Positions 1 through 61,806 of a stretch of DNA of 61,806 bases are shown here, one piece after another. Numbering within the stretch: the stretch's first letter is position 1; each line of letters starts with the position of its first letter. Source of the DNA: an uncultured Gemmatimonadota bacterium (GTDB lineage: Bacteria > GCA-2686955). A program made the translations under genes and the position numbers. The DNA is taken from the NCBI GenBank assembly GCA_964490075.1, contig CAZBBK010000034.1, positions 1 through 61,806 on the forward strand, written 5' to 3'. Below the pieces are notes generated by a model. That model was not told the DNA's origin. It did not search any database and was given only the letters and a program-made list of their open reading frames with translations.

Positions 1-38
1 CGGCCGGCGACTGTCCTGAGTTTTCGGACGGTAGGTGG

Positions 39-689
39 TTGACAACCGCAGGTAGCGGCAGCTCCTCCAAGGCGGAGTTGCTCGTCCTGCTCAAGACCCT
101 GGGACCGATGACCGCGCGAACGATCGCCCAGAGCCTGGGGATGACCGCGGCGGCGGCTCATCAGCATCTCGCCGGTCTTCGCGCGGACGCGCTCGTCGAT
201 TTCACCAAGGAGCGGAGCGGCAAGGGCCGGCCGGCGTATCTCTGGCACCTGACCTCCAAGGGGAACGCCCGCTTTCCGGATTCATATGCGGAGCTGGCGG
301 TGGGGTTGCTGCTGGCGTTTCGAGATCTCTTCGGCGAGGAGGGATTGCAGCAATTGGTGGCCGATCGAGCCGAGCGACAGCTCGAGCGCTATCGCGCGCG
401 CATGCCCGATCCCAGCGAGGCATCTCTGGCGGATCGGGTCGCCGCCCTCGCGCGAATCCGGCGCGAAGAAAACTACATGGCCGAGCTCGCGGACATTTCC
501 GGTGGAGGGCTGGAGCTCGTAGAGAACCACTGCGCGATCGAGCGGGCCGCCTGCGTTTGCCCCTTCCTGTGTGACAGCGAGCTCCGTCTCTTCCAGGCTA
601 CTCTCGGAGAAGATGTGAGCGTCGAAAGGGTCGAGCATTTCCTGGCTGGTGACTCGCGATGCGCGTATCGAATCGGGGGGCGCTCCTGA
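39..689 (+). CDS. SufR-like HTH (ArsR-type) metalloregulator
   Basis: N-terminal wHTH (AQSLGMTAAAAHQHL...GRPAYLWHLT); C-terminal Cys cluster ENHC..C.FLC..E...GDSRC typical of SufR. Confidence 0.8.
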   Translation: MTTAGSGSSSKAELLVLLKTLGPMTARTIAQSLGMTAAAAHQHLAGLRADALVDFTKERSGKGRPAYLWHLTSKGNARFPDSYAELAVGLLLAFRDLFGEEGLQQLVADRAERQLERYRARMPDPSEASLADRVAALARIRREENYMAELADISGGGLELVENHCAIERAACVCPFLCDSELRLFQATLGEDVSVERVEHFLAGDSRCAYRIGGRS

Positions 690-1724
690 TCACCGGAACG
701 GAGCTCTCACCTCCCATCCTCCACCACATGCCGCAAGAACCCCCCGGTGCCAGGCGAGACGTCGGCGGAGGTGTGGCCGAGACGCAGGAGAATGTCGTCA
801 TCCGAGTCACCCTCTTCCTCGTCGGCGCCCGCCATCGTTGGCCCGGCTCGAGGTTGTCAGGCCGACGGTAGAAGCGCGGTTCGATGTCCGCCATCTGCCG
901 GTGACGGTCCTACCTGCGGCACGGAGCGCGGCGGATTGCGCGCGTGCATGCCGAAGGGCAGCCGCGCTCAGGCGACTACGCCGACCCAACCTGCGAGCGC
1001 CTCTCGCAGCAGCGTCTGGTCCAGCGGTGAGAATGGTCCGGCCCGGACCATCGGAGCGCCGGTCTCGAGCCGGGCGAAGTCGAGCAACTGCCCGATCACC
1101 TTCATCATGGATTCGAGGCATGCCCTTCGGCCTTGGGTGAACCTGTCCCCGAGCTGCCGCTCCCCAGTTGGACATCGGCCGTGGCTGTAGCGCGCCAGAT
1201 GAGGTGCGCTTCGAGGAGATAGGCTCGCCCAGCTTGCCCCGATCCCAGTCCCGTGCTAGCGTGGTCACTCGGTCGCGGTTGTCCGGCGTTTTTCGCTGAG
1301 AGTGTGAGTCTTCGCAGGGGGAACACGGAGCCGAACGCGCGTGCCTTCAGGCGCCCGCTCCGCGCCCGCAGCCGGGCAGTTTATCGCTCGGGCAATTACG
1401 CGCTGATCCGGCGAGCGCCCGCAGTGGCCGCTAGGAGCCAATTGCGGATGGTCGTTCAAGCCCCGCTGGAGCGGATCAAGTATCTGATTGTATTTCAGGG
1501 GCTTAGCAGCTTTTGAGATCGGGCCGCAAGACGCGCGCGGGGCGCCGTGACGGCCATTCGCAACTCGCTCCCGGGGTCGGCCTCGGTAGCGCAGGACATA
1601 CGACGACGCACAGCAGAGCTCGACTCATCCGTGCAGAAGAGCTGCGTCACCATTTTTTGCTCCCTCCGCATCTCGCTGTTGTAGAGGCGGGAGGAAAGCG
1701 GCCGATCATGGCCGGAGAACAACC

Positions 1725-3113
1725 ATTTCCAGCTCCTTCGATTCCGACTCGATCGGCGCATTCGCCGATTTCGACCTTGATGCGCGCCTGCAGCGCGCCA
1801 TTCACGCCGCCGGCTATTGCGAGCCACGACCGATTCAGAGCTTGGCCCTGGGACCGGCCCTCGACGGTCTAGACGTGCTGGGCCTGGCACAGACGGGCAC
1901 CGGCAAGACCGCGGCATTCGCTCTCCCGATCCTCGATCACTTGCTCTGGCGACGGCGGCTTGGTCCGCGCGCGCTGGTGGTCGCACCCACGCGCGAGCTC
2001 GCCATGCAGATCCACGGTGAGTTCGAGCGCCTCGCCCGGTTCACCAACCTCACCACTACCTGCCTTTTTGGCGGGGTCTCCGAAAAGCCGCAGATTCGCG
2101 CCCTGCGGCAGCGGCCCGAAACAATCGTGGCCTGCCCTGGACGCCTGCTCGACCTCATGGGACGTGGCTTCGTCAATCTCGATGGAACCGAAATCCTGGT
2201 CCTCGACGAGGCCGACCACATGCTGGATATGGGCTTCCTGCCATCGATCCGGCGCATCCTCGCCGCACTCCCCCGGGAGCGGCAGAACCTGCTCTTCTCG
2301 GCCACCATGTCGGCGGAGATCCGTGGCCTGGCCGATCGTATCCTGCAGCGTCCTCATGTGGTCGAGCTCAATCACTCGAAGCCCGCCGACACCATTGAGC
2401 ACGCCCTCTATCCGGTCGAAGAGCGCGCCAAGATGGCCATGCTGGAGCACCTCATGGGCGACCGGGACTTTCGCTCCGCCATCGTGTTTCTGCGCACCAA
2501 GCGCCGTGCGCGGCAGATTGCCAAGCGGTTGGTGGGCTCGGGGCACAGGGCCGTGGCGTTACAGGGCAACATGTCCCAAAACGCTCGCGACCGCGCCATG
2601 GGGGGCTTCCGCTGTGGCACCTATGACGTGCTCGTGGCGACCGATATCGCGGCCCGCGGTATCGATGTGACGCATGTCTCGCACGTGATCAACTACGACG
2701 TGCCCAACACCCCGGATGCCTACACGCACCGCATCGGCCGAACCGGCCGTGGTGACAGCAGCGGTCGTGCCTACACCTTTGTTCAACGGACCGATGGGCC
2801 GTCGGTGCATGCGATCCAAGAACGCCTCGGGGAGAGGATCGCCCATGGCGAGGTCCCCAGGTTCATCGTCCAGTCGCTGCCAACCGAGCACCCACCGCGC
2901 GGCCGGAGCTCGACCGACAGCGGGATCTCCCCCGCTGCGACTCCGCGGCGAAAGAAGCCGCGCGGAGGCGGAATGACCAGAAATGGCCGCGGCCAAGCAC
3001 CACGCAATCGCGTTGTTGGCGCCCGTTCCCACCAGCAACGAGATGGCGACACGGCGCAACGCAGAGGTGGAGATCAAGGGCGCGCACGAACCCGACGGGG
3101 ACGACACCAATGA
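1725..3113 (+). CDS. rhlE: DEAD-box RNA helicase, RhlE-like; probable ATT start at 1725
   Basis: Q motif FADFDL..AGYCEPRPIQ lies in frame upstream of the ORF-track start (1842); AQTGTGKT, PTRELA, DEAD, SAT, ARGID, HRIGRTGR; basic tail; GGAG 7 nt before ATT. Confidence 0.85.
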   Translation: MSSSFDSDSIGAFADFDLDARLQRAIHAAGYCEPRPIQSLALGPALDGLDVLGLAQTGTGKTAAFALPILDHLLWRRRLGPRALVVAPTRELAMQIHGEFERLARFTNLTTTCLFGGVSEKPQIRALRQRPETIVACPGRLLDLMGRGFVNLDGTEILVLDEADHMLDMGFLPSIRRILAALPRERQNLLFSATMSAEIRGLADRILQRPHVVELNHSKPADTIEHALYPVEERAKMAMLEHLMGDRDFRSAIVFLRTKRRARQIAKRLVGSGHRAVALQGNMSQNARDRAMGGFRCGTYDVLVATDIAARGIDVTHVSHVINYDVPNTPDAYTHRIGRTGRGDSSGRAYTFVQRTDGPSVHAIQERLGERIAHGEVPRFIVQSLPTEHPPRGRSSTDSGISPAATPRRKKPRGGGMTRNGRGQAPRNRVVGARSHQQRDGDTAQRRGGDQGRARTRRGRHQ

Positions 3114-5014
3114 CCGCACCGCAAACAACCCCCGATGCCCTTCCGGTCGATTCGCCCCGCCCAGAACTGTCGCTGGCAACACTGGAGCCACAGTTCACCG
3201 ATTTGGGGCTGCGCCCGGAGATCCTCTGGGCCCTGACGGACCAAGGCTACGAACAACCGACACCGATTCAGGCGCGCTCGATCCCACCGCTGCTGGCTGG
3301 GCGCGATGTGCTGGGCCAGGCACAGACCGGGACCGGCAAGACCGCCGCGTTCGCGCTGCCCCTGCTGCAGCGGCTGGCTACCGACAGGAAGCACGTGCAG
3401 GCCATCGTGCTCACGCCAACGCGCGAGCTGGCGCTGCAGGTGGCCGCGGCCGTGCGTGCTTACGGGCGACGCCTCGGCGAGCGCGGAGTTCATGTGTTGC
3501 CGGTATATGGCGGACAGCCAATCGGCGTGCAACTACGCGCCCTGGCAAGGGGCGGCGTTCAAGTCGTCATTGGTACACCGGGGCGAGTGCGAGACCACCT
3601 TGAGCGCGGCAGCCTGGACCTGAGCCAAGTGACGTTCTTTGGCCTCGACGAGGCGGACGAGATGCTCAACATGGGCTTCATCGAGGACGTCCAGTGGATT
3701 CTCGAGCACGCCCCCGCCGATCGCCAAATCGCGCTCTTTTCCGCCACCCTGCCCCCTCCCATTCGCCGCGTCGTCGAGACCCACCTCACCGACCCTGAGA
3801 ACGTCAGAGTGGAGCAGCGGACCCTCACCGTTTCAAACGTCGAGGAGCTGAGTCTGCGTGTGGCGCGGTCGGCCAAGGGCGCGGCTCTGGAGCGGTTGCT
3901 GGAGGTGGAAGAGCACGAGGCGATCCTGGTCTTTACGCGGACTCAGAAGGCCACCGCGGAACTGGCCGAGCAGCTGGAAGCGCACGGGCACTCGGCGGAG
4001 TGTATCCACGGTGGCATGAACCAGTCCCAGCGAGAGGCGGTCGTACGCCGGCTGCGCGCCCGTGCCACCGAGGTAGTGGTGGCGACGGACGTGGCCGCCC
4101 GCGGACTCGACGTGGATCACATCGGCCTGGTGGTGAACTACGACCTGCCGCGCGACCGGGAGATCTACGTGCATCGGGTCGGCCGCACCGCCCGAGCTGG
4201 GCGCTCGGGGCGGGCCATCACCTTCTGGGAACCACGCGAACGGCGTCTCCTGCAAAGCATCGAGCGCTTCAGTGGCCAGCCCATGCGGCCCATGCGCCTG
4301 CCCGGCAGGGCCGAGGTGCTCGACCGCCGGCGGGCCCGCTTCGCGGAACGCGTGTGCGAAGTTGCCGAGCTGGACCAGCGGGAGTTTTTGGAGCTGGTCG
4401 AGTCGCTGGCTCTGGAAAACGGATTGAGCCCTGCCCAGGTGGCGGCAGCGACGGCCCGCATCGCTTGGGGTGACGGGCCGCTTGCGGCCAAGCCGGAGCC
4501 ACTGCGCAACGGCCATTCGTCCGCCAGGAGCGATGCACGTGAAGAGCGGGGGAGGAGCAATGGCTCCCGGCAACATGATGGGCCCACCTCGGATCAAGTC
4601 GAGGTGGTCTTTCCAGTCGGTCGCTGGAATCAGGTGCGCCCGATCGACATCGTGCAGGCGGTGCAGGAGCGAACCCAGATCCCGGCGGAGCGAATCGGCC
4701 ACATACACATTCTCGACAAGGTCTGCCTCGTGAGTGTCCCCACCGCGCAAGCCTCCGACGTGCTAACGCAGATGGCGGGCGCGCGCATTCGTGGCCGCTT
4801 CATTCGCCCGCGTCTGGCGCACCCCGAGGCTGCCGCGGAGACCCCTGTGGACGCCAACTCCAAGGCCAAACGACGCAAGCCCAACGGTCGTCCGCCAATG
4901 GAAGAGGGCCACCGCCGCCACTCCCGTCATGCTCGCCGAGGCGAGCCCCGAGCCAAGCACTCGTCCCGCAAACACCCGCGCAAACGCAAACCCGCCAACC
5001 GCCACCGAGGATGA
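3110..5014 (+). CDS. deaD: DEAD-box RNA helicase, DeaD/CsdA-like, with C-terminal DbpA RNA-binding domain
   Basis: Q motif GYEQPTPIQ, all DEAD motifs, C-terminal VGRWNQVRPIDIV..IGHIHI; ATGA overlap with the upstream helicase. Confidence 0.85.
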   Translation: MTAPQTTPDALPVDSPRPELSLATLEPQFTDLGLRPEILWALTDQGYEQPTPIQARSIPPLLAGRDVLGQAQTGTGKTAAFALPLLQRLATDRKHVQAIVLTPTRELALQVAAAVRAYGRRLGERGVHVLPVYGGQPIGVQLRALARGGVQVVIGTPGRVRDHLERGSLDLSQVTFFGLDEADEMLNMGFIEDVQWILEHAPADRQIALFSATLPPPIRRVVETHLTDPENVRVEQRTLTVSNVEELSLRVARSAKGAALERLLEVEEHEAILVFTRTQKATAELAEQLEAHGHSAECIHGGMNQSQREAVVRRLRARATEVVVATDVAARGLDVDHIGLVVNYDLPRDREIYVHRVGRTARAGRSGRAITFWEPRERRLLQSIERFSGQPMRPMRLPGRAEVLDRRRARFAERVCEVAELDQREFLELVESLALENGLSPAQVAAATARIAWGDGPLAAKPEPLRNGHSSARSDAREERGRSNGSRQHDGPTSDQVEVVFPVGRWNQVRPIDIVQAVQERTQIPAERIGHIHILDKVCLVSVPTAQASDVLTQMAGARIRGRFIRPRLAHPEAAAETPVDANSKAKRRKPNGRPPMEEGHRRHSRHARRGEPRAKHSSRKHPRKRKPANRHRG

Positions 5015-5304
5015 GCACCACCGGGTTTCGGTAGCCGTGCGTCGCTCACAGTACCGCTGGCGCACCCGCTACCTGGATTCCAACCGCTGTTTCCTCCACC
5101 ATATTCATGATGATCCGGGACGATTTCGGTCGAGCTCTTTCTCGGCGCGAGCCTTCTCGCCCGCGAATCGCCGGCACCGGGCAAGCTCCACCCCTTGCAC
5201 CACATCGGAGCTGCGCGTACGGCGCGGGGATCGGCTGGTGTCAGATGAGATCGAGCTCGGACGCAAGCCGGGCAGGCCAGCCTCTGGAGGGCGCGGGCTT
5301 CGGC

Positions 5305-7908
5305 TCATGCGCCGCCCGCCTCGACCCGAAGTGTCACGACCCCCCGTGCCACGAGCGGAACCTCGACGCTGGAGCCCTCCACGACGAGCGGCGCGATCGG
5401 ACGCTCGAGCAGGTCGCAGAGATCGGCCTTCGTCACGAGGAAGGGCAGGTCGATCCGGGCGACGCCGCCCGCGGCCCCGGCTCGCAGGCGCAGAACGAGG
5501 GCCCGTCCGATCTCGGCGCGCTTGGCCGCGACCACCTGGGCCACGCCCTCGAGGCCGAAGAAAGTGCCCGAGGGGGCGAGCCCGGCGTCGCCGCGACCCT
5601 CCTCGACCCAGGTTGCCATCGCGGGCGCCACGTCGCGGCGGAAGGTCTCGCGCGCGGGGGGGCGGGCAGCGGCATCTCCGAAACGCACGTGAAATCGGAA
5701 GCGCATCCAGTCCGCGGTGCCGGGCTCGGCCTCGATCTCGAGCACTTCACCGCCCAGGACCATGCCCTCGTCGGCGTGGCGGATCAGCTTCGCGGTGAGG
5801 GTGGTCTCGTCGTTTTCGAGCTCGGACAGGGGGGCGCCATGCATTTCGCCGAGGTCGAGTATCGGGGCGTCGGGGCTGCTCACGGCCATCCAGCGGCCCG
5901 CGGTCCCGCTGAGAATCCCCCCGGTTGCGTGGCCGAAATGGGCCAGGCTGGCTCCGGGTAGGCTCTCCGGGCCCGGGCGAAAGAGGCCGTCGGGCCCGTC
6001 GATCGCGAGGAGGGTGGGGGGCACGAGGTTGCCGGGGAAGTGGACGCCGTAGTGGTGCGAGTGGATTTCGAAGGGGACGAATGGCAAGGCGGATCGGCGC
6101 AGGTAGAGGGTGAGGTCGACGCGGGTGTCGTCGGCGAAGAGGCGGTACTCGCGGACGAAATCGAGGTCGCGATCGCAGACGATCGCCCGCCGGAAGAGGG
6201 GACCAGCCTCCTCGACGCGGATCTCGACGGGTCGCGGATCGGCGGGATGCGTGATGCCGAAGAAGACCTCGAGGTTTTCGCCCCGCTCGATCCCTCCGAG
6301 CCCGCGCCCGTCCGCCGAGGCGATCCAGTCGAACCGGCGGGCGTGATCGATCAGCTCTCGCCCCGTCCCGGTGCGTGGATCGAGCACGAGCTCGAGATCA
6401 CCCGCGGTGAGCCGATCGCCCTGCGACCAAAGCGGCGCCTCCAGCGGCGGCCCGTCACGTGTCACCCGCCAGCGCGCCCAACCCCTCGCCGGCATCTTCG
6501 CGCGAAAGGCCAGGGCAGAACGGTCCTTGCGCGTCCAGCGGAAGAGCGCGTCTTCGCCGCTCGACGGGTCCACGATTCGGGTCTCGGGGGGCTGGGAAGC
6601 CCCGCAATCGACCTCGATCACCCCCTCGAACGCCGTCCCCAGGGGGTTCACCACCACGATTCCCCGCTCGCCCTCGGGGACCCGCCCGGGCGCAAACGTG
6701 GCCAGCGCCTCGTCCCCCACCTCTTCCACGATCTCGTGGGCGCGCCGCGCGATCGCCACGAACTCCCGGTTCTCTTGACGCACCGCCTCGACCGGATTGA
6801 GCCCCGGCCAGCCCATGCCGCCCCCCGAATGTTCGTCGAAAACAAGCGTGTGTTTCCAGGCCTCGGCAAGGGATGCGTGCGGGTAAGGGAGGGCCTCGAC
6901 GAGATCGAGATGGGCCCGCAGCGCCTCGAGACCGGGCAGCGCCGAGCGGGCCTGGCGCACCCATGCCGTGCTCACCGGCGTCACCGTCGTCACATCCTCC
7001 CACTGGCCCGCCGCATCGCCCGAATAGGTCGGGAAAGTGTCGCCATAGGTCGCCTCCATATGCTCGAAGAACTCGCGTGCCGTAGCGATCCGCACGCGCG
7101 GCGTTTCGTGGACGGCGTTCCAGTCGCGGGCGAGCTTGACCATGCTCCAGTTCGGCATGTGGTCGTCGAAGGCGCGACAGACGAGCACTGCGTCGTAGGG
7201 GTATCCGGCGGCTTCGAACTCGGCGATTCGACGGGGGACCTTATGCTCCATCGTCGCCAGATTCAGCATGCCCCATTCGACGTATCCCTCGGCATAGGAT
7301 CCGTGGGTTCTCCAGGTGAGCACGCGCGAACCGTCTCGCCCCCCCCACCAGAAGGCCCGATCCGAGAGGGGGATCTCCGGTTCGCCCCCAAAAGTGTCGT
7401 TTGGTCCGAGCACTGCGTAGGGAATGCCCGCGCTCGCGAGCAGGCGCGGCGTGGCGAGGGTGAAGCCGGGGACGTCGTCCAGAAAAACCGTTGCCGCCTC
7501 GGTGCCGAGACGATGCCCGTGGGCCAGAGCCGGGTAGACCAGGCGATGGTGTTGCTCCTCTCCGACGTATCCGGTGCGCATATTGGTGAAGTTGGCGCCG
7601 TATTCGAAACGCCCCTCGGCGAGCAGATCGGCCAGGCGCGCCTCTTCGGCGGGGGAGGCTCGATCGAGAAAGGTTTCGAGCTGGTAGCCGGTCTCGATCA
7701 CCCAGCGATATTCCGGGTAGGTGTCGGCGAGGTCGAGGGCGAGCAGGGTCCGTTCGTGGTTCCGCTCCTGCATGACCGAGGGGGGCGCGTTGAAGCCGAC
7801 ATCGGCGTGGGCGAACTCCACGACGAAGAGGGTCTCGATCTCGGCCAAGGCGGGCGGAGAGTGCCCGAGGCAGAAGAGGGGGACGAAGAGGAGAATTCGA
7901 AGGCGCAT
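5305..7908 (-). CDS. Secreted GH38-like (alpha-mannosidase fold) glycoside hydrolase
   Basis: Signal peptide; FAHADVGF, DDVPGF, FWWGGRDGSRVL, FDEHSGG; C-terminal KRAE...LVLRL...DLLE. Confidence 0.75.
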   Translation of the reverse strand: MRLRILLFVPLFCLGHSPPALAEIETLFVVEFAHADVGFNAPPSVMQERNHERTLLALDLADTYPEYRWVIETGYQLETFLDRASPAEEARLADLLAEGRFEYGANFTNMRTGYVGEEQHHRLVYPALAHGHRLGTEAATVFLDDVPGFTLATPRLLASAGIPYAVLGPNDTFGGEPEIPLSDRAFWWGGRDGSRVLTWRTHGSYAEGYVEWGMLNLATMEHKVPRRIAEFEAAGYPYDAVLVCRAFDDHMPNWSMVKLARDWNAVHETPRVRIATAREFFEHMEATYGDTFPTYSGDAAGQWEDVTTVTPVSTAWVRQARSALPGLEALRAHLDLVEALPYPHASLAEAWKHTLVFDEHSGGGMGWPGLNPVEAVRQENREFVAIARRAHEIVEEVGDEALATFAPGRVPEGERGIVVVNPLGTAFEGVIEVDCGASQPPETRIVDPSSGEDALFRWTRKDRSALAFRAKMPARGWARWRVTRDGPPLEAPLWSQGDRLTAGDLELVLDPRTGTGRELIDHARRFDWIASADGRGLGGIERGENLEVFFGITHPADPRPVEIRVEEAGPLFRRAIVCDRDLDFVREYRLFADDTRVDLTLYLRRSALPFVPFEIHSHHYGVHFPGNLVPPTLLAIDGPDGLFRPGPESLPGASLAHFGHATGGILSGTAGRWMAVSSPDAPILDLGEMHGAPLSELENDETTLTAKLIRHADEGMVLGGEVLEIEAEPGTADWMRFRFHVRFGDAAARPPARETFRRDVAPAMATWVEEGRGDAGLAPSGTFFGLEGVAQVVAAKRAEIGRALVLRLRAGAAGGVARIDLPFLVTKADLCDLLERPIAPLVVEGSSVEVPLVARGVVTLRVEAGGA

Positions 7909-8090
7909 GGGGGAAAGCTAACGCTGCTCTCCCTCATGAGTCGACGCCATGTCACCGCATCCGGCCTCGCCGTCACCCTCCCGCTTCTGTCATGGTGCCG
8001 TCGTGGGTGCTCCCTTGGTCCGCCGATCCCCCCACGGCGTGCGCTGGCGACACCTAGAAGCCATTATAATACAATATCTTACGATGGCAC

Positions 8091-8131
8091 ATGAATATTC
8101 TGCATTCAACACAGAACTTTCATGATATCCT
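8091..8131 (+). promoter_or_regulatory. Palindromic operator plus extended -10 ahead of the ATPase gene
   Basis: ATGAATATTCTG-N9-CAGAACTTTCAT (10 of 12 dyad); TGnTATCCT ends 7 nt before ATG 8139; no SD. Confidence 0.45.
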
Positions 8132-8138
8132 CTTTCTC

Positions 8139-9299
8139 ATGAATCGCCCGGAGTTCATCCAGAAGATCCGGCGGGCCTTCGAAGTAACGCCGACCGTGGC
8201 CTTGCTGGGCCCCCGTCAATGCGGGAAGACGACCCTGGCGCGAGCCTACATTGCCGAGTGGGCTTCAGACCTGCCGCCCGTCAACTACTTCGACCTCGAA
8301 GATCCGACGGACCTGGACAGGCTCGATGATGCCAAGCTGGCCCTCGCGGATCTCCGCGGGCTCGTCGTGATCGACGAGATTCAACGCCGGCCCGAGCTCT
8401 TCCCGCTGCTCCGGACCCTGATCGATCGGACCGACCGTCCGGCGCGGTTCTTGATCCTCGGCAGCGCATCTCGTGATCTGATCCGGCAGGGCTCGGAGAC
8501 TCTCGCGGGCCGGATCTCCTTCGTGGAGATGACTCCCTTCGCGGGTCGGGAAGTGGGCGGGAATGCACTCGATACCCTGTGGATCCGTGGAGGCTTTCCG
8601 CTCTCGTTTCTCGCCTCCTCGATCGACACGAGCGCGGCCTGGCGCAAGGAGTTTATCAGGGCCTTCCTCGAACGCGACATCCCGGCGCTCGGCATCACGA
8701 TCCCGCCGCGGACGATCCGTCGTTTCTGGCAAATGCTCGTTCACTTCCATGCGCAGACCTTCAACGCTTCGGAGATTGGATCTTCCATGGGCGTTAGCGA
8801 CACCACTGCAAGTCGCTACCTGGACATCCTAGCCGGCACGTTCATGGTTCGTAGACTTCAGCCCTGGTTCGAGAACGTTGGAAAACGACAGGTCAAGCGC
8901 CCCAAGATCTACTTCCGAGACTCGGGCATTCTCCACTCACTGCTCGGATCAACGACGCGCGAAGAACTGCTGGTCCACCCCAAGCTCGGCGCCTCCTGGG
9001 AAGGCTTCGCCCTCGAGGAGATGATCAGGCTGAACGGGGCCGACGAAGATGAGGTCTACTTCTGGGCGGTACACCAGCAGGCGGAGCTCGACCTGTTGAT
9101 CGTGCGCGGCAGCCAGAAACTCGGATTCGAGTTCAAGCATGGCAGCGCTCCCGGCATGACGCGTTCACTCAGCCGTGCTCGCGAGCTACTGGCACTCGAT
9201 AGCATCACGGTGGTCTATCCAGGCGACAAGGACTACGCACTGGCGGAAGACGTCTTCGTTCGCGGGCTGAAGGGCTATTTGCCCTGCGATGGCAAGTAA
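8139..9299 (+). CDS. AAA_14 ATPase with DUF4143/PD-(D/E)XK C-terminal domain
   Basis: [42 protein letters not shown]...GFEFK. Confidence 0.9.
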
Positions 9300-9311
9300 C
9301 GAGTCGCTACG

Positions 9312-9455
9312 GTGGCGCATCGGCGTCCGCCGAGGTTGAGCGCAGCGGAGAGGGAACGGATCGGACAGCTCGCCCGGGATCTCGACTCGATCTGGGCGGC
9401 GCCAACCACTACGAACCGGGACAAGAAGGCGCTGCGTCGCTGCCTGTTCGAACGG
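9312..9455 (+). pseudogene. C-terminal fragment of a large serine recombinase
   Basis: [33 protein letters not shown] resembles the coiled-coil/C-terminal segment of recombinase-family proteins; no catalytic domain. Confidence 0.5.
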
Positions 9456-9477
9456 GAAGGACAACCCCTCCACACGC

Positions 9478-9691
9478 AGCCGCTGGTCAGGTCCTCGATG
9501 AAGCGCCGCCGGTCACGCGGCTCGTCGCCCTCGATCTCAACCACGCGGAAGGCGAGCATCGCGGGCAGCAGCTCGTCCGCCTGGCCGCCGGACTTGGCGA
9601 GCTTGCGGTCCGAGAGGATGCGCTCCTCGCGGACCTTCATCCCCCGGATGTTTCCTGTGAGCCCCGTGGGGCAGATGATGATCTCGGACAT
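9478..9691 (-). pseudogene. Internally deleted phage tail/baseplate-like gene remnant
   Basis: SD GAGG, then [42 protein letters not shown] joined directly to [17 protein letters not shown]; recalled similarity only. Confidence 0.35.
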
Positions 9692-9805
9692 CGGCGTGCA
9701 CCTCTTCGTGCGAGTGGTCTCCAGGAGGGCAAAGCGCCAAGGGAGTCGGACCGGGACGGCTGAGCGCATTTCTCCACTCCGAGTTTGGTTCTCCGCGCAG
9801 AGGCC

Positions 9806-9836
9806 TTGCGCAAAACTAAACTCGCGGTTTAGTATT
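9806..9836 (+). promoter_or_regulatory. AbiE promoter/operator inverted repeat
   Basis: ACTAAAC-N5-GTTTAGT (9815-9833) just upstream of the antitoxin ATG. Confidence 0.5.
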
Positions 9837-9844
9837 CGGGCGCC

Positions 9845-10435
9845 ATGGCGAACGAAACCGTAGGACGTGGCGGGCCTCGTTGGAGTGAGCTCTACGAGAC
9901 CGCGGCAGCCCAAGAAGGCCACTTCACGACCGCGCAGGCGGCGGAGGCGGGGTACTACCCACAGCTGCTCACGAAGTACCTCAACAACGGCAAGATCGTC
10001 CGCGTGCGCCGCGGCGTCTATCGGTTGGTGCACTTCCCGCCCGCTGACCACGAGGATCTCGTCGTCATCTGGCTGTGGTCCAAACGCAGCGGTGTCTTCA
10101 GCCACGAGACAGCACTGGCACTGCACCAGCTCTCGGGTGCGCTTCCAGCGAAGGCGCACCTGACGCTCCCGGCCGTGTGGAAGTCGAGCCGATCCCGGGT
10201 ACTTCCCGGCGTGGTCCTCCACTTCTTCGACATTGCAGACACCGACCGGGGGTGGGCCGGCTCTGTCCAGGTCACGACGCCGACGCGAACGGTGATCGAC
10301 TGCGCGGCGGCAGGCGTGTCCCCGCTGATCGTGGAGCAGGCTGTTGACGAGGGCGTCCATCGGGGCCTCTTCACGACGGCCCAGATCGAGCCGGCCACGG
10401 AGTACCTGCAGTCGTTCAAGGAGGGGGACTCGTGA
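9845..10435 (+). CDS. abiEi: Type IV toxin-antitoxin AbiEi antitoxin
   Basis: [13 protein letters not shown] w[32 protein letters not shown]. Confidence 0.85.
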
Positions 10436-11054
10436 AGCCCCGAAGCTACGCCACCCCCCTCGCATTCAAGACCGCCGTCGAGCAGCGGCTTCGCAACGAG
10501 GCGGCCGCCTTCGGGATGGACCTGCAGCGCAGGCGCAGCTTGCGGCGAAGATCTACGGCGTGCCCTTCGGGATCGACGTTGCCTTCGCCGAGCCTCTACA
10601 CGGCCATCCGGAAGAGGTCGAGGGCAGCGACTTCCTCGACTTCGTCGGCGTAGAGCCCGGGCGCTTTCGCATCTACCCGCTGGAGACGCACATCGCCGAG
10701 AAGCTCCACGCGTACACCCTGCCGCGCAAGCGTCCCAACTCGCGGGTCAAGGACCTCTCTGATATCGCGCTGCTCGCCACCGCGCGCGACATCGACGGTG
10801 CAACGCTACACGCCGCCATCGACCGGACCTTCAAGCACCGGGCAACGCATCCGGTGCCAGCGTCGGTCCCCGAGCCACCAGCTACCTGGGCGCCCGTCTA
10901 CGCTCGGATCGTCGCGAACGACGGGCTCGTGTGGCGCACGATGGAGGAAGTTACAGACGCAGTCCGGTCTTTCCTCGACCCCGTCCTCGGTGGTTCGACG
11001 GGGATCTGGGGAGCCGAGGCCTGGGCTTGGCGACCAAGACACAAGGCTGGTTGA
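10432..11054 (+). pseudogene. abiEii: AbiEii nucleotidyltransferase toxin, internally deleted and frameshifted
   Basis: N-terminus [20 protein letters not shown] and C-terminus YGVPFGIDV..ETHIAEKLHAY..NSRVKDL lie in different frames; KGG/DxD catalytic segment absent. Confidence 0.8.
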
Positions 11055-11097
11055 TGCACGTCGCCCGAACATCGAGATGGGTAGAAGAAGAGGCGAC

Positions 11098-11150
11098 ATG
11101 TACCTATCCCGTCTGACTCTGCGCAACTTCCGTTAGTTTGGCGACGGAGA
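11098..11150 (+). pseudogene. N-terminal stub of an OLD/SMC-like ABC ATPase
   Basis: SD-like GAGG, then MYLSRLTLRNFR*FGDG; premature TAG at 11134 and no Walker A follows. Confidence 0.55.
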
Positions 11151-11459
11151 GCGGATAGCGGATGGGCACTCCAAACCGGGTTTCCGCTCTCCAGCGCACC
11201 CAACCAGCCGGCAATCATGCCCCCCTTCTTCTCTCGGTTCTCCCCCGGATTCCAACGTTTCGATATAGGGGGATTTTTGGGAGGACCGCGCACTGGGGGG
11301 CTTTCAGCCGTCCATCTCAGCCAGGCATGCCCGGTGGCTCCGCTCCGGCCGAACTTCCCGCCCTGTGCGCCTCGTAAGCCGGGAAGCTCCGCGCGCCCCA
11401 CACCGCTATTCGGCTCGAAGGCGAGCTCCTCGCATATCCTGGTCAGAATGGCTGCGTGA

Positions 11460-11515
11460 CGTATCCGGGAAACTTCAGTTCCGGAATTGACCGGCCAGAA
11501 TTTCCGGAACGCGCA
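11460..11515. mobile_element. Orphan IS21-like terminal sequence
   Basis: Repeated TTCCGGAA units ending in CA exactly where the czcA fragment begins. Confidence 0.4.
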
Positions 11516-11737
11516 ACTGCGCTCGGGCTCATTCCCCTGCTAGTGGCGGATGGTACAGGAAGTGAGGTCCAGCGCCCACTTGCGACCGTCGCGGTGGGTG
11601 GGCTCGTGAGTTCTACGTTCTTGACGCTGCTCGTGCTCCCGGCAGTGTTCGAGTGGTTCGCGATTTCGGGTGGCGGGCCTGAGTCGCTGGTGGCGACATC
11701 AGTAGGCGGGGAGAGAGCGGAAGCGGGTGCGCTCTAG
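11516..11737 (+). pseudogene. C-terminal fragment of CusA/CzcA heavy-metal RND permease
   Basis: [37 protein letters not shown], the last two TM helices. Confidence 0.85.
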
Positions 11738-11898
11738 TGTCCTGACACAGAGATTCGTTGCGTAGATCGCGTTGGCTCGGCGTCGAGATCAAGGCGCGCC
11801 GACGAAGGCGTAGCTGCGCTACGTCGAGGAGGCAGCAACGCAGAGTTCGGCGTCGAGACGCGGGAGATACGCAACGAATCTCTGTGTCAGGACACTAG
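11734..11898. repeat. 165-bp palindromic MITE-like element with CTAG ends
   Basis: Perfect 31-bp terminal inverted repeats at 11734-11764 and 11868-11898, plus an internal hairpin. Confidence 0.9.
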
Positions 11899-12027
11899 GT
11901 CGTGTTGGGTGTGTATGGCGAGAACGTTGCCGCTGCTACGCCCTGGAGTGCAGGGACGTCTGAGTGGAGGCTCACGACGAGGTGGCGCAGACCGTGGACG
12001 TGGAACCCGTTGGTGGGTAGGCGCTTG

Positions 12028-12086
12028 TGTGCAGTTCTTGCACATGCACATAGGGTCTCCCTGACCAGCTGTGCAGGCCGTGCACA
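12028..12086. promoter_or_regulatory. Two enhancer-like palindromes TGTGCA-N5-TGCACA
   Basis: Perfect copies at 12028-12044 and 12070-12086, 42 bp apart. Confidence 0.7.
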
Positions 12087-12125
12087 CGCAGCCGGACGAA
12101 CCAGGCGTTTGTGGGCCGATACTGG

Positions 12126-12141
12126 TTGGCATGGAACTTGA
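12126..12141 (+). promoter_or_regulatory. Sigma54 -24/-12 promoter (variant)
   Basis: TTGGCAT-GGAAC-TTGA (GA in place of GC at -12), between the palindromes and the operon. Confidence 0.55.
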
Positions 12142-12210
12142 GTTATGTATTTGGCAGAACATACGAGGCGGCACGGAACCTCCGGCCCCTCGAATCCCCA
12201 GGAGGCCGAC

Positions 12211-12666
12211 ATGCGTTCCTTCCAGTACTGGCTCATCGTTGCTTTCGCACTCTCCACCATGGGCGGCGTCGCCCTCGCCCAGGACTACGATGGAGAGGCA
12301 CCTGAACCCACCGAGCAAGAGGCCCCGATCGACGGATGGGGTCCCAGGTTCGTGGACCCCGACGGCGACGGCGAGTGTGACTACCTGGGCGATGGTCTCC
12401 CCTGGCGCGGCTACGGTGAGGGCTATGGTCAGGGCCGCGGCATGGGCCAGGGCCCGGCCATGGTGGATGAGGATGGCGACGGTGTCTGCGACTACTGGGC
12501 TCAGGGGCGTCGCGGTCGCGGTCGCGGTCGGGGCCTCGGCACGGGCCAGGGTCCCGCCTTCGTGGATGAGGACGGTGACGGCCTCTGCGACCACTGGGCC
12601 GATGGACGTCGCGGACGCCGTGGGCTCCGTAGCGGTCAGTGCCGCTGGGCTCTTGCGAGCGACTAG
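12211..12666 (+). CDS. Small secreted Gly/Arg-rich protein with three VDxDGDGxCD repeats
   Basis: SD AGGAGG; signal peptide ending ALA; repeats FVDPDGDGECD, MVDEDGDGVCD, FVDEDGDGLCD. Confidence 0.8.
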   Translation: MRSFQYWLIVAFALSTMGGVALAQDYDGEAPEPTEQEAPIDGWGPRFVDPDGDGECDYLGDGLPWRGYGEGYGQGRGMGQGPAMVDEDGDGVCDYWAQGRRGRGRGRGLGTGQGPAFVDEDGDGLCDHWADGRRGRRGLRSGQCRWALASD

Positions 12667-12707
12667 GCAGTGACAGTGGAGAGGGCTGGACGGGGTATGA
12701 GCTGGAC

Positions 12708-14012
12708 ATGAAGCACCGCCCCACGGCCCTCTCCTGGATCCTCGTGCTGCTCGCCGCGGGCTTCGTCTCGCTGCTGGTGGTCCGGACTCGGACCACCGTG
12801 GACCGCCTCGACGCGGCGCAGCGGGAGCGGGCTTCGATGTTGGCCCACACCCTCGCGGCCACGGTCCAGGGCGTCGCTCGCCATGGCCCCGACGCGCAGG
12901 TCCGCATCCAGGCGGTCTTCGAAGAGGTGGCGGCTTCGCCTTCGGTGCGCGGGGTCTCGCTGCTCGACCCAGACGCCATCGCTGTGATCGAGGGCGGCAG
13001 CTCGCAGGAATGGTCGACAGGCTGGAGCCTGTCCTCCGGCCCGGAGGTCGCCCTGCGAGGGGACGAGCTGGCGGTCCTGCTGCCCTTCGAGCTGCTGGTG
13101 GGGCAGGGTCGGGGTCGGAGCCAGCGCATGCGAAGAGGTGAGGGCTCCCTGGTCGCGGGCGGCTATGCGCTGCTGCTGATCCTCGACGCATCCAGCGCCA
13201 GCGAGGTGCGCTCACACATCGTGGTCAGCGATCTGGCGCTGCTGGTCATCGGGTTCTCCTTGACCATTCTGGGGGGGCTGCTGCTTCGCAGCCAGGCACG
13301 CAACCACTCGCTGCGTCAGCGCGTGGCCCTGCAGGAACAGCGCCGCGAGGGGCTCGAGTCCCTGCGCCTGCTGGCTGCTGGCCTGGCCCACGAGACCAGG
13401 AACCCCCTCGGTGCAATCCGGGGCTACACCCAGCTGCTCCACGAGGCCAGCGAGGACGAGCAGACCCGCTCCCGCACGGCGCTCATCCTCGAGCAGATCG
13501 ACCACATGACCGACCGCCTGGACGAGTTCCTGAGCTTCGCGCGCAAGCGCCTGCCCGGGCGCGAGTCGGTGGACCTGGCGGAGCTGGCCCTGGCTGTGTT
13601 GGAGCTGCTGTCCGCCGATGCTCAGGCTGCCGACGTGCTCCTCTCCGTGCAGAGCGACGGGGACGCCGTCGTCCAGGGGGATCGACGGCAGCTCCAGGAG
13701 GCGTTGGTGAACCTGGTGATCAACGCGCTGCAGGCCTGTGAGCCTGGGGACCGGGTGCGGTTGATCCTGCTGCCCGAAGAAGACTCCGTCTCGCTGACGG
13801 TGGAGGACACCGGTGCGGGTATCTCCTCGGAGGATGTCGCGCGGGTCACCGAGCCGTACTTCACAACGCGGGACCAGGGCAGCGGTCTGGGCCTGGCCAT
13901 CGTCCAGCGGATAGCCGAGTCTCACCACACCACCCTGCGCGTGACCAGCACGCTGGCCGCAGGGAGTCGCTTTGTGTTGCGATTGCCCAGGGAGCTCCCG
14001 GTTGACGACTGA
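12708..14012 (+). CDS. Sensor histidine kinase (ZraS/AtoS-like)
   Basis: Two TM helices; H box AHETRNPL; N box NLVINA; DTGAG; GSGLGL. Confidence 0.9.
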   Translation: MKHRPTALSWILVLLAAGFVSLLVVRTRTTVDRLDAAQRERASMLAHTLAATVQGVARHGPDAQVRIQAVFEEVAASPSVRGVSLLDPDAIAVIEGGSSQEWSTGWSLSSGPEVALRGDELAVLLPFELLVGQGRGRSQRMRRGEGSLVAGGYALLLILDASSASEVRSHIVVSDLALLVIGFSLTILGGLLLRSQARNHSLRQRVALQEQRREGLESLRLLAAGLAHETRNPLGAIRGYTQLLHEASEDEQTRSRTALILEQIDHMTDRLDEFLSFARKRLPGRESVDLAELALAVLELLSADAQAADVLLSVQSDGDAVVQGDRRQLQEALVNLVINALQACEPGDRVRLILLPEEDSVSLTVEDTGAGISSEDVARVTEPYFTTRDQGSGLGLAIVQRIAESHHTTLRVTSTLAAGSRFVLRLPRELPVDD

Positions 14013-15360
14013 AACACCCCACGTGCTGATCGTCGACGACGAGGCGGCATTCCGCCAGATGATGGTCGCAGCGGTCGAGGGTCACGGACGCCGCTGTCGC
14101 GCGGTGTCCAGCGGTGAGGGCGCCCTCGAGGACGCTCAGCTCCAGGCGCCAGGCTTGGTCTTCCTCGATCTGCGGCTGGGAGTCGGTGTCATGGATGGAA
14201 TCGCCACGCTGCGCGCGCTCCAGGCCCAGCATGCGGGCCTCCCGGTGGTGCTGGTCACCGGCTACGGCGACGTCCGCCTGGCCGTGGAGGCGATGCGCCT
14301 GGGTGCGCTGGACTTTCTGGAGAAGCCCCTCGACCTTGCCGAGCTGCGCAGGATTCTCGACGCGGTGGTGCCGTCGGCGCATCCAGAGGCCAAGGCCAGC
14401 CCTGTCCGCTTCGGGGGAATCGAGCCGGCGCCCGGGCCCATCCGCGCCATGCTCGAGTTGCTGGAGCTCGCGGCGGCCTCTTCGGTCCCTCTACTGGTGA
14501 CGGGCGAGAGCGGCACCGGCAAGGAGCTTGTGGCCAGCTTTGCCCACGAGCGCAGCGCCTATTCCAACGGACCCATGGTCAAGGTCAACTGCGCTGCCAT
14601 CCCGGGAGAGCTGCTCGAGTCCGAGATGTACGGCGTCGAGAAGGGTGCCTTCACCGGTGCTCAGCGCTCCACCATAGGCCGCTTCCGAGAGGCGGACGGG
14701 GGCACCCTGTTGCTGGACGAGATCGGTGAGCTGGACCTGTCCCTGCAGGCCAAGCTGCTGCGGGTGTTGCAGGACAAGCTGGTGCAGCCGGTGGGGAGCG
14801 GTCGCAGCCATCAGGTGGACCTGCGGCTGGTGGCCACCACCAACCGCGATCTGCATCGAGCCATCGAGCAGGGTCGCTTCCGCGAGGATCTCTACTTTCG
14901 TCTCGCCGTCTTCGAGCTGGTGATCCCACCTCTCCGGGAGCGGCCTGGGGACATCCTCCCCCTGGCCCGGCTGCTGGCCCGCGAGCTGGCCGAGGGGCGG
15001 GTACCCCGCCTGGCGCCCGAGACCGAGGCGCGCCTCCAGGCCCACCCTTGGCCCGGCAACGTGCGGGAGCTGCGGAACGTCATGGAGCGCGCGGTCATCC
15101 TGTCTCGGGGTGGCGTGATCCAGCCTGGCCACCTCCCTCCCGGCATGTCCAACGCCTCCAGGGTTCCCGAACCCCCCGCAGCGTCTGACCGCTCAGGGTC
15201 GCCGACCACCCTGCTGGAGATCGAGCGCCAGCTTATCGTGGATACCCTGGCGGCCAACGCTGGCAACCGCTCCAAGACCGCCCGGGACCTGGGCCTGAGC
15301 CGCCGCGCCCTGTACTACAAGCTGGATCGATTGGGGCTCGGAGCGCGCAAGGACTCTTGA
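14002..15360 (+). CDS. Sigma54-dependent NtrC-family response regulator
   Basis: REC (LIVDDE, FLDL), GESGTGKE, GAFTGA, WPGNVREL, Fis HTH; probable TTG start. Confidence 0.92.
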   Translation: MTTETPHVLIVDDEAAFRQMMVAAVEGHGRRCRAVSSGEGALEDAQLQAPGLVFLDLRLGVGVMDGIATLRALQAQHAGLPVVLVTGYGDVRLAVEAMRLGALDFLEKPLDLAELRRILDAVVPSAHPEAKASPVRFGGIEPAPGPIRAMLELLELAAASSVPLLVTGESGTGKELVASFAHERSAYSNGPMVKVNCAAIPGELLESEMYGVEKGAFTGAQRSTIGRFREADGGTLLLDEIGELDLSLQAKLLRVLQDKLVQPVGSGRSHQVDLRLVATTNRDLHRAIEQGRFREDLYFRLAVFELVIPPLRERPGDILPLARLLARELAEGRVPRLAPETEARLQAHPWPGNVRELRNVMERAVILSRGGVIQPGHLPPGMSNASRVPEPPAASDRSGSPTTLLEIERQLIVDTLAANAGNRSKTARDLGLSRRALYYKLDRLGLGARKDS

Positions 15361-15444
15361 ACGTCGTGGGCGGCGCTCAGGGTCGGCGAAGAAATAACTC
15401 CCGTGTTTGCATCCCATCTGCACCGCGTCTCCGGCCGATCGGCG

Positions 15445-15810
15445 ATCGGGTAGCCGGAGCGGTTGCCCGTCCCGGTTCCCGCAGAACCGGACAAGTGCTG
15501 TTCACATCCGGCTCCTCGAGACGGCGGGTTGTGAGCCCCGCCGCCGGCCGGTTCGCGACCTCTTCCTATCCCCATTCCAGCGTCAGCTGAATGGGGGCGA
15601 CGAGGGCGACAGGCTTCGTCCTTTGCAGTTCGAGCAGTGAGACAAGTCCCCGTCTGGCAAAGTACGCGTTGCGGAGTCCTCGGTCCACGGCCGGATCGTG
15701 ACTGAGAGTCCAGAGGTTCTTGCGTCTGTAGCGCCCCGAGCCGCACCGCTTCCGCATCGCTCTTTCTTCCCTCCGCATTCCGCGCTCGCGTAGAATCGCC
15801 CGCGGTTGAG
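15445..15810 (-). mobile_element. 3' remnant of a group II intron (maturase C-terminus, domains V and VI)
   Basis: DV GGAGCCGGATGTGAACAGCACTTGTCCGGTTCT (15515-15483); DVI ending CCCGAT at 15445; peptide LWTLSHDPAVDRGLRNAYFARRGLVSL ending at 15566. Confidence 0.85.
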
Positions 15811-15899
15811 CTCGGGAGAGCTTGGTACCTAACAACCCACCGAAACCGCCCATAAGGTGTCGCAAGCACACGGAGGTCCCGGTGGGCCGAGGAGCCTTC

Positions 15900-16680
15900 A
15901 TGATAAGTGCGGCGGGTGTTGCAGCCAAGGAGTACTTGGGGGTCTTTGAGCGGAGTGGGTCACGACCGGTTCTTCACTGCCCGGGTAAGGACTGCGGGGG
16001 AGCGGAGCTTGGCTGGCACGGGCGGTACTGGCGTTATCTGGGCGGAGCGCTTCATCCGATCTACCGAGGCCGCGGTGCGGCTTTCCGGGAACGTGGATCC
16101 GGATCTCCCACTCGCGCCGAGTACCGTCCATCGGCTTTTCGCCGCTCACGGATTCCGGCGCTCGGCCAAGCGTGATTTCGGCGGTGAGCCCGACGCCCGT
16201 GCGTTTACTCATCCCCACGCGGGAGATCTGTGGATGAGCGACATCATGCACAGTCCCCGACTTCAGGTCCCTGGGAGAACCAAGGGACGGAAGACCTATC
16301 TCTACGGCTTCCTGGATGATGCGACCCGGATGGTACCTTTTGGCGCGTTCTATGTGGCGGAGAATGCTGCTTGTTTTCAGAATGCTCTCAAAGAAGCGAT
16401 CTTGCGCCGCTTGCGTGCCGCGCTCCATCCCGACCAGGTGCGCCCGGTCTACCTCTTCGACACCTGCCACATCTATGTCGAGCATCGGCTCGCTTCCGCG
16501 GGATGCGACCGACCCATCTTCTCCCAACCCGCCATCGAATCGATCTACAACGCCACCGGCGGCGTCATGAGACGCGTCGACGCCATCGCGCACCACGCGC
16601 TCGCGGCGGCTGCAATCCAAAAGAGCTCAATCGTCGACATCGAACACGTCCAACGCGCTGCAGAGGAGATCAGACCATGA
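15900..16680 (+). mobile_element. Collapsed transposon: Cys-rich ORF stub + Mu/IS481-like DDE transposase fragment fused to ExeA-like ATPase C-terminus
   Basis: HCPGKDCGG..HGRYWRY; STVHRL, DLWMSDIMH, YLYGFLDDATR, LKEAILRR, then YVEHRLASAG..IFS..TGGVMRRVD. Confidence 0.75.
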
Positions 16681-17118
16681 AAACAACCGCGATTCTCGTC
16701 GCCGCGAACAACCAGCTGCACCTCTACACTACGCGGTCAAACGGCCGGGTCCGCCGCGAGAGGATCCTCCGAAGTCCGAGTGAACTCACAGACTGGCTCC
16801 TCTGGCTTTGACCCGCTAGACACTTCGTCAGCGCCGCCACAATCGTCGATGAGCCGTACCCGAACGTCATCCTCGAGCATGCCGATCTCATCACCGTCCC
16901 CGAGGCCTGGGCGGGATAGCGTGGGAGGCGACATCATTGCCATCGAACTTGCTCGCACGATGGGCAGCCAGCTTCAGGCTCGTCTCGAAGCTCTTCTCCA
17001 CTTCGTTCGCATTCGAGGTTCCCGCGGGCCAGAGACAGGCCAGGATCACGCATATCCCCAGGATCTTGGATACTCTCACAACAGCCTCCTTACGCACCGG
17101 TGCATCGAGTGTCCATGA
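16677..17118 (+). pseudogene. Disrupted hypothetical gene coupled to the transposon ATPase
   Basis: SD GAGGAG and ATGA overlap; in-frame TGA at 16809 with plausible coding sequence beyond. Confidence 0.35.
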
Positions 17119-17344
17119 CCTGGCCGACGCAAGGCACATGGTTGCACTTGTGACTTTGACCACGCTTCGGCTGGATCCACGACCGAACCCCGTTGCCCTC
17201 TTGCGCAGCGTTCGGGGGAGTCTAGCTGCGCTTTCGCGATTCCGCAAAACTCGATTTCCGCCGATCATCCGTCACTAAACCAGAGCCCCGGGTGACGGGT
17301 TTGGACTCCTGAAGGCGAATAATGGCGCCCGTCCACGATTCCAG

Positions 17345-17432
17345 CGCGGCAGCACTTGTAGCTGTAAAGCGCATCTTCCTTCGTCGTCTCCACCAGCGTT
17401 GCATCGATGTCCAGGGCCGCATGCCGCTTCAG
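17345..17432 (-). pseudogene. IS1380-family transposase fragment
   Basis: Reads AALDIDATLVETTKEDALYSYK. Confidence 0.6.
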
Positions 17433-18183
17433 CCACCTCGTCTACACTCCCGAGATCGTCAAAGCGCAGGTACGCGCATTCTGCGCTCGGTCGGCCTGCC
17501 AACCCGGGCGAGAAGGCTCGCGCCACCAAGGAACTCGACCGGAGTCGTCCCTCAAGGCGTCAGAATGGCCGACGGGAGAGGTCGCCGTTCTCGCGACGAC
17601 CCCTCCCTCCTGCTGATCAGCCGAGCGCCTCGAAGACCCGCTCGAGAACCGGGCCGATGGCGCCGCCGAACTCCTGTCCGGCGCATCGATCGAGTTCCCC
17701 GCGCGGCGGGTCGCGTCCGGGAGTCCCTGCACGTGCGGAACGCCGACCGGCACGTCGCCGTCGCACTCGGAGGTGTAGGCGATGCGTGGCCGGTCGTCTT
17801 CCACGCAGGACCGCGAGGCCGCGACCTGCTGGGTGGCATCGAATTCCAGGAGGCGCGCGTGGACCCTCGACGCGAGAAGGATGCTGATGCTTGTTCATTC
17901 GGCCATTCGCATACTGTTCCTGCACTATTCGATAAAGCCGATTGCCCTCTGCATGACTTGAGACTCGCATCCCGACGATCGAGTGTGAGCGCGCCCGGCG
18001 AAGTGGGGACAGTCGAGCTCCTTCCCATGCGGGGCATTCCCCGGCGATTTCCCCGGAACCGGTCCTCGCATTGGGCGAATTCGAGGATTGGGGGTTGATG
18101 CGCGCCGGGCAACTGTATTGAAATAGGGGTAACGAGGGTCTGCTCTTCTCGTGCCCATGGTTACATGATGTCACATCGCTATT

Positions 18184-19401
18184 GTGGAGATCTCGAACAC
18201 GGGGGAGCTCCCGCTCCGCGTCAACAGCGTCTCATCGGGAGACGACTTCGTCATGCCGTCCTGGGACGGACCGGTCGATGTCGGCGCTATCGATTCGATC
18301 GAAGTAGAGCTCGCCCTGGAGGCCGGCGCCGCATCGGAGGAGCCGAGAGCGGGGTCGGTCGAAATCGACAGCAACGATCCCGAGGCGCGCCGCGTCGCCC
18401 TTCCGGTGACGATCCGCGCCACCCCTATACCGCTGCCGGCGATCAGTGTTTCACCGCTCCGCTTCGACCTGGCGATGATGGAGGGCACCAGCGACACTAT
18501 CCTCATCCAGGTTGCCAACCTGGGGGAGGCCCCGCTCGAGCTGATCGAGGTGCGCTGTGACTCGAGCTTCATTTGGGCCCTTCTCCCGACTCCGGCCTCG
18601 GTGCCTGTCGACTCCTCGATCCCCGTCCCGATCCACGTGGCGGCGACGGATTCGGCGAGCGTCTCGGCAAGCGTAGCGATTATTTCCGACGACCCGGCGA
18701 ATCCTCTGGTATCCGTGGTCGTGGCGGTGGAAGTAACACCCTTACCCAGGCCCGAGATCGACGTCGATCCCTTGCGCATCGAGCTTTCGCCTTTCGAGGG
18801 CGAGATCGACACGACGACGATCGACATCGCCAATTGCGGTTCGGGTGAGCTCATCGTGAGCGAGATTCGGACCAACACGAGCTTCCTGACCCCACTGACA
18901 CAGGCGCTCTCGGTCGAAGCCAGCGGAGCGGGCATCGCCCTGGTGGAAGTGAGCGCGGACCCGCTCTCGCCCGGCCCTCATGCCGGCGCAATCGAGGTCT
19001 TGAGCAATGACGATGACGAGCCGGTCTTCGCGCTCAGCGCATCCGTGGAGGTGGATCCAGCGGGCCCCTTCCCGGCCACGTTGGGCGCAATTCAGGCAAA
19101 CCTCTTCAACGTGAGCTGCGTTGACATGGGCTGCCATTCCGGAGCGGCCCCGGCCGAAGGCCTGTCTCTGGTCGAGGGCTCCTCCTACGGCAACCTGGTG
19201 GGAATTCCCAGCACCCAGGTGCCTTCGATGGATCGCGTCAACCCGGGCGACTCCAACGAAAGCTATCTGGTGGTCAAAATCGTCGACTACAATCCGCGCC
19301 GCTATGGGGACCGCATGCCCCTCGACGGACCGCCGTATCTGTCCGAGGAGGTGATCGAGGTGATCCGGCGTTGGATCGAAGAAGGCGCCGAGGACAACTA
19401 G
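18184..19401 (+). CDS. Ig-like (ASH/choice-of-anchor D) repeat protein with C-terminal cytochrome c domain; 5' end possibly truncated
   Basis: Three I.N.G...L / I.SNDP repeats; SCVDMGCH, RVNPGDS..SYL, RMP, WI..GA; no signal peptide. Confidence 0.7.
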   Translation: MEISNTGELPLRVNSVSSGDDFVMPSWDGPVDVGAIDSIEVELALEAGAASEEPRAGSVEIDSNDPEARRVALPVTIRATPIPLPAISVSPLRFDLAMMEGTSDTILIQVANLGEAPLELIEVRCDSSFIWALLPTPASVPVDSSIPVPIHVAATDSASVSASVAIISDDPANPLVSVVVAVEVTPLPRPEIDVDPLRIELSPFEGEIDTTTIDIANCGSGELIVSEIRTNTSFLTPLTQALSVEASGAGIALVEVSADPLSPGPHAGAIEVLSNDDDEPVFALSASVEVDPAGPFPATLGAIQANLFNVSCVDMGCHSGAAPAEGLSLVEGSSYGNLVGIPSTQVPSMDRVNPGDSNESYLVVKIVDYNPRRYGDRMPLDGPPYLSEEVIEVIRRWIEEGAEDN

Positions 19402-20505
19402 TGTCGCGCCCCTCCCGCCAAGCTGCCCGCGCCCTTCGGCTCCTCCTCTCGATCGTCACGGTGGTCGCGACATTCCCCGCCCACGCCGAGCCTTATCTGG
19501 CCCTGCGCAGTGGATACAAGTGTTCCTTGTGTCACAGCAACCAGACCGGGGGGGGGAAAGCGCAGCGAATTCGGATCGCTCTACGCGCAGACTTTTGTGC
19601 CGAAAACGGAGGCAGAAGGGAGCGCGATCGAGCTCTTCGATGCCAAGCTGAACGAGCAGGTGTCGGTCGGCGGGAACTTCCGATTCGTGTCGACGACCAC
19701 CTTTCGGGAAGGAAAAGACGACAGCGGATTCGACGTGAGCGGGGGCAATCTCTACCTGGAGGTCGCGGTAGTCGAGGACTTCTTGGGCATCTATGTCGAC
19801 GAACAGGTGGCACCGGGAGGCGCGCTGAGTCGGGAGGCTTTCGCGCTGGTCCGCGGCGGCAAGGGCTACCTCAAGGCCGGGCGTTTCCTCCTTCCCTACG
19901 GCCTCCGGATCGTGGACGACGACGCGTTTGTGCGGCGGGTGACCGGCTTCAACTTCGACAGCCAAGACCACGGTCTGGAGATCGGCATCGAGCCCGGGCC
20001 TCTCTCTCTTGCTTTGGCCCTGACCAACGGCACCCAGGGCGGAAAAGAGAACAACCGGGCGAAGCAAGTGTCTTTCGTCGGCTCCACCGTGCACCGGAGC
20101 TTCAGGCTGGGAGCCTCTTTCTCGTGGAACGAAGGCCCGGAAGTCACGCGCAAGGTAGCGGGCGCCTTCGCGGGGTTGAACGCGGGGCGGCTCACGCTGC
20201 TCGGAGAGATCGACGTGATCCGAGACGAGGCCGGAACGGAGCCGGAATTCGGCAACCAGCGATTGGCCTACGCCGAAGCGGATCTGCTGCTCGGTCGAGG
20301 CATCAGCCTGCGGCTGGCTGGCGATTACTGGGATCCCTTCTCGGAGATCGCCGAAGACGAGCGAACAACGCTCAGGCTCGGAATCGAGCCCTTCATCGGC
20401 CCCTTCCTCCAAGTCTGTGCCAACTACCGGTTCAGGAGCGCGCCGCCCCAACTCGAAGCGGAGAACGAGGACGGATTGGCGATCGAGCTGCACGCCTTCT
20501 TCTGA
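19401..20505 (+). pseudogene. Heme c-porin fusion (Cyc2-like architecture), frameshifted in a G9 tract
   Basis: Signal peptide AHA-EPYLA..GYKCSLCH; barrel frame resumes KRSEFG after G9 at 19548-19556; ends ELHAFF. Confidence 0.75.
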
Positions 20506-20549
20506 GACCGACCGCGCCTCCCCCCTGGGCGCCGCTCACCCGGCGGCGG

Positions 20550-20765
20550 ATGGTGGCAACGGAGATCTGGAGGAGGCGATTCGATCGAGACCTCTGTATC
20601 CTGGTGCTCGCGTACCTGCTCGGGATCACGATGGTGAGCCTCATCATCTGGGGCGGAAGCCGATTTCGCGTGCCAATCGAACCCATTGTCGTCTGCTTCG
20701 CCGCCCTTCGACTCGCCTCGCTCCGCGCGAGAGGATCGGTGCGCAGCGAAAGGGGGCAAGAGTGA
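20550..20765 (+). pseudogene. C-terminal fragment of a GT-C/ArnT-like membrane protein
   Basis: Hydrophobic LAYLLGITMVSLIIWGGSRFRVPIEPIVVCFAA. Confidence 0.4.
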
Positions 20766-21883
20766 CGAGTTGGCTGAACCGGTCGCGGCAAGGTCGGGTG
20801 GTCGAGAGGATCAGCGACACTCGGCTGCGAGTCCATCTGGAAGGTGAGGGCCGGGTCGAAGCTGGAGTGAGTCGCGCGATGCGAGGTCACGGCATCGCCG
20901 TGACCGTGGGCGACACGGCGCTGCTGCGGCCCGTGGACGCTGGAAGTTGGGAGATCATGCGCCGCCATCGCCTGGCGGGCGGACGCGAGATCCCGCTGAT
21001 CATCCCCGCCATCGATCCCGACGTCGAGTACCTGATGCAGCCGGGTGAACCCGGATGGCTCCACCCCTACAAACCGCTGATGTACGACTGGTACGATGAC
21101 TACGATCAAGATCTGTCGACCTGGATGCGCCTGGCGCGCGAGGCCGATGGACCGATCCTCGAGCTGGCCTGCGGCACGGGACGGGTGCTGCTGGAGCTGG
21201 CGCGGGCCGGTCACCAGGTGACCGGAGTCGACTTCTCGCGCCCCATGCTCGACCGCGCGATCGCCAAGCTCGCCACCGAGCCGGAGGCGGTGCGTCGACG
21301 GGTCGAGCTGATTCACGCCGACATGACCTCCTGGTCGGGAAGCGCGCGCTTCCGACTCGCCTTCATCGCCTGCAACGGGCTGCACTTCATGGGCTCGACC
21401 AGCCCTCGGCCGGCGCTCGACATGCGCCGCAAGGCGATCGAGACGCTTCTGGCTCGGCTGGAGCGGGGTGGTCTGGGCGTGATCAGCAACCTCGCGCCCG
21501 CGGAGCGCGAGCCGCCCTCATCCGTCCTGCCCGCATCGCACCTGGTGCTGCGCGGTTTCGGCCGGAACCCCAACACAGGGCGTTGGACCGCGGACTATCA
21601 GGGAAGGTGGGTAGACGACCTGACTGGGCAGCGCTACGACGGACCGTGGCGTTTCGTGGAGTATCAGGATGATGGCCGAGTGCGGGCTTTCGAGTTCGCC
21701 TCTGTGCCGCCAGTGACGGGGAAGCTCGACGTGTCGCGGCACCCGGCGCCCTTGACCCGAGACGAGACCGTGGCATTGATGCGAGAGGTCGGTTTCGATC
21801 GTGTCGAGGTGCGTGCTCCGGCCGAGCTCGGGGAACCGGGCCGTGCCGGCGATGTGGCGGTGTTTCTGGGCCGGAAGCCCTGA
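20762..21883 (+). CDS. Class I SAM methyltransferase with N-terminal IF-1-like OB domain
   Basis: ILELACGTGR, GVDFSRPML, HADM; N-terminus GRVVE..LRVHLE..VEAGVSRAMR..I.V.VGD. Confidence 0.8.
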   Translation: MTSWLNRSRQGRVVERISDTRLRVHLEGEGRVEAGVSRAMRGHGIAVTVGDTALLRPVDAGSWEIMRRHRLAGGREIPLIIPAIDPDVEYLMQPGEPGWLHPYKPLMYDWYDDYDQDLSTWMRLAREADGPILELACGTGRVLLELARAGHQVTGVDFSRPMLDRAIAKLATEPEAVRRRVELIHADMTSWSGSARFRLAFIACNGLHFMGSTSPRPALDMRRKAIETLLARLERGGLGVISNLAPAEREPPSSVLPASHLVLRGFGRNPNTGRWTADYQGRWVDDLTGQRYDGPWRFVEYQDDGRVRAFEFASVPPVTGKLDVSRHPAPLTRDETVALMREVGFDRVEVRAPAELGEPGRAGDVAVFLGRKP

Positions 21884-21899
21884 TACTCGGCGGGGGATG

Positions 21900-22604
21900 C
21901 TACCGACAGGCCACACCCCACCGGCCCATGTTGCTCCCGGCGCGGCCGGTCCCGACGCAGGGCGAATCGGCCGCGAGAGTCAGGTCTAGCCAGCCGCAGG
22001 TGCCGCCGCAGAAGAGCGGGTCAGCGTCGATATTGCCGGGACCATCATTGTCCGCCAGAATGCTGCCCGACAATTCGATCGAGCCCTGCTCCACGTAGAC
22101 GGCTCCACCTCTGTATTTCGCAGCATTGCGTCGAAACCAGCATCCGACCAGGCACGGCGAGCCCCCGGAGGCCGATACTCCACCGCCGTAGGCTTCGGCC
22201 GTGTTGGATTCGAAGTAGCAGCGCACGACGGTGGGGGAGCTGCCGGAGCAGAGAATCCCTCCGCCATACACTGACCGACCGCCCTTCAAGCTGAGGCCGG
22301 CCAGCACCGAGCTCGAGTCCTCGTTCGACTCGAACACCACCACCGATCCGCTCTGCCCGGCGTCGACCACCGTTCGCCGCACCACCTTGCGGTCGCTGGG
22401 GTCGATGCAGCTGACGACGATCGCCTTCCCCAGGAAATTCAAGGTCTCGGTGTAGGTTCCGGGAGCAACCCGGATCAGGTCGCCAGCTTCGGCGGCTTCG
22501 ATGGCGTCCTGGATTCGGGCGTGGTCACGAGGAACGCGGATCAGGGCGGACTGGCCGGAAAGCGCGACACACGACGCGCCAAGAAGCGGGAGCAAGGGTC
22601 TCAT
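21900..22604 (-). CDS. Secreted right-handed beta-helix (pectin-lyase-like) protein, short form
   Basis: SD GGAGG; VP.DH..IQDAI..A..GDLI.VAPGTY; GGGI/F..N.A repeats; GNIDADPLF, SPCVGTG. Confidence 0.7.
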   Translation of the reverse strand: MRPLLPLLGASCVALSGQSALIRVPRDHARIQDAIEAAEAGDLIRVAPGTYTETLNFLGKAIVVSCIDPSDRKVVRRTVVDAGQSGSVVVFESNEDSSSVLAGLSLKGGRSVYGGGILCSGSSPTVVRCYFESNTAEAYGGGVSASGGSPCLVGCWFRRNAAKYRGGAVYVEQGSIELSGSILADNDGPGNIDADPLFCGGTCGWLDLTLAADSPCVGTGRAGSNMGRWGVACR

Positions 22605-22789
22605 CCGCCACCTCCAGGGCTCGACTCGGGCCGACAACCGGAATGTCTCCCTTCATGGCAACGAAAAAGCGTGGATCTTGAAGCCGCACCTGGTAGATCT
22701 GGAACGCTTCGCGGCGGCGGCCCTGGGCAGGACCGTGGGGGACTGAGGGAGAACGCCCCCGCGACCGAATCATCGCCTACACTGCGCCG

Positions 22790-24070
22790 ATGCTCTTTCT
22801 GCGCGCATCGATCGGACTCTGCTTTTTCTGCGGCGTGGCCTGGCTGATGTCGAGCAATCGACGCGCCTTTCCGACCCGGGTGGTGGTCTTCGGGCTGATG
22901 CTGCAGGTGGCGCTGGCGGCCTTCATCTTGAAGACGGCGCTGGGGGTGGCGGTGTTCGAGGCGGTCGCGGGCTTCGTGGCTCAGCTGATCGGCATGACGG
23001 GAGACGGGGCTGCGCTGGTGTTTGGCGGGTTGGCCCGGGGCAACTTCGCCGATGGGGGATGGGGATTCGCCTTCGCCTTCGCCAGCTCGGGACTCACCGT
23101 CATCATCTTCTTCAGCGCACTGATGGGGGTGCTCTACCACCTGGGCATCATGCAGGTGCTGATCTACGCCATGGCGCGGGTGATGACGACTTTGATGGGC
23201 GTCAGCGGAGCGGAGTCGATGGCAATGGCGGCGAATGTCTTCGTCGGGCAGACCGAGGCGCCTTTGGTGGTGCGCCCCTACATCGCCAAGCTGACGGAAT
23301 CGGAGCTGAACGCGCTGATGACGGGGGGCTTCGCGACCATCGCCGGATCGGTGCTGGCGGTCTACATGGGCGTGCTGGGGGTCGAGTACGGCCCGCACTT
23401 GTTGACCGCGTCGGTGATGAGCGCGCCGGCGGCGTTCTTGATCGCGAAGATCGTGTTGCCCGAGACCGAAGTGTCGGTGACCGGTGCGCAGGTGGAGCTG
23501 AAGATCGAGCGCACGGCCGGCAACGTAATCGAAGCGGCGGCGAATGCGACCAGCGACGGATTGCAATTGTGGCTCAACGTGATCGCGATGCTGATCGCCT
23601 TCATGGGTTTGGTGGCTTGCGTGAACTGGCCCCTGGGTTGGCTGGGTGAGCACTTGGTGGCACTGGGGTGGATGCAGGGGGAGTTGAGCCTGGGGCGGCT
23701 CTTCGGCTGGGGATTCGCGCCGGTGGCCTGGTGCATGGGGATCGAGGGCTGGCACGACTGCCAGCTGATGGGCACGCTGCTGGGGACCAAGATCGCGGTC
23801 AACGAGTTCATCGCGTTCGAAAATATGCAGCGCATGCTGCCGGGCGCCGCGGACGGGGCAAGGGTCTTCGAGCACGCCCGCAGCGCCAAAATGGCGGCTT
23901 ACGCACTCTGCGGTTTCGCCAACTTCGCTTCGATCGGGATTCAGATCGGCGGCATCTCACCGCTGGCGCCGGAGCGCAAACCACTGATCTCCAGGCTGGC
24001 GCTGCGGGCAATGCTGGGGGGGGCCTTTGCCTCCTGGATGACGGCGACGGTGGCAGGAGTGTTCCTGTGA
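22790..24070 (+). CDS. CNT/NupC-family nucleoside transporter
   Basis: GAESM..AANVFVGQTEAP, MTGGFATIAG, NEFIAF, ALCGFANFASIGI. Confidence 0.95.
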   Translation: MLFLRASIGLCFFCGVAWLMSSNRRAFPTRVVVFGLMLQVALAAFILKTALGVAVFEAVAGFVAQLIGMTGDGAALVFGGLARGNFADGGWGFAFAFASSGLTVIIFFSALMGVLYHLGIMQVLIYAMARVMTTLMGVSGAESMAMAANVFVGQTEAPLVVRPYIAKLTESELNALMTGGFATIAGSVLAVYMGVLGVEYGPHLLTASVMSAPAAFLIAKIVLPETEVSVTGAQVELKIERTAGNVIEAAANATSDGLQLWLNVIAMLIAFMGLVACVNWPLGWLGEHLVALGWMQGELSLGRLFGWGFAPVAWCMGIEGWHDCQLMGTLLGTKIAVNEFIAFENMQRMLPGAADGARVFEHARSAKMAAYALCGFANFASIGIQIGGISPLAPERKPLISRLALRAMLGGAFASWMTATVAGVFL

Positions 24071-24312
24071 GTGGCGCGCTGCTCGCGGACTCCGCCCGCC
24101 GCGTGCTGATCTTCGACCAGGGCGACACCACCGACTCGTAATCCATTTCGTCAGTGGCGGACCTGGTGAGCGTCGCCGTGCCGCTCCCGGGCTTACACTG
24201 GATCGGAGCGTCGAATCCCGGGTCGCCGCAGGACCTCGTATCGATCCCACCGGTAGCCAGACAGACAGCAACCAGAAGGCGACCGCTTCGGGTACCGACG
24301 GAGGCATGAGAT

Positions 24313-26199
24313 ATGCAGATACAACGGTTTGTTTTGTTCGCGGTGTTGGGGCTCGTTCAGATGGCCCCCGCCTTTGCCTCCGACGCCGCGCGGGATCTTC
24401 TCGCGGCCCGTTTGAGCGTGGAGCCCGACCAGCTTCGAGTGGAGCACCGAGTGGTCCTGGACCTGCCCGATGGCCCGCTCCACCGGGCCAAGGTGCGCGA
24501 CCTCGCGAGCGGTCGCCTCCACTATGTCGATTACAGCCTCGGCGGCGAAGTGGCGGACGCCGACCAGCGAGCTCGCGCCCGTTTGCGCGCCCGTCTCGGC
24601 ATCGAGGGCCGGCTGAGCCGCGAAGTGGCCGAGAAGCTCCGCTCCGCCGATGGGGCGGAGCGCATCGACCTGGCGATCTGGATCCAGGGCGAGCCCGGCC
24701 GTCACTCCTTCGCATCCACCATCGCGGACGACGCAACACCCGCCGAGATTCGCCGCGCGCGTGAATCCCTCCTCGCCCACTTGCGGGATTTCGCCGAGCG
24801 CTCGCAGGCGCGCATCCTGCCGCGCATCGCCGAACTGGGCGGCAAGGTGCGCTATGCCAGCCCCATCGCGCCGCTGGTGCATATAGAGATCCCGGCACGC
24901 GCCGTGGCCGGGCTGGCCGAGCATCCGGCGGTCGACCATATCTACAGTGCCTGGGAGCAAAACCAGGACCTGCTGAACATCCAGGGCTGCACGGTCGGCG
25001 TCGATCCCCATGTCTGGGACGCGGGATTCACGGGAGCCGGCATCGTGGTGGCCCACTGCGAAGACAGCCGCGCCGATCGCGACAACACCTGCCTGGGCTG
25101 CGACGCCGGAGCCAACAAGCCAACCCACAGCAACGTCGATCAGCACTCCACCGCCTGCACCGGCATGATGGTGTCGAACGACCCCACTTTCCGCGGCATG
25201 GCATATGAGGCCTGCTACTACAGCGCCAACGGCGGGTCCTACAGCGACAGCGACATGAGCAGCGCCATCGATTCCGGCGCCGAGAACTCCGACGTGACCA
25301 GCGGATCGTGGGGCGGCAACTACAGCGGCTACTTGAACATCCACGACCGCCACACCGACTACGTGGTGCGCAACTCGCGCCATTTCGTCGACGATGCCGC
25401 CGGCAATGGCGGCAACTCGGGCTATGTCTCGAGCCCCGGCAAGGCATACAACTCCTTGTCCGCCGCCTGTGGCGACGACCGAGACACCTGCGACCCTGGC
25501 GACGATATCGTGGCCTCCCTCTCCTCGGGTCGTGATCCCATTACCACTCACAACGACCGCGAGCTTCCCGAGCTCACCGCACCCGGTACCGACATCCATT
25601 CACTGACCACCACCAGCTCGCCATACTGTGCCACCACCAGCGTCGGCAGCGGCACCAGCTACGCCGCGCCGATCATCGGTGGAATCGCGGCGCTCGCGAT
25701 GCAGGCCGAGCCCGCACTGATCGCCTGGCCTGAGGCCACCAAGGCGCTGCTCCTCGCCTCGGGACTGAACAACCTGGAAGGCGACCCACGCTTGAGCGAT
25801 CTCGACGGCACGGGTCAGGTCGATGCCAGCGCCGCGCTCACCTCGGCGGTAGCACGCCGCTGGGCGAGGGGCGTGCTCACGGCGAACCACTTCACGGATG
25901 GCGAATTCGAGGTCAGCATCGGCTCGGTCACCGCCGGCCAGCGTCTGAAAGGGGTGGTGTGCTGGGACTCCAATCCCAACGGCTCCTACAGCACCGATCC
26001 GGTGGAGGCCGATCTCGATCTGGCGATCGTCGATCCCTCCGGCACCGTCGTGGCCAGCTCCAATTCCTACGACAATACCTATGAGGTGGTGGACTTCGTC
26101 GCCGGGACATCGGGGATCTACCGCGCGCGCCTCAGCTATCGGACCTGGGACGGAGCCTCCGAGTACGTCGGCGGGGCCTGGACCCTGAGCAGCCCGTAG
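24313..26199 (+). CDS. Secreted S8 subtilase with C-terminal PPC-like domain
   Basis: Signal peptide; HSTACTG, AAGN, GTSYAAP; VVAHCE at the catalytic Asp site. Confidence 0.85.
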   Translation: MQIQRFVLFAVLGLVQMAPAFASDAARDLLAARLSVEPDQLRVEHRVVLDLPDGPLHRAKVRDLASGRLHYVDYSLGGEVADADQRARARLRARLGIEGRLSREVAEKLRSADGAERIDLAIWIQGEPGRHSFASTIADDATPAEIRRARESLLAHLRDFAERSQARILPRIAELGGKVRYASPIAPLVHIEIPARAVAGLAEHPAVDHIYSAWEQNQDLLNIQGCTVGVDPHVWDAGFTGAGIVVAHCEDSRADRDNTCLGCDAGANKPTHSNVDQHSTACTGMMVSNDPTFRGMAYEACYYSANGGSYSDSDMSSAIDSGAENSDVTSGSWGGNYSGYLNIHDRHTDYVVRNSRHFVDDAAGNGGNSGYVSSPGKAYNSLSAACGDDRDTCDPGDDIVASLSSGRDPITTHNDRELPELTAPGTDIHSLTTTSSPYCATTSVGSGTSYAAPIIGGIAALAMQAEPALIAWPEATKALLLASGLNNLEGDPRLSDLDGTGQVDASAALTSAVARRWARGVLTANHFTDGEFEVSIGSVTAGQRLKGVVCWDSNPNGSYSTDPVEADLDLAIVDPSGTVVASSNSYDNTYEVVDFVAGTSGIYRARLSYRTWDGASEYVGGAWTLSSP

Positions 26200-26207
26200 G
26201 GCGCGAC

Positions 26208-26255
26208 CCGCGCTTCCCGTCGCGAATCGTCTCGACATCGCGGCGGGAAACGCGG
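26208..26255. terminator. Hairpin between convergent protease genes
   Basis: CCGCGCTTCCCGTCGCGA / TCGCGGCGGGAAACGCGG stem; no U tract. Confidence 0.45.
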
Positions 26256-26267
26256 AACCGGAATGAC

Positions 26268-27386
26268 CTAACGAATTTCGATCGGAATGTACGCCGCGTT
26301 GTTAGATTCGGTGACTTCATCGACCGAATCGCCGTCGTCGATGATCACACCCAGGTGGCGATCGCCGGGCGACATCCACGGAATGGTGATGGTCTCGTTG
26401 TGAGTCCAGACCGTGTTGCGGCCGACGGTCAGCTCCGCTTCGGCGATGCGCCAATCCGAGCTCGAGATGGTGTTGTTGGTGGAGATGTAGAAGCCGATAT
26501 CGACGGTCTGCGTGGAACGACCGTTGTTCTCGTAGCTGAACTGCACGCGCACTCTCTGGTCGCGCCAGTAGCGATTGATGATGTAACGCTTTTCTCCGTT
26601 TGGCTCCAGCTCGAAGGGGAGCTCGGTGCCGCTGGTGTAGCTCAGGATCGTGCGGCCGTGGGTGGCGGATTCGTACTCGCTGGACCAGTCGGGTGAGCAG
26701 GATATGTCCCAGCCCAGTTCGGGCCAACGCATGCCGCTGCCGGTGCGCTTCCAGTGGGTCACCGCCAGATCATGCCCAGCGCCGCTCCACACGCCGTAGG
26801 CATCCGCGAGCCCGTCACAGGCATCCTCACCGGGACCCGTGCGATAGGTGTTTCCGTTCAAATAGAGGTGCCGCTCCGGATCGCCCAACACGTTGTAGGT
26901 GTCGGTCTCGTGCCTCATTCCCGTGCCGTGCACCAGCTCGTGCATCAGCTCCGCCCAGAACGAGAGTCCCGTGCCCTCGTACCCTTGCACGGCGAAGCGC
27001 GAGTCGGACGAGGTCCAGGGGTGGGCGGTGTTGAAGTAGATGTCGAGCTGCGTGGGCGACGAGTTGAAGAGCGGGGTCGTGATGCCGATCGGTGGTTCGT
27101 CCTCCTCTCCTGCGTAGAACCAGATCTCGTGCTGAGCGTTATTGAATCCGACATTGGTGTCGTTCATGGTCAGCCAGTACCAGAATTCGCTCGGGTTGTT
27201 GTTGAAGCGGATCATCGATCGTTCGAGCACTTCGGTGTAGGCGTTGCCGGGTGGGAAGCTGAGGGCCGCGGCACGCAGCCGCGGGTTGTAGGAGCCGGGC
27301 GCCCAGGTCCAGGAGAACTGATCGGCATGGGCCGCGGGGAGGTGGACGAGGACGAGCGCGGTCGCAACAATGGTAAGGTGTCTCAT
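26268..27386 (-). CDS. Secreted zincin metalloprotease with CARDB-like C-terminal domain
   Basis: Signal peptide; HELVHGTGMRH; C-terminal VDEVTESNN. Confidence 0.8.
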   Translation of the reverse strand: MRHLTIVATALVLVHLPAAHADQFSWTWAPGSYNPRLRAAALSFPPGNAYTEVLERSMIRFNNNPSEFWYWLTMNDTNVGFNNAQHEIWFYAGEEDEPPIGITTPLFNSSPTQLDIYFNTAHPWTSSDSRFAVQGYEGTGLSFWAELMHELVHGTGMRHETDTYNVLGDPERHLYLNGNTYRTGPGEDACDGLADAYGVWSGAGHDLAVTHWKRTGSGMRWPELGWDISCSPDWSSEYESATHGRTILSYTSGTELPFELEPNGEKRYIINRYWRDQRVRVQFSYENNGRSTQTVDIGFYISTNNTISSSDWRIAEAELTVGRNTVWTHNETITIPWMSPGDRHLGVIIDDGDSVDEVTESNNAAYIPIEIR

Positions 27387-28264
27387 CGGCCTTGCTCCTT
27401 GTTGGCCAGGCGCTGCGCCGGCAGAACGGGATTGCCACCATTGGCGCGGATCAGAGCCAGCTCGGGATCCTCCTGGCCGTTGGGCGGCGGCGGCAGAAAT
27501 AGCTGCTCTCGAGGTGGTGGCGCCGGCCGATCGAGCAACGACGGAAAGGGACGGCCGGGATTGGCGCTCGCCACGACCGGAAGTGCCGCCAGCTCGGCGG
27601 GGGTGTGGACGGTTTCGACGGCACGATCGATGGCGGCGGCCAGGTCGCTCAAGGAGAGTGTTGTCCGCTGGGCCTGTTCTTCGTCGCAGGTCCGCTCGCT
27701 CGACGCCATTGTGCCGTGCACACAGTCGTCGCGGTGGCGGTAGCGCAGTCGATCGTCGGAGTCGAGGGAGAGCACTTCTCCGCGGTCGTCGAAGACCCCG
27801 CCCTCGATCACCCGCATGCGTCCTTGACTCCAGCCGACCAATGGGACCGCGCGCCGGCAGTTCTTGCGCACGAAGAGCAGATCCTGGTCGCCGACCTCGA
27901 AGGAGGGAACGCCCGAGACGTGGAAGTCGATGCCCTCGTCGGTGAGACCGCCGGGGAAGCGCAGCGTCAGCTCGGATCCGGCGGCGCGGCCCTTGAAGAG
28001 CTCGTCGATCCGGTAGGTGACGAAGGTGTGGGGCACCGGCGGGCGCGCGGGGTTGTCGGAATGGGAGCCGGCCTCCTCGATCGCGTCGACGACGCCCAGG
28101 AAGACGATGTCGGAAGCGCCGACCTTGCGCTCCAGCGAGGCGTGGTCGAAGAGCGGCGCGGCGTGGGCGCCGGAAGCGAGGGCCAGGGGCACGGCCAGCG
28201 GCCCGAGGCGGCCAACGAGGAGCCGCCACATAGCGGGTGAGCGGACGGTCATGGGTCTCTCCAC
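27383..28264 (-). CDS. Secreted OB/TIMP-like protein coupled to the zincin
   Basis: SDIVFLGVV..TFVTYRIDELFKG..FPGG..GVPSFEVGDQDLLF; ATGA overlap; start uncertain. Confidence 0.65.
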   Translation of the reverse strand: MERPMTVRSPAMWRLLVGRLGPLAVPLALASGAHAAPLFDHASLERKVGASDIVFLGVVDAIEEAGSHSDNPARPPVPHTFVTYRIDELFKGRAAGSELTLRFPGGLTDEGIDFHVSGVPSFEVGDQDLLFVRKNCRRAVPLVGWSQGRMRVIEGGVFDDRGEVLSLDSDDRLRYRHRDDCVHGTMASSERTCDEEQAQRTTLSLSDLAAAIDRAVETVHTPAELAALPVVASANPGRPFPSLLDRPAPPPREQLFLPPPPNGQEDPELALIRANGGNPVLPAQRLANKEQGR

Positions 28265-28384
28265 GGTTGCGGCAGGGCGGGACGGGCGACCGGGATGGCC
28301 GTCACGTTCCGACTCTAAGTGCGCGCCGGCACCGAAGCTGTCGCACCTTGTCGCAACTTGTCGCGGAGGCGAACGCCGCCGTGG

Positions 28385-30853
28385 CTACCTCCCCCCCACC
28401 TCGCAGACCCACACCACCTGCCGCCCCGGACTGAAGACCCCTGAGCCGTGTTCCTTGTAGGCCCGATCCCAGAGGTTGGCGAAGGTCAGCGTCAGATCGA
28501 TGCCCGCCAGGCGCTCTCGGAAGCGCAGGTTCCAGTCCGACCAGGCGTCGGTTCCGCCGGGGTCGATCCGGGAGTCGGCGCGGTCGCCGGAAGAGAGACG
28601 GCGCTGGGCGGCCGCCGCACGCACGAAGAGCTCCACCGCGCGCCCCTCGCGGCTCCAGGCGATCCCGCACAGTCCCATCAAGGGCGGGATGCGGCGCATC
28701 GGCTCGGCGTCGGTGAGGTTCTGCCCGTGGCTGTAAGACAGGTTGCCGCGCAGTCGCCAGCTTCCGCTCAGACTCCATGCGGCCGCCAATTCCCCGCCCA
28801 CGATCCGCGCCCGTCCGGCGTTGGTCTTCACCTCGATCGGCGGCTCGCCGGGGTCGGGCTCTCCATCTCCGTCGCTGTCCCAAAACGGCAGTCCCAGATA
28901 GCTGCCGGGACGCTCGACGATCAGGTCGTGGAGATCGGTACGGTACAGGAATGCCTCGAGCCCACCGCCCTCCGCCGTGCGGCGCAGACCGATCTCGACA
29001 TTGACGCTGGTCTCCGGGCGCAGGCCAGGGCTCGGGGCGTCGACTCCGGAATTGGTTGCCTTGAGCGCCACTGTGTCATTGAAGTTGGGAGCGCGAAAAC
29101 CCCACGCCAGCGATGCCAAAAGGTCCCAACCGCCGCCGATCCCCCGGCGGAGCGCGGCACTTCCGGTCCACGGCGCGAAATGAGCTCGGTAACGCCCGAA
29201 GGGCTGCTCGAGCGGAGCGTCGAGGAAGATCCAACTGTTGCGGAGGCCCAGAGACAGCTCGCCGGCGCCGCCGGTGTCGAGATCGGTTGTCACGAACGCG
29301 CCACCGGCATCGGACCGAGAGCCGTCGGGATAGGCCGGGCGGACTTCGGATGAGACATCATTTTGGACTTCGCTAGTTCCCATCCACGAATGCAGGTCTG
29401 CGGCTGCCGGAGCGCGACGGGCCCAGCTGCAAGGCGGCGAAGCCGAAGGAATAGCAGGGCTATTTCGAGGTTTCGCCAACGCAGCAGATGGGTCCGTCCC
29501 GCCCGGCAGACGCGGGGCTGCATTCGTGGATGGGGACTCGCTACGGCGGCTGGCCAGACGGTCGCTGTAGTGCTCGATGCCCCACCTCAGAGCCAGGCTC
29601 TGGCGCGGGCGGGAGGTCGCCTGAAGCAGCAGACCCGCGGTGGCGATCCGATCGTCGTCCACCTGCAACAGATCGGAATCGGTGCGTCGCAGCTCCCGGC
29701 CCTCGCGCTCGAGCTGCACAGAAACGTTGCACTGCAGCTGATCGAGCCAATCCGCCGCGCCCCAGTGGTCGTACTGCGCCATGGCCAGGTAGCGCTCCTG
29801 CGGATCGTACACATAGCGCTCGAACTCCCCCGAGCTGTACTGGTCGTAGCGCGGCACCTCGCTCTGGCGCAGCGCCAGCAGATCGGCGCGCAGCAGGCGG
29901 CCGGGGGCCGGACGCAAGGCGGAGATGGCATGGACACCGAACTCGCGGTAGCCAGTCGGCACCTGGGTCGGGACTCGTCCTCCGGGATCGAGGTCGCCGC
30001 TGCGGCGCAGCGTGGCACCGATGCGGGAGGCCGCGCGTGGTCCCGACAGATCGATCCCCGCGTGTGCGGAGCGCCCCTGGTCGGCCGATGTGTAGCGCAG
30101 GCGCAGGCGCGGCTCGATCCGGGGAGCGGCGCTGAAGGGAGGCGGACTGCTGATCATGTTGACCACGCCGCCGATCGCGTCCGATCCGTAGAGCACCGAT
30201 CCGGGTCCGTGGGCGACCTCGATACGCTCCAGCGCATCGGCGTCGATGGTGCTCATGTACTGGTTGCCGCCGGGGCGGAAGGTCGGCCGATTGAGGCGCA
30301 CGCCGTTGTAGGCGAGCAGCACCTGTTTGCCGATCAGTCCGCGGACGATCGGAGCGCCGTGGCCGGCCGTGGTCTTCTGCACCAGCACGCCGGGCAGCTC
30401 GCGCAGCGCATCGGCGGTGCTGCCTCCCGGGCGCGCCGCCAGCTCCCGCGCGCCGGCCACCGAGACCGCGCCACGCTGCCGCTGCCGCGACTCGGCGCGC
30501 CGCGACGCGGTCACCGTCACGCCGCCGAGATCGAGCGCGCGCGGCATCAGCGCAATCTCCAGTCGCAGCGTCTCGTCGGCCCCGCCTCGCAGCGCTCGAC
30601 CCCGCGCCTGGTAGCCGACATGGGTGGCGATCAGCGAGTCCCGCAGCGCCCCGCTCAGCTCGATCACGAAGCGACCGGCGGCGTCGCTGGAGGCGCCGGC
30701 ACCCCCCTCGGCCAGGTAGACGTTCGCGGCCGGAATCGGCAGCCCGGTGCGCGCGTCCTCGACCCTGCCCTCGATCAGCGTGCCCCGCGCCGCGCCGCAC
30801 AGGAGCACCGCGACCACCGTCTGGGCGCGCATCTTGGGGCGCGGTCGAAGCAT
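28385..30853 (-). CDS. TonB-dependent receptor with N-terminal carboxypeptidase-regulatory-like domain
   Basis: GRVEDARTGLPIPAANV; plug IEVAHGPGSVLYGSDAIGGVVN; GFRAPN; NLWDRAY..PGR; 56-aa insert. Confidence 0.9.
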   Translation of the reverse strand: MLRPRPKMRAQTVVAVLLCGAARGTLIEGRVEDARTGLPIPAANVYLAEGGAGASSDAAGRFVIELSGALRDSLIATHVGYQARGRALRGGADETLRLEIALMPRALDLGGVTVTASRRAESRQRQRGAVSVAGARELAARPGGSTADALRELPGVLVQKTTAGHGAPIVRGLIGKQVLLAYNGVRLNRPTFRPGGNQYMSTIDADALERIEVAHGPGSVLYGSDAIGGVVNMISSPPPFSAAPRIEPRLRLRYTSADQGRSAHAGIDLSGPRAASRIGATLRRSGDLDPGGRVPTQVPTGYREFGVHAISALRPAPGRLLRADLLALRQSEVPRYDQYSSGEFERYVYDPQERYLAMAQYDHWGAADWLDQLQCNVSVQLEREGRELRRTDSDLLQVDDDRIATAGLLLQATSRPRQSLALRWGIEHYSDRLASRRSESPSTNAAPRLPGGTDPSAALAKPRNSPAIPSASPPCSWARRAPAAADLHSWMGTSEVQNDVSSEVRPAYPDGSRSDAGGAFVTTDLDTGGAGELSLGLRNSWIFLDAPLEQPFGRYRAHFAPWTGSAALRRGIGGGWDLLASLAWGFRAPNFNDTVALKATNSGVDAPSPGLRPETSVNVEIGLRRTAEGGGLEAFLYRTDLHDLIVERPGSYLGLPFWDSDGDGEPDPGEPPIEVKTNAGRARIVGGELAAAWSLSGSWRLRGNLSYSHGQNLTDAEPMRRIPPLMGLCGIAWSREGRAVELFVRAAAAQRRLSSGDRADSRIDPGGTDAWSDWNLRFRERLAGIDLTLTFANLWDRAYKEHGSGVFSPGRQVVWVCEVGGR
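29373..29540. repeat. 168-bp palindromic element inserted in frame in the TonB receptor
   Basis: 23-bp TIRs (2 mismatches) CTAGTTCCCATCCACGAATGCAG / CTGCATTCGTGGATGGGGACTCG; core shared with the 11734 element. Confidence 0.85.
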
Positions 30854-30934
30854 CTCGCGATCGTAACTCGCGCTCGTCGTTCGCACTCGATAGGATGCCG
30901 GGAGCGGCGCAGCGCAACGCAGCGAAAGGAAGCC

Positions 30935-32224
30935 ATGCTGGAACGATGGTTCGGTCTCGAAGAGCAGGGCACAAAGGTGCGCACCGAGGTCCTGGCGGGC
31001 CTGACCACCTTTCTGACCATGCTCTACATCGTGTTCGTCAATCCGACGATTCTGGCGGAGGCGGGCATGGATCAGGGCGCGGTGTTCGTCGCCACCTGCC
31101 TGGCCGCCGCCATCGGCACCCTGATCATGGGGCTGGTCGCCAACTACCCGATCGCCCTGGCGCCCGGCATGGGACTCAACGCCTACTTCGCCTATCACGT
31201 GGTGCTGGGGATGGGGCATTCGTGGCAGGCCGCTCTGGGCGCGGTCTTCATCTCGGGCTGCATCTTCGTCGTGCTCTCGGTCTTGAAGGTACGGGAGTGG
31301 CTGATCGACGCCATCCCCGCCTCGCTGAAGCTGGCGACCTCGACCGGAATCGGGCTCTTGCTGGCGGTGCTGGCCCTGCAATCGTCCGGGGTGATCGCCG
31401 ACTCTCCGGTGACCCTGGTGACGCTCGGAAACCTCGGCGAGCCGCGCACCATCCTGGCCTGTCTCGGCTTCATCCTGATCGTCGTGCTCGACGTGCGCCG
31501 GGTGCCCGGTGCCATCGTGATCGGCATCCTGACCGTGACCGCGGCCGCCGCGCTCCTCGGCCTGACCACCTTCCAGGGCGTCTTCGCCGCGCCGCCCTCC
31601 ATCGCCCCGACCTTCCTGGCGATGGACCTCCGCGCCGCCCTCGACATCGGCCTGGTCGGCATCGTCTTCGCCTTCCTCTTCGTCGACCTGCTCGACACCG
31701 CCGGCACCCTGGTGGGAGTGGCGCAGAACGCCGACATGCTCGACGAGCGCGGCCGACTCCCGGGCGTGGGACGGGCGCTGCTGGCCGACAGCTCGGCGAC
31801 GGTGGCCGGCGCGGCTCTGGGAACCTCGACCACCACCAGCTACATCGAGAGCGTGCTCGGGGTGCAGGCGGGCGGTCGCACCGGATTGACCGCGGTGGTC
31901 GTGGCGCTGCTCTTTCTGCTCGCGCTCTTCGTCGCGCCGCTGGCGCAGAGCGTGCCGACCTTCGCCTGCGCCCCCGCCCTGCTCTACGTCGCCTGCGCGA
32001 TGGCCAAGGGATTCGCGGCGATCGACTGGAGCGACGGCACCGAGGCCGCCCCCGCCCTGGTCACCGCCCTCGGCATCGCCCTCACCCTTTCCATCGCGAC
32101 CGGAATTGGGCTAGGATTCCTCGCCTATGCGGCGATCAAGCTGCTGACCGGACGCAGGCGCGACATCACCCCCGGGGTGGCGATCCTGAGCACGCTTTTC
32201 CTGGTCAAGTTCGCGGTGGCCTGA
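30935..32224 (+). CDS. NCS2/AzgA-family purine permease
   Basis: RTEVLAGLTTFLTM.YI.FVNP, ALAPGMGLNAYF, TSYIES..GGRTGLT. Confidence 0.95.
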   Translation: MLERWFGLEEQGTKVRTEVLAGLTTFLTMLYIVFVNPTILAEAGMDQGAVFVATCLAAAIGTLIMGLVANYPIALAPGMGLNAYFAYHVVLGMGHSWQAALGAVFISGCIFVVLSVLKVREWLIDAIPASLKLATSTGIGLLLAVLALQSSGVIADSPVTLVTLGNLGEPRTILACLGFILIVVLDVRRVPGAIVIGILTVTAAAALLGLTTFQGVFAAPPSIAPTFLAMDLRAALDIGLVGIVFAFLFVDLLDTAGTLVGVAQNADMLDERGRLPGVGRALLADSSATVAGAALGTSTTTSYIESVLGVQAGGRTGLTAVVVALLFLLALFVAPLAQSVPTFACAPALLYVACAMAKGFAAIDWSDGTEAAPALVTALGIALTLSIATGIGLGFLAYAAIKLLTGRRRDITPGVAILSTLFLVKFAVA

Positions 32225-32268
32225 GCCGCCGACCGCGGCGTTGCGGCACCACCGCGCCGAGGCCGATC

Positions 32269-32475
32269 CGCAACAAGACGTTGCGACGTTTTGTTTCACC
32301 AGAGAGACGTTTCGTTCCTCTCTCGGTCCCGCCCCCAAGAGGAGGAGGCCCCAGCGGATCTACGCGCGCAACCACCAAGATGTTGCGCGATCGCGTCTTC
32401 CTGGTCCTCCGCCGAACCCTGAGCACGATCTCCGACGGCGTTCGCGCTCGGCGCGAAACACGGCACGATCGATGC
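32269..32475 (+). promoter_or_regulatory. Putative sigma54 promoter with upstream palindromes
   Basis: CGCAAC-N5-GTTGCG (32269-32285) and imperfect copies; CGGCAC-GATCG-ATGC at 32461-32475. Confidence 0.45.
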
Positions 32476-32618
32476 GGTAGCCCAGGATGACTTGGAACAT
32501 CCGTGAGGGATTCCGATACGGGCCGCCGCCTCCTGATGCGGTCGCCTTCGTCAAAGTCTTCTGTCGCCCGAGCTCCAGAGGAAGATCCTCGCTCGCGGGC
32601 AAAGTTTGGGAGTCCTGC

Positions 32619-33632
32619 ATGGATCTACGATTCTCTTTGCCGGGTTTGTGCGCGTTGCTCTGCACGCTCGGCCTGAGCGCCACGACCGCCGAGGCAAAAG
32701 GCCCGAAGTTCGACGTTTACGAGTACGTCGTCGAATCCACGTCCGGCTCCGTGGAGCTGACCACGTCGGCCATCCAGACCGAGGCCGAGAGCGCGGGCTG
32801 GAAACTGCTCGCCACACGCCAGGCCGGCAGCCCTGAGGGCTGTGAGTACCAGGCGATGGTCCTGTCGCTGGTCGAGCCGGCCTTCGCGCAGCAGCTGATG
32901 ATGATCAACGCGGACACCGCACCCTTCGCCCTCGTCGATCGAATCAACATCTTCGAAGACGAGAAGGGCGTGCACGTATCGATCGTCGACCCCCGGTCGA
33001 TCCACCGCACCGTGCTGCTCGACGATCCGGCCTGCACAGAGCCGGCGGCCGAGCATCGCGAGTCGCTGCGCGCGCTGATCACGACGGCCCTCGACACGCC
33101 GGGAGTGGAACGTGGCTACGGCCAGGCCCGCTCCAAGGGCCACATCGGCCGCACCATGGGCGTGATGGCCGGCGGCTCCTTCGACGGCAAGATCAAGGAC
33201 GAGCTCGAAGTGCGCGGGCCCGACTGGCGAACGATCGCCGAGCGCCTTGCCAAGGCGATGCGGGGCCCCGAGTCGGAGTGGGGCATCGAGCTGGCCTACC
33301 GCTACGAGCTGCCGGAGCACAAGACAGTGATCCTCGGCTGCTCAGGCGCTCGCATGGAGTCGAAGTCGTTCTCGATCGTTCGCGCCGGCGCGGACAAGTC
33401 GAGGAAAAAGCTCACCTGCCCCGGCATCGCGCATGCCGGTGCCTACCCGCTCGAGGTCGTCGTCGTGGGGACCGAGGAGGGGGCACGGATCCGCATGGTC
33501 GACGCGATGTTCCGCATGAAGATGTACTTCGAGGACGCCGGCAAGATGGCGTTCATGAAGAACATGGGGATGCCCGGATCGATCGCCGACGCCCTGCGCA
33601 AATCGATCCGTTCCGAATTCAAACAGGACTGA
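32619..33632 (+). CDS. Secreted hypothetical protein (possibly tandem DUF302-like)
   Basis: Signal peptide ending AEA; strong coding bias; Met-rich C-terminus. Confidence 0.65.
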   Translation: MDLRFSLPGLCALLCTLGLSATTAEAKGPKFDVYEYVVESTSGSVELTTSAIQTEAESAGWKLLATRQAGSPEGCEYQAMVLSLVEPAFAQQLMMINADTAPFALVDRINIFEDEKGVHVSIVDPRSIHRTVLLDDPACTEPAAEHRESLRALITTALDTPGVERGYGQARSKGHIGRTMGVMAGGSFDGKIKDELEVRGPDWRTIAERLAKAMRGPESEWGIELAYRYELPEHKTVILGCSGARMESKSFSIVRAGADKSRKKLTCPGIAHAGAYPLEVVVVGTEEGARIRMVDAMFRMKMYFEDAGKMAFMKNMGMPGSIADALRKSIRSEFKQD

Positions 33633-33693
33633 ACGATTCAATGGACCATCAACTCTGCGACCGTCCCTTGCGGCGGCAAATTGGAGTGACTCG

Positions 33694-35103
33694 ATGAAAC
33701 AAGCTATGACTGGCTGCTCGGCCCTCGCCGCGGCGACCGGCGCGCTCTTGCTGGCGCCCGCCGCCCTGGCCACCAACGGCATGTGCCTGGAGGGCTACGG
33801 CCCGATCGCATCCGGGCTCGGCGGCGCCTCGATGGCCTACGACGTCGGCACCGGGGCGATGATGAACAACCCCGCCACCCTCGCTCTGCTGGGCACCGGC
33901 AACCACGTCGAAATCGCCGTCGGCGTGCTCGGCCCCGCGGTCACCACCTCGATTCCCGCCTTCGAGCTCTCCGAAGAGTCGGCGGCAACGCTCTTCGCGA
34001 TGCCGGCCATGGGCTACGTGCGGGGCGGCGAGAAGTGGAGCTTCGGGCTCGGCATGTTCGCGCAAGGCGGCATGGGCACCGACTACGGCTCGGAGTCCTT
34101 CCTCTCGATGACCAGCCTGGGCGAGGCCACCGGTCTGCCGAACATGAGCTCGGTGTCGGTCGGCCGCCTGCTGGCGCCGGTGACCTACCGGGTGAACGAC
34201 CAGCTGGTGCTGGGCGGCTCCGCCGACCTGGTCTACGCCGGTCTCGACATGCAGATGCTGATCGACGGCGCGCAGATGAACGACATGCTGCCGATCACCA
34301 TGAACCCCTTCGCGACCCAGTCGATGGGCGAGGTCATGCCCGACGACGTCTTCGCCGGAATGCTCGGATCGCTCGGCATGCTGCACTACGCCCACCTCGA
34401 CATGAACAAGGAGGGGGACTACGCCTCCGAGGCGACCGCCTTCGGCTTCGCGGGCAAGCTCGGCCTGGTCTACGACCTGAACGATGCCCTCACGATCGGC
34501 GCCACCTACCACCTGAAGTCGGCCCTGGCCGACCTCGAAGGACGGGCGACCATGTCGATCAAGGCCGACTCCACCGGCGGAGCGGCGATGCCGATGACCG
34601 GCGACGTGGCGATTCACGACTTTCAGTGGCCGGCGATCGCCGGATTCGGCGTCGCCTATCACCCGCAGGACAACCTGCTGGTGGCGCTCGACGTCAAGCA
34701 CGTGGCGTGGTCCGGCGCGATGGAGAGGTTCGAGCTGACCTTCACCGCCGACGAGGAGTTCGGCAGCCCATCGATGGACATGTCGCTGAAGCAGGAGTGG
34801 GAGGATCAGATCGTGGTCGCCGGCGGCGTCGAGTTCGGCGTTTCCGACGCCTTCGTGCTGCGCTCGGGCTTCAACATCGGCCAGAACCCGGTGCCCGACG
34901 CCAACCTGAACCCGCTCTTCCCGGCCACCGTCGAAAACCACCTGAGCCTCGGTCTCGGCTGGGCGCCGATCGAGTCGGGCCAGGTCAACCTCGCCTACTC
35001 ACGCGGCTTCGAGGCCGACAACACCAACAGCAACCCGCTGGTCGGAACGACCTCGACCCACTGCCAGGACAACTTCCAGATCAGCTACCTGCACTCCTTC
35101 TAG
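33694..35103 (+). CDS. FadL/OmpP1/TodX-family outer-membrane channel
   Basis: ATNGM.LEGYG..LGGAS.A, NNPATL, GGMGTDY; C-terminal Phe. Confidence 0.9.
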   Translation: MKQAMTGCSALAAATGALLLAPAALATNGMCLEGYGPIASGLGGASMAYDVGTGAMMNNPATLALLGTGNHVEIAVGVLGPAVTTSIPAFELSEESAATLFAMPAMGYVRGGEKWSFGLGMFAQGGMGTDYGSESFLSMTSLGEATGLPNMSSVSVGRLLAPVTYRVNDQLVLGGSADLVYAGLDMQMLIDGAQMNDMLPITMNPFATQSMGEVMPDDVFAGMLGSLGMLHYAHLDMNKEGDYASEATAFGFAGKLGLVYDLNDALTIGATYHLKSALADLEGRATMSIKADSTGGAAMPMTGDVAIHDFQWPAIAGFGVAYHPQDNLLVALDVKHVAWSGAMERFELTFTADEEFGSPSMDMSLKQEWEDQIVVAGGVEFGVSDAFVLRSGFNIGQNPVPDANLNPLFPATVENHLSLGLGWAPIESGQVNLAYSRGFEADNTNSNPLVGTTSTHCQDNFQISYLHSF

Positions 35104-35136
35104 AGGAGCCGGTGTAGCTCGACGGAGTTGACACAG

Positions 35137-35176
35137 AGAAGGGCGCGCCTCCCGCGGGAGACGCGCCCTTTCTTTT
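35137..35176 (+). terminator. Rho-independent terminator, probably bidirectional
   Basis: AAGGGCGCGCCTCCC-GC-GGGAGACGCGCCCTT followed by TCTTTT. Confidence 0.8.
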
Positions 35177-35215
35177 CGGTGCGCCGACCTCGGAGGTCGG
35201 CTCACTCAGGTAGGA

Positions 35216-35692
35216 CTACGGGCACTCCACCCAGTCGTAGGGCCAGGGACCGCTGCTGCAGTTGCCGGTCCAGTAGGTATTGCCGCTGGCCGTCCAGGGG
35301 TTGCGCGAGGCGGTGCCGTCGGTGTAGCCCGAGGTGCAGCACGACTCGCCCGAGATCAGGCTCAGGTCGATGTGGAAGTTGTAGCCGGTGTAGTAGCCGT
35401 CGAGGGCCCAGTCGCAGTCGGAGATCATATCGCGATGGCCGCCGATGTTGCCGCCGCCGACGGTCAGATGCCACTGGCCGCCGTACTGGTCCATCATGCA
35501 GAGCGCGATGTTCAGGGTCGGGCCATCGTAGTAGTACTCCGTGTCGATCACGTCGAAGCCGGCCGCGGTGAGGCCATCGATGATCATCGCCTCATCGGTG
35601 ACGGCGGCCATGCCCGAGCCGCCCACGGAGGCGAAAGCGGAGGTGGAAACGAGCAGCAGAGCTGCGGAGAGAGTCGAAAGGACTGCCTTCAT
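35216..35692 (-). CDS. Small secreted acidic Cys-rich protein
   Basis: SD AAGGAG; signal peptide ending AFA; six Cys. Confidence 0.7.
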   Translation of the reverse strand: MKAVLSTLSAALLLVSTSAFASVGGSGMAAVTDEAMIIDGLTAAGFDVIDTEYYYDGPTLNIALCMMDQYGGQWHLTVGGGNIGGHRDMISDCDWALDGYYTGYNFHIDLSLISGESCCTSGYTDGTASRNPWTASGNTYWTGNCSSGPWPYDWVECP

Positions 35693-36066
35693 GGCTTGCT
35701 CCTTGATCGGCCGAGGCGGAGAGCCTGCCCGGCCGCAGTGCACTCGTGGGGAACTCGACGTCTCGCCGAGCCCGACTGACTGGCTCTGTTCAAACGCGCT
35801 GTCCCCCTGGTTGGGTGCCGTGGATCCTGTCGTGCCGCCCGGGATCGGTCCCATCCGGGCCCGTGGACGCACAGCCTAAGCTCGTGCCGGCGCCAATTCC
35901 ACCGAATTGGTCTGATTCTTCGTTCTTCGCACCTGGAGGCGCGAGAGACCAGCCTCATTCGCCGCCGCGATGAATAGTCCCGCCGCGAGCCGTGTATGGA
36001 CTTCGCACGGCGCTGCGCGTACCGTTTGGCGCCTGTGGAACCGCATCGAAGCCAAGGAGGCATCTC

Positions 36067-36486
36067 TTGACTACTCAGACCATCACCCTCGATCAGATCC
36101 GCGAGCTGGCCGCGGAAAACGGCTACGAGATCGTGGAGGCGAACGACGACAACCACGTGCTGCGCATCCGCGACCTGGACAGCGGCATGGTGCTCACCTC
36201 GGTGCTCGAGGAGAGTGTGCTCTTCAACACGGTGCAGCTCGAGCGCGTCGACCGCTCCCGGCTCGGCCCCGAGCTGCAGTGGACCATGCTCGACGGCCGC
36301 AACGGCATCTCGACTTCCAACTTCCAGCTCTACGAAGGCCCCAGCGGGGTCGCGATCACCCTGAACAACTTCGCCAAGCTGCAGGAGATGGGCCCCGATG
36401 ACCGGGACGACATCCTCTCCTGCTGGGAGTTCCTGGTGGTCGATGCATGGGCCGCCCGCGATCTGCTGCGCGGCCTGCTGGACTGA
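36067..36486 (+). CDS. YjfI/CesT-like chaperone-fold protein
   Basis: SD AAGGAGG with TTG start; acidic, about 139 aa; first gene before pspA; family call rests largely on context. Confidence 0.6.
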   Translation: MTTQTITLDQIRELAAENGYEIVEANDDNHVLRIRDLDSGMVLTSVLEESVLFNTVQLERVDRSRLGPELQWTMLDGRNGISTSNFQLYEGPSGVAITLNNFAKLQEMGPDDRDDILSCWEFLVVDAWAARDLLRGLLD

Positions 36487-36532
36487 CCCGGCGCGACGAA
36501 GCCCCAACCCCGTAACTGGAAAAGAGGAAATC

Positions 36533-37210
36533 ATGGCATTTTTCAAACGCATCTTCCGGGTGGCCAAGGGCAAGGCGAACGCTGCCGCCGAGTCGATCGA
36601 AGACGCCACCTTCGAGACCACGCTGAAGCAGAACATCCGCGACATGGAGGCGCAGCTCAACAAGGTGGTGCGCGCCTCGGCCGACGCGATGAGCAACCTG
36701 AACCGGCTGGAGACCGAGTACCAGACCCATGTCGACCGGGCCGAGGAGTGGAAGAACAAGGCGACCAAGGCGCTGCAGTCGGAGCGTGAAGACCTGGCGC
36801 GCAAGGCGCTGGCCCGCAAGCAGGAATCGGATCGGCAGGTGGCTGCGCTGGAGGCCTCGGTGGTCCAGGCGCGCGATGCTCGCGAGAAGCTCAAAGGGCA
36901 GGTCGACACGCTGCGCGCGAAGATCGAAGAGGCGCGGCGCAACAGCTCCACCCTGATCGCGCGCAAGAACGCGGCGCGCGCCCAGCGCCAGGTGGCCGAG
37001 ACCCTGGCCGGCGTCAACATCGACGACAACGCCTTCGCCGCCCTGAACCGCTTCGAGGAGTCGGTGGCGCGCGACGAGGCGACCACCCGCGCCTACGAAG
37101 AGATGGGCAGCGGCAAGGACACGGACGATCTGGATGCCGAGCTGGCGGCGCTCGACGTGTCGACCACCGACGATGAGCTGGCTCGGCTCAAGGCGGAGCT
37201 CGGCAAGTGA
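36533..37210 (+). CDS. pspA: PspA/IM30 (bacterial ESCRT-III) protein
   Basis: MAFFKRIFRVAKGKAN..IED..LKQNIRDM, W..KA..AL...REDLARKAL, ELARLKAELG. Confidence 0.92.
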   Translation: MAFFKRIFRVAKGKANAAAESIEDATFETTLKQNIRDMEAQLNKVVRASADAMSNLNRLETEYQTHVDRAEEWKNKATKALQSEREDLARKALARKQESDRQVAALEASVVQARDAREKLKGQVDTLRAKIEEARRNSSTLIARKNAARAQRQVAETLAGVNIDDNAFAALNRFEESVARDEATTRAYEEMGSGKDTDDLDAELAALDVSTTDDELARLKAELGK

Positions 37211-37839
37211 GCCAGCTCCTGATCCTGGTTCTGGGGGCGGCCTGCGTGGGACTCGTGTGGGCCGCCTACCGGAGCAGGAAGAAGGAAGAAGAGCAGCAGC
37301 AGGAACAACGCCGGCCCGACGAGCCGAATCTCACCACCCTCAGCGCCAAGGACGCGCGGCGCGGCGACGTCGTCACCATCGTCGGCGCCGGCGACGATCT
37401 CGAAGACCTCTGCTTCACCGTCGACCGCATCGGCCGCTACCGATCGGGACGCGAAGAATGGGGAGAGATCAGCGGCGTCTCCAAGAACCGCCGCGTGTTC
37501 CTGGAATGGATCGACGACGACCGGCTGGAGCTGCTGCTGCGGCGCGACGACGAGCTCTCGCTCGCCGACCTGGGGCTCAGCGAGCAGGATCTGGCGCGCT
37601 TCGACGAAGAAGAGTCCCGCGACAACCGCGCGGTCCATCGAGGGACCGAGTATCGCTACGCCTCCAGCGGCGAGGTGCACTACTCGCGCGACGGCGCCGC
37701 CGAAGAGAGCTACTACGCCTGGGATTTCGCCGGCGAGGGCACGCTCACGCTGTGGATCGAGAAATGGCCGGGAGAGCCCTTCGTAGCGGGCCTCTCGGAG
37801 AAGATCGCCCCCCACGACGTGACCCTCCTCCGGCCCTGA
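37207..37839 (+). CDS. Membrane-anchored DUF4178/YjfK-like protein
   Basis: N-terminal TM; GDVV, Y....W.E, YYAWDF..L.IEKW. Confidence 0.65.
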   Translation: MSQLLILVLGAACVGLVWAAYRSRKKEEEQQQEQRRPDEPNLTTLSAKDARRGDVVTIVGAGDDLEDLCFTVDRIGRYRSGREEWGEISGVSKNRRVFLEWIDDDRLELLLRRDDELSLADLGLSEQDLARFDEEESRDNRAVHRGTEYRYASSGEVHYSRDGAAEESYYAWDFAGEGTLTLWIEKWPGEPFVAGLSEKIAPHDVTLLRP

Positions 37840-37864
37840 CCACCGACAAAGGGGACTACGAGCC

Positions 37865-39316
37865 ATGCGGGCCAAACCGATCCTCTACCTCGCCGGCGCG
37901 CTGGCGTGCGTCGTGCTGATCCTGATGCTGAGCGGAGGCGACGGCCTGCGGGCCGAAACCAGGGCGCTGCTGGAGGCCGAAACCGAGGCCTACCCCAGCG
38001 CCGAACGCCAGGTCGCGGAGCAGCGCAAGGCGATCGACGCGGCGCTCGAGGCGGAGGGCGCACTGTTTCGCCTCGAGGAGCGCAAATGGTCGCAGCGCCT
38101 GGAGATCGCCGCCGCGCGCCTGGACGAGGCGCGGCGCGAGCTGGACACGGCTACCGCCCTGACGGAGCAGCGCGACGACCAGCTGCGGCCCAAGATCGAA
38201 ACGGCGCTGCTGGGAGCGCGCGAGGCGCGGAGCTTCGCGCTGGCCGAGACGGCGGCGGTTCACGCCTCGGTGCAGCGGCTGCTGGCCCTCAAGAAGGACC
38301 GGGCCAAGACCGTGGCCGATGCCGCGGCGGACGCCGAAGCGATCGAGCGCCTGGACCTGCAGCGAAGCGCGAGCGAGGTCCGCCGGGCGGTGCTCGACTG
38401 GCCCGCCAAGGAGGCCGACCTGGGCCGCCGCCTGGCCGCGATGACGGAGCTACGGGGGCAGGCCGCCGCCGCCTGGGGCACGGTGCGGAGCGAGAACGCC
38501 CAGGGCGATGACCAGATCGACTTGCCGGCCTTGGCCGAGGCCTGCGATCTGCTGCACCGGTCCCTGATCGATCTGAGCAAGGCCAACGGGCATCTCCTGG
38601 CGCTCAGCGCCCAGCTCTACCAGTCGTGGGACAAGATCCTGGTCGACATGGCGATCGAAGAAGGCGAAGAGGTCAGCTTTCACCACAAGTACCGGCTGGT
38701 GAAGCTGCCCTTCGGCGAGCCGGAGGGCGCGAAGCCCGAGCAGAGCGAGAGCTGGGAGGCGGTGAGCAAGACCGTCTACGAAGGGCTCAAAGAGAACCTC
38801 GGCATGACCGTGGCGACCAAACCGGCGGGCGCCTACGACAGCGAGGCCCAGACCACGGCGCCGCAGCCGGCGGGCTTCGCCTATGTCGCCTCGCCGGAAG
38901 AGGGCCAGAACGCCTACGGCCGCTGGCGGCACGACAGCCACGGCAACAGCTTTTGGGAGTTCTACGGCAAGTACGCCCTCATGCGCAGCCTGTTCTGGGG
39001 GCCGACCTACACACCGATCTACTCGGGCGACTATCGCGGCTATCGATCGGCACGCGCCGCCGGGCGCAGCTACTACGGCAGCGACCGTTCGGGCGCCAAG
39101 CGCTACGGATCGGGCGCACAGCGAACACGCACCCAGTACGCCTCGAGCCGCTACGTCGGCAGCGACGGATTCAAGGGCAGCCGCTACGAGCAATCGGGCG
39201 GCAAGTACCGGGGCTCCAAGTTCGAGCCCAAATCATCGCGCACCCGCAGCGCCTCAACCAGCAGCAGCCGTTCGCGCAGCTACCGCAGCTCGAGCCGATC
39301 GCGGGGAGGTAAATGA
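37865..39316 (+). CDS. Membrane-anchored coiled-coil protein with Tyr/Gly/Ser/Arg-rich tail
   Basis: TM, helical body, YGRW..GNSFWEFYGKYALM, tail ending SRSRGGK. Confidence 0.75.
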   Translation: MRAKPILYLAGALACVVLILMLSGGDGLRAETRALLEAETEAYPSAERQVAEQRKAIDAALEAEGALFRLEERKWSQRLEIAAARLDEARRELDTATALTEQRDDQLRPKIETALLGAREARSFALAETAAVHASVQRLLALKKDRAKTVADAAADAEAIERLDLQRSASEVRRAVLDWPAKEADLGRRLAAMTELRGQAAAAWGTVRSENAQGDDQIDLPALAEACDLLHRSLIDLSKANGHLLALSAQLYQSWDKILVDMAIEEGEEVSFHHKYRLVKLPFGEPEGAKPEQSESWEAVSKTVYEGLKENLGMTVATKPAGAYDSEAQTTAPQPAGFAYVASPEEGQNAYGRWRHDSHGNSFWEFYGKYALMRSLFWGPTYTPIYSGDYRGYRSARAAGRSYYGSDRSGAKRYGSGAQRTRTQYASSRYVGSDGFKGSRYEQSGGKYRGSKFEPKSSRTRSASTSSSRSRSYRSSSRSRGGK

Positions 39317-40176
39317 TGTTGTTGTTTCCAGAAGGGCTCGCGCTGAGTCTGGCCTATGTGGTGCTGGGCCTGGCGCTCCTCATCGTCGCCAAGATAGTCA
39401 AGGACCTGACCACCCCCTACTCGATCGACGAGGAGCTGACGTCGAAAGACAATCGCGCCTTGGCGTTGAGTGTCGCCGGCTACTACCTGGGCGTGACCGC
39501 GATCTTCGTCGGCGCCGCCACCGGCGCGGAGCTGGCAGAGGCGAGCCGCGCCGAGCTCGCGGTGGCGCTGGCGATCGACCTGGGCTACGCGGTGGGCGGC
39601 ATCGTGTTGCTCAATCTGGGACGCTGGCTGGTCGACCGATTGGTGTGTCCGCGCTTCAGCACCAGGAAAGAGATCATCGAGGACCACAACCTGGGAACCG
39701 GCGCGGTGGAGGGCGGCGCCTACCTGGCCACCGCCCTGGTGGTGGCGGGAGCGACCCACGGCGATAGCGGCGGCGTGGGCAGCATGCTGGGCTTTTTCGC
39801 GGCGGGGCAGATCGCGCTCTTGCTCTTCGCCAAACTCTACGACTGGCTCACTCCCTACGATCTCCACGACCAGATCGAAGCCGACAACGTGGCCGCCGGC
39901 GTCGCCTTCGGCGGCAGCATGGTGGCGATCGGCGTGGTGCTGCTGCGCGCCACCATGGCGCCCTTCACGGGCTGGGCGGAGAGCGCCGCACACTTCCTGC
40001 CCTTGATCGTGATCGCCTTCGTGGCGCTGGCGCTGGCGCGCCTGGTCACCGACCGCGCTCTGCTTCCCAAATCGTCGCTCAGCCACGAAATCGCAACGGA
40101 TCGCAACCTCGGCGCGGCGCTGATCGAGGTGGCGACGGCGATCAGCCTGGCGGTAGTGATCTTCTTCATGCTCTGA
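39313..40176 (+). CDS. Tandem DUF350 membrane protein
   Basis: Repeated TPY...EEL..DN.A / EI..DN.AAG motifs between TM helices. Confidence 0.85.
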   Translation: MMLLFPEGLALSLAYVVLGLALLIVAKIVKDLTTPYSIDEELTSKDNRALALSVAGYYLGVTAIFVGAATGAELAEASRAELAVALAIDLGYAVGGIVLLNLGRWLVDRLVCPRFSTRKEIIEDHNLGTGAVEGGAYLATALVVAGATHGDSGGVGSMLGFFAAGQIALLLFAKLYDWLTPYDLHDQIEADNVAAGVAFGGSMVAIGVVLLRATMAPFTGWAESAAHFLPLIVIAFVALALARLVTDRALLPKSSLSHEIATDRNLGAALIEVATAISLAVVIFFML

Positions 40177-40508
40177 TGAAACGACAGAATCTCCTGTTCG
40201 AGCTGCACGGCGGCCGGGCGCCATCGATGGACGGGCGCGAGCTGGTCGCGGCGCTGGCGAAGATCGCGCAAGCGACGGGTCTGCAGGTTCTGGGGAGCCA
40301 GTATCACGACTTCCAACCCCATGGCGCGACCGCGGCGCTGCTGCTCTCGGAAAGCCATCTCACGGCGCACACCTGGCCGGAAGAGGACTACGCGGCGATC
40401 GATCTCTTCACCTGCAAGGCCGACACGCGCGCGGCCGAGGTGCTGGCCGCGCTGCGCGGCGCCTTCGAGCCGCGCGAGATCGAGATGCATAGAGTCGACC
40501 GAGCATGA
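40176..40508 (+). CDS. speD: S-adenosylmethionine decarboxylase proenzyme
   Basis: FQPHGAT..LLSESHLTAHTWPE..AIDLFTC. Confidence 0.95.
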   Translation: MKRQNLLFELHGGRAPSMDGRELVAALAKIAQATGLQVLGSQYHDFQPHGATAALLLSESHLTAHTWPEEDYAAIDLFTCKADTRAAEVLAALRGAFEPREIEMHRVDRA

Positions 40509-42157
40509 ACCGCGGGCGCCACGGCGGGCGCGTGCTCGCCGTCTCCATTTTCATCATGGGGGCCTGCGGACTGATCTACGAGTACACCCTCGGATCACTC
40601 GGCAACTACCTGGTCGGCACCAGCCACGAGCAGATCTTCGTGGTGATCGGGCTGATGATGTTCTCGATGGGGGTCGGCTCGGTGGCGCAGCGACTCCTGC
40701 ACCACGATCTGATCGACAAATGGCTGGCGCTGGAGCTGCTGCTCGGGCTGGCCGGCGGTTTGAGCGTCATCGCGATCTACGCCGCTTTCGTCTACACCAC
40801 CAGCTTTCGGCTGGTGATGTACGGCTGCGCGGCGCTGGTCGGAATGCTGATCGGAATGGAGATCCCGCTCTTGATCCGCATCAACGAGAGCTACGCCACC
40901 AGTCTGCGGGCCAACCTCTCCGACGTGCTCTTCATGGACTACGTGGGCTCGCTGGCCGGTGCGCTGCTCTTCGCCTATGTGTTGCTGACACGGCTCTCGC
41001 TCTTTCATATCGCGCTCTGCCTAGGACTGGTAAACGTCGCTCTGGGCCTGATCGGAATCGCCTATTTCTGGCCCTTGATTCGGCGTCGCGGGACGCTGTG
41101 CGTCGCGGGGCTGGTCGCGCTGGTGGTGCTGGCGGGCTGCGCGGCACGCGCCACGCCCTTGATGGCCCTCTTCGAGCAGCGCTGCTTCCGCGATCCGATC
41201 GTGGCCTCGGAAACGACCCGCTACCAGCACCTGGTGGTGACCCGCCGCGACGACCTGGTCCATCTCTACATCAACGGCAACCTGCAGTTCTCCTCGGCGG
41301 ACGAGGTGATCTACCATGAAATGTTGGTGCATCCGGCGCTGACGCTGGCCCGCTCACGGCGCCGCGTGTTGATCCTCGGTGGCGGTGACGGTCTGGCGTT
41401 GCGCGAGGTGCTGCGCTACGCGGACGTGGGCGAAGTCGTGTTGGTCGACATCGATCCGCGCATGACCGAACTGGCCGCCACCCACCCGGACCTGGTGCGA
41501 CTGAACCGGGGTGCCTTCGACGACGCACGGGTGACGACAGTTGCGGCGGAGGGCACGCGTGCCGGAGTCCGCGAGACCATCTGGAGCGAGACGCGCCAGC
41601 CTTTCGATCCCGCCCTTCGCACGCCGCTGCCGCTGGCGCGAGTGCGGGTCGTCCATCTCGATGCCGATCTGTTCTTGCGCGAGGCGCATGGATTCTTCGA
41701 TGCGGTGTTGATCGACTTCCCCGATCCCTCCACGGTCGAAACGGCCAAGCTCTACTCTCGAGGATTCTATCGCAACCTCGCCGCCCACCTGGCACCCGGC
41801 GCGCTGGTGGCGATGCAGTCGACCAGCCCCTTCCACGCTCGCGAGGTCTTCCTGTGCATCGGCGCCACGCTGCGCGCCGCCGGCTTCCGCGTGCTGCCCT
41901 ATCACGAGAACGTGCCGAGCTTCGGCGAATGGGGCTGGCACCTGGCGTGGCTCGGCGCCACGACCGAGGAAGAGATGCGCCGGCGCATCGAAGGACTGCG
42001 CGAGCTGCCGGTGGAGACCGAGTACGCAGTCCCGGAGCTGCTACACGCCAGCCTGCATTTCGGCCAGGGCTGGCTCGACGCAGGCGGCATCGAGGCGAAC
42101 ACCGTCATGCAGCCGGTGATTCTGGAGTACCATCGGCGCGCCTGGAAGAACATCTGA
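40505..42157 (+). CDS. speE: Membrane-fused polyamine aminopropyltransferase
   Basis: 7-TM N-terminus (CGLIYE, GMEIPL); LQFSS.DE.IYHE, ILGGGDG, DFPDP, VPSFGEWG. Confidence 0.92.
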   Translation: MNRGRHGGRVLAVSIFIMGACGLIYEYTLGSLGNYLVGTSHEQIFVVIGLMMFSMGVGSVAQRLLHHDLIDKWLALELLLGLAGGLSVIAIYAAFVYTTSFRLVMYGCAALVGMLIGMEIPLLIRINESYATSLRANLSDVLFMDYVGSLAGALLFAYVLLTRLSLFHIALCLGLVNVALGLIGIAYFWPLIRRRGTLCVAGLVALVVLAGCAARATPLMALFEQRCFRDPIVASETTRYQHLVVTRRDDLVHLYINGNLQFSSADEVIYHEMLVHPALTLARSRRRVLILGGGDGLALREVLRYADVGEVVLVDIDPRMTELAATHPDLVRLNRGAFDDARVTTVAAEGTRAGVRETIWSETRQPFDPALRTPLPLARVRVVHLDADLFLREAHGFFDAVLIDFPDPSTVETAKLYSRGFYRNLAAHLAPGALVAMQSTSPFHAREVFLCIGATLRAAGFRVLPYHENVPSFGEWGWHLAWLGATTEEEMRRRIEGLRELPVETEYAVPELLHASLHFGQGWLDAGGIEANTVMQPVILEYHRRAWKNI

Positions 42158-42159
42158 TC

Positions 42160-43182
42160 ATGCGCGCCCCCCTATCCTGGCTGATTCGTGTCTGGCGCCA
42201 CCCGATGGGCCTGTTGGCGATCGTCGTCGTGGTGCTGGCGCTGCTGGGTTCGACCGGCATGTATCTGCTCGAGTCGGGCCACGACATCGGCACCTGGCCC
42301 GACGCGCTCTGGTACTCCTTCGTTACGATGACGACGGTCGGCTACGGCGACCTTTTTCCAAAGACCGGCCTGGGGCGTGCGCTCGGGGTGGTGCTGATGA
42401 TCCTGGGCGTCGGCGTGCTCGGCATGTTCACCGGAAACGTCGCCAGCATCCTGGTGGAGCGAGCCATGAAAAGGGACGAAGGACTCGACAAGGTCGACGA
42501 CACGGGACACTATCTGGTCTGCGGGTGGAACGGCCGCGCGGAGCAGGTGGTGAACGAGCTGCTGCATCGCCTGCACGGAGTGGCGTCGGTGGTGGTGGTG
42601 GCCGATCTGGAACAGACGCCGGTGCGGCATCGTTCGCTGCGCTTCGTGCGCGGCGACGCCACCGACGAGCGGGTGCTGCGGCGCGCCAACGTCGAAGAGG
42701 CCAAGGCGGCGCTGATTCTCTCGTCGGACGCCCGCGGCAGCTCGGCCGACGCCGGGGCGGTGCTCACGGTCCTGACCATCGAGAGCATCAATCCCGATGT
42801 CTACACCTGCGTGGAGCTGCAGGACGAGACCAACGCGCAGCACTGCCGGCGCGCCAACGCCGACGAGATCCTGGTCAGCGGCCACATGACCTCGCGGCTG
42901 CTGGCGCGCTCGGTGCTCGATCCGGGCAGCGCGCAGGTGCTCTCCGAGCTGGCCACCGGCAGCGTCGGCAACAGCATCTACTGCATCCCGGTTCCACCCG
43001 ACCTGGTGGGCCTCGATTTCGATGCCGCGCTGACACAATTTCGGCGCCGCTTCGACGCGGTGCTGCTGGCGGTGCAGCATGAGGGCCGCCACCTGATCAA
43101 TCCGCGCTCGCACACCCTGGCGGCCGGCGATCAAGCCTTCGTGATCGCCGAGCGACCTCCCGAGGGACACGAGAAGCCATGA
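42160..43182 (+). CDS. Potassium channel with RCK/TrkA domains
   Basis: Selectivity filter TMTTVGYGD; HYLVCGW; FVRGDAT. Confidence 0.92.
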   Translation: MRAPLSWLIRVWRHPMGLLAIVVVVLALLGSTGMYLLESGHDIGTWPDALWYSFVTMTTVGYGDLFPKTGLGRALGVVLMILGVGVLGMFTGNVASILVERAMKRDEGLDKVDDTGHYLVCGWNGRAEQVVNELLHRLHGVASVVVVADLEQTPVRHRSLRFVRGDATDERVLRRANVEEAKAALILSSDARGSSADAGAVLTVLTIESINPDVYTCVELQDETNAQHCRRANADEILVSGHMTSRLLARSVLDPGSAQVLSELATGSVGNSIYCIPVPPDLVGLDFDAALTQFRRRFDAVLLAVQHEGRHLINPRSHTLAAGDQAFVIAERPPEGHEKP

Positions 43183-43979
43183 AGGTCTACATCAGCGCCG
43201 ACATCGAGGGGATCGCCGGCATTGCCCACCTCGACGAGACTCTGAAGAGCAAGGATGACTACGCCGAGTTTCAGACCCGGATGACCCGCCACGTGGCGGC
43301 GGCCTGCCAGGCGGCGGTCGAAGCCGGCGCCCACGACATCTTGGTGAACGATGCCCACGACACCGGCCGCAACATCGTTTTCGAAGAGCTGCCGCGCTGT
43401 GCCCGCATGGTGCGCGGCTGGAGCGAGCATCCGCTCTCGATGGTGCAGGAGCTCGACGAGAGCTTCGACGCGGTCGCCATGCTCGGCTATCACGCGCGGG
43501 CCGGCTCGAGCGCCAATCCTCTGGCCCACACCCTGTCGGGCTCCAAGGTCGAGGAGATGCGGCTGAGCGGCATTCCTCTCGCGGAATTCCATCTCTACGG
43601 CTTCGCGGCGGCATCGATGGGTGTGCCGGTGGTCTTCGTCTCCGGCGACGAGGAGCTGTGTCGCGATGTCAACGCCGCCAACGGCGCGATTCAGACGGTG
43701 CCGACCTTTCGCGGCGTGGGGGGCTCGATCATCGGCCTGCACCCCGCCGTAGTCGAGGATCGGATCCGCGAAGGGATGAACCGCGCGCTGCACGCCGATC
43801 TGGCGGCCTGCCTCCTGGAGCTGCCAGAGCACCTGGTATTCGAGCTGCGCTACAAGCGCGCCGCCGATGCCTACAGAGCATCGTTCTACCCCGGCGCCGA
43901 GCTGATCGACACCAAGCTGCTGCGCTTCGAGACCGATCGCTACTTCGAGGTGTTGCGGGCGGTGGCGTTTCTGGTTTAG
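43179..43979 (+). CDS. dppA: M55 D-aminopeptidase
   Basis: MKVYISADIEGIAG, VNDAH, GYHARAG, LAHT, VSGD. Confidence 0.92.
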   Translation: MKVYISADIEGIAGIAHLDETLKSKDDYAEFQTRMTRHVAAACQAAVEAGAHDILVNDAHDTGRNIVFEELPRCARMVRGWSEHPLSMVQELDESFDAVAMLGYHARAGSSANPLAHTLSGSKVEEMRLSGIPLAEFHLYGFAAASMGVPVVFVSGDEELCRDVNAANGAIQTVPTFRGVGGSIIGLHPAVVEDRIREGMNRALHADLAACLLELPEHLVFELRYKRAADAYRASFYPGAELIDTKLLRFETDRYFEVLRAVAFLV

Positions 43980-43982
43980 CGG

Positions 43983-44582
43983 CTACTCCGGATAAAGCTG
44001 TCGCAGACAGTCCTCGTCGGATTCGGCCAACGACTCGTTGTTGCCGACGAGGTTCATCACCGACTCCGGATCGGCGGAGTGACCGAGTCCGATGGCGTGG
44101 CCCATCTGATGCAGCGCCACCGCCAGGAGTGAGGTGTCTCCCGATCCGCAGTCCCAGACATCGTCGAGGGTGAAGCCCAGGTCGGCCTCGCGGCCCGGCG
44201 GACCGTAGACCCAGACCTTGGCGATCTCGCCGATTCCCAGGGTCTTGAATTTCAGATGCTGGACGCCGTCGCCGAAGAAGGGATTGCCGATCGCCCGCTC
44301 CTCGAAGCCGCCGAAGGCGAAGGAGAAGCTGGAACCTTCGACGCTGCTCCACTGGCGGGCGGCTCCGGCGATCACCAGCAGCTCGGAAGCGCCCGGGCAG
44401 GCCGGCGTGCCGTCGCGATCGGCAGTGAAGAGCGCGGGTAGCTCGGAAGGCTCGTAAGGGACGCCCCAGAGCTCGCAGGCGTCGCCCGCGAGGAGAATCG
44501 AGTCCTGCAAGGGGCAGCGCCAGGCGCCAGAAGCGGTGCCGGCGCCGGCGGCGAGAAGCAGAATGGTGGGCATCCAGCTCAT
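43983..44582 (-). CDS. Matrixin-like protein with catalytic Glu replaced by Gln
   Basis: VALHQMGHAIGLGHS..SVM (Met-turn); signal peptide. Confidence 0.75.
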   Translation of the reverse strand: MSWMPTILLLAAGAGTASGAWRCPLQDSILLAGDACELWGVPYEPSELPALFTADRDGTPACPGASELLVIAGAARQWSSVEGSSFSFAFGGFEERAIGNPFFGDGVQHLKFKTLGIGEIAKVWVYGPPGREADLGFTLDDVWDCGSGDTSLLAVALHQMGHAIGLGHSADPESVMNLVGNNESLAESDEDCLRQLYPE

Positions 44583-44752
44583 GAAGTGGCCTTTCCGGCG
44601 GGGCTTCCGGGGGCGAGGATCCGCGCCTGATGCCCGATCCTAACCTGGGCATCTCCCCGGCAGTGTCGCAATGAAGTGCGCACCCTGTCTCGGCGCTGCC
44701 TCTCGCGACCTGACCGCGGAAGTCGGTGAAAAGCCCGAGTTAGACTGGCGCC

Positions 44753-45919
44753 ATGTCCACGGCCGCCATCGCCCTGCTCGGAGTCGTCCTCGCGCAAGCT
44801 CAACCAGATCCGCGCCAGCACCACCACGGCGCTGTGGTCAACCCCTTCGTGGAGCATGGCTCGCTGCGCTACCTGGCGGCCTGGTCGAGCTCGGCGGCCG
44901 CCCCCTGGGAGCACGACATCTTTGCCCAGCGCCTGCACTTCGAGGGCGGAGAGCTGGTCGCGGAGACGGCGCCGATGCAGGCCGTGGGCGACGGCGGCGA
45001 CGGTGCGCAAGAGCCGGTCGACGCGGCCCTGTGGAACGACCTCTTCTTGACGGCGTGGGAGGACGGGACCGAGGCCACGATCGATGTGCGCGCGCTGCTG
45101 CACGACGGCCGCGGCGGAGTGGTGCGCGGCGAGTGGATCGTGGCCGGGGGCGCCGAATCGCAGCACTCGGCGGCGGTGGCTTCGCTTCCGGCGGGCTTCC
45201 TGGTGGCCTACGCGGACGAGGCGCCGCCGGCCCAGGCGGCGATGGTCGAGGCGCGGCTCTTCGACCGCACCGGAACCGAGCGGGGGCACCTGGAGCTGAC
45301 CCCGCCCAGCGAGGACCACTGGTGGCCGGTGGTGGCGGGCGACGGCGAGCGGCGCGTTCTGGCGGCCTGGGGCGACGGCTCGGTGCTCTGGGGTTCGCTT
45401 CTGACGCTCAGTGGCGGCGAGGTGCAGGTGCAGCCCGCGCAGGCGCTGATCACCGGCATCGCGCAGTATCACTATCACCTGGTCTGGCTCGATGAGATCG
45501 CGCGCTTCTTCGTGCTGAGCCGGCGCGGATCCGGCTCGGAGGCGGTCCTGGTCGACCGCGAGGGCACGATTCGGGCGCGGCGCTCGCTGCCCCACCCGGT
45601 GATTCGCGAAGCCCGCCCCGCCGCCCGCTGGCACGCCGCGGCGGGCGCCTTCAAGCTGGCCTACCCGACGCTGGTGCGAGACGTGGCGCTGCTGCGGGTG
45701 GAAAGCGACGCGATCGCCTACTACGGCGAGATCGATGGCGACAGCGACCCGGTGCTCTCGACCCTCCGCTGGCCGGCGACCGGCACCTGCGCCCTCTTCG
45801 CCGCCGACCGCGACGGCCAGGACCAGTGGGGCGGGGACAATGTCGTCCTTTTCGTGGCCAACCAGGAGGGGAACGACGACGCCCTGCTGGCCGCGGTGCG
45901 GACGGCGGCAGGGTTCTGA
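44753..45919 (+). CDS. Secreted hypothetical beta-rich repeat protein
   Basis: Signal-like N-terminus; repeated YL/FL..W motifs. Confidence 0.65.
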   Translation: MSTAAIALLGVVLAQAQPDPRQHHHGAVVNPFVEHGSLRYLAAWSSSAAAPWEHDIFAQRLHFEGGELVAETAPMQAVGDGGDGAQEPVDAALWNDLFLTAWEDGTEATIDVRALLHDGRGGVVRGEWIVAGGAESQHSAAVASLPAGFLVAYADEAPPAQAAMVEARLFDRTGTERGHLELTPPSEDHWWPVVAGDGERRVLAAWGDGSVLWGSLLTLSGGEVQVQPAQALITGIAQYHYHLVWLDEIARFFVLSRRGSGSEAVLVDREGTIRARRSLPHPVIREARPAARWHAAAGAFKLAYPTLVRDVALLRVESDAIAYYGEIDGDSDPVLSTLRWPATGTCALFAADRDGQDQWGGDNVVLFVANQEGNDDALLAAVRTAAGF

Positions 45920-45946
45920 CCGGGACCGCGCTCCTACCCGCTCGCG

Positions 45947-46423
45947 TTACTCCTCGACGATCTGCTGCGCCAGGTAGTTCTCCAGCCCGACCTGCTCGAT
46001 CAAGAGGAGCTGGGACTCGAGCCAGTCGACGTGCTCTTCCTCTTTGGTGAGGATCTCTTCGAGCAGCTCGCGGGTGCCGTTGTCGGCGGCGTCGCGGCAG
46101 GCGGCGATGGCGGCGTTGAGGCGCGCGACCGCTTCGTGCTCCACGCGCAGGTCGCTGGCGAGCTGCTCGGGAACGTTCTGGCCGATGTTGATCTTGCCGA
46201 GCTTCTGCACGTTCGGCACGCCGTCCAGGTAGAGGATGCGCTCGATCACCTCTTCGGCGTGGTGCATCTCGTCCAGGCTCTCGCGGCGGATCTGCTTGTA
46301 GAGGCGCTGGTATCCCCAGTCGTTGCACATCTCGGCGTGCAGGAAGTACTGGTTGATGGCGGTGAGCTCGGCGCAGAGCACCTCGTTGAGCAGCTCGATC
46401 AGCTTGGCGTCGCCTCGCGGCAT
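45947..46423 (-). CDS. bfr: Bacterioferritin
   Basis: [36 protein letters not shown]. Confidence 0.97.
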
Positions 46424-46455
46424 TGCGGCCTCCAGGGTGTGGCCCCGTGTCTATG

Positions 46456-46674
46456 CTAGGCCGCGATGGTAGCGCCTGCGGCGTCGTTGTCCAGCCCGCC
46501 GCGGGCACCGAGGGCGTGGGCGTTGTGCAGAGTTCGCGCCAGATGCTGCCTGCACAGCCCGCAACCGGTGCCGGCTCCGCAGCGGGCGCCCAGCTCGGCG
46601 ACGTTTGCGCAGCCGCTCTCGGCGTGGGCGCGCACCTCGGAGTCCGAGGTCGGATGGCAGAGGCAGATCAGCAT
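46456..46674 (-). CDS. bfd: Bacterioferritin-associated ferredoxin
   Basis: CLC...GTGCGLC. Confidence 0.9.
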   Translation of the reverse strand: MLICLCHPTSDSEVRAHAESGCANVAELGARCGAGTGCGLCRQHLARTLHNAHALGARGGLDNDAAGATIAA

Positions 46675-46682
46675 GATGCCTC

Positions 46683-46707
46683 AATGATAACGAAGGTCAG
46701 AATCATT
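46683..46707. promoter_or_regulatory. Fur-box-like dyad upstream of bfd
   Basis: AATGATAACG-N5-CAGAATCATT, AT-rich, directly upstream of the bfd start. Confidence 0.5.
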
Positions 46708-46775
46708 GGCAAGTCTGGATCGCGGCAACGACACCCCTGCTGCGCGAAATGGCCGCCCAGAAGCCTGCCAGGCCC

Positions 46776-48112
46776 TCAAACTACATCGATGAAACCGACG
46801 TCCGCATCGATCGGCTCGCCCTCGCGCAGCATTCGCACCCTCACCGTGTAGCGGCCCAGAGGGGTGGCCGCGGGGAGGTGGAGGGTGCGCGGGAAGTCGA
46901 GGGTCTCGAAGGGGGCGAGCAGGATCGCGGGGCCGTCGTGGAGGCGGCCATGGCGCGCCGCCGGTCCGCTGACCTCGACCTCGATCCGGTCGAAGGCTCC
47001 GGTCTCGAAGCAGCGACTGCGCGCCTGCACGGTGACGGAGAGATCGCTCCCCGCCTCGACACTGGACGGCAAGGCGTCGATCACGACCTCGCTCTCACAG
47101 CTCCAGTCGTTCCAGAGACAGTTCTGATCGCCGCCGAAGGCACCCATGTCGGCGCCGGCGCCGCCCAGCCCCGGAGGCAGACAGGCGTCGACGGTGCTCG
47201 GGTCGCCGCCATCGACACAGGGCGAATCCCACTGCATCATGAAGGAGCTGGGAGCGCTCTCATCGAAGAGCGGGTCGAGGTCGAGATTAGCCGGTGCCTT
47301 CGTAGCCGCCCTCGACGTCGCAGTAGCGGGCCGAGATCGCCGAGGCGCTGTGCTTCGCGAGGCTGCCCATCGCATTGCCCCACACCACGAGTCTTCGAGG
47401 CGCAACGAGACCCAGCCGTCCAAGGTTCCCCAGACATCTCCGCCATAACCGCCGTTGCCACTGATGACACATTGATCCACATACCAGTACACCATCCATC
47501 CTCCGACCCACGACAAAGATACACCATTGCCTTCGTTGTCGGCGATGATGCTGTTGTGAATCCGTACGTCTCCGAGCTCTTTGCGGGAGTGGACGCCGTG
47601 ACTGGTGTTGCCTTCGATCAGGCAGCGCGAAAGCTCTACGTCCTCCTCGTCGGGGCCAGGTAGACGCCTCCACCGCCCTTCGAGTCGCCGTCCGGTGCGC
47701 TGTTGGAACGGACGATCGTACGTTGCATGACACCTCCCGACAGGAAAGCGCCGCCGCCGTACTGGGTGGCGGCGTTGTCGTGCAGGAGACAGTCCTCGAC
47801 CAACCCTCCCGGCTCCACGGCGAGCGCCCCACCGCGCCCGGCCACGCTCTCGCTGACGACACAGTTCCTGAGGATCGCCCCCTCTCCCACCACCACGGCT
47901 CCGCCGGCGCCCATGCTGCCGGTGTGGAAGCTGAGGTCGACGTTGCCCGGACCGGAGTAGGTTCCGGCGGCGACCCGTACCGTGTCCCCGCCGGCGGCGG
48001 CATCGAGGCCGGCCTGGATGGTGGCGAAGTCGGCGGGCAGGTGGATCGTGGTGGCGCGGGCGAGGACCGCGGCCGCGAGGACGGTTGCCAGAGGAAGGAA
48101 GGGTGTGCGCAT
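46776..48112 (-). pseudogene. Frameshifted secreted beta-helix protein
   Basis: N-terminus TIHLPADFATIQAGLD..GDTV.VAAGTY; coding frame switches near 47650, 47390 and 47290; C-terminal DPLF, SPCVDGG, DMGAFGG. Confidence 0.75.
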
Positions 48113-48378
48113 TCTGTTCCGATCTCATTGCTGGTGGGGCATGCCGGTAGCAGGCGCGCGGCCGGCCGGACACGATCCGCACCGCAACTTTCGCACCATC
48201 TTGACCCGAATCACGGGGATCTCCGCGCGGAAAATCGCACAGGCTTACGCCACAAGCGCTTCCGGGAGTCCATCCACACACCGACGCGACGCGGAATCGG
48301 TCCTTCCGCGCCGCGCGGCGCCGCCTTTGGCTTCATTCGTTTCCGTGCGACGAAACGGATGTGTCCGCTCGCCGGCGC

Positions 48379-49299
48379 CTACTCGTTCCCGCTCTTCAGC
48401 AGGGTCGTGACCGAGGCGACCATGCCGGCGATGTCGCTCAGATCGGAGGGGATGATCACCGTGTTGTTGGTCCGGGCCAGGTTGCCGAACTGCTTCAGGT
48501 ACTGCTCGGCCACCCGCAGGTTGACGGCATCCGATCCGCCCGGCTCCTCGATCGCGCTGGCGATCTCGCGCACTCCGGCGGCGGTCGCCTGGGCCACCAA
48601 CTCGATCTCGCGGGCGCGCCCCTCGGCCTCGTTGATGCGCTTCGTCTTCTCGCCCTCGGACTTGGCGATCGCCTCCTGCTTGGTCCCTTCCGCCACGTTG
48701 ATCAGGGCCTGGCGCTCGCCTTCGGACTCGGCGATCGCGGCCCGCTTTTGGCGCTCGGCGCGCATCTGCTTTTCGAGCGCGTCTTTCACGCTCTGGGGCG
48801 GATGGATGTTCTTGATCTCGTAGCGGGTGATCTTCACCCCCCAGGGATCGGAGGCCTTGTCGACCGCGCGGATGATCGCGTGATTGATCTGCTCGCGCTC
48901 CTCGAAGGTGCGGTCCAGCTCCAGCTTGCCGATCTCCGAGCGCATGGTGGTCTGAGCGAGCTGGGTCGATGCGAACATGAACGACTCGATGCCGTAGCTG
49001 GCTTTGACCGGATCGATCACCTGCATGTAGAGCACGCCGTCGACGTCGACCGCGATGTTGTCCCGGGTGATGCAGGTCTGGGGCGGCACGTCGACCGCCA
49101 CCTCCTTGAGGGAGTGCTTGTAGGCGACGCGGTCGAGGAAGGGGAAGAGGATGTGGAATCCCGCATCCAGGGTCTTCGCGTACTTGCCGAGGCGCTCGAT
49201 GATGAAGGCCGACTTCTGCGGCACGATGCGTGCGGTCTTCATGACCGTGATCACCACCAGGACCGCGATTCCGATCGATACGACCGATCCGGGACTCAT
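48379..49299 (-). CDS. SPFH/band-7 protein (QmcA/paraslipin-like)
   Basis: IERLGKY, CITRDN, LAQTTMRSEIG, WGVKITRYEI, QMRAER. Confidence 0.95.
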   Translation of the reverse strand: MSPGSVVSIGIAVLVVITVMKTARIVPQKSAFIIERLGKYAKTLDAGFHILFPFLDRVAYKHSLKEVAVDVPPQTCITRDNIAVDVDGVLYMQVIDPVKASYGIESFMFASTQLAQTTMRSEIGKLELDRTFEEREQINHAIIRAVDKASDPWGVKITRYEIKNIHPPQSVKDALEKQMRAERQKRAAIAESEGERQALINVAEGTKQEAIAKSEGEKTKRINEAEGRAREIELVAQATAAGVREIASAIEEPGGSDAVNLRVAEQYLKQFGNLARTNNTVIIPSDLSDIAGMVASVTTLLKSGNE

Positions 49300-49772
49300 G
49301 ACAATTCCTCCTCTGCTTTCCTGACCACCAGCACCAGGCCATCGACCTCTTCGATGACCGCCCGGGCTCCGCGGGCGATGGGTTGCGACGATCGCGCGCG
49401 CCAGCTGGCACCCTTGAACTCCACGCGCCCGTCGCTGCGCCCGGGCTCCAGGTCTTCGACGACCTCCACCGGCCGCCCGGTGAATTCGTCCAGGTTGACG
49501 TCGGGATCTTGAACGTCGCTCACGTGGCCGTAGAAGTGGTTCTTGATCCAGCGACGCAAACCGACCAGGCATGCCGTGGAAGCGAGGGCGAAGACCAAGA
49601 GCTGCGACTGCAGTCCAGGGGTCAGTCCCGCCCAGGTTGTGAGCGCGACGATCCACGCACCCAGACCGAAAAAGATCAGGATGACGCCGGGAGCAGCCAT
49701 CTCGGCCAGCGCCAACGCCAGCCCGACCACGAACCAAAGCAACGCAGGGTCGAACACCGGTCTGTCCTCCAT
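49296..49772 (-). CDS. NfeD (YbbJ-like) protein
   Basis: W..GL.L...E...PG TM segment; GRVEFKGASWRA. Confidence 0.9.
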   Translation of the reverse strand: MEDRPVFDPALLWFVVGLALALAEMAAPGVILIFFGLGAWIVALTTWAGLTPGLQSQLLVFALASTACLVGLRRWIKNHFYGHVSDVQDPDVNLDEFTGRPVEVVEDLEPGRSDGRVEFKGASWRARSSQPIARGARAVIEEVDGLVLVVRKAEEELS

Positions 49773-49925
49773 GCCGGAGCGCTCGTCCGGCTAGCTATTC
49801 GTCTTGATTCACTACACCTTGGCTGGCGGTCCTATTCTGGACCGGAGGATTGTCGTCGATCGTTGCGAGGTTGACGAGCCCTCGAACAGCACTTTTCGCA
49901 CACTCCCGAGAGAAAGGATTCGACC

Positions 49926-50273
49926 ATGGCGAAGAAGATCGACTGGTATTACCACCGGCGCGGCTGAACGAGCTGTGGGCGTGCCGATGAGTTCATCGGT
50001 GAGAACGACATCGAGATCAAGGAGCAGATCGATGCGCGCAAGCAGCGCTTCGGCCCGGACGACCTGGGCCGCGTGTTCGCGGGTGCGCGGCGACTGATCG
50101 TCTCGAAGGGCAAGAAGAGGGTGGAGATCGACCCGGCCCAGAGCGACGCCGCCGCGGCCACCGAGAAGACGACGCTGGGACCGAGCGGCATGCTGCGGGC
50201 GCCGGTGGCCCGTGTCGGAACCACCTACCTGGTTGGATTTCATCCCGACGCATGGAATGAGGTGTTCGGATAG
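49926..50273 (+). CDS. ArsC/Spx-family selenoprotein (UxxC)
   Basis: SD AAAGGA; MAKKIDWYYHRRG-TGA-TSC in frame with LGPSGMLRAP..LVGF; hairpin at 49983-50000. Confidence 0.85.
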
Positions 50274-50400
50274 CGGTCATGGCTTGGGGTTAGGCTCGCA
50301 GATGGTGCATCGATCGAGACGGTCGTGAGCCTCGCGCAACTCCCCCGGGATCCGATCCGGTGCCCGTTCCGGTGACGACCAGAACACCCGAGCCAACAAC

Positions 50401-51630
50401 ATGCGAATCGGTCTTCTTCTCGCTTCCGCACTGCTCTCCTTCCTCCTGCTCGGGGCCGCCGGCGCGGCTCCCATCATCGTCGACCACGACTGCGTCGATC
50501 TGCCGCGCGTGCCGGCGGCCTGGATCGCCGCCGCCAAGAACGACCTGCACATCGCCTACGGCCACACCTCCCACGGCAGCCAGGTCACCGAGGGCATGAC
50601 CGGTCTGGTCGACTTCACCGGCGGCTGCGGCGGGCCGCAGTTCCAGTGGAACAATGGCGGCATCGGCGACGCGCTCGATCTCCACGACGGCGCGATGCCC
50701 GGTGATTGCGGCTACTACCCGCAGTGGGTGAATCATACCTACGACTACCTGCAAGACCCGGCCAACGCCGACTGCAACGTGATCATCTGGTCGTGGTGCG
50801 GGCAACATTCCGGTTACACCGAGCAGGACATGATCACCCGCTACCTGGCCCCCATGACCCAGCTCGAGCTGGACTACCCGGATGTGAAGTTCGTTTACAT
50901 GACCGGCCACCTGAACTACTGGGAACGCGACAACACCAATGCGCGCAACCAGCAGATCCGCGACTACTGCATCCAGAACGACAAGGTCCTCTACGACTTC
51001 GCCCACATCGAGAGCTACGATCCAGACAACACTTTCTTCGAGTTCGCCAACGACGACTGCAGCTACTGGGACCAGTACGGCAGCTACCAGGGCAACTGGG
51101 CGGAGCAATGGCAGGACGCGCACGTGGAGGGAGTCGACTGGTACGACGTGAGCTGCGCACATAGCCGGCCGCTGAACGGCAACCAGAAGGCGTTCGCTGC
51201 CTGGTGGCTGTGGGCGCGCCTGGCCGGCTGGCCCGGGGCGGTGACGCTGACCCACGACACGGCGACACTCTCGGCATCCGCCGGCGGCCAGATCGAGTTC
51301 GTGCTGAACGCGGGCACGGTCTTCGGCGGCCGCGACTACGTGCTGCTGGCGACCACCAGCGGCACCGATCCCGGCTCCCTGCTGCCCGGCGGAAACGTCA
51401 CCATTCCACTGAACCGCGACTGGTTCACCGATTACCTGATCGGCCATCTCGGCGCCCCACCCTTCGGGGACTTCTCCGGAACCCTGGACGGCGCGGGCGC
51501 AGCGAACGCCGCTCTGATCGTCGATCCCCTGGATGCGACCTGGGTGGGACGCACGGTGCACTTCGCATTCGCCACCGCGACACCCTGGGATTTCGCCTCC
51601 AACGCCGTGGCGGTGGAGGTGGTGCCCTAG
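50401..51630 (+). CDS. Secreted protein, possibly SGNH-like, with C-terminal beta domain
   Basis: Signal peptide; IAYGHTSHGSQ, WSWCG, FVYMTGH, LYDFAHIES, CAHS. Confidence 0.75.
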   Translation: MRIGLLLASALLSFLLLGAAGAAPIIVDHDCVDLPRVPAAWIAAAKNDLHIAYGHTSHGSQVTEGMTGLVDFTGGCGGPQFQWNNGGIGDALDLHDGAMPGDCGYYPQWVNHTYDYLQDPANADCNVIIWSWCGQHSGYTEQDMITRYLAPMTQLELDYPDVKFVYMTGHLNYWERDNTNARNQQIRDYCIQNDKVLYDFAHIESYDPDNTFFEFANDDCSYWDQYGSYQGNWAEQWQDAHVEGVDWYDVSCAHSRPLNGNQKAFAAWWLWARLAGWPGAVTLTHDTATLSASAGGQIEFVLNAGTVFGGRDYVLLATTSGTDPGSLLPGGNVTIPLNRDWFTDYLIGHLGAPPFGDFSGTLDGAGAANAALIVDPLDATWVGRTVHFAFATATPWDFASNAVAVEVVP

Positions 51631-51641
51631 GAGTCCGAGGT

Positions 51642-53582
51642 CTACTCCTCCAGCAACATCGCCGTCTCTTCCCACTCCCCGTAGAGCATCTCCAGCTCGT
51701 TCTTGATCTGTTGATACTCGCGGGTGTAGCGGGCGCCGTTGGGAGACCGAAAGAGCTCCGGATCGCACAAGAAGGCCTCGAGCTGCTCGCCGCGCGCCTC
51801 TTTCTTCTTGATGCGCGCTTCGATCTGCTGCAGCCGGCGCGCCGCCTTGCGCTGGGCGGCGGCGGCCCGCGCCCGGATGTGTTTCTCGGTCTCCGCTCTG
51901 TTCTCGCTCGCGGCGGACGGCGCGGCCTTTGTCGGCTGCGCCGGCGCGGCGCTGCCGCCGCCGGCGCGCTGCTCCTCTTCGCGCGCCTCGCGCCAGGCCA
52001 CCAGCTCCGACCAGGTGCCGGGATAGAGCTGCGCCCCGCCTTCGCCCAGGTAGAGGGTCTTGGAGCAGACGCGATCGAGCACGCTGCGGTCGTGCGACAC
52101 CAACAGCGCAGCACCGCGGTAGGCGCGCAGCGCCGCCACCAGGATGTCGCGCGACGCCATGTCCAGGTGATTGGTCGGTTCGTCCAGCAGCAACAGATTG
52201 GACCGCCGCAGCAGGAGCTTGGCCAGTCCCAGCCGGCCCTTCTCGCCGCCCGAGAGCACCGACACTCTCTTGTCGACATCCTCGCCGCTGAACAGGAAGG
52301 CCCCGAGGATCGAGCGCGGGTTCTTGCCGGGGATCTGCTCGGCGTCGACCAGCAGCTCTTCCATCACCGTGCGCGTCGGATCGAGCACTCGAGACTGATC
52401 CTGCTCGAGGAAAGCCGGGATGGTCTTGGTCCCCAGCAACACATCCCCTTCGCGGGCCCACTCGCGGCCGGCCAGGAGCCGCAGCAGGGTCGACTTGCCG
52501 ATCCCGTTCACCCCCACCACGCCGATCTTGTCGCCCCGCTCCACCGCGAAGCTCAGGGCCGAAAGCACCCGCTTGGCGCCGTAGCTGTGGCCGATGTTGG
52601 TCGCTTCGAGCATCACCCGGCCGCTGCGCGGCGGCTCCGGGAAGTCGATGCGCACTTCGGTCCCGCGGGCGAGCGGCGGCAGCAGCTCGATCTCGTTCAG
52701 GGTCTTGATGCGGCTCTGCACCTGCCGCGCCTTGGTCGCCTTGTAGCGGAAGCGGTCGATCCAGGAGCTCAGCTCGGCGGCGCGCCGCTCGCGCTCGATG
52801 CGGGTCTTCTCGTAGGCCTCGCGGCGCCGCTCGCGCTCGACGCGATAGCGGGGGTAGTCCATCGCGTAGTCCTCGAGACGCCGCCCCTGCAGCTCCACCA
52901 CCCGGGTCGCCAACCGCTCCAGCAGGTAGCGGTCGTGGGTGACCAGCACCACCGCCCCGCGAAAGCTCGAGAGCTCCGCCTCGAGCCAGCGTACCGACTC
53001 GATGTCGAGGTGGTTGGTCGGCTCGTCGAGGAGCAGCAGATCGGGCCGCGAGAGCACCAGCTTGGCCAGGGCCACGCGCATCTGCCAGCCGCCCGAAAGC
53101 TCTCCGATCGCCCCGCGCATCTCGCTCTGCGCGATCCCCAGCCCGGCCAGCACGCGCGCCGCCTCGGCCTCGGCGCCGTAGCCCCCCGAGTGCTCGAAAC
53201 GATGCTGCAGCTCGCCGGCCCTTTCGACCAGGCGGCGGCGCTGGTCGCCCTCGGCCGCCTCGGCGGAATCGTGCAGCTCGGCGATCTCGGCCTCCAGCCG
53301 GCGGAAGGGGCCCAGCGCCTCGATCGCCTCCTCCAGCACATTCGCCTCGCCGCGCAGCGACACCCCCTCCTGCGGCAGGTAGCCGACCCGCAGTCCCTTC
53401 GGAAAGCGCACCCGCCCGGCCTCCGGCGCGAGGCGCCCCGCCAGCACCCGCAGCAACGTGGTCTTGCCGGCCCCGTTCGGACCGACCAGGGCGCAGCGTT
53501 CACCGCTCCCGACCTGCCACGAGATCTCCTGGAGCAGGGTGCGGCCGCCGTAGCCGTGGGTCAGGGACTCGATCGTGAACAT
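51642..53582 (-). CDS. ABC-F family ATPase
   Basis: Two ABC cassettes (GPNGAGKTT, LSGGWQMR, DEPTNHLD; GVNGIGKST, LSGGEK); no TM. Confidence 0.95.
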   Translation of the reverse strand: MFTIESLTHGYGGRTLLQEISWQVGSGERCALVGPNGAGKTTLLRVLAGRLAPEAGRVRFPKGLRVGYLPQEGVSLRGEANVLEEAIEALGPFRRLEAEIAELHDSAEAAEGDQRRRLVERAGELQHRFEHSGGYGAEAEAARVLAGLGIAQSEMRGAIGELSGGWQMRVALAKLVLSRPDLLLLDEPTNHLDIESVRWLEAELSSFRGAVVLVTHDRYLLERLATRVVELQGRRLEDYAMDYPRYRVERERRREAYEKTRIERERRAAELSSWIDRFRYKATKARQVQSRIKTLNEIELLPPLARGTEVRIDFPEPPRSGRVMLEATNIGHSYGAKRVLSALSFAVERGDKIGVVGVNGIGKSTLLRLLAGREWAREGDVLLGTKTIPAFLEQDQSRVLDPTRTVMEELLVDAEQIPGKNPRSILGAFLFSGEDVDKRVSVLSGGEKGRLGLAKLLLRRSNLLLLDEPTNHLDMASRDILVAALRAYRGAALLVSHDRSVLDRVCSKTLYLGEGGAQLYPGTWSELVAWREAREEEQRAGGGSAAPAQPTKAAPSAASENRAETEKHIRARAAAAQRKAARRLQQIEARIKKKEARGEQLEAFLCDPELFRSPNGARYTREYQQIKNELEMLYGEWEETAMLLEE

Positions 53583-53744
53583 GAGGCGAGACTCTACCGG
53601 AGGGGGGGGCGAGGAGCCTCCCTCTTCGCCCCGGCTGGCCGAAACCGGAAGGGCCCGCGCGCGCAATGCTCGCGCCGCCCCCCCACGACGCGCTAGTATC
53701 CGCGGGCACCCTCCTGCGCGCCCCCCGGGCGCGCCGAGAACCCG

Positions 53745-54566
53745 ATGTTCAGCCAGTCGAAATCTCCTTCCGGACGCCACCAGCGCACCTGGAGCCGCGA
53801 CGACCCGCGCGCCGTGATCGTGATCTCCCACGGCCTCGGCGAGCATTCCGGGCGCTACGACGAGCTGGCCCGCCACCTGGTGGAAGGCGGCTACACGGTG
53901 CGCGCCTTCGACCATGTCGGTCACGGCTACTCGCCCGGCCAGCGCGGGCATGTGGCGCGCTTCCAGGAGTTCACCGACGGCCTGGGCGAGGCGGTCGACC
54001 AGATCGCCGCCGAGCATCCCGACTTGCCGCGAGTGCTGCTCGGGCACTCGCTGGGCGGTTTGATCGTCGCCCGCTACCTGCTCGAGGGGCAGGACGGCAT
54101 CGCCGCCACCATCCTCTCCGGCGCCGCGCTGCGGGTCGCCGTGGAGGTGCCCTGGTGGAAGGAAACGGCCGGCAACCTGCTCTCCGGCGTGTGGCCCAAC
54201 CTGAGCCTGGCCAACGAGATCGACAGCGCCCTCTTGAGCCACGACGAGGCGGTGGTGCGCGCCTACGAGCAGGATCCACTGGTTCACGATCGGGTCACGG
54301 CCCGCTTCTACACCGAGTTCACGCGCACCATGGACGAGGTGGCCAACAGCGCCGAGGAGCTCACGCTGCCGCTCCTGGTCCTGGCCGGGGCCGACGATCG
54401 CGTCGTCGCGCCCGAAGGCAGCATGCAGTTTCACCGCGACGCCGGAGCCGAGCACAAAGAGCTGCACGTCTTCGACGGCATGTATCACGAAGTACTGAAC
54501 GAGGTCGGACGCGAGACGGTGCACCGCACGGTCACCGACTGGCTGGCGCGAACTTTGGAGCTCTGA
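53745..54566 (+). CDS. Lysophospholipase/monoacylglycerol lipase
   Basis: HGLGEHSGRY, GHSLGG, YHEVLNE. Confidence 0.92.
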   Translation: MFSQSKSPSGRHQRTWSRDDPRAVIVISHGLGEHSGRYDELARHLVEGGYTVRAFDHVGHGYSPGQRGHVARFQEFTDGLGEAVDQIAAEHPDLPRVLLGHSLGGLIVARYLLEGQDGIAATILSGAALRVAVEVPWWKETAGNLLSGVWPNLSLANEIDSALLSHDEAVVRAYEQDPLVHDRVTARFYTEFTRTMDEVANSAEELTLPLLVLAGADDRVVAPEGSMQFHRDAGAEHKELHVFDGMYHEVLNEVGRETVHRTVTDWLARTLEL

Positions 54567-54625
54567 GTTCGCCCGCACGCGGCGTGACGGCGCTCGACCG
54601 AATCTGAAACTTGGGGACACGAGCC

Positions 54626-55840
54626 ATGACGATCGACCACCGAATCTGCTGTCTGGCCGCCGCGGCGCTCATCGCCGGCTGCGGCGCCGAAGAGGAGCCC
54701 GCCGTCCAGCACGACGCGGCGCCCGAGCCGCCGGAGTCGGTCGCCCCCGCCGACCCCGACACCGGAAATCTGGCACCGCCGACCTCCGCCCTGGCAGCCG
54801 GGACAACCGCCGACACCCTGCGCGCCGCTCCCGTGCCGGGCGACTCTCTGGCCCTGGTCGACGCCCTCAAGATGGTGCTCAGCAGCGCCTCCACCCCCGC
54901 GGAGCTGCACCTCAAGCTGGGCCAGACCTACCTGCGCAGCGGCCAGTACCAGCAGTCGGCCGACGAGTTCATCCTCGCTCTGGAGGCCGATCCGACCAGC
55001 ATGGAGGCCCAATCCGGCATCGCCCGCGCCCTGAACCGCCTCGCCGACCCGGCCGCCGCTCGCGAGACCCTCGAAGACCTGTTGGTTCGCCACCCCGATG
55101 CCGCCCTGCTGCTGGTCTCCCACGCCAAGACCCTGCGCCGTGCCGGCGAGATCGAGGCCGCCGTGCAGGAGCTGACCCGCGCCGTCGAGCTCTCCGACGC
55201 CGATCCCACGGCCCAGATCGAGCTGCACCTCACCACCGGCCGCCAACTGCGCATGACGCAGGACAACGCCGGTGCCATCGGTGAGTACAAGAAGGCCCTG
55301 GCCCTCGATCCCGACAACGCCCAGGCCACTCTCGGCCTGCACCTCACCCAGGCCCGCCTGCACGCCGCCAAGGGCGACCATGACGCCGCGGTCGACGCCG
55401 CCCGCAAGGCGGTCGACTCCGGCCCCACGTCGACGCAGGCCCTTTATGCCTACCACTCCAACATGGGCAAGCTGCTCAAGGAGAGCGGCCAGTACGAAGA
55501 GGCGATCACCGAGTTCGTGCACTGCACCGAGCTGGCTCCCAAGTCGGCCGGCGCCGCCAACGCCCTGGGAAGCATCTACCTGGCCGCGCAGCGCTTCGAC
55601 GATGCCGCCGCCCATCTCAAGCGCGCCGTCGACCTCGATTCCACCCACCTCGGCGCCCGGCACGGTCTGGCCAAGGCCTACGAGCGGCTGCAATGGCACG
55701 ACCTGGCACGCGACGCCTGGTCCCAGGTGCTGGTGCTAGACAGCGAGGGCCGCTACCAGGAAGAGGCCCGGCTGCACATCCAGATCATCGATCAGATCTC
55801 CGACCTGAGCCCGGTCGCCGAGAGCGGCACCCGCCCCTGA
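54626..55840 (+). CDS. TPR-repeat lipoprotein
   Basis: Lipobox IAGC; multiple TPR repeats. Confidence 0.85.
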   Translation: MTIDHRICCLAAAALIAGCGAEEEPAVQHDAAPEPPESVAPADPDTGNLAPPTSALAAGTTADTLRAAPVPGDSLALVDALKMVLSSASTPAELHLKLGQTYLRSGQYQQSADEFILALEADPTSMEAQSGIARALNRLADPAAARETLEDLLVRHPDAALLLVSHAKTLRRAGEIEAAVQELTRAVELSDADPTAQIELHLTTGRQLRMTQDNAGAIGEYKKALALDPDNAQATLGLHLTQARLHAAKGDHDAAVDAARKAVDSGPTSTQALYAYHSNMGKLLKESGQYEEAITEFVHCTELAPKSAGAANALGSIYLAAQRFDDAAAHLKRAVDLDSTHLGARHGLAKAYERLQWHDLARDAWSQVLVLDSEGRYQEEARLHIQIIDQISDLSPVAESGTRP

Positions 55841-55868
55841 GCGGCCCCCGCGAGCCGCACTCCCGCCG

Positions 55869-57911
55869 ATGCCGCCGCGCACCTCGTTTCCCTTCGGTGC
55901 GCGGGTTGTCGTGGTGCTGCTGCTGGTCGCGGGGCCACTGGCGCTGACTCTGCTGCGCCAGCCGCCCCCGCTCCCGGCGCCCTCCTCGAGCACCGCCCCC
56001 GCTCCCGCGCCGTCCCCCTCCGCGCCCGACACCGCGCCTGCCAACCCCTTCGCCGACCTCTACCGCCCCCATCGCACGCGCTGGACCGAGCTGCGCCCCG
56101 GAGCCCACATCAGCGCCCCGGTCGGCCTCGGCTCGCGCTTCGCCCAGCTCTGGTCGGCCAGCGATCGCACCCACGGCGCCGCCGTGGGCGGCGACGGCCT
56201 GCGCCGCGACGGCCGCCCCTGGTGGACCCTGCCGGCCCGCACGCCGCCTCCCGGCACCCCGCGCCTCTTGGTCCTCGGCGACTCCTTCGCTTTCGGCTTC
56301 TTCGTCGACGACCACCAGACCTTCTCCGCCCGTCTCGCGCGCCGCCCCACTCCCGCTCCGGTCGAGGTCCTCAATGCCGGCGTGCCCGGCTACAGCGCCG
56401 CTCAGGGCCTCCTCTACCTGCGCGAGCTGCTGCCCAGCACCAATCCCGACGCGGTCGCCATCGCCTTCGGCACCAACGACGCCCGCGACGCCGCCACCCG
56501 CTGGCCCACCGACCTCGCCCGCCTCGACGACGGCGTCCTGCTCGAGGCGCTGCGCCGCCGCCTGGCCGAGCCCGAGGGCGAGGCCGCCTGGCGCAGCGAC
56601 CCCTTCGCGGTGGTGCGCGACCTGCGCCCCGGCCCCCTCGAGCCCCTGCGCCGCACCTGGATCTATCGCACCCTGCGCGACCCGCTGGTCTCGCTCAAGC
56701 GCGAGCTGATCGAGCGTCTCGACAGCGCCGACCGCGCCGCGCCCCCCGTCCCGGGTGCCGCCCTCGGCGCCGTCCGTCGCGTCTCTCTCCCGCAGTACGA
56801 AGCCGCGCTCCACACCATGGTGGGCCTGGTCCGCAACACCGGCGCCGAGCCGATCCTGATCGCCGCCACCCTGGAGCCCGACTACCGCGCCGCCCTGCTC
56901 CGCACCGCCGCCGAGCGCGGCGCGGCGCTGCTCGATGTCCGCGCCCTCTTCGCCGACGCGCGCGCCGCCGGCCGCGGCGGCCCCGGAGGCCCCTTCGCCG
57001 CGCACTGGGCGCGCCTGGAGCGCGATCTCGGCCCCGAGGTACTGCGCGCCCACCCCTGGCTCGACAGCTCGATCGACGGCGTGCACCCGAACCCGGTGGG
57101 GCACGAGCTGATCGCGGGAGCGCTGCACGCCCTCTTCTGGGAGGTCGACCCGGCCGGCCGCACCCGGGCCGGCGATGGCGTGGCGCAGGCGGCTGCGCAG
57201 GCTGACGGACCCACAACCGCCACCGAGGACCGGGCCTCGGAGTGCTGGCGCGCCATCGAGCTCCTCTCCGCGGCTCTTGGCGGCGCTCCCGGCGAGCCGG
57301 CGCGTGCCGCCCCCCCGCTCGACAGCCTCCTGGCGCAGCTCGAGCGGGACTGCCCCGACCATGCCGCCGCCCATCTCGTGGCCGGCGCCGCGCTGCTGCG
57401 GACCGGGCGCCCTGCCGCCGCGGCGACTCGCTTGCGGGCGGCTCTCGCCGGGCTGCCCTGGCCGGGGCGGGCGCACATCGCCCTGGCGCGCGCCCTGCAG
57501 CGCGCCGGCCGCCCCGACGAGGCTCTGGAGCCGCTGCGCGCCGTGGTGCGGCGCGCCCCCGACACCCCCCTCGCGGCAGAGGCGATCGAGCTGCTGCCCC
57601 ACGACCTCGATCCCGACGGCCGCTACGAGCACGAGGCGGGCCACGCCTATCTCTTCGAGCTACATCCGGGGCTGGCCGCTGTGCCGGCCGGCGCCGCCTC
57701 GGAGCTGGTTCTGCTCGAGGAGGGCATCCCGCTGCCGGCGCCGCAAGCGCTGCACGCCGACATCCGCGCGCAGGGCGCCGGGCGCTACAGCCACTGGGGC
57801 GTGGTGATCTACTTCGCCGCCAGCGACGGATCCGATCCGAACGACAACGGCCGCGATTACCGCGTGGAGCGGCGCCACGCGCCGGGCTCCCCTCCCGAGA
57901 GCCCGCGCTGA
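55869..57911 (+). CDS. Membrane-anchored SGNH/GDSL hydrolase with TPR and C-terminal domain
   Basis: LGDSFAFG, NAGVPGYS, GTND, DGVHPN; C-terminal GRYSHWG..YFAASDGSDPNDNGRDY. Confidence 0.85.
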   Translation: MPPRTSFPFGARVVVVLLLVAGPLALTLLRQPPPLPAPSSSTAPAPAPSPSAPDTAPANPFADLYRPHRTRWTELRPGAHISAPVGLGSRFAQLWSASDRTHGAAVGGDGLRRDGRPWWTLPARTPPPGTPRLLVLGDSFAFGFFVDDHQTFSARLARRPTPAPVEVLNAGVPGYSAAQGLLYLRELLPSTNPDAVAIAFGTNDARDAATRWPTDLARLDDGVLLEALRRRLAEPEGEAAWRSDPFAVVRDLRPGPLEPLRRTWIYRTLRDPLVSLKRELIERLDSADRAAPPVPGAALGAVRRVSLPQYEAALHTMVGLVRNTGAEPILIAATLEPDYRAALLRTAAERGAALLDVRALFADARAAGRGGPGGPFAAHWARLERDLGPEVLRAHPWLDSSIDGVHPNPVGHELIAGALHALFWEVDPAGRTRAGDGVAQAAAQADGPTTATEDRASECWRAIELLSAALGGAPGEPARAAPPLDSLLAQLERDCPDHAAAHLVAGAALLRTGRPAAAATRLRAALAGLPWPGRAHIALARALQRAGRPDEALEPLRAVVRRAPDTPLAAEAIELLPHDLDPDGRYEHEAGHAYLFELHPGLAAVPAGAASELVLLEEGIPLPAPQALHADIRAQGAGRYSHWGVVIYFAASDGSDPNDNGRDYRVERRHAPGSPPESPR

Positions 57912-57980
57912 GCCCGGATCTGCGCTCGCGCGCCGCCTCCCCGTCCGCGCCCCCCCGGGCCGCGCGGAGAGCCGTCGAGC

Positions 57981-58130
57981 TTGACACTCCGCGCGCAGAG
58001 AGCAGCTCGGTTTGACACTTCCTCCGTGCTGAAGCGCCGAAGGCCCGGAATCCGGCGGCTATTTGGGGTTCTTGCGTCAAGTTGAGAGCGGTTTGTCAAA
58101 CCGAGCTGCTCTCCGTGCGCGGAGTGTCAA
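57981..58130. repeat. 37-bp inverted repeat pair (REP/REPIN-like) at the RAYT 3' end
   Basis: 57981-58017 and 58094-58130, 3 mismatches; each arm carries TTGACA twice. Confidence 0.85.
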
Positions 58131-58964
58131 ATCCAACCGCTTTCCGCGTTCGCGGAACAGGCGAGGATCGTCGGTCGCCAGCCCAGCGAATCGTTCGTCA
58201 CCCGCCACCCTGGCCACCAGCTCGACCTCCCGCTCCTTCGCCTCGCCCATCGCGTAGACCGCCTGACGGCTGATGTCGAAATGTGAGGCAATGCGGCTCA
58301 CGCCAATGGCGGTCAGCGCCCGCGCGGAGCGCACCGCGAGCGAGCGCGCCACTCCCCGCCGTCGGAGCGCCAGCAGGGGAACGCGCGAGATCTCACTCAC
58401 CGCGCCTTCGATGGCCCTGAGCGCGGCCCGCTCCCCTTCCGGGAGATGCCCCCCACCGGGCGGCTGCACCGCGAACGACACCGAGTCGTCCCCAGTGGTG
58501 TAGGCGTGGAGCCGAATCGGATCCACGCTCGGCGCACACGCCGGATCGAGCGCCAATCCCAATGCGTCGCGATAAGTCGAAAGCGGCCATGCGAGAGGGT
58601 CGGACACCAGACGAGCCCGGCACGGGTTCAAGTGCACGTAGCGCAGGACGCGTCGCCGTTTGACCCCCCGTGGCACGAAATCGACCCGCGGCTGGCGGCC
58701 CCACAGCGCTCCCCGCCGGCCGCGCCGGGCGTTCCACCACCGCGCGTACCCCCGCAGCGCGGGGGCCAAGGCCGTGCGCCGGTCCTCACGATGCACCAGG
58801 TGGATATGGTCCGGCATCACGCAGAGCGCGAGTGGGTTCGGCGCCGCGGCGAGCAGACGGGCGAAGAGCTCGAGTCCCTCTTCCCAGCCGCCGAACGCGA
58901 GACCGCGCCGGGAGCTCGACGAGGCGCGGAGGACCGGCGCGACGCGGGCCACGTGGTGATGCAT
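58077..58964 (-). mobile_element. REP-associated HUH Y1 transposase (RAYT-like) with C-terminal HTH
   Basis: CVMPDHIHLV, YARWWN..R.GALW, RYVHLNP.RA.LV..P..W..S; IASHFDISRQAV. Confidence 0.85.
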
Positions 58965-58977
58965 GCGTGGCGGTCGC

Positions 58978-58992
58978 GCAACCGGCGTGCCA
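58978..58992 (-). promoter_or_regulatory. Sigma54 promoter of the RAYT gene
   Basis: Consensus TGGCAC-GCCGG-TTGC ending 13 nt before ATG 58964. Confidence 0.65.
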
Positions 58993-59012
58993 GACTCTCG
59001 GCGCGCTACCAC

Positions 59013-59615
59013 CTACCCTGGACAGCCCACCCCCGTGCCCCCCAGACCGCAGTAGCCGAGCGGGTTCTTCGCCAGGTACTGCTGGTGGCCGTCCTCGGCG
59101 AAGTAGAACTCCCCGGCCGCCTCGATCTCGGTGGTGATGGGGCCATGGCCCGCCTCGGAAAGCGCCTGCTGGTAGGCCCCCCGCGAGGCACGCGCGCGCT
59201 CGCACTGCCGCTCAGAGAGGTAGTAGATCGCGGAGCGGTACTGGGTGCCGCGGTCGTTGCCCTGGCGCATGCCTTGGGTCGGGTCGTGGTGCTCCCAGAA
59301 CAGGCGCAGCAGGGCGTCGAAGTCGGTCTGACGCGGATCGAAGACCACGCGCACCACCTCGGCATGACCGGTACGCCCCGAGCAGACCTCCTGGTAGCTG
59401 GGATTGAGCGTCGCCCCGCCGCTGTAGCCGACCGCGGTGCTGAACACGCCGGGTGCGCTCCAGAACACCCGCTCGGCGCCCCAGAAGCAGCCCATGGCGA
59501 AGATCGCGATCTCCATCCCCTCGAAGGGCCCCTGCATCGGCGTGCCCTTGACGTGGTGACGCGCGGCGACCGGCAGCGCTTCGCCGCGTCCGGGGAGGGG
59601 GTTTCCTGCCCGCAT
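59013..59615 (-). CDS. msrA: Peptide methionine sulfoxide reductase A
   Basis: [35 protein letters not shown]. Confidence 0.97.
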
Positions 59616-61325
59616 CTACGCGCCCTTCCCCGCCTTCCGGACGATCTTGGCCCAGCTGTCCCGCAACGACACCGTGCGGTTGAAGATCGGCGCTCCGGGC
59701 CGGGAATCATCGCCGTCCACGCAGAAGTAGCCCTGGCGCTCGAACTGGCAACGATAGCCGGCCTCGGCGCCGGCCAGGCTCGGCTCCAGACGCGCGCCTT
59801 CGATGACTTCCACCGAGTCTGGGTTCAGGTGCGCCAAGAAACCGTCGCCATCGGCGCCCGGATCCGGGCAGGTGAAGAGCCGATCGTAGAGCCGAACCGT
59901 CGCTTCCAGGGACTCGGCCGCCGACACCCAGTGGATCGTCCCCTTGACCTTGCGCCCGTCGGGTGCATGGCCACCGCGCGTCTCGGGATCGTAGGTGCAA
60001 CGCAGCTCCACCACCTCGCCGCCGGCGTCTTTCACCACGTCGATACACTTGATGAAGTAGCCGTAGCGCAGGCGCACCTCGCGCCCGGGCCCGAGGCGGA
60101 AGTACTTCTTGGGCGGATCCTCCATGAAGTCGCTGCGCTCGATGAAGAGCTCGCGCGAGAAGGGGACCGGGCGCGTGCCGGCGCTGGCATCCTCGGGGTT
60201 GTTGATCGCCTCGAGCTGCTCGACGCGGTCTTCGGGGTAGTTCTCGATCACCACCCGCAAGGGACGCAGCACAGCGTTGCGGCGCGGCGCGTAGCGGTTC
60301 AGGTCCTCGCGCACGCAGAACTCCAGCTGCGCCATGTCGACCAGGCTGTTCTGCTTGCCCACGCCGATCATCTCGCAGAAGCTGCGAATCGCTCCGGGCG
60401 TGTAGCCACGGCGGCGCATCCCGGAAATCGTCGGCATGCGCGGATCGGTCCAGCCTTCCACGTGCCCCTCTTCGACCAGGCGCAGCAGCCTGCGCTTGCT
60501 CAGCACGGTGTGGCTCAGATTGAGGCGCGCGAACTCGATCTGTCGCGGGTGATGCACCCCGAGCTGGTCGAGGCACCAGTCGTAGAGCGGCCGGTGATCC
60601 TCGAACTCCAGCGTGCAGATGGAGTGGGTGATGCCCTCGATCGAATCGCTCTGGCCGTGCGCCCAATCGTAGGTGGGGTAGATACACCATTGTCGGCCGG
60701 TGCGATGGTGCTCGGCGTGCAGCACCCGATAGAGCACCGGGTCGCGCAGGTTCAGGTTGCCCGACGCCATGTCGATCTTGGCGCGCAGAGTGCGCGAGCC
60801 GTCGGCGAACTCGCCCCCCCGCATGCGCGCGAAAAGATCCAGGTTCTCTTCCGCGGAACGCCCCCGATCGGGGCTGTCGATTCCAGGCGCGGTCAGCGTG
60901 CCGCGGTGGGCACGGATTTCCTCGGCGCTCAGATCGCACACATAGGCGCTGCCCTTTTCGATCAGCCGCAGCGCCCAGTCGTGCAGCTGCTCGAAGTAGT
61001 CCGATGCGTAATAGAGACGATCCTGCCAGTCGACGCCCAGCCAACGCACGTCGCTCTCGATCGCCGCCACGTAATGCGCCTCTTCCTTGATCGGATTGGT
61101 GTCGTCGAAGCGCAGGTTGGCGAGGCCCTGGTGGGCCTCGGCCAGCGAGAAGTTGAGCAAGATCGACTTGGCGTGACCGATGTGCAGGAAGCCGTTGGGC
61201 TCGGGCGGAAAGCGGGTATGCACACGGCCGTCGAAGCGACCTGCGGCGCGGTCGCCGGCGACCGCCGTTTCGACGAAGTTGAGGGGAGCGCCGTCTTTGA
61301 GCGACGGGCCCTTCGCATCGACCAT
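59616..61325 (-). CDS. glnS: Glutaminyl-tRNA synthetase
   Basis: [36 protein letters not shown]. Confidence 0.98.
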
Positions 61326-61419
61326 GATCGGGTCCTCGAGCGCCGGAGCGCGTGAAGAGTGGGGATCGGCAACGAGACCAGCCGGCGAGTATATGGTAGG
61401 ACGGCTCCGAAGCCGCGGA

Positions 61420-61806
61420 TCAAACGCCCGCCAGCCCCTCGTCCAGGGCCCGGATCAGATCCTCCTCTTCCTCGATTCCGACCGAGATACGGATCAGACC
61501 GTCGGTCATGCCGGCCTGCTCGCGTTTCTCTTTGGGGACGCAGGCGTGAGTCATCGAGGCCGGGTGCTGAATCAGCGAATCGACGCAGCCCAGAGAGACC
61601 GCAAGGGAGAAGATCTTGATGCGGTCCATCAGCTCGCGGCCCGCCTCCAACCCCCCGGCGATGTCGAAGGCGACCATCCCTCCGAACTGGCCGCTCATCT
61701 GTCGGGCGGCCAGCTCGCGCGCGGGACTGCTCTCCAGGCCGGGGTAGTAGATGTCATGCTCCCACAATTCCTGCCGCAAATCGGGCCAGAAATTCCGCAA
61801 GTAGAA
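61420..61806 (-). CDS. C-terminal part of a methionine gamma-lyase/cystathionine lyase family PLP enzyme
   Basis: [38 protein letters not shown]; cut by the window edge. Confidence 0.9.

Follow-up and report, generated by a model that had tools for sequence, protein, structure and literature searches.

The window analysed here is a stretch of 61,806 nucleotides from an uncultured Gemmatimonadota bacterium, represented by a 5.7-Mb marine MAG, for whose phylum the genome collection contains 5 species genomes. On its minus strand, at 28385-30832, lies a gene for a TonB-dependent receptor of 815 amino acids plus stop, with a carboxypeptidase-regulatory-like domain, a plug and a 22-strand barrel (Pfam CarboxypepD_reg, Plug at 5e-22 and TonB barrel at 2e-21). 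An N-terminal plug followed by a 22-strand beta barrel is the arrangement of TonB-dependent transporters, and the closest solved folds identified with Foldseek were OprC (E 2e-36), then PhuR, ChuA/ShuA and Cir. The gene is intact apart from a 162-nt palindromic element at 29376-29537, a foldback (hairpin) MITE of a previously undescribed family that we call family A, oriented by its better-folding strand, which is the plus strand of the window.

The element is bounded by two copies of TCGCTA (TAGCGA on the coding strand), at 29370-29375 and 29538-29543, spaced 168 nt from start to start; a preliminary description of this DNA had reported such a direct repeat flanking a palindrome, and we located both copies and both arms. 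Terminal inverted repeat arms occupy 29376-29410 (beginning GTTCCCATCCACGAATGCAG) and 29503-29537, the same terminus standing at both ends of every copy in the genome, and the long imperfect palindrome between the direct repeats has 39-nt arms (29372-29410 and 29503-29541) that are 85% complementary. At the apex is a core of about 38 nt (29438-29475, plus strand) with about 90% identity to a second MITE family, family B. The RNA of the coding strand folds with -113.9 kcal/mol (z = -9.0; 0 of 200 shuffles folded equally well), and by strand the element folds with -126.8 kcal/mol on the plus strand of the window as compared to -104.9 on the complement. At 162 nt (168 with the duplication) it is without space for a transposase, and its open frames encode 56-58 residues only. 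No Rfam family matches family A or family B, the only hits being to microRNA and mraW models at E ~0.4, and a scan of 29000-29900 for promoters and terminators returned none.

The minus-strand receptor frame passes through the element without a stop, the 168 nt adding 56 codons at 29375-29542 (minus strand; residues 431-486 of 815, SESPSTN...HSWMGT), so that the central observation of the preliminary description, a palindromic element lying in frame within a TonB receptor in the manner of the Rickettsia palindromic elements (RPEs) and contributing 56 stop-free codons, stands. The 56-residue gap that it anticipated in orthologs is likewise present in the alignments: the segment is absent from all 59 aligned homologs, 50 of the 56 insert columns being empty in every one, and 149 of the 150 best representatives align as two separate segments, interrupted at the insert. 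The G019 (57%, 56% identity) and G004 orthologs also align in two pieces, with 60 and 67 query residues skipped against 4 and 13 subject codons. Taking out the 168 nt gives ...LASRR-SEVQNDVSSEVRPAYPDGS, and the spacing from the conserved xD to PDGS is then 25 residues, equal to that of P0003, P0004 and the G019 and G004 orthologs, the four nearest homologs. With colinearity exact and the loop length matching in this way, the effect that the earlier description ascribed to removal of one unit agrees with our data, and from homologs at no more than 61% identity we infer an insertion event.

Chance does not account for the element, for the genome holds seven full-length copies of family A at 87-100% identity, on seven contigs and with different flanks each, in addition to one solo end of 50 nt. 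Two copies lie inside genes (the receptor and, on contig C3, an RES-toxin gene), two on stop codons and three between genes. Those inside the two genes are 100% identical to each other and represent the youngest of the family, the older ones being intergenic or on stop codons. Direct repeats of 6 bp flank six of the seven, as five perfect pairs and one pair with a single mismatch: a TCGCTA pair is found at four copies, TTGCTA/TTGCTA at one and TCGTTG/TCGTTA at one, and the oldest copy keeps four of the six duplication bases. A size within about 50-500 bp without a transposase gene, terminal inverted repeats, a differing target duplication and dispersed near-identical copies are together the features of a MITE. 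The flanking 6-mers co-vary at copies C71 (TTGCTA on both sides) and C1, and the co-variation of the C71 pair is expected if the 6-mer is a target duplication. Insertion of an IS200/IS605-like kind, beside a fixed target and without duplication, was considered and is less likely given this co-variation and the true inverted repeats at the ends. The duplication may also be of another length, as an identical 6-mer at four of seven copies requires either a strong target preference or a different interpretation of the ends, such as a shorter duplication together with bases carried by the element.

Might the repeat simply have been misplaced into the gene when the metagenome bin was assembled? Assemblers do jump between identical copies, as is evident from the database protein P0021, a chimera that starts in the receptor, continues across the element and ends in sequence flanking the RES-gene copy. 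Contigs from three to four separate runs nevertheless span the left junction (28800-29399, 28832-29437 and 29096-29405), and the right junction is spanned as well (29514-30100, 29428-30100 and 29533-29694), the contigs at the two junctions deriving from a single study with 4 DNA runs, and two independent assemblies yield the same 815-aa protein, P0002 from the second assembly carrying the insert with one residue changed. An artefact is accordingly so improbable that we give it almost no weight.

We consider it probable that this is a recent MITE insertion, in frame in the receptor gene and tolerated as a passenger. A 162-nt non-autonomous foldback MITE would have inserted recently at TCGCTA within the gene, the duplication of its 6-bp target bringing the gain to 168 nt and 56 codons, and its mobilisation would have been provided in trans by a DDE-type transposase recognising the termini.

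What such an insertion would mean for the protein was approached by structure prediction, as the preliminary description had proposed. The AlphaFold model of the receptor (pLDDT 87.6, pTM 0.83) has 22 barrel strands, and the insert falls in the connection from strand 9 (413-434) to strand 10 (505-521); residues 443-491, which make up most of the insert, have pLDDT below 50 and are thus predicted to be disordered. In TonB-dependent transporters the odd-to-even strand connections are the extracellular loops, and the even-to-odd turns in our model are all of 2-5 residues; from strand parity the strand 9-10 loop should therefore be extracellular, which is where the insert had been expected to lie. 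A stop-free, in-frame insertion within a gene at a structurally permissive site is what characterises RPEs, and the insert, in a loop and predicted to be disordered, is of this kind. Most likely the receptor continues to be produced, its surface loop lengthened by a disordered stretch of 56 residues. The open frame and the confident barrel model do not in themselves establish folding, export or transport by the predicted receptor.

Alternatively, the frame may be open while the gene is dead or strongly down-regulated, whether by mRNA cleavage at the duplex, by ribosome stalling or by a 71-residue loop that blocks barrel assembly, with decay not yet begun. Such a silent knock-out is in keeping with the very recent insertion, as judged from the 100% identity to another copy, and with the youth of the mid-gene copies, which is expected if such copies are short-lived; the mRNA would also contain a hairpin of about -105 to -114 kcal/mol, and one of about -105 kcal/mol could reduce expression. 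Yet the extracellular loops of the aligned TonB-dependent transporter homologs vary widely in length, the model is of high confidence in both plug and barrel, a terminator-like site is absent in and beside the element, and the remainder of the gene is without defect. We therefore think a knock-out unlikely, albeit worth keeping in mind, and hold to a tolerated passenger in a receptor that is probably still produced.

The stop-free frame had been read in the preliminary description as the work of selection. The sequence at 29537-29540 is indeed CTCG, which belongs with the right TCGCTA copy, and CTAG in its place would give an in-frame TAG; at the other end, the left TCGCTA and the element's first base do form a CTAG. 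That CTAG was mutated to CTCG at this locus to keep the frame open is a claim we could not uphold, as the right TCGCTA is a target duplication outside the inverted repeat and CTCG is found in five of the seven copies, among them intergenic ones and the 100%-identical copy. Four of the six reading frames are open through the element, which is not unusual, the simulated probability of at least four open frames being 0.057 with Markov sequences and 0.136 when the simulated sequences were palindromic (0.06-0.14). The added length is 168 nt in six copies and 183 nt, again a multiple of three, in the seventh. In-frame insertions can arise without selection for the peptide when the unit is divisible by three in length, its sequence is G+C-rich and poor in stops, and gene-breaking copies are lost, and fixed length, composition and survivorship, rather than selection at the locus, would be the source of the open frame seen here. 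A "coding-friendly" design of the superfamily as a whole was ruled out, since family B units, at 182-184 nt, are interrupted by stops in most of their frames.

The second insertion within a gene is informative in this regard. The copy in the RES-domain gene is likewise in frame and open, affects the C-terminal part of the protein and corresponds to a segment absent from 10 of 10 aligned homologs, but its frame and orientation differ from those of the receptor copy, so the two insertions give no common peptide.

This bears on the possibility that the peptide has been domesticated, that is, selected as a useful surface loop (for instance as an altered phage or bacteriocin receptor epitope with transport kept), perhaps with a family pre-adapted to insertion in coding sequence, as RPEs are. 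The predicted extracellular position of the insert would suit such a role, two of the seven copies are internal, in frame and open, and four of the five frame-and-orientation combinations possible for an in-gene TCGCTA site remain open. All assemblies and runs, and all population samples, that cover the site have the insert, and its presence in every covering sample is also expected of a beneficial, fixed insertion. Against this, the 100% identity to another copy leaves no time for locus-specific selection, the CTCG is a feature of the family or the target and not a local change, the four open frames are within expectation by simulation, the receptor and RES insertions share no peptide, the related family B is neither a multiple of three in length (182-184 nt) nor as poor in stops, and the insert is predicted to be disordered. 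Among the clusters of a 5.8-billion-sequence protein collection, the receptor-frame peptide was found in none other than the receptor's own, a result that runs counter to the domestication put forward in the preliminary description. There is no sign that the added peptide is used by the cell. Domestication thus seems to us improbable, and the insert would be a passenger, neutral or slightly deleterious, and not a part that the cell has domesticated.

A further alternative is that the hairpin is removed before translation, from the DNA by slippage between the 6-bp repeats or from the RNA, with a normal receptor made and the insertion acting as a reversible switch. Studies of transposon excision have established long palindromes between short direct repeats as the classic targets of precise removal, and the present element, with a very stable hairpin, has this form. 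A contig joining the flanks into an empty site was found in none of the 4 DNA runs, a weak argument in that contigs drop rare variants; older copies of the family have persisted long enough to reach 1-13% divergence, and for the RNA route we know of no bacterial mechanism that would splice such a hairpin from mRNA with re-ligation. Removal is in our estimation very improbable, and a retained, tolerated insertion is the reading we carry forward.

The source of the putative transposase is best considered together with family B, whose members are of about 180 nt (182-184) with a 3-bp duplication and occur also in two related genomes. Their first 17-20 nt are those of a 1.13-kb IS630-family element on contig C1 (14694-15826) that encodes a DDE_3 transposase. 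Families A and B have in common the 38-nt apex core and neighbouring motifs but differ in their termini, and the unrelated termini presumably mean different transposases. No transposase gene bounded by family A termini is present in the assembly, its two DDE_3 loci having other ends or none that match, and the DDE_3 fragment with which contig C5 ends has no matching terminus. A related terminus (16 of 19 bases) closes contigs C10 and C93, where only about 52 nt are assembled, and no other part of the assembly continues it. In the metagenome collection, a search for an exact 35-nt match returned nothing; with degenerate patterns of the terminus, the genome collection and the metagenome collection yielded a single hit apiece, both being chance coding matches without the element, in searches from which the window's own records may have been excluded.

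Within the core, the stems co-vary, with double changes in 30 of 76 pairs across 20 copies from 3 genomes, and G-U pairs and a tandem G-A are retained on one strand only; from this, the core could be a functional RNA or a single-strand DNA module, and with a 168-nt unit and four of five feasible frames open, such a module could ride inside genes. It is tempting to speculate, though we would give long odds, that the shared core is a mobile module of structured RNA or single-stranded DNA which has its own function, and that family A in genes reversibly remodels receptor loops and toxin ends through excision at the 6-bp repeats.

Taken as a tolerated passenger insertion, the locus, together with the RES-gene copy, provides a clean and well-documented example, from a bacterium other than Rickettsia, of peptides being added to proteins by a hairpin MITE, here to a receptor surface loop and to the C-terminal part of an RES toxin, and it urges caution against reading an open frame as domestication. 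The insert-bearing loop would lend itself to testing what length of added sequence such loops in receptors can accommodate. As the phylum is barely sampled, the catalogues of mobile elements also gain new entries in both MITE families and in their IS630-type partner.

The closest parallels come from several known systems. REP/BIME sequences and IS200/IS605-derived palindromes are, like family A, repeated palindromes that fold on one strand, and family A folds better on one. REP sequences, however, are 20-40 nt long and strictly extragenic as compared to 162 nt with two of seven copies in genes, and elements of the IS200/IS605 type have neither terminal inverted repeats nor a target duplication, both of which family A has. 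The IS630-family element and family B share the apex core with family A, but the termini are unrelated and the duplication is of 3 bp rather than 6 bp. Correia/NEMIS, ERIC, BOX, RUP, QMITE1 and the Anabaena MITEs resemble family A in being small, with terminal inverted repeats, a target duplication, no transposase and near-identical copies. Family A differs from these as a new sequence family in which the entire element, and not the ends only, forms one hairpin; Correia and IS630-type elements duplicate TA, whereas the 6-bp duplication of family A is at a near-palindromic TCGCTA-like site. We found no earlier report in the literature of an in-frame MITE in a TonB-dependent receptor, and the occasional insertion of such elements in genes, or extension of gene ends by them, is called "not unusual" in a 2024 review (PMC10969869; see also PMC5896051).

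RPEs are palindromic repeats of about 100-170 nt that insert in genes in frame and without stops, adding a peptide reported to be compatible with the fold of the host protein (PMC10969869; PMC3184786). Family A is alike in being palindromic, found in genes, in frame, stop-free and peptide-adding. The host phyla are unrelated, Rickettsia on the one hand and an uncultured marine lineage on the other, and no sequence relationship is to be expected. Family A stands apart from RPEs in its clear terminal inverted repeats and in the 6-bp duplication at its flanks, and where RPEs number dozens of insertions with one conserved peptide in many unrelated proteins, family A has seven copies, with two in genes, in different frames and with differing peptides. 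The event described here is real but ordinary, and it behaves as the in-frame insertions of RPEs or Correia elements do.

We conclude that the feature under study is a real, recent in-frame MITE insertion in a surface loop of a TonB-dependent receptor that is intact in other respects. The receptor gene (28385-30832, minus strand; 815 aa, as called in two public assemblies) encodes the three domains of a TonB-dependent receptor, one of them an N-terminal carboxypeptidase-regulatory-like domain, and its reading frame crosses a 162-nt foldback element (29376-29537), hereafter family A, without a stop. On the plus strand TCGCTA stands at 29370-29375 and again at 29538-29543, a spacing of 168 nt, and the outer palindrome arms (29372-29410 and 29503-29541) are 39 nt long, imperfect and 85% complementary. 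The coding-strand (minus) RNA of the element is predicted to fold at -113.9 kcal/mol (z = -9.0), a stability equalled by none of 200 shuffles; no Rfam family matched family A. What the preliminary description had read from the sequence (the repeats, the palindrome and the stop-free read-through) was all correct on re-examination.

The same description expected orthologs to show a 56-aa gap, and the segment is indeed missing from homologs. The best orthologs in 40 other genomes align in two pieces (57% and 56% identity in G019, 35% and 33% in G004), between which 60 and 67 query residues, respectively, face 4 and 13 subject codons. For 149 of the 150 best representatives out of 1.84 billion proteins scanned, the match was split in two at the insert, the sole exception being a 439-aa fragment. 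When 59 homologs were aligned, 50 of the 56 insert columns were empty in every one of them; the first six were filled because the repeat leaves the position of the gap ambiguous. Removal of the 56 residues restores a stretch of 25 residues between two conserved motifs, xD and PDGS, equal to that in two database relatives (P0003 and P0004) and in the G019 and G004 proteins, so that one of the two TCGCTA units is native and the insertion has lengthened the gene by exactly 168 nt.

In one marine-metagenome study, four DNA runs yielded contigs that cross the junctions between flank and element: 28800-29399, 28832-29437 and 29096-29405 at the left, and 29514-30100, 29428-30100 and 29533-29694 at the right. 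No contig from these four runs linked the flanks without the element, which is weak evidence since contigs lose rare variants. The protein P0002, from a second assembly, carries the insert with a single residue change. Another database protein, P0021 (534 aa, in the receptor's 90% cluster), matches the receptor, crosses the element and goes on into sequence flanking a copy in a RES-domain gene; this is most likely an assembly chimera across two identical copies, a genuine recombinant being less likely.

The AlphaFold model, computed from a 60-sequence alignment, is of high confidence (pLDDT 87.6, pTM 0.83); it has a plug followed by 22 barrel strands, and places the insert (residues 431-486) between strand 9 (413-434) and strand 10 (505-521), with pLDDT below 50 at residues 443-491. 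The barrel of a TonB-dependent transporter begins on the periplasmic side, which makes its odd-to-even connections the extracellular loops; all even-to-odd connections in the model are turns of 2-5 residues, consistent with this topology. The extracellular location anticipated for the insert is thus borne out by the model and by strand parity, and the loop, the fifth by our count, is predicted to have about 71 residues where it would otherwise have about 15. The closest solved folds are OprC, PhuR, ChuA/ShuA and Cir. Downstream of the receptor, on the same strand, lies a 653-aa ORF with a C-terminal CARDB domain (26268-28229, minus), and upstream a 213-aa ORF (31195-31836, minus) with very high third-position G+C and no Pfam match; the neighbouring genes, these two included, gave no indication of the receptor's substrate.

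The window's own assembly, G000 (5.70 Mb, 136 contigs, 68% G+C), holds seven full-length family A copies on seven contigs, at 100, 100, 99, 98, 96, 96 and 87% identity to the query and each in distinct flanking sequence, together with a 50-nt solo right end. All seven bear the inverted-repeat terminus GTTCCC(A/G)TCCACGAATGCAG on both ends, and immediately outside it six have a 6-bp direct repeat: TCGCTA/TCGCTA in four copies, TTGCTA/TTGCTA in one and TCGTTG/TCGTTA in one. Because the left and right 6-mers change together, the likeliest reading is that the element duplicated its target, a preferred and near-palindromic site. The identical 6-mer in four copies means that the duplication might be shorter than 6 bp; the added unit is 168 nt in either case. 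The oldest copy (C12 29434-29614, L007; 87% identity) retains four of the six flanking positions, has a 15-nt insertion at its apex and has a right arm that complements the left at every position, a mismatched right arm being common to the six younger copies. No full family A element was found in the genomes of 4 other species of the phylum in the collection.

Of five MITE criteria tested, family A shows four, namely size, inverted repeats, duplication and dispersed copies; the fifth is an autonomous partner. A related terminus (16/19 bases) occurs at the ends of contigs C10 (from about 110704) and C93 (from about 14790), which run about 52 nt into an element and continue into an assembly gap; past the terminus this element diverges from the window's, and TAGCGA precedes one of the two. 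It is probably an unassembled longer relative and possibly the autonomous partner; its interior was found neither in G000 nor in two collection scans.

The other six copies have varied settings. One, 100% identical to the window copy (C3 168196-168369, minus orientation; L002 1501-1674), is likewise in frame and stop-free, in a RES-domain (NAD+ phosphorylase toxin) gene, in an orientation and frame that differ from the receptor's. It adds 56 residues, found in none of ten aligned homologs, 22 residues upstream of the C-terminus, and the Ser-Leu encoded by its duplicated TCGCTA aligns with a conserved Ser-Leu of the homologs. Two further copies sit exactly on TAG stops because the target ends in TA and the next base is G. 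In a DUF2064 gene (C24 12885-13058, L005) the stop is kept; in a gene for a FlgD_ig/sorting-domain protein (C1 115834-116007, L006) the left repeat now reads TCGTTG, and as a result the stop is lost and 29 element-encoded residues are gained. The copies on C11, C71 and C12 are intergenic, one of them between AddB-like and AddA-like genes. The two mid-gene copies, in the receptor and RES genes, are the youngest of the seven, and a short life for mid-gene copies would fit, seven copies being too few for a test.

It was proposed earlier that selection had kept the receptor frame open, on the grounds that CTCG stands where CTAG was expected, which removes an in-frame TAG. This argument does not hold, as the right TCGCTA belongs to the direct repeat and lies outside the palindrome; TCGCTA matches its own reverse complement at 4/6 positions, so that a search for inverted repeats runs into it. 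CTCG is moreover present in five of the seven copies (intergenic ones and the copy identical to the window's included), and a sixth has CTTG. Each copy adds a multiple of three (168 nt in six, 183 nt in the oldest), and four of the six frames through the element are free of stops. Of the two closed frames, one could not occur inside any gene because the target itself would give TAG, and in the other a TAG arises at the left junction. At least four open frames had a probability of 0.057 in 20,000 simulated sequences of equal composition, and of 0.136 when simulated as a palindrome, an ordinary number. The open frame is explicable without local selection, and the argument for domestication is unsupported.

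The central 38 nt of family A are about 90% identical to family B, a larger set of hairpins of about 180 nt, and the two families have flanking motifs in common besides this apex core. Family B (loci L043-L066) is present in G000 (C100 9417-9595, C1 108286-108464, C1 51531-51710, and on C29, C4, C9, C40, C65, C5, C43, C44 and C81) and in two sister-genus genomes, G002 and G003. Its termini differ from those of family A and begin GGGTC(G/C)GCG, and its duplication is of 3 bp, variable among copies and equal on both sides in 14/20. Its first 17-20 nt are those of a 1.13-kb IS630-family insertion sequence (C1 14694-15826; L067 195-1327) encoding a 342-aa DDE_3/HTH transposase, and this terminus match points to the insertion sequence as the probable autonomous partner of family B rather than of family A. 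Short forms with family B termini (88-98 nt) occur at C27 12470-12567, C35 25299-25396, C56 28641-28738 and C69 1991-2078; the C27 form, the sole one read, has no apex core, and its remaining arm is in the order opposite to the long form.

Among 20 family B copies drawn from three genomes, the 76 predicted stem pairs had 96.8% of their cells paired; 30 of these pairs had two-sided (compensatory) changes, and none of five stem measures was reached by any of 500 shuffles. In all seven family A and all 12 family B copies of G000, one strand folds 10-41 kcal/mol better than its complement because G-U pairs are preserved on it; conserved G-U pairs and tandem G-A are confined to that strand. Of the two host mRNAs, that of the RES gene contains the stronger-folding strand and that of the receptor the weaker. 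The strand bias of the copies hints at a single-stranded role, as RNA or DNA, for the conserved shared core, which is the sole feature to surpass a routine MITE.

With regard to known systems, we found no report combining TonB-dependent, miniature inverted-repeat and in-frame among open-access full texts. According to a 2024 review (PMC10969869), it is "not unusual" for reading frames carried by MITEs to become joined in frame to host genes; Rickettsia palindromic elements (RPEs), about 150 bp long and with 44 insertions in R. conorii, are the extreme case, with nearly half of the insertions of three RPE families within ORFs. A passage of a 2011 review (PMC3184786) likewise covers internal, 5' and 3' fusions for RPE, RUP, BOX and others. 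Family A behaves like RPE, RUP and BOX in its in-frame fusions, but lacks the RPE hallmark of a single conserved peptide in many proteins; among the clusters of a 5.8-billion-sequence protein collection the receptor-frame peptide occurs in the receptor's own cluster only. The RPE-like reading stands in part: a palindromic mobile element does lie in the receptor, and the conserved peptide is missing. The in-frame insertion of family A belongs to the MITE/RPE-type events already described.
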